From NCBI GenBank assembly GCA_050015395.1, contig JBEKBM010000034.1:1-20208 (forward strand): a stretch of 20,208 bases of DNA, given 5' to 3'. Each line of letters starts with the position of its first letter. The first letter of the stretch is position 1. The notes under the pieces were generated by a model that saw only the letters and a program-made list of their open reading frames with translations, did not search any database and had not been told where the DNA came from. The stretch is from Candidatus Bathyarchaeia archaeon (lineage in GTDB: Archaea > Thermoproteota > Bathyarchaeia > Bathyarchaeales > Bathycorpusculaceae). The position numbers were made by a program, and so were the translations under genes. Below, in pieces: positions 1-20,208 of this stretch.

Positions 1-71
1 TTCAAGGAATACCTAAAGAGAGTGAATTTGAACCGAATAAAACGATTAATTTGATAAACCTAATTCAGTTA

Positions 72-90
72 CAGTATAACTTTTATACTG
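72..90. promoter_or_regulatory. Palindromic operator-like site CAGTATAA-ctt-TTATACTG overlapping a TATA-like element
   Basis: Perfect 8-bp inverted repeat 10 nt upstream of the ATG at 101. Confidence 0.45.
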
Positions 91-100
91 AGATTAAAAA

Positions 101-238
101 ATGGTCAAGGCTAAATCTCAAAAAAAAAAAGAAAAAGAGGGAACGCAAAAACGCGAAAAAGTTAATGCCGATATCGACAGCGGAGTGCTAGACCAAACTA
201 GACTACGACCGCATTTTACTGGTTTAAGGAACACTTAG
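101..238 (+). CDS. Small Lys-rich hypothetical ORF (45 aa), possibly a remnant
   Basis: Hand translation MVKAKSQKKKEKEGTQKREKVNADIDSGVLDQTRLRPHFTGLRNT*. Contains an A11 run at 120-130. Below the ORF-track cutoff. Confidence 0.3.
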   Translation: MVKAKSQKKKEKEGTQKREKVNADIDSGVLDQTRLRPHFTGLRNT

Positions 239-353
239 CGATGTTAATTTACATCGAGGTTTATTTGCTTTTCCGAGTGCTGAACACCCAGAACTATGAG
301 CATTCAAAAATTATCATTCACAAGGGTCACAAACATCGGGAAAGGTCCTTGTT

Positions 354-388
354 TACTTACGGGACGTAAGTACTTACGGGACGTAAGT
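354..388. repeat. Tandem duplicated 17-bp palindromic operator (TACTTACGGGACGTAAG x2)
   Basis: Exact copies at 354-370 and 371-387. Each forms ACTTACG-GGA-CGTAAGT. About 130 bp upstream of the ABC exporter. Confidence 0.7.
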
Positions 389-520
389 TTGCTTTGCTGC
401 CTATGGTAATTCAACAGCCTCAGTAAACTTCAGCTTTGCTCTCTGCTTTCTCGCTGTTGTAGTTAGATAGCAATCACATACGGTTATTTTATCAAATGCA
501 AAACTAGTTATGGAAAGCTT

Positions 521-1528
521 ATGTCAGACATTGTTACAGTGAAGAATCTTGTTGAAGTTTATTCTGACGGCACAAAAGCCGTTGATGACATTTCCTTCAG
601 CGTGCAGGAAGGAGAATTCTTCGGTTTTCTAGGGCCAAACGGCGCAGGAAAAAGCACAACAATCAAGATTTTAACGACGCTCCTCAGAAAAACATCTGGC
701 ACCGTTACCGTCGCAGGATACGACGTTGAGAAGCAAGCAGCTGATATCCGCAAGATCATCTGTGTCCAAAGCCAAGAAACAACCGTCGACGGCGACCTAA
801 CCGGCAGGGAAAATATAACGCTTCAAGGCCATTTCCACCAGATGAAAGGAGATGAAATCAAAAAACGAGTTAACGAGCTTCTGGGTCTTGTGGGGCTTGA
901 AGAAGCCGCCGACAGACGTGGCAGAAACTACTCCGGCGGCATGAAAAAACGCCTTGACCTCGCCACCGCCCTTGTCCACAAGCCCAAAATCCTGTTTCTA
1001 GACGAACCAACAACAGGTTTAGACCCACAATCACGCGCAGCCATTTGGAGTTATCTGGAAAAACTAAACAAAGAAGAAGGCATAACCATTTTCTTAACAA
1101 CCCAGTATCTGGAAGAAGCCGACAAACTATGCAAAAGACTTTCAATAATCGATTCTGGAAAAATAGTTGCAAGCGGCTCACCCATCGAGCTAAAACGTCA
1201 AATTGGAGCAGACTCCATCAGAATCTCGCTTGAAAACTGCCAAAAAGACAGCCCTAACGCAAAAGAACTCATCAAAACCATGACAGGCGTCACCGAAATA
1301 ATAGATTCAGAAGAATGCCTCACAGTTTACGCCAAAAACGCAGGTCTCCTAATAGCAGATATCGTGAGAGCACTAGACAGCAGCGACATTCGGATCGCGT
1401 CAGTAACGTTTTCCTCCCCATCACTGGATGACGTCTTCATGAAGCACACCGGCAGACGAATAAGAACCGAAGAACTCGTCAAGGCTCCAAGCGCCATGTA
1501 CGGCGGAAGATTCGGTGGAAGGAGATAA
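521..1528 (+). CDS. ABC exporter ATP-binding protein (DrrA/NodI-like, C-terminal DUF4162-like region)
   Basis: Walker A GPNGAGKST, signature YSGGMKKR, Walker B LFLDEPTTGLD, TTQYLEEAD, C-terminal PSLDDVF. Confidence 0.93.
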   Translation: MSDIVTVKNLVEVYSDGTKAVDDISFSVQEGEFFGFLGPNGAGKSTTIKILTTLLRKTSGTVTVAGYDVEKQAADIRKIICVQSQETTVDGDLTGRENITLQGHFHQMKGDEIKKRVNELLGLVGLEEAADRRGRNYSGGMKKRLDLATALVHKPKILFLDEPTTGLDPQSRAAIWSYLEKLNKEEGITIFLTTQYLEEADKLCKRLSIIDSGKIVASGSPIELKRQIGADSIRISLENCQKDSPNAKELIKTMTGVTEIIDSEECLTVYAKNAGLLIADIVRALDSSDIRIASVTFSSPSLDDVFMKHTGRRIRTEELVKAPSAMYGGRFGGRR

Positions 1529-1534
1529 ACAAAA

Positions 1535-2308
1535 ATGACTTTACTTTCTGATACACGCTACATATTCATAAGGTACCTAACGAAACTTGTTCGAACCCCT
1601 ATCCTGCTTTTCTTTTCCCTCTTTCAACCCATTTTATTCCTCGTACTGTTCACACAGTTGCTATCGAGGCTTTCCAGTTTCCCAGGAATACTACCAGCCG
1701 GAGTAAGTTATCTAGAGTTTGCAGCCGCGGGAATTGTGATGCAAAACGCGTTTGGAAGCGCACTGCAGTCGGGAAACTCGATAGTGGCTGACATCGACTC
1801 GGGGTTTTTGCAGAAAATGCTCGTGACACCGTTGAGTCGTCCTGCGATTCTGCTGGGCAGGTTAAGCAGCGACGCCTTTAGGGTGGTTATCCAGACAGCT
1901 ATAATTCTCGTGTTAGCATACGCTTTAGGTGCCCACGTCACCACTGGAGTCATCGGAATTTTGCTTATCTTCTTCACGCTTGCATTCTTTGGGCTTGCGT
2001 GGTCAGGAATTTCTTTAGCGTTAGGCATGAAGACGAGAAGTTCCGAGACGGTTTTCGCGATAGGCGGCGTCATCACTTTCCCGTTGCTGTTCTTGAGTCC
2101 GGCGTTGTTCCCAATTAGTTTCCTGCCCACATGGGTGAAAGATGTGTCAATGTTTAACCCTGTAAGCTACTGCGTTACCGCCACCCGAGCGCTGATGATT
2201 AACGGTTATATTTGGAGCACGATACTGCCTGCTTGGGGCGTAATCGGGCTAGTCGCCGTTGTGACGCTGAGCGCTACATTGTACCAGTTCAGAAAAGTCG
2301 TCAGCTAA
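1535..2308 (+). CDS. ABC-2 type exporter permease (DrrB-like)
   Basis: About 6 hydrophobic segments, with motifs YLEFAAAGI, GFLQKMLVTPLSR and FNPVSY. Starts 6 bp after the ATPase stop. Confidence 0.92.
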   Translation: MTLLSDTRYIFIRYLTKLVRTPILLFFSLFQPILFLVLFTQLLSRLSSFPGILPAGVSYLEFAAAGIVMQNAFGSALQSGNSIVADIDSGFLQKMLVTPLSRPAILLGRLSSDAFRVVIQTAIILVLAYALGAHVTTGVIGILLIFFTLAFFGLAWSGISLALGMKTRSSETVFAIGGVITFPLLFLSPALFPISFLPTWVKDVSMFNPVSYCVTATRALMINGYIWSTILPAWGVIGLVAVVTLSATLYQFRKVVS

Positions 2309-2321
2309 AACTTAAAGCCGC

Positions 2322-2543
2322 TTAAGGGTAAACGTGAGCGTCCACATCAGCTGGCTTGGCTAACCGTTTAATTTTTACTTCAATCAATTCAGGAGCCACA
2401 TCCAGCCCTTTTAGCGATTTCGAAAACCCAGCCATAATGTTACCGATAGTTTCCTGCACAAAATTGTTCAAAGGCAACTTGTTTCCGTCGATATACATTT
2501 CTGTTTCAAAGCTTTTTTTCATTATCCTATGTTTTTGTTCCAA
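2322..2543 (-). CDS. Small protein resembling the C-terminal domain of archaeal MobB
   Basis: Pattern MYIDGNKLPLNNFVQETIGNIMAGFSKSLKGL..IEVKI resembles the 'vnGk.ipLN.FV...i..ti.g.v..LkG' tail of MobB proteins (recognised from memory). Confidence 0.6.
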   Translation of the reverse strand: MEQKHRIMKKSFETEMYIDGNKLPLNNFVQETIGNIMAGFSKSLKGLDVAPELIEVKIKRLAKPADVDAHVYP

Positions 2544-2770
2544 AATCCTTCACCTAGCATAATTTGTTTTTAAAATTGATAAAGATTCTGGCACTATTTA
2601 ACGCTGAAAAAGCCCACGCCCTCTATACTTTTATTGTTTTAGTATTGAACTATATACTTTATCGAAAAACTATGGAAAAAAGTTGTGTTTAAAGTAACAA
2701 CTAATATACTTGAACAATTAATTAACGTTCCCTTTAAGCAAAATGCGCGCTTAAAATTGGGAGCAGCACC

Positions 2771-4459
2771 GTGCTTAGCAAACTGTGGAACACGCTCAAC
2801 GCACTGTCCTCTAAAAAACCCTTAAAGTACTCCCTCTACCTCTCCGCAGTCATCATTTTCTTTGCAATAATTCTTATTCCACCCATCCTCGGCATCCTAA
2901 TTAAACTCCCAACAATCCAAAATGTCACCAATCAGCCAGCTTTAATGAATACTGCTCTAGGCGCCATCTCAAACTCGTTCATTATAGGCTTAATTGTTGC
3001 CGCTTTAGACCTCCTCGCAGGAGTGCCGTTGGCATGGCTTATTACCCGTGGAAAATCAAGGTGGCTAAGCGTCCTTGACACATTGGCTGACTTACCCTTC
3101 GTTGTGCCAACAGCCGCCTTGGGTTATTCACTTTTGTTGTTTTGGAGTTTAGGCGGAGGAATATCTGCGTTTTTTGGCGGACCGCTTATTTCTCCCGGTT
3201 GGCTCCTTGTTATGCTCTTGCACTTTACCTTCTCATTCCCAGTGGTCGTCCGCATCATGGTGGGTGCAATGCTTGATTACAAGATGGAGTATGAGCATGC
3301 ATCAAGAACCCTTGGAGCTCCACCCCTAACAGCTTCAAGAACCGTCACCTTCCCAATCATAAAACCATCATTGATTGCAGCGTTTTTGCTTGCGTTCGCC
3401 AGGTCGCTTTCTGAGACAGGAGCAACATTTATTGTGGCAGGAGCTGTTTTCATGAATGGACCTGTTTTCCTGCAAACTCTAAGCAACGAGTTTAAAAGCG
3501 GTAAAATCCCCCTAGCAACCTATGAAGGCGCAACAGTATTCGCCAGCATTATCTTAATTTCTGTTTCACTAGCCATTTTCGCGCTAATACGTATCCTTGG
3601 ACAAAGAATAAAGTTGCCTTTCGGTCATGGCTTACCCGTTTTTGAAAAGAAACTCAGCTACAAAAAAGCTGCTTGGTCACGAAATAGTTTAGCACTATTC
3701 ATTTTTATATTCATAGTTTTGGTTCCTTCGCTTTTCGTGGCGCTACCAGCATTCCAAGCAATCGCCACTGGAACCCCCCTAGTTCAGGCTTTCAGCGGTT
3801 CAGGTATATGGGCAAGCTTTTGGCAAAGCCTACTTCTATCTTACGGTTTAGCCGCTATAGTGACCGTTTTAGGAATTATCCTTGGAATACCGATGGCGAT
3901 ATTGATTGCACGCAAAACATTCGGTAAATGGCCTTCGGCAGTTCTTGATACACTGATTAACATTCCAATAATAGTGCCGTCCATAGCTTTAGGAGTTTCT
4001 TTGAAGTTTTTCTGGCAAAGCATCCCAGGAATGCCTGAATTTCTCTTATTAGTCTTTGCGCACTTGGCAATTACTTACCCGTACTTTGTCAGGTCAATGT
4101 CGGCGGCGATTGAGCGAATAAGCGTTGACATGGAGGAAGCTGCAAAAACCTTAGGCGCCAAACCCTTCACTGTTTTCAGGTCAATCGTGCTGCCGCTTAC
4201 AAAGTACTCGATTCTTTCTGGCGCAATAATTGTTTTTACCAGAAGCGTAAGCGAAACAGGTGCAACTTTAGCTGTAACTACACATCTGCAGACGGCGCCT
4301 GTATTGATTGTTAACTGGGTCAACTCACTCAGAGGCGTCACAGCGCCAATCCCAGGAGTCACCGCGCTGACCGTTGGTTTAGCATGCGGCTTCCTGATAC
4401 TGTTTAGCTTCGCAATACTGCTGGTTTTGAGACTTTTAACTCGAAAAGGAAAGGTTTAG
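2771..4459 (+). CDS. ABC importer permease with two fused BPD_transp_1 modules (ModB/WtpB/CysT- or FbpB-like)
   Basis: Two EAA motifs (YEHASRTLGA, MEEAAKTLGA), duplicated LADLPFVVP / LINIPIIVP, and duplicated ARSLSETGAT / TRSVSETGAT. Confidence 0.9.
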   Translation: MLSKLWNTLNALSSKKPLKYSLYLSAVIIFFAIILIPPILGILIKLPTIQNVTNQPALMNTALGAISNSFIIGLIVAALDLLAGVPLAWLITRGKSRWLSVLDTLADLPFVVPTAALGYSLLLFWSLGGGISAFFGGPLISPGWLLVMLLHFTFSFPVVVRIMVGAMLDYKMEYEHASRTLGAPPLTASRTVTFPIIKPSLIAAFLLAFARSLSETGATFIVAGAVFMNGPVFLQTLSNEFKSGKIPLATYEGATVFASIILISVSLAIFALIRILGQRIKLPFGHGLPVFEKKLSYKKAAWSRNSLALFIFIFIVLVPSLFVALPAFQAIATGTPLVQAFSGSGIWASFWQSLLLSYGLAAIVTVLGIILGIPMAILIARKTFGKWPSAVLDTLINIPIIVPSIALGVSLKFFWQSIPGMPEFLLLVFAHLAITYPYFVRSMSAAIERISVDMEEAAKTLGAKPFTVFRSIVLPLTKYSILSGAIIVFTRSVSETGATLAVTTHLQTAPVLIVNWVNSLRGVTAPIPGVTALTVGLACGFLILFSFAILLVLRLLTRKGKV

Positions 4460-4510
4460 AATGATAACTATTAAAAGCAATAAAGCTGTTTTCAAAGGGA
4501 GAGTTAACTT

Positions 4511-5608
4511 ATGCCTGATGTCCGAATCGTAAACGTAACCAAAAAGTACGGAAAAATCTATGCGTTAGACAACGTTAGCTTAACTGTACACGACCAAGAA
4601 TACTTCGCTCTGCTTGGACCAAGCGGATGTGGAAAAACAACGCTTCTGCGGCTTATAGCGGGACTTATTGAGCCTGACAGCGGCGAAATCTACATCGGCG
4701 ATAAACGCGTTGATAAGGTTCCTCCTGAAGACAGAGACATCGGCTTTGTTTTCCAAACTTTCGCGTTGTTTCCACACATGACTGCTTGGGGCAACGTAGT
4801 TTATGGCCCAAAAGTTAAAAATTATGATGCTAAACAAGCTGACACGATTGGACATGAAGTTCTTGAACTGGTAAAACTTGATGAACGCTTAGACGCTTAC
4901 CCCAGCGAACTAAGCGGCGGCATGATGCAAAGAATAGCCGTTGCCCGCGCGTTGGCTGCAGGCGCCAAAACCTTGCTTTTAGATGAACCCCTTGGCCAGT
5001 TGGATGCTAAAGTAAGAAACGAAATACGATATGAAATCAGAAGAATGGCAAAAGACCTCAAATTAACAGCTATACATGTTACCCATGACCAGGCAGAAGC
5101 AATGTCAATCTCAGACAGGATTGCGGTTATGAAGAAAGGAAAAATCGTGCAGGTTGGAACGCCACAGGAACTTTATATGGATCCAAACAACTTGTTTGTT
5201 GCACACTTTATTGGCGAATCCAACTTTTTAGAAGGCTACATCACCCAGACAAATGGATACTCTGAAGTAGAGTTACGGGAGGGATTACGAGTTAAAGCCA
5301 TAAACCCAGGCATAAAGCAAGGCGAAAGAATAGTTTTAGCTATAAGACCTGAAACCTGCGGAATTAAAAAGGGACACATCACAACTGAAAACGGGTTACT
5401 TGGAAAAATTGAAAAGGTTACTTTTGAAGGAACTATTGTTCGTTATGAAATTAGGCTTGAAAACGGAGACCGCTTGGTAATAAACAGGCCTTCATTAGCA
5501 GAAAAATGGGTTGAAATTGGCGAAGAAGTCACAATAACTTATCCCCTTGAAAAGGCTCATCTCTTCACGTATCCTGAAGCGGGTTTAACTGAGGAAATTT
5601 CAGTCTAA
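4511..5608 (+). CDS. ABC importer ATP-binding protein (PotA/WtpC/FbpC-like with TOBE domain)
   Basis: GPSGCGKTT, LSGGMMQR, LLLDEP, VTHDQAEAM and C-terminal TOBE-like AIRPE. Confidence 0.93.
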   Translation: MPDVRIVNVTKKYGKIYALDNVSLTVHDQEYFALLGPSGCGKTTLLRLIAGLIEPDSGEIYIGDKRVDKVPPEDRDIGFVFQTFALFPHMTAWGNVVYGPKVKNYDAKQADTIGHEVLELVKLDERLDAYPSELSGGMMQRIAVARALAAGAKTLLLDEPLGQLDAKVRNEIRYEIRRMAKDLKLTAIHVTHDQAEAMSISDRIAVMKKGKIVQVGTPQELYMDPNNLFVAHFIGESNFLEGYITQTNGYSEVELREGLRVKAINPGIKQGERIVLAIRPETCGIKKGHITTENGLLGKIEKVTFEGTIVRYEIRLENGDRLVINRPSLAEKWVEIGEEVTITYPLEKAHLFTYPEAGLTEEISV

Positions 5609-5790
5609 ATTTTACCGTCCTTATTATGCCTGTTTCCACTGATAAAGTTAATCGCAATTTTGACTTTTCAATACTTTTTTTCTTAAAATCGTCAAGAAAG
5701 AGCGTTCGGGTTACTATCGAAAAATCATGCTACTTTGCTAGAGGCTGAAAAGGATTGTTGAACATTGATTTGCGTGCTAATGTAAATTGT

Positions 5791-5944
5791 TGGTCGGGAG
5801 AGCAGGATTTGAACCTGCGACGGCTCGGTTTCTGTGGCCTGTGCAGGCTAGAATGAAGCCCACCAAGGGTAGACCTCTACAGCGTCTCCACCAGCTAAGC
5901 ATGTTAGCCAGCTCGAGAGCTCTGCCAGGCTGAGCTACCTCCCG
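5791..5944 (-). tRNA. tRNA-Tyr (GTA), CCA-encoded, with two BHB introns: 30 nt at position 30/31 (5913-5884) and 47 nt at 37/38 (5876-5830)
   Basis: Acceptor stem CGGGAGG/TCTCCCG with C1-G72 and A73 (archaeal Tyr identity). D stem GCTC/GAGC. T arm GCAGG-TTCAAAT-CCTGC. Removing both introns gives anticodon stem CTCGG/CCGAG, loop CT-GTA-GA and a 77-nt mature tRNA. Confidence 0.93.
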
Positions 5945-6063
5945 ACAAAGTCCATAAGGATTAGAGTAAAGAATTTATGTGTTTTGGCATTTTCCGCCGT
6001 GTCGAGCCATACTAAACATTTTAATCTTTTAGTAAGAGTGTTTAGATAGAAAGGTGTGTTTAA

Positions 6064-7029
6064 TTGGCGAAAACTATTGGCATAGTTACTTCTGGTGGAG
6101 ATGCGCCAGGCATGAACGCCGCCATCCGAGCTGTAACGCGAATAGGCCACGCGAAGGGTTTTCAAGTTATAGGTTTCGAAAGAGGATGGGACGGACTATT
6201 AACTAACTCGTTTAGAAGATTGACTCCTCGAAGTGTCGGCGGCATTATCCAGTTAGGCGGCACCATACTTCACACTTTGCGATGCGTAGCGTTCGAGGAA
6301 GAGGGCAGTAGCGAAAAAGCAGCAGAAACATTATCCATAAATAACGTTGACAGTTTAGTCGTCATTGGAGGCGACGGCTCATTTAGAGGCGCCTTGGACC
6401 TAAGTAGAGAAAGCGACGCCTTAATGGTTGGGATACCTGCCACAATTGACAATGACGTTTTCGGGACGGATGAAACAATCGGCTTTGATACTGCAGTCAA
6501 CACTGCGGTAGGCGCAATCGACAAAATAAGGGATACAGCGATTTCTCATGAAAGAATTTTCATTGTGGAGGTAATGGGTCGGAAAAGAGGATTCTTAGCG
6601 CTGGAAGTAGGAATATGCGTGGGTGCAGAAGTTATTTTGATTCCAGAGAACCCAATGAACATTGCTGACATTGTAAAGTTTATGGAGGAAAACGCTAAGA
6701 AAGGCAAACGGGCTGGAATAATAGTTGCGGCAGAAGGCTTCAGTGACACAAGTAAATTAGCTCAAGAAATGCAACAGCAAACGGAATCTGAAGTCAGGCT
6801 ATCAATTCTCGGCTATGCTCAGCGCGGCGGAAGCCCCACAGCACGTAGCAGGTTACTGGCAAGTTTATTCGCGGAGAAAGCCGTTGAATTAATTTGCCAA
6901 GAACAGGGTAATATGGCGGTTGGATTACAGAACGGCGCAATTGTGGGCGTTGAGCTTGAGAAAGCCGCTAAAAACAGGAAGCCGATAAATTTAAGGTTGT
7001 TACAAGTAGCCGATATGCTTGCAACATAA
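6064..7029 (+). CDS. pfkA: ATP-dependent 6-phosphofructokinase, bacterial PfkA family
   Basis: TSGGDAPGMN, GGDGS (Gly at the position favouring ATP), PATIDND, EVMGR, LGYAQRGG. Confidence 0.93.
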   Translation: MAKTIGIVTSGGDAPGMNAAIRAVTRIGHAKGFQVIGFERGWDGLLTNSFRRLTPRSVGGIIQLGGTILHTLRCVAFEEEGSSEKAAETLSINNVDSLVVIGGDGSFRGALDLSRESDALMVGIPATIDNDVFGTDETIGFDTAVNTAVGAIDKIRDTAISHERIFIVEVMGRKRGFLALEVGICVGAEVILIPENPMNIADIVKFMEENAKKGKRAGIIVAAEGFSDTSKLAQEMQQQTESEVRLSILGYAQRGGSPTARSRLLASLFAEKAVELICQEQGNMAVGLQNGAIVGVELEKAAKNRKPINLRLLQVADMLAT

Positions 7030-7070
7030 ACTTCTTATCGTTTTATTAACGCTATCGATTTTTTGGAGCT

Positions 7071-8318
7071 TTACAGTAGTGACTCGTAGATTTTGCTTGT
7101 TTGCTCAGCGACTTTTCGCCAAGTAAAATACTCCAGCACTCTTTGCCTCCCGTTTTCGCCCCAGTTTTTGGCTTTTTCAGGGTCACGCAGCGTCTCGTTT
7201 ATTCCCCATGCTATGTCCGCGGGGTCTTCACCGTTAATGTGCATGCCGTTTTGGTCTGGACCGCTAGGTATCACTTGCTCTTTGAAGCCTACAACGCCTC
7301 TTGCGCCGACTACTACTGGTTTCTCCATGGCCATCGCCTCTAAACTTACAATTCCGAACGGCTCATAAATTGATGGAAAAACACACACGTCAGAGGCGGC
7401 GTAATGAAGAATCCGTTCTTTTTCAGTTACAAAGTCGAAGCGGTAAACAATTTTATCCTTAATGTTTAATCTTTCTGCTGTTTCAATAATGTCCGCTTGC
7501 TCGTCACCTTTGCCTAAAATAACCAGTTTAGTATTAGGGTACTCTTTGAGAACCATAGGCATCGCCTGCAAGAGGTTTCGTACACCTTTCACCCAAGTAA
7601 GCCTTCCAACGAAAAGCAGCATATTCCAACCGTCTGGGATGCCGTATTTTTTTCTGATGGTATCAACATCTTCTTTTTGTACTTTTTGCGGATCGTACGT
7701 TTCAGGGTCCACACCGTTCCAGACAACGCTGATTTTTGAGGGCGACCAGCCATGTTTTATGAGGTCTTCTTGCATAGCGTAGCTGACAGTTACTATGCGG
7801 TCGGAGTTTTGAGCCATTGCGCCCTCTAAATGGGACACTACTTCGGAGCCTTGCCCGCCGCTTCTGCCCCATTCTGTACTGTGCGTGTGAAAAACTACGG
7901 GTATCTTGGTTTCGTTCTTAATTACTAAGCCTGCAATACTGCTCAGCCAATCGTGAACGCAGACGACGTCAAAATTGTATTTCTCTTCTTTAATTAAGGC
8001 ATTGATGAATTTGGTTGAGCTCAGGATGTTGTAGATGAAGATGTCGTTGAAGAGTTTGATGTTAGTACCCCATTTTTTTAGGTCATCCACCACAAAGAAG
8101 GGCCAGATGTTTGTTGCGTCAGCTATAAGTGGCCTGTGGACTTCTACTCCTCGCAGGATTTCTCTTGTTTTTAACCCGTTATTATTAAGAGTGAAGACTG
8201 AGACATCGTGTCCAATGTCAACGAATTCATGGGTGATGTTTTCAGCGTAAGTGCCTAAACCGCCTACAAGTTGAGGCGGATATTCATAAACGAAAAAGCC
8301 AATTCGCAAAACCGTCAC
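7071..8318 (-). CDS. GT4 family glycosyltransferase (glycogen synthase-like)
   Basis: EYPP..VGGLG, HDW, NGVD, VGRL..VKG, PSIYEPFGIVSLEAMA. Confidence 0.9.
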   Translation of the reverse strand: MTVLRIGFFVYEYPPQLVGGLGTYAENITHEFVDIGHDVSVFTLNNNGLKTREILRGVEVHRPLIADATNIWPFFVVDDLKKWGTNIKLFNDIFIYNILSSTKFINALIKEEKYNFDVVCVHDWLSSIAGLVIKNETKIPVVFHTHSTEWGRSGGQGSEVVSHLEGAMAQNSDRIVTVSYAMQEDLIKHGWSPSKISVVWNGVDPETYDPQKVQKEDVDTIRKKYGIPDGWNMLLFVGRLTWVKGVRNLLQAMPMVLKEYPNTKLVILGKGDEQADIIETAERLNIKDKIVYRFDFVTEKERILHYAASDVCVFPSIYEPFGIVSLEAMAMEKPVVVGARGVVGFKEQVIPSGPDQNGMHINGEDPADIAWGINETLRDPEKAKNWGENGRQRVLEYFTWRKVAEQTSKIYESLL

Positions 8319-8474
8319 CTAAGCTTGCCTTAACTATCGCTTGAATGGTATTTATACTTTAAAATAACCATGCAGGCTTTTGGAAACGGTTTATCTTTTA
8401 AGCTACTACCTCACGGGGTCAGGTGTCAATACGTTTTGTTGATACATTGCCTAAAGCGTTAAGGCTCTTAACCT

Positions 8475-8987
8475 TTACACTTTCTCTAATAACTGCATAA
8501 TCTTCGCATAACTCTCCAAGCTGCACCGCCAGCCAGCAGAAACCATATCATTCACAGCCAGCTTAGCCTCCTCTTTCGAGAGGAGCCCTTCAAAAACAGC
8601 CCTCACCAAAACGTACGGCGTGCCCACATACTCGATTCCGTACACCTTCGCCGTCTTCCTAGCTACCTCATCATCAATAACCGCCAGCGCCTCACATTCT
8701 TTGGCGAGAGCCAAAACGTCAGCATCCGCAACATGAAGCCCACGTGTCTCAGACAACCGAGAAAGGAAAGCGGTATTTTTGGGTTTACAAACTTTGAAAA
8801 CGCCATTATCAAACAATTTCTCCAATGCAATTGCATCTGGAACGCCCTTCAGTTTGCCTTTATCCACGACTTCTGTCTTAACCAACGGAGACGTTAATTT
8901 TTCTCCTTTTAAATTCTCAATAATTCCGCTTAATCCAGCTTTGGACAGATATATCAATGGAGTGGAATTGAACACTAACGGCTTCAC
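8475..8987 (-). CDS. PIN-domain protein, DUF3368/COG2405 family
   Basis: N-terminal VFNSTPLI, LHVADADVLALA, AVIDDEVAR, YVGT. GTGA overlap with the upstream gene. Confidence 0.85.
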   Translation of the reverse strand: MKPLVFNSTPLIYLSKAGLSGIIENLKGEKLTSPLVKTEVVDKGKLKGVPDAIALEKLFDNGVFKVCKPKNTAFLSRLSETRGLHVADADVLALAKECEALAVIDDEVARKTAKVYGIEYVGTPYVLVRAVFEGLLSKEEAKLAVNDMVSAGWRCSLESYAKIMQLLEKV

Positions 8988-9322
8988 TTACGCTTCGCCG
9001 CCGACGCTTCTCTAAACTCTTTCTCTACATCTTCAGGTTCATATCTGACCCATTCAATGTTGTGTTGTTTAACTAAATCAGCAAACTCCCAAAGTGAAAG
9101 CTTTGCAATTTCTGCTGCTTTAGCGAAAGTTGCTTCCCGTTTCTGCAAAAGGTCTAGGGCAGTTTGTTTTCTCCATTCCATGATGCCTTTTTCAAGAAGA
9201 TTTCTGACCACCGTTGCTTTGTCTAGTTTTTCTTTTTTTATGATTTCAATAATTTCTTTCTCTAACTCAGCGGGAACTCTGACGGCTAATGGTTTAAGTG
9301 TCAACACGACCACCGTATACAA
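8984..9322 (-). CDS. UPF0175/COG2886 family protein (RHH + HTH, putative antitoxin); true start probably near 9304-9307
   Basis: LAVRVP..LEKEI RHH-like start, DKATVVRNLL, TFAKAAEIAKLSLWEF. Canonical partner of DUF3368. Confidence 0.85.
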   Translation of the reverse strand: MYTVVVLTLKPLAVRVPAELEKEIIEIIKKEKLDKATVVRNLLEKGIMEWRKQTALDLLQKREATFAKAAEIAKLSLWEFADLVKQHNIEWVRYEPEDVEKEFREASAAKRK

Positions 9323-9500
9323 TAGGTATCAAATGAATACATAAATCTTGTGCCGACCGTTGAACATTCCAGATTCAGAAAAAAAAGACGCAGGAAAAAA
9401 TCCCAAGTAACGGGATTGAAAAATAACAAGGGTTATCCAACAAGTCTAAAATACTTTTTATCGGTCAATGAAGAAATAGGATAGTCAGGAGTGACAAAGT

Positions 9501-10037
9501 TTGAAGTCTGCGTTAATAATTTACTGGTCAAGCACAGGAAACACCGAAAAAGTAGCTCATGCCATTAGAGAAGGTTTGGAGGCGGCAGGGTTAAAGGTTG
9601 AATTGAAAAAGCCTCAAGACGCTGCAGGAACAGACTTTTTTGATTATGATTTGGTTTGTGTTGGTTCTCCATCAATTGAGTGGCAGCCTGCTAAACCAAT
9701 GGCTGATTTCCTTAAGGGCAAACTGGCTTTTTACCGAAATCAAGGAAAAATTAAGCCGTGCGCCCCTAAAGTAAAAGGCAAAAACGCGCTGGTTTTCTGC
9801 ACTTATTCTGGACCACACACAGGCATAAATGAGGCGACTCCAGCGGGAAAATGCATGAGACAATACTTTGAGCATTTCGGCTTCAACGTGGTCGGTGAAT
9901 GGTACGTGCCGAGCGAGTTTCATGGAAGAGAAGATTTGAGCACTCAGGGTAGGCTCGGAGACATCAGGGGAAAGCCAACAGCCAAGGCTTTGGCGAAAAT
10001 TAAAAAGAACGCGGAACAATTAGCGAATAGTCTGTAA
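9501..10037 (+). CDS. Flavodoxin-like protein
   Basis: YWSSTGNTEKVA FMN loop, VGSPS, FCTYSG. AGGAGTGA RBS before the TTG start. Confidence 0.88.
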   Translation: MKSALIIYWSSTGNTEKVAHAIREGLEAAGLKVELKKPQDAAGTDFFDYDLVCVGSPSIEWQPAKPMADFLKGKLAFYRNQGKIKPCAPKVKGKNALVFCTYSGPHTGINEATPAGKCMRQYFEHFGFNVVGEWYVPSEFHGREDLSTQGRLGDIRGKPTAKALAKIKKNAEQLANSL

Positions 10038-10418
10038 TTGGTGATTAATATGGCTACAACGGTTAATTTGCCCGATAAAATCTATGACGATTTGGCTAAG
10101 GTTGCTGAAGAATTAACTTTTATGGCGAAAAAGCCGATTTCACAATCAATGGCAATAAACCTTCTAATCGAAGTTTACCATGCACACCTCAATAATCGTT
10201 GCGCGCTTGACGCTTTCAGCCAGCAACTAGCCAGCTTAGATATCATGTTACCAGAAGAATTTGACAAGTACTGGGATGAACCAAGAGAGGTTAAACGTAA
10301 GAATAAAACGCAGAGGGTGCGAAAATCAACTATGGATTTGGCTGGTTCAGGCGCTAAATATGCTACGCCTAAAGAGATGAAGAGGGCGTTAGACGAACTT
10401 AGGAAAGAAGATGAATAA
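10038..10418 (+). CDS. Hypothetical protein with RHH/CopG-like N-terminus (likely start ATG 10050)
   Basis: ATTVNLPDKIYDDL...KPISQSMAINLL. Abuts the flavodoxin stop. Confidence 0.65.
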   Translation: MVINMATTVNLPDKIYDDLAKVAEELTFMAKKPISQSMAINLLIEVYHAHLNNRCALDAFSQQLASLDIMLPEEFDKYWDEPREVKRKNKTQRVRKSTMDLAGSGAKYATPKEMKRALDELRKEDE

Positions 10419-10455
10419 TTAACGCTTGTCTGAACTTTAAAGCGATTATAACTGG

Positions 10456-11019
10456 CTAAAGAACGGCTAATGTTCTCTTCGTTATCTCTTCAGCCAGCTT
10501 ATCCCTGTTAGCTAACGTTACTGTGAATGTTTCTGCGTCGTCTCTTTGTTTTGCCTCGTTTATCAGTGGGTCTCTAGCTTTTCCATGCACAACAGCTAAC
10601 ACCACTTTTCTGCTTTCTAATGCTTGCTTTACGGCTTGTGTGAACTTCTGTGAAAAAAGTTCCATGGGACCAATCTCATCAATAGCGATAACGTCGCATT
10701 TTTCTACTGCCTCTACGATGGCGGTTGCGCCTATGTTTTCTAGGTCTTCAAGGTTAACGTGGTACTTGCCGATTTGTGGACCCGTTCTCTGGTTGATGTG
10801 TGCTAGCCAGCCGTGTTTGTTGTCGGTTAAGTCTATGATTTCAAAGCCCACCCGCACGTTGCCTTCTCTTGCTTCACGGCTTATCATGCCGCCGACGTTG
10901 ACACCCTCGGCTTTAAGTGCGTCCACTATCTTAATGAGCACCGTTGTTTTTCCTACGCCTGGGTTGCCAGTTAAAAGCAAAACTCGCTTCTGCAATGCTT
11001 TCGCTCCTTCTATTACCAT
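10456..11019 (-). CDS. Nucleoside-triphosphatase, THEP1/NTPase_1 family
   Basis: LTGNPGVGKTT, GG.ISRE.REGNVRVGF, IAIDEIGPMEL. Confidence 0.93.
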   Translation of the reverse strand: MVIEGAKALQKRVLLLTGNPGVGKTTVLIKIVDALKAEGVNVGGMISREAREGNVRVGFEIIDLTDNKHGWLAHINQRTGPQIGKYHVNLEDLENIGATAIVEAVEKCDVIAIDEIGPMELFSQKFTQAVKQALESRKVVLAVVHGKARDPLINEAKQRDDAETFTVTLANRDKLAEEITKRTLAVL

Positions 11020-11075
11020 AAGTCTAATATGGCGATAAAATTCTTTTCATAGCAACATGCACTGGAGCGACACTA

Positions 11076-12281
11076 ATGGAAGAGTATAAGGCAGATTTCC
11101 CAAGCGAAATAATTAGGGAAGGCAAAGTGCAAGTTTTAGTGCCCAAACTCGAAGCTTACGGAGTGAACCCGTCGGATTACGCGCCCTCTAAAGCTCCAGT
11201 CTTCTACAATCCAGTCATGGAGTTTAACCGTGACTTAACGGTTTTAGCGTTCCAAGCCTACCAACGCATGGTTAACAGGGAAATCTCAATTTGCGACCCC
11301 TTAACCAGCCAAGGAATCCGCGGAGTCCGCTTCGCCGCTGAAATTAGCGGCGTAAAAAAAGTGTTAATCAGCGACATTAACGAGAGAGCATTCAAGCTTG
11401 CAAAGCACAACGTGCAAATCAACGGGCTCGAAAAAATGGTCTCTGTTAAGCATAAGGACGCGAACTGCGTTTTAAGCTGCAATGCCTCGCCTAAGAAAAG
11501 GTTTGACATTGTTGATGTTGACCCGTTTGGCACTCCAGCGCCATACTTAGACTCAGCTCTCCGAGCAATCCGCAACAACGGCTTATTAGCTTCAACAGCA
11601 ACCGACCTGGCGCCGCTGTGTGGAGTGCACGTTAAAGCCTGCATTCGAAAGTACGGCGGCAGACCCTTACGGACGGAGTACTGCCATGAGCTTGCTGTTC
11701 GGCTTTTAGCGGGCTGCACCGCCACCTTAGCGGCGAAGCATGATATCGGAATCCAGGTCGTTTTCAGCCACAGCAGCGAGCATTACATTCGAGTTTACGC
11801 TAAAATTGCATATGGCGCAAAGAAAGCTGATGAAAGCGTAAAAAGCCTCGGGTACATTCTGCACTGTTTCAATTGTTTTCACCGAGAAACCACACACCAA
11901 CCGTTCGGCAGCCTGCAATGCCCTGAATGCGGCTCAAAAATGGATTATGCGGGTCCATTGTGGCTGGGAAGCATCTTCGACCAGAGCTTCATTGAATTAA
12001 TGATAAAAGAAAACAAAACTGTAGCTTTCAGAAACAGCGCTAGAATCACGAAACTTCTAGCTTTAACCAAATACGAAGCCCAAGCGCCCATAACATACTA
12101 CGTTCTTGACAAGTTAAGCGGAAAACTTGGTCTCCCATCACCATCCACCCAAGCCTTCCTCAATGCGCTCCGCAAAAGCGGTTTCCAAGCTGTACAGACC
12201 CACTTTAATGCCAGAGGCATTAGAACCGATGCCCCTGTGATGGCAATGCATAAACTGCTCAAAGAAGCAAGCGTCAGTTAG
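11076..12281 (+). CDS. trm1: tRNA (guanine26-N2)-dimethyltransferase
   Basis: VFYNPVMEFNRD, GIRGVRF, DVDPFGTP, TATDLAPLCG, HE.AVRLL, Zn motif CFNC...CPEC, GPLWLG, THF..GIRTDA. Confidence 0.96.
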   Translation: MEEYKADFPSEIIREGKVQVLVPKLEAYGVNPSDYAPSKAPVFYNPVMEFNRDLTVLAFQAYQRMVNREISICDPLTSQGIRGVRFAAEISGVKKVLISDINERAFKLAKHNVQINGLEKMVSVKHKDANCVLSCNASPKKRFDIVDVDPFGTPAPYLDSALRAIRNNGLLASTATDLAPLCGVHVKACIRKYGGRPLRTEYCHELAVRLLAGCTATLAAKHDIGIQVVFSHSSEHYIRVYAKIAYGAKKADESVKSLGYILHCFNCFHRETTHQPFGSLQCPECGSKMDYAGPLWLGSIFDQSFIELMIKENKTVAFRNSARITKLLALTKYEAQAPITYYVLDKLSGKLGLPSPSTQAFLNALRKSGFQAVQTHFNARGIRTDAPVMAMHKLLKEASVS

Positions 12282-12352
12282 ACAACAATTTGTTTTAGAC
12301 AACAAAAGTTTAAAGAGCAAAACCAGTCCTTAAAGTAACAAAGTGAATAGTC

Positions 12353-13159
12353 ATGAACGATAAAATCACGATAATTGGCACGGGCATGATGGGTGGCGCC
12401 GTAATCAAAAGCCTGCTTAAAGGCGGCTACAAGGGCGAAATAACAGCGGTTGATATTCAACTTGAAAGGCTCAAGGAATTTGAAAATCTCGGCGTAAAAA
12501 CGTCAACAGATAACAAAAAAGCCGCCGGCGACGCAGACATAGTTTTCATTATTGTTAAGCCAGGTGACGTTGAAAAGGTTCTCAAGGAAATCAGCAGGGA
12601 AATCAAGGATAAACTGTTGATTTCTGTAGCCGCTACGGTTCCTTTGAAGTTTCTGAAGAAGAATGCTCCTGACGCAAGGATAGTGCGTATTATGCCTAAT
12701 CTTGGCGCGCTGGTGCAAGCAGCCTACACGGCTTACTGTTGCGAATCAAACGTTAATCAACAAGACAAAGAGAAAGTTAAAATTTTGTTGAACATGATGG
12801 GCATTTGCGATGAAATGGATGAGAAATATATGGATGCAATAACGGCTGTTAGCGGCAGTGGACCTGGTTACTTGTCGATTATCATTGAGGCTATGACTTA
12901 TGCGGGATTAAAGGTTGGGTTACCGCGTAACATAGCGTTAACCTGTGCAGCCCAAACTGTTATGGGCGCAGGCAAACTTGTTATTGACTTGCATGAGGAA
13001 CCATCAAAAATTAAGGATATGACGACAACTCCAGGCGGCACAACCATCGAAGCCATATACCAGATTGAACAAAGCCAAATTAGGCCAGCAATGATACGTG
13101 CAATCGAAGAAGCCACGAAGAAAAGCCAAGCCATAAGGGAAAAACTAAACTTAAACTAG
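12353..13159 (+). CDS. proC: Pyrroline-5-carboxylate reductase
   Basis: GTGMMG, VKP, RIMPN, TAVSGSGPGY, TTPGGTT. Confidence 0.96.
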   Translation: MNDKITIIGTGMMGGAVIKSLLKGGYKGEITAVDIQLERLKEFENLGVKTSTDNKKAAGDADIVFIIVKPGDVEKVLKEISREIKDKLLISVAATVPLKFLKKNAPDARIVRIMPNLGALVQAAYTAYCCESNVNQQDKEKVKILLNMMGICDEMDEKYMDAITAVSGSGPGYLSIIIEAMTYAGLKVGLPRNIALTCAAQTVMGAGKLVIDLHEEPSKIKDMTTTPGGTTIEAIYQIEQSQIRPAMIRAIEEATKKSQAIREKLNLN

Positions 13160-13169
13160 CAGACCAGCC

Positions 13170-13826
13170 ATGTTTGAAGCGGTTATTTTTGACTGGGACG
13201 GAACCCTAGCTGACACGCGGCAAGTAATCGTTATCTCATTTCAAAAAGCCCTAAGCGAAATAAACTGCAAAGTTAGCAACGAGTACATTGAACGCCGTAT
13301 CGGAATTGGTGCAGCAGACACTTTCCGCGACTTGTTGCGGTCAGCTAAAATGCAGTTTGACGAAAAATTGATCCAGCACTTAGTTGAGCGCAAGAGTCAG
13401 CTTGAAATCGAGCTAACAAACCAAGTGGGATTGTTTTCGGGCGCCGAGGAACTTCTTGAAGCGTTACATGGCAAAGTGAAAATGGGTTTGGCATCAATGA
13501 ATAACCGCTCAGTAGTCATCCACTTGCTCAAAGCAAAAGACCTGAAAAAATACTTTGACGCGGTTCTTACGGCTGAGTCAATTTCACATTCGAAACCAGA
13601 CCCAGAAATTTTTCTAAAAACCGCTTCTAACCTGAAAACAAGCCCTGAAAAATGCGTAGTTATCGAGGATTCGATTTTCGGTGTCAAAGCCGCTAAATCA
13701 GCAAACATGGGCTGTATTGCGGTTCTAACAGGTGTTTATTCTAAGGTGGAACTTGAAAAGGAAAAGCCTGATTTGACCGTTAAAACGTTAAAAGATAAGC
13801 AAATCATTCCTTTTATTCTGCAGTAA
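13170..13826 (+). CDS. HAD-superfamily phosphatase (beta-PGM/CbbY-like)
   Basis: FDWDGTLAD, KPDPEIF, IEDSIFGVKAAKSANM. Confidence 0.92.
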   Translation: MFEAVIFDWDGTLADTRQVIVISFQKALSEINCKVSNEYIERRIGIGAADTFRDLLRSAKMQFDEKLIQHLVERKSQLEIELTNQVGLFSGAEELLEALHGKVKMGLASMNNRSVVIHLLKAKDLKKYFDAVLTAESISHSKPDPEIFLKTASNLKTSPEKCVVIEDSIFGVKAAKSANMGCIAVLTGVYSKVELEKEKPDLTVKTLKDKQIIPFILQ

Positions 13827-13870
13827 TATAACCTTGTGGTTCCTCTTTTCTGGAGCAAGATTTATACTTT

Positions 13871-15214
13871 TTATTCATTGTTTCTCGACCCGAATTCTTC
13901 AATCATTTGTCGTTTTAGAGCAGCGTGTAACTGGTGAAGTTGGCTATTCTCTATTTGTTCCTGATCGATAATTGTCGCATTAGACTTACTTAAGGCATCT
14001 TTTGTCAAGGTTTCTTCTGGGTTAAGACCCCAAGCACGCATGATTTCTTTGAGAGCGTCAATTTTGTTGACTCGTGTTTTCGGTCTTATGCATAGGCCAG
14101 AAGCTACGTATATCCCGCGTAAGAATTCAGTACCCTTCATTTGAATGTCATCGTAGGTGCTGACTGTGTGACCCATCATATATTCAATGTAATCATCCTG
14201 AACCTTCAATGCGGTTAATACAGTCTTGAAATATTTGCGGATACTATGAGCGCAGAGGTCATATCGTCTTCCTATTAATGAATCAGCAGAAATAAGCCCT
14301 GTCTTCAAATAGAGTTTATGAACGGCGTTGTAAATGGTAGCTGGCGATGATGGCAAAGGTTTTCGTATTTTAGCCGACCTTATCAAGGGCGATTCATCAT
14401 TGATATTTTCTGGTGGAATTTTGGCTGTACCTTTCCTTCTCATTTGCAGGTAAAGCTTCAGGTATGTAACAGCTTCTTGTCCGAGAAATGTGTCGTAGTC
14501 ATGGTATTTGCCCTTAGTTATTTCAGCTTCAACATGGATATGTAACGGTATCATGTTAGCTTCCAGGTCCTCTTTTACATGGCGATAAAGCAGTTTTGAA
14601 AGCGTTCCTTCTCTGAAGCCGCCGGTAGCAAGCGCCGATGTTATAACTTTTTCACGTAAATCAGCAACATCTAAAATTCTTATCAATTCTTCAGGCGTAG
14701 GTGAACGGATTTTATAGGCAGGTCGATTAGGCAAAGTAGAAGGCAAGTCAAGTCTCAGGCCGTTGCTGCGGAATAACGATTTTACACCTTTAATGAGGGC
14801 TTTTATTGCACCATTTGTTAAGTCATCAGCTTGAAGCTCACCAACATAGTCATCAAGTAATCTGTTATACTTTGCAACAGCTTTAGGATTAGGGTCTCCG
14901 TCCTGGTCTTTGCAGCTTTGAATCATTTGGTCAGGCTGAATATTAACCCAGTTACAAAAACGCCAGATGCCATAACCGTATAAGTAGAGAGTGCCTTTGC
15001 TTCCGCTTCTATACCGTAATAGATATTTAGCCAGTTCCGTCGTAGTCGCATTAGTTGAAATAAAAGGAATCAAAACCTGCATTTTTCCAGTACAACTGTC
15101 GATTATGTACTGCTGAAGCTGCCTTTCTGCCTTTGATTGCGGTGCCAAGAGCATAAATTTTCTTTCGCATTCTTGAGCTAAATGTCGAGTCGAGTTTACA
15201 CTAGATTTCAGCAT
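13871..15214 (-). CDS. Tyrosine recombinase/site-specific integrase
   Basis: Complete catalytic set: GFREGTL (R), ITKGK (K), AHSIRKYF (H-x-x-R), YMMGH (H), STYD (Y). Upstream helical core-binding region. Confidence 0.93.
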   Translation of the reverse strand: MLKSSVNSTRHLAQECERKFMLLAPQSKAERQLQQYIIDSCTGKMQVLIPFISTNATTTELAKYLLRYRSGSKGTLYLYGYGIWRFCNWVNIQPDQMIQSCKDQDGDPNPKAVAKYNRLLDDYVGELQADDLTNGAIKALIKGVKSLFRSNGLRLDLPSTLPNRPAYKIRSPTPEELIRILDVADLREKVITSALATGGFREGTLSKLLYRHVKEDLEANMIPLHIHVEAEITKGKYHDYDTFLGQEAVTYLKLYLQMRRKGTAKIPPENINDESPLIRSAKIRKPLPSSPATIYNAVHKLYLKTGLISADSLIGRRYDLCAHSIRKYFKTVLTALKVQDDYIEYMMGHTVSTYDDIQMKGTEFLRGIYVASGLCIRPKTRVNKIDALKEIMRAWGLNPEETLTKDALSKSNATIIDQEQIENSQLHQLHAALKRQMIEEFGSRNNE

Positions 15215-15794
15215 TGTTTTTTCCTTCCCTTTTGGTTGTTTTGGGCTGAGTTTTTCGCTCCTTTTGGCTTGGAGCGCGAACTCGAATCTTACCTTTGTTT
15301 TGTTGGCAATTTAAATACCATCTTGAATTTTTTTGTAATGGTAGCGCATGCATCTCTAGGATGCAACTTTTAAGAATAACAACGCCATTGACACCGCCAA
15401 GATTGCCTGGAATAGCCCTGTCATGCTCAATAAGCATCAGCTCGTCATTCTGCTTTGTCAGCCAGCCAATAGTCTCGCGCTCTACAGCCTCCGCTACAGG
15501 TTCAAAAATATTTTTGAATAAAACATGGTCCTTATACCTTACGTAAACAAGGATTAGGGGGCTAGCGCCAGCGGCGTTCTCAACCGACTTGCCTACACTT
15601 AAACTGGCTTCATGTCTGCCAAATATGCATGCCGCTTTAGAAGGTGCAAGATCAACCCTTCCCTCCCCAGCTGCTAAACCGCTTTTACTGCCTTTACCAC
15701 GACCATCCAAGGAAGGCCCTGTAATGTAAATCTCAAGAAACCTCCTTTGCAGATTCATACTCATGATGCGACGATGCGAAGAATGGGTAGCCAA
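15201..15794 (-). CDS. Hypothetical MGE protein; conserved-looking core VYVRYKDHVLF...RETIGWL (small beta-barrel-like); start uncertain
   Basis: ORF overlaps the integrase start. The core resembles small proteins of archaeal integrated elements (recognised from memory). The first ~75 aa look low-complexity or non-coding. Confidence 0.6.
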   Translation of the reverse strand: MATHSSHRRIMSMNLQRRFLEIYITGPSLDGRGKGSKSGLAAGEGRVDLAPSKAACIFGRHEASLSVGKSVENAAGASPLILVYVRYKDHVLFKNIFEPVAEAVERETIGWLTKQNDELMLIEHDRAIPGNLGGVNGVVILKSCILEMHALPLQKNSRWYLNCQQNKGKIRVRAPSQKERKTQPKTTKREGKNNAEI

Positions 15795-15906
15795 TAGCGT
15801 TAGTATTACTATTCTGGTTTTTCCGGTCTGAGCGAGAGCATTCTGGGAGTCTGAAGTTGAGGCACATGACGCATTTCTGTTCTGCTCTGTCTATTGCTTT
15901 TAGCAG
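15733..15906 (-). CDS. Small Cys-motif ORF (57 aa, CTG start), putative zinc-binding protein
   Basis: GAGGAGG RBS 7 nt upstream. Translation (M)LKAIDRAEQKCVMCLNFRLPECSRS...AIGYPFFASSHHEYESAKEVS*. Overlaps the stop of the 268-aa gene. Not in the ORF track. Confidence 0.45.
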   Translation of the reverse strand: MLKAIDRAEQKCVMCLNFRLPECSRSDRKNQNSNTNAIGYPFFASSHHEYESAKEVS

Positions 15907-16706
15907 TTGGTTTCCTCCTCTTTGTTATGTGGAATTATGTTTTGCGTTTGTAGAAGTCTAATGAGCGAGATTAGCAGGGCTTCAATTGTTTTTTGGCTTT
16001 GAGCATGGGTCATGGAGCCTTGCTCTATTACTTCAAGTCTCTTCTTGATGTCTGGCAGTCCGAGAAAGCGTTGCATGTCCGGTACTGAGAGTTTGAGTTC
16101 CAACACTCCTTTTTCTGGGGTATCGTCACGAACTAGAACCGCGCCCCATTCCATCTGCAAGAGCAAGTCTTTAGGAAGAAATGTAGGGTCACCAGGTTTG
16201 ACCCCGCCTTCCACAACGTTCACATTTAATGTAGCCTGATTAGTGATGAGCTGGGCAAGATCATTTTTCCAACCATAATTAGTCAGCTGATTAGATAGCC
16301 ATTCCCGCCAACCACTTGAATGAGGCCAGAAAATCAGATGCCCATTAGGGTGTATTTGACAACTACAGGGATCACTTTGTTTAAGCGAACCTATCTGTTT
16401 CATCCCTGTGCGAGAATTAATGACAGGGGCTTTCAAAGTTGTCAATGCACTTGGCGTTACCCACCACTCATAAAAAAGCTTACCGTGAGCGAAAATACGA
16501 CCACTTCGCCCTCGTATAAACTTACTTGGTTTTCTTGCTTGTGATAATACCTTCCACACATAACCGACGCTGGTTCCTATTTTCTGGGCTATCTCAGAAG
16601 CATCTGATTGAGGGTTGTTTGTCCGATATTTAATAATGAATGCTTTCTTGTTGCTTGGCTTACCTTCAGTCGTAGGTAAGTCCTTACCATTCGTGTTATC
16701 GGTCAT
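15900..16706 (-). CDS. HTH-containing hypothetical protein
   Basis: N-terminal HTH NPQSDASEIAQKIGTSVGYVWKVLS, an unknown alpha/beta central domain with RDDTPEKGVLE, and a C-terminal coiled-coil-like helix. Confidence 0.75.
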   Translation of the reverse strand: MTDNTNGKDLPTTEGKPSNKKAFIIKYRTNNPQSDASEIAQKIGTSVGYVWKVLSQARKPSKFIRGRSGRIFAHGKLFYEWWVTPSALTTLKAPVINSRTGMKQIGSLKQSDPCSCQIHPNGHLIFWPHSSGWREWLSNQLTNYGWKNDLAQLITNQATLNVNVVEGGVKPGDPTFLPKDLLLQMEWGAVLVRDDTPEKGVLELKLSVPDMQRFLGLPDIKKRLEVIEQGSMTHAQSQKTIEALLISLIRLLQTQNIIPHNKEEETNC

Positions 16707-16734
16707 TGTTCCTTTTCTCCTGGAAGAAACTGCT

Positions 16735-16905
16735 TCATGCTTGAAACGCGGTTTCCTCTCTATATTTGGATAGAAATTCTGTTAAGGCAACCCTGGCGAC
16801 GTGGCTTATTGATTTGTATCGTTTAGATTTTATGAGGCGTTCAATGTCCTCAGAATCCTTTCTTGAAATTCGTAGGCCGATCATTCGCTCGTATTCAGGT
16901 ATCAA
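16735..16905 (-). CDS. Ribbon-helix-helix (CopG-like) regulator, 56 aa
   Basis: TTG start after an AGGTG RBS. MIPEYERMIGLRISRKDSEDIERLIKSKRYKSISHVARVALTEFLSK... matches the RHH strand-helix-'YxSxSxxxRxAL' pattern. Not in the ORF track. Confidence 0.85.
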   Translation of the reverse strand: MIPEYERMIGLRISRKDSEDIERLIKSKRYKSISHVARVALTEFLSKYREETAFQA

Positions 16906-17000
16906 TCTTTAACACCTGTTAACTTGCGCGTTAACCTTATATATAACGGTAGTCATCGTTCTAAACTGTTAACACCGTTACTAATGGAGATGGTTTAAAA
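16906..17000. promoter_or_regulatory. Divergent promoter/operator region
   Basis: Palindromic TATA TTATATATAA at 16937-16946. GTTAAC at 16918, 16930 and 16968. TTAACACC at 16909 and 16969. Confidence 0.65.
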
Positions 17001-17765
17001 ATGATAGTTGAAATGAAGTATTCTGAAGAAATAATTAAAAGGTTAGCAACAGCTAGTGTGCCGTTAAGCCCTTATGACCTAAAAAAGGAAACAAAGTTTC
17101 CGTATAGTGGAATACGAGAAACTATCAAGCAACTATGCAATGAGGGTTACGTTCGACTTACGAGTACTGAACAATCAAAAAAAGGCGGCGAAAGGACACT
17201 CTACACTTTAACCTTCAAAGGAGTCCTCAAATACCTTGCCGGGTTCAAGATTCTTCCTGATTCCTTCGCTGAACTAACACAAAAAGACATTAAGGAATTC
17301 TATGAAAAATTTGATAAAGAGCACAAATCAGGCATATTAAACGCGTTAGAAAGGCAAGGCGAAATTCTCAATTACGTCCCTTTCCAAGAGTGCCATTGGC
17401 TTTCGGAACGTATCCCTGGACTTACCGGGTCATTTGTAACTGGAGCCGATTTTCTGCTCAAGCAGCCGTTAAGCGGTGAATCTTTAATTGCTGATGCTGT
17501 CAGTAAGTATATCTCTGATCCTAACTACGAGCCTTATGCTGCAGTCGACGACGTGCTGTTCCTTCGTGATATTGAAAATTCAAGTTTGAGGGTTACGTTT
17601 GGAAAGTTCTTTCTTCGTACCATGGTTAGCAGGATAAAAGACGGAGCAGAGAATGAAAACGGAAAACTGCGACAATTTGCTGAGAGAATTCTTGATGAGA
17701 GCAGAATAGAAATAACCCAGTTGGAACATGCTGTAAGCTTGTTTAGCTTGCAGAAAAAAGGTTAA
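17001..17765 (+). CDS. Winged-HTH (PadR/MarR-like) regulator with unknown helical C-terminal domain
   Basis: LSPYDLKKET..PYSGIRETIKQLCNEGYV...GGERTLYTLTFKG. Confidence 0.8.
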   Translation: MIVEMKYSEEIIKRLATASVPLSPYDLKKETKFPYSGIRETIKQLCNEGYVRLTSTEQSKKGGERTLYTLTFKGVLKYLAGFKILPDSFAELTQKDIKEFYEKFDKEHKSGILNALERQGEILNYVPFQECHWLSERIPGLTGSFVTGADFLLKQPLSGESLIADAVSKYISDPNYEPYAAVDDVLFLRDIENSSLRVTFGKFFLRTMVSRIKDGAENENGKLRQFAERILDESRIEITQLEHAVSLFSLQKKG

Positions 17766-17968
17766 GGGTTCCTTGTTCTGATTGCTGTCTTTGGCCAACG
17801 TGCGAGCACAGAAAAACTACGCACATCCAGAGGCCTACAATGTACGAGGTAACCAGCGTATCAGCAATGCTTAACACGATTAACATGTTTACCATGCTCA
17901 GGAAAGAACCCTCTGCAAAATCAGTAATCCATCAATACTCGCGGAGGTTACCTCAGTTCTCTACTTTT

Positions 17969-18270
17969 TTATTCAAGGATGATTTTGCCTGTTTCTTCGA
18001 TTCTCGCTACTTGCCAATTGTATTTGTTCTGCGCTACTGCTTTGCTTATTTGCTCTCTCAATAGGTTAAGTGATGTGCAATTGTATTCTCTGGTTAACAG
18101 GATTATGTCGCTGATTGCCTCTTTGCTTGTCATACCCTTGAACACTACGAGTCTATTGGGTGAAATATTGGTTTGACGTCAAACGGGTCAAGTTTTAGGG
18201 CTCTGAGGGATGGGCAGATTGCAGCGCGGAAGACTTTTTCAGCTTCTTTTCTTCCTTTTTCTACAGCTAA
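17969..18270 (-). pseudogene. 5'-truncated, frameshifted Endonuc_Holl/COG4741-like (Holliday-junction-resolvase-related) gene
   Basis: LAVEKGRKEAEKVFRAAICPSLRALKLDPFDVKPIFHPID, then a 1-nt shift near 18149-18150, then VVFKGMTSKEAISDIILLTREYN...LREQISKAVAQNKYNWQVARIEETGKIILE*. Matches the family's P.D....PIDFVVF.G and 'i..av....y.W...R' motifs. Confidence 0.75.
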
Positions 18271-18333
18271 TAATTTATTGTTTTAGCGGAAGCTGTTTAC
18301 CACTTGTATCATAAGGATTAGAATGTAAATATA

Positions 18334-18349
18334 GGATTACTTTTTGGAT
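18334..18349 (-). repeat. Eroded terminal CRISPR repeat remnant
   Basis: GGATTACTTTTTGGAT versus repeat GGATCACCTTTTTGGAC, one spacer length (35-36 nt) before the first full repeat. Confidence 0.75.
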
Positions 18350-18384
18350 TTCCAAGCCGCATCGGCGTAATCGGTCTACTCAGC

Positions 18385-20208
18385 GTGTTCAATCCTTGTT
18401 TTGATGGATCACCTTTTTGGACTATTCCAAACTTGAATCAGCTTGACCCCGTAACCCGGTTTCAATCCTTGTTTTGATGGATCACCTTTTTGGACTTGAC
18501 GGAAGCAGAGGCAGAGTTTATCGGTGCTGAGTTTCAATCCTTGTTTTGATGGATCACCTTTTTGGACTTTACTATTTCAGTCGGAACCAATAAATCAAGC
18601 ACGTTTCAATCCTTGTTTTGATGGATCACCTTTTTGGACTGCGCATATTGAGAACTATTGCCAAAGGTACACTTTTGTTTCAATCCTTGTTTTGATGGAT
18701 CACCTTTTTGGACCTTCTCTCTGATAGTAGCAGCCCATTTGAATATTAGTTTCAATCCTTGTTTTGATGGATCACCTTTTTGGACATGCCTAGAAGAGTT
18801 ACGATAGCACCGAGAATACCAAGTTTCAATCCTTGTTTTGATGGATCACCTTTTTGGACTCTATCATTGTTGTTCATTCTCATTTTTACCCATGTTTCAA
18901 TCCTTGTTTTGATGGATCACCTTTTTGGACAAGAACAGGTCTAACCAGAATGTAGTGTAAGAAGTTTCAATCCTTGTTTTGATGGATCACCTTTTTGGAC
19001 TACCTTGCTATATCTCTCTTATCTAAAAGGTGAATGTTTCAATCCTTGTTTTGATGGATCACCTTTTTGGACCATAGGAATCTTAGCGCTCATAGTCAAA
19101 GTTAAATACATGTTTCAATCCTTGTTTTGATGGATCACCTTTTTGGACTTGTTAGTGGATTTAATCAACTTGCAACTGGACTGTTTCAATCCTTGTTTTG
19201 ATGGATCACCTTTTTGGACACCCTTATACTTCCATTCGGATGGGTATGTAGTACTGTTTCAATCCTTGTTTTGATGGATCACCTTTTTGGACTATGTATT
19301 CCGCAAAAATCACAGTTGTTTTTAATGTTTCAATCCTTGTTTTGATGGATCACCTTTTTGGACTCGCTCTTCAGTGGATGCAATAGCAGTTTGCCCGATG
19401 TTTCAATCCTTGTTTTGATGGATCACCTTTTTGGACACCAAGGCGTTTGCCGATAATATTCCCTAAGAAACGTTTCAATCCTTGTTTTGATGGATCACCT
19501 TTTTGGACAGGGTTCGGTTTAGGCATACTGTTTCACGGTTGGTGTTTCAATCCTTGTTTTGATGGATCACCTTTTTGGACCTTCTCTCTCTCTCTTTTGA
19601 GTACGACGTATATAGTTTCAATCCTTGTTTTGATGGATCACCTTTTTGGACGATTGTTACATACTCTCTTATTATTTTAGTAGGTTGTTTCAATCCTTGT
19701 TTTGATGGATCACCTTTTTGGACAAAGGAAACAGTCTTGATATTCTACATTCAATAGGGTTTCAATCCTTGTTTTGATGGATCACCTTTTTGGACAGTTT
19801 TTCCCTGTCCTCTATCGCCGTCTATAGCAACGTTTCAATCCTTGTTTTGATGGATCACCTTTTTGGACACTTACACCAGCAACACATACGGCAGCAAGGA
19901 TTTTCCTGTTTCAATCCTTGTTTTGATGGATCACCTTTTTGGACCATGATTTAGAAATGGTTGCACGTTCTGACGCGTGTTTCAATCCTTGTTTTGATGG
20001 ATCACCTTTTTGGACGAAAAGATTAACAGTCGAAGACGAAGTTGTCCCGTTGTTTCAATCCTTGTTTTGATGGATCACCTTTTTGGACTATGCCGTCATA
20101 GCTTTCCATGCTAAAGACGCATTTCCAACGAGTTTCAATCCTTGTTTTGATGGATCACCTTTTTGGACAGCCGGCAAATTGGGGTTTATTGTGTGTTCGA
20201 GGCAGGTT
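18385..20208 (-). CRISPR. CRISPR array, repeat GTCCAAAAAGGTGATCCATCAAAACAAGGATTGAAAC (37 nt, minus strand); 25 full-length repeats, 25 spacers of 33-43 nt, truncated by the window end
   Basis: Plus-strand repeats start at 18385/6 (variant GTGTTC), 18459, 18531, ... 20132, and a 26th begins at 20206. The ATTGAAAC 3' end and the degeneration at the left end indicate minus-strand transcription with the leader beyond the window. The repeat resembles Cas6-processed class 1 (I-B/I-D/III) repeats. Confidence 0.98.

Follow-up and report, generated by a model that had tools for sequence, protein, structure and literature searches.

A probable defective provirus island carrying a CRISPR-Cas system in a Bathy-6-like Bathyarchaeia genome

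Results

Direct repeats and empty sites delimit the island

A tyrosine integrase gene and a CRISPR array at the end of an archaeal contig probably belong to a single defective provirus island of ~26.6 kb, which carries CRISPR-Cas in a Bathy-6-like Bathyarchaeia genome. We observed att repeats at its ends, relatives in which the site is empty, the set of genes described below and a like layout in two other genomes. The window, which is the whole stretch of DNA analysed (20,208 nt), is all of contig C34, and the contig ends 40 nt into the CRISPR leader. Features of the window are listed in Table 1 together with two on contig C35.

Table 1. Positions of the island features and of the left host flank (window numbering, unless contig C35 is given)
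Feature	Position	Strand	Remarks
Host HAD-family hydrolase	13170..13826	+	Pfam HAD_2, 3.9e-39; left flank of the island, final host gene
attL core, TATAACCTTGTGGT, 14 nt	13827..13840	+	adjoins the HAD stop codon on its 3' side; 30 nt past the integrase stop
Intact tyrosine integrase of 447 aa	13871-15214	-	phrog_1, 2e-8; NCBIfam XerA, 7e-8
Integrase partner gene, 197 aa	15201-15794	-	homologue directly upstream of the integrase in many loci
268-aa protein	15900-16706	-	weak PHROG repressor/MarR matches, E 0.01-0.09
56-aa small protein	16735-16905	-	first gene of the minus-strand set
Divergent 254-aa protein with N-terminal winged-helix (wHTH) domain	17001-17765	+	HTH_27, 7e-4; HTH_34, 4.5e-3; neither reaches the cut-off
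CRISPR array B with 25 repeats (37 nt each) and 24 spacers (33-43 nt each)	18386-20168	-	trailer at 18386
CRISPR leader, first 40 nt	20169-20208	-	identical to C4:82147-82186; contig end
Large terminase	C35:11332-12984		Pfam Terminase_6N and 6C above cut-off; phrog_979, 6.9e-108
attR, second TATAACCTTGTGGT copy	C35:13516-13529		exact match

The gene order Trm1-ProC-HAD is kept at the corresponding loci of 14/14 relatives. The 14-mer that follows HAD has exactly two exact copies in the 2.59-Mb genome, and the second was found where the initial annotation had proposed to look for attR, beyond the leader. In all four relatives compared by blastn (G019, G003, G016, G021), the DNA past HAD (C34:13840) joins C35:13516, and these empty sites hold a single copy of the 14-mer. 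Direct repeats at both ends together with a one-copy empty site mark an integrated mobile element, and the att pair and empty sites give an island of ~26.6 kb. The element had first been described as minimal, which did not hold, since the att pair encloses a large terminase and, going by contig overlaps, a cas block as well.

Taken alone, the window shows no tie between the array and the integrase genes, and an integrase element of ~4.5 kb inserted next to a pre-existing host array had been offered as an alternative. However, integrase, cas genes and array are all absent after HAD in 14/14 relatives, and the stretch from the wHTH gene to the array holds no att core, the sole second copy being found past the cas genes and the terminase. 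We give this alternative almost no credence. The other proposal, that the array is cargo of an integrative element, was in substance correct, since the array lies inside the att-bounded island.

The integrase appears to be intact

The initial description of an intact integrase, a minus-strand gene set and a divergent gene was borne out by the open reading frames and the catalytic residues. The integrase matches integrase models weakly (Table 1), with Pfam PF00589 giving 20.6 bits (cut-off 27.1), and homologues from two other genomes, G061 (40.3 bits) and G062 (27.2 bits), pass the cut-off. In an alignment of 91 integrase family members, R201, K234/K236, H323, R326, H349 and Y354 are at least 97% invariant, and the box-I Arg aligns with that of XerA (5hxy). 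We take the 447-aa protein to be an intact tyrosine recombinase with predicted activity. SSV-type archaeal integrases carry attP inside the int gene, so that integration splits int in two; here the int reading frame is whole and the att core lies outside it. The integrase family is multi-copy within the genus. A search of the integrase and array against 50,697 phage records gave no matches. Also, no transposase families were found among the island reading frames with Pfam, PHROG or PADLOC, cas3 has HD and helicase domains, and the island ends are direct repeats beside a tyrosine integrase, a combination that does not fit a CRISPR-transposon or a casposon.

Genes between the integrase and the array

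A homologue of the partner protein lies directly upstream of the integrase in 64/100 loci and in 19/20 of a second set. When homologues are aligned, conservation of the partner is limited to its residues ~79-160, and the true start of the gene may be internal. The partner had no matches in Pfam, PHROGs, NCBIfam or PADLOC. AlphaFold predicts a small beta structure for it with modest confidence (pLDDT 67.6), and a Foldseek search of the model against the PDB returned nothing at E <= 0.001, the best matches being ribosomal proteins and Hfq at E ~0.2. In the ESM Atlas it fell at 0.92 with unnamed clusters, most of them viral, and we treat this as no more than a lead. A role in recombination directionality or DNA binding might be proposed.

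The 268-aa protein possibly has an N-terminal HTH and has a homologue in 1/100 integrase loci. An RHH gene had been placed at the head of the minus-strand operon; this identification was not upheld, as the 56-aa protein had no Pfam match and its best lead, the RHH regulator CdrS (16 bits, E = 0.009), is far below the cut-off. The divergent gene was confirmed on the plus strand, and its wHTH assignment is weakly backed by the sub-threshold matches in Table 1. Distant homologues of this protein (24-30% identity) occur in 9/100 integrase loci, among them the G061 island with its CRISPR locus, and the protein may be a regulator of the island. The distance from the wHTH gene to the array is 620 nt, in place of the ~570 bp first given.

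Array B and its leader

Twenty-four of the array B repeats are identical and the first has two mismatches. In reverse complement, the 3' end of the repeat is ATTGAAAC. The same repeat is found in the array on contig C4, which stands next to a complete I-B operon that includes cas6b. Since this sister array has its leader and cas genes on the right, array B has its trailer on the left and is transcribed toward the integrase module, and the homogeneous array with this polarity agrees with what had been noted at first. Two independent metagenome contigs with the end of array B extend the leader 46 and 50 nt further and are identical to C4 there, so that at least 86-90 nt of C4-identical leader lie behind array B in those two assemblies.

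Mapping of the spacers to viral and mobile-element data, as first suggested, gave no targets in the data covered here. The 58 own spacers and 157 spacers of related arrays had no matches of >=24 nt in the genome and the fetched loci, with arrays masked, and the spacers had none of >=22 nt in 77 IMG/VR loci.

A type I-B cas block probably joins the two contigs

The window has neither cas genes nor tRNA genes. Thus, the reported lack of cas genes was right for the window but not for the element, and the suggestion that they could lie past the leader was supported to the extent that overlaps among C34, C4 and C35 place them there. Contig C4 has a complete type I-B locus, with cas8b, cas7, cas5, cas3, cas6b, cas1, cas2 and cas4 beside an array (identified with NCBIfam, and Cas6b with Pfam). 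The last 77 nt of C34, a repeat plus 40 nt, equal C4:82110-82186, which is the last repeat and leader of that locus. Contig C35 begins inside the cas block. Its first 87 nt are identical to C4:88899-88985, over its first 1808 nt it shares 93.5% identity with cas8b of C4, and the island's own Cas8b on C35 was recognised by PADLOC (1.7e-151). The order and orientation of both terminal overlaps fit a path from C34 through the cas block to C35. From the overlaps, the synteny of relatives and the att pair, we infer that these three pieces are physically linked. The predicted order is attL, integrase module, array, leader, cas4-cas2-cas1-cas6b-cas3-cas5-cas7-cas8b and then a right part with ~7.5 kb of uncharacterised genes, a ParB-like gene, ABC-ATPase/GNAT genes, the large terminase preceded upstream by a small gene, and attR. 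The genes specific to C35 include a Flg_new gene (C35:2276-3712).

No contig was found to span array B, the cas block and C35, and a metagenome scan with the wHTH protein yielded three contigs, none reaching beyond the leader. Every contig breaks at the leader, contamination of the bin is 3.3% and contigs give no proof of copy number, which would suit an assembly or binning artefact in which C34 and C35 come from another strain or are not joined by the cas block, array B being an orphan that shares the leader only. Against this, the single-copy host genes of C34 and C35 are neighbours in 4/4 relatives, both contigs end in the cas block in matching orientation, and the bin holds no strain duplicate of C34. 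The word coverage of the HAD-to-trailer stretch was 0.93-1.00 in 24 runs. The shared leader-to-cas8b block also had about twofold depth in 4/4 peat runs (~1.5-1.9x the word depth of contigs specific to the C4 flanks); contig depth is not the same as copy number, and the raised depth fits two copies. We consider such an artefact very improbable. Going by the assembly alone, the joins may also be crossed, with C34 running through the cas block into the right side of C4 and the left side of C4 running through it into C35; the shared block is ~7-8 kb.

Relationship between the two I-B loci

The C4 locus lies between the HMG-CoA reductase and acetyl-CoA synthetase subunit genes. Its array (array A, 34 spacers) has no spacers in common with the 24 of array B, and therefore a duplication of the whole array is not visible. 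An island that integrated without CRISPR-Cas might have received the array-cas cassette later from the C4 locus by recombination. From the leader into cas8b the two loci hardly differ, their mismatches increase gradually toward the cas8b 5' end, like the edge of a conversion tract, and the similarity is bounded by the trailer repeat and the start of cas8b, as it would be for a cassette; moreover, no integrase adjoins the C4 locus. However, the order cas8b to cas4, array, regulators, partner and integrase is also found in G061 and G062, at other chromosomal sites and with Cas proteins only ~55-84% identical, which suggests that the association is old. Relative to G013 the C4 locus is an insertion too, an I-B cas7 of this kind is present in 3/40 relatives and so gives no sign of an ancestral host locus, and the absence of common spacers also speaks against late copying. 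We think this history unlikely. A reading we hold somewhat higher, though still tentatively, is that the C4 locus is a domesticated copy, seeded by the proviral copy or still exchanging with it, in which case adaptive immunity in this genus would be delivered by viruses and then become chromosomal.

Viral character and related islands

No capsid, portal or tail genes were found among the island reading frames by Pfam or PHROGs. Terminase and ParB stand in another order than in viral contigs, and the duplicated fragment of ParB is the mark of a rearrangement. An integrase at one end and a terminase at the other, as in complete head-tailed proviruses from related archaea, make a defective provirus the most likely identity; judged on gene content, the terminase, the ParB, ABC and GNAT genes and the integrase family all point to this origin.

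Members of the same integrase family also occur in other genomes. In G018 (contig C157), the integrase occurs with a major head protein, portal and TerL within ~31 kb. In G062 (CP170178.1), a 41.0-kb unit between 20-nt exact repeats, which are the 3' end of a tRNA-Asn gene, is a head-tailed provirus. It encodes TerL, scaffold, major head, tail tube and neck proteins, followed by cas8b to cas4, an array and the integrase. G061 has cas8b to cas4, array, wHTH, partner gene and integrase, ending at tRNA-Gln; its 12-nt repeat could be due to chance (~0.3 expected), and in an attempt to find its empty site the two island flanks fell on different contigs of G000. A phrog_979 search near the G061 and G062 islands found no terminase. 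With Terminase_6C, one was found inside the G062 unit, and for G061 on another contig only.

Of 80 integrase loci in other species, two (G061 and G062) have the integrase-array-I-B cas layout, at chromosomal sites that differ from ours. The other 78/80, like 20/20 loci of relatives and 5/5 of IMG/VR, have neither an array nor cas genes near the integrase. The refuting observation first named, integrase homologues with no CRISPR association, was thus made at most loci but not at these two. Since most integrase loci have none, CRISPR is an occasional cargo of the family and not a family trait. Conversely, of the I-B loci with a resolved trailer flank, 3/4 adjoin this integrase family.

Discussion

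The preferred reading is a defective provirus island. Its integrase would be the recombinase that joined the island to the chromosome at the 14-nt core just downstream of HAD, leaving the core as direct repeats attL and attR. Three poorly conserved genes, including the divergent wHTH gene, are probably regulatory. Array B would be transcribed from the leader on its right, with a complete type I-B operon behind that leader. The provirus presumably lost its capsid and tail genes or had them replaced, and it carries CRISPR-Cas as cargo, which might shield the host and the island from competing viruses, and the integrase may still be functional.

Provirus-borne I-B systems are already known from haloarchaea, and the Bathyarchaeia island adds another instance. 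As far as the published accounts available to us describe them, their authors read these systems as mobile defence modules spread by viruses, and the proviral I-B system of Haloferax lucentense has no cas1, cas2 or cas4. As in that account, an I-B effector operon and array lie inside an archaeal provirus and a second I-B locus is present in the same cell. In contrast to what is described for H. lucentense, cas1, cas2 and cas4 are part of the cas block that we assign to the island; its host differs too, being a peat member of the Bathyarchaeia, and neither capsid nor tail genes can be recognised in the island. CRISPR parts have been reported in viruses of the same host class, some with repeats identical to those of the host (Duan et al. 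2024, PMC10848311). The parts described there are a type IV-B system, Cas4, a Cas2-like nuclease and mini-arrays with 2-4 repeats. The term "type I-B" does not occur in the main text of that paper, and unlike the viruses as described there, the island has a 25-repeat array and a full I-B interference and adaptation set.

What the att and empty sites add, beyond gene neighbourhood, is that they place a whole CRISPR-Cas system in a virus-derived, integrase-bounded island of Bathyarchaeia, an abundant uncultured group of sediment and peat. The rarity of I-B among relatives and its adjacency to the integrase make the spread of CRISPR-Cas by viruses in this group directly testable, and the near-identical second copy that has no integrase may capture an exchange between mobile and chromosomal forms in progress. 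For annotation, arrays at contig ends may conceal duplicated cas operons.

Integration leaves the integrase gene whole in elements with pNOB8-type archaeal integrases and in bacterial genomic islands, and the target is often the 3' end of a tRNA gene. Compared by layout, our island resembles these elements, as one end carries a whole integrase gene and short direct repeats flank the unit. The tRNA 3'-end targets in G061 (tRNA-Gln) and in G062 and G018 (tRNA-Asn) follow this pattern, whereas the target here is an intergenic 14-mer behind HAD. Phage-inducible chromosomal islands and other satellites usually carry small terminase or capsid-remodelling genes and not a large terminase, and we know of no helper virus for the island. 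It is like satellites in having an integrase and regulators but no capsid genes, with packaging genes kept, and unlike them in carrying a large terminase. The decay of a full provirus accounts equally well for this satellite-like content. The island also encodes uncharacterised proteins of 778, 264 and 183 aa.

Organization of the integrase module and its array

Every gene described in the initial annotation was found in the window, which is all of contig C34 in a bin of 42 contigs (2.59 Mb, 98.9% complete, 3.3% contamination). A weak match suggests the wHTH label given to the divergent gene, and the RHH label was not confirmed. The integrase scored under the Pfam cut-off. Its catalytic set, R201, K234/K236, H323-x-x-R326, H349, and Y354, was invariant in an alignment with 91 relatives. 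No tRNA was found in the window. Array B lies 620 nt from the wHTH gene, and 24 of its repeats are identical, with two mismatches in the leftmost. Since the reverse complement of the repeat has the 3′ end ATTGAAAC, the array reads along the minus strand, in the direction of the integrase genes. Three stretches of the window (524-1481, 2124-2584, and 7083-8308) are paralogous genes, 67-80% identical to contigs C32, C10, and C13 of the same genome.

Features of the window, the C4 operon, and the C35 part of the island
Feature	Location	Strand	Remarks
Integrase ORF, 447 aa	C34:13871-15214	-	
Three ORFs, 197, 268, and 56 aa	upstream of integrase	-	197-aa ORF is the partner gene
Divergent ORF, 254 aa	C34:17001-17765	+	weak wHTH call
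CRISPR array B	C34:18386-20168	-	25 repeats of 37 nt
14-nt core, two copies	C34:13827-13840 and C35:13516-13529		TATAACCTTGTGGT
Type I-B operon	C4	-	cas4, cas2, cas1, cas6b, cas3, cas5, cas7, cas8b
cas8b	C35 start		PADLOC Cas8b1, 1.7e-151
Flg_new-repeat protein	C35, after cas8b		
778-, 183-, and 264-aa proteins	C35, after cas8b		without matches
Zinc-ribbon protein	C35, after cas8b		
ABC-ATPase and GNAT genes	C35, after cas8b		overlapping; phrog_11143
ParB-like gene and duplicated ParB fragment	C35, after cas8b		
Large terminase, 550 aa	C35		Terminase_6N and 6C above cut-off; phrog_979, 6.9e-108
145-aa gene	C35		adjoins attR

Contig ends suggest a link between the array and a type I-B cas block

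The initial annotation had read the right-hand part of the window (13871-20208) as a minimal tyrosine-integrase element beside an array lacking cas genes on this side, and allowed for cas genes past the leader. The array B repeat occurs at one further site in the genome, a 35-repeat array (array A) on contig C4, to the right of which lie a 122-nt leader and then a complete type I-B operon. This leader's first 40 nt match the final 40 nt of the window exactly; with the repeat included, the overlap is 77 nt and has the look of an assembly-graph node. When all contig ends were scanned, the start of contig C35 was found to be identical over 87 nt to C4:88899-88985, the cas7/cas8b boundary. The first 1808 nt of C35 are a cas8b 93.5% identical to the C4 copy, with mismatches that climb steadily toward the 5′ end and similarity that ends at the start codon. 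The terminal overlaps of C34 and C35 are oriented as expected for C34 followed by the leader and cas block and then C35. Two independent metagenome contigs also end in this leader: they carry the last spacers of array B and extend 46-50 nt further into it.

Empty sites point to an island of ~26.6 kb

All three genes of Trm1-ProC-HAD were kept in the 14 loci fetched from relatives, and downstream of them integrase, cas, and C35 cargo genes were lacking in every case. Four relatives, G019, G003, G016, and G021 (ProC 88-95% identical), were compared at the DNA level, and in all of them the sequence after HAD (C34:13840) runs directly into C35:13516. The C34 and C35 matches overlap at the junction by the 14-nt core. 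The core is present as a single copy in the empty sites, with one mismatch in two relatives, and exactly twice in the whole genome studied, compared to ~0.02 occurrences expected by chance. The integrase stop codon is 30 nt from attL. The junction and the repeats therefore delimit an insertion of C34:13841-20208 (6368 nt), the cas block (6712 nt, with C4:82187-88898 as a proxy for its length), and C35:1-13515, ~26.6 kb in total.

No portal, capsid, or tail genes were recognised among the island cargo genes. With a terminase present and capsid genes lacking, the island is either a decaying provirus or dependent on a helper. IMG/VR viral contigs have the gene order ParB-ABC-GNAT-145aa-TerL, whereas that of the island is 145aa-TerL-ParB fragment-ParB-ABC-GNAT and thus rearranged.

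CRISPR-Cas as an occasional, recurrent cargo beside a provirus integrase family

The integrase family was found in 42 of the 61 genomes searched (relatives plus the genome studied), often in multiple copies and also as fragments. Matches in many relatives are limited to the C-terminal ~130-190 residues, some with internal stops and many at contig ends; probable causes are decay of the copies or breaks in the assembly where elements are repeated. Immediately upstream of the integrase, the partner gene's conserved domain was present in 19 of 20 loci from relatives and in 64 of 100 across all loci, and the remaining window genes are seldom conserved there. Contig C157 of G018 holds this integrase family, a major head protein, a portal, and a TerL homologue in ~31 kb, and G021 is similar, so the family belongs to head-tailed proviruses.

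The genome studied has further integrases. One, at C4:125121-126335 (L013:10110-11522, minus strand), is a paralogue 47% identical to that of the window, ~1 kb from the C4 end, with two small ORFs upstream and an HTH regulator nearby; it probably marks where a further element of this family ends. More distant integrases are on contigs C8 and C11.

Arrays were near integrase homologues in 2 of 80 loci in GTDB species and in none of 20 relatives' loci, and no cas genes were near the integrase in five IMG/VR loci. Both CRISPR-bearing loci, from G061 and G062, share the architecture of the island. The complete genome G062 (CP170178.1) has a 41.0-kb unit between exact 20-nt repeats of the tRNA-Asn 3′ end. 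It contains ParB, ABC/GNAT, Terminase_6C, helicase, scaffold, major head, tail-tube, and neck genes, followed by cas8b to cas4, a 17-repeat array, six ORFs, and the integrase. The G061 island sits between ribosomal protein genes and tRNA-Gln, which its integrase end abuts, and has a 12-nt repeat pair. It carries AbiEii, two resolvase-like nucleases, cas8b to cas4, a 51-repeat array, a wHTH homologue, the partner gene, and the integrase. The att cores differ among the three, and the Cas proteins of G061 and G062 are ~55-84% identical to those of the genome studied. The integrases of the G062 CRISPR-Cas provirus and the CRISPR-less G018 provirus share 72% identity, and both proviruses use the same tRNA-Asn. 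Thus CRISPR-Cas, though carried only occasionally, recurs as cargo in a single place, with structural or accessory genes on one side and the integrase module on the other.

In G061, a 211-aa gene lies upstream of the AbiEii toxin gene (L146:14946-18274), and the nuclease genes, kin of archaeal Holliday junction resolvases, are a tandem pair just ahead of cas8b. At the tRNA-Asn used by the G062 and G018 proviruses (L156:13237-13313, L034:3457-3533), the integrase adjoins the intact tRNA in G018 but the partial copy in G062.

Proposed mechanism and known systems

With both ends observed, we infer that the integrase acted by recombination between an attP core and the 14-nt attB that follows HAD. 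The partner gene product may help direct recombination; its predicted fold gave no clue to function. Control of the element probably lies with the divergent small-gene/wHTH pair. In type I-B systems, arrays are transcribed from the leader and Cas6b cuts within the repeat; array B would likewise be transcribed from its right-hand leader and cut by Cas6b. The I-B complex with Cas3 would destroy matching invaders, and cas1, cas2, and cas4 would permit new spacers.

Provirus-borne type I-B systems have been described in haloarchaea (PMC12596717; PMC11705971); the one in PMC12596717 reportedly lacks adaptation genes. Type IV-B, mini-arrays, Cas4, and Cas2 were reported from Bathyarchaeia viruses (PMC10848311). 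The term "type I-B" is absent from the main text of that paper and from a 2026 provirus survey, and the literature searched yielded no description of a Bathyarchaeia provirus with a full I-B system. The island is a solid, att-defined case of mobile CRISPR-Cas in an uncultured lineage.

A second I-B locus and copy number

The C4 type I-B locus (C4:79638-90707; L010, L011) is flanked by genes for HMG-CoA reductase and acetyl-CoA synthetase, with no integrase adjoining. In G013 the flanking genes are separated by ~50 nt, which indicates that the C4 locus, too, was inserted. From the leader into cas8b, its sequence is nearly the same as that of the island copy. A search of 40 relatives found this cas7 in only three. 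Exchange between the mobile and chromosomal copies is possible. Arrays A and B have no spacers in common, and no spacer match was found in the genome or among the fetched loci. Within array A, spacers 8 and 9 (C4:80184-80298) are identical 39-mers in a duplicated spacer-repeat unit.

The HAD-to-trailer stretch had 0.93-1.00 of its words in 24 peat or wetland metagenome runs. Contigs from four of these were placed on C4:82150-96000 and word depths compared.

Word depth on C4 in four metagenome runs
Run	Shared leader-to-cas8b block	C4-specific flank
X3	34.8	12-20
X12	307-324	165-175
X15	55.7	37-43
X20	42.4	22-32

The shared block had ~1.5-1.9-fold the word depth of the flank in all four runs, an excess that fits two cas-block copies; as the depth of a contig does not measure copy number, it is a hint of them. 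Of these public contigs, those of X3 and X12 end ~32-34 nt past the leader start (L011:2150, C4:82150). The X15 and X20 contigs, 12,838 and 12,133 nt long, span the cas block and, toward the array, extend ~4.7 kb past the start of the leader.
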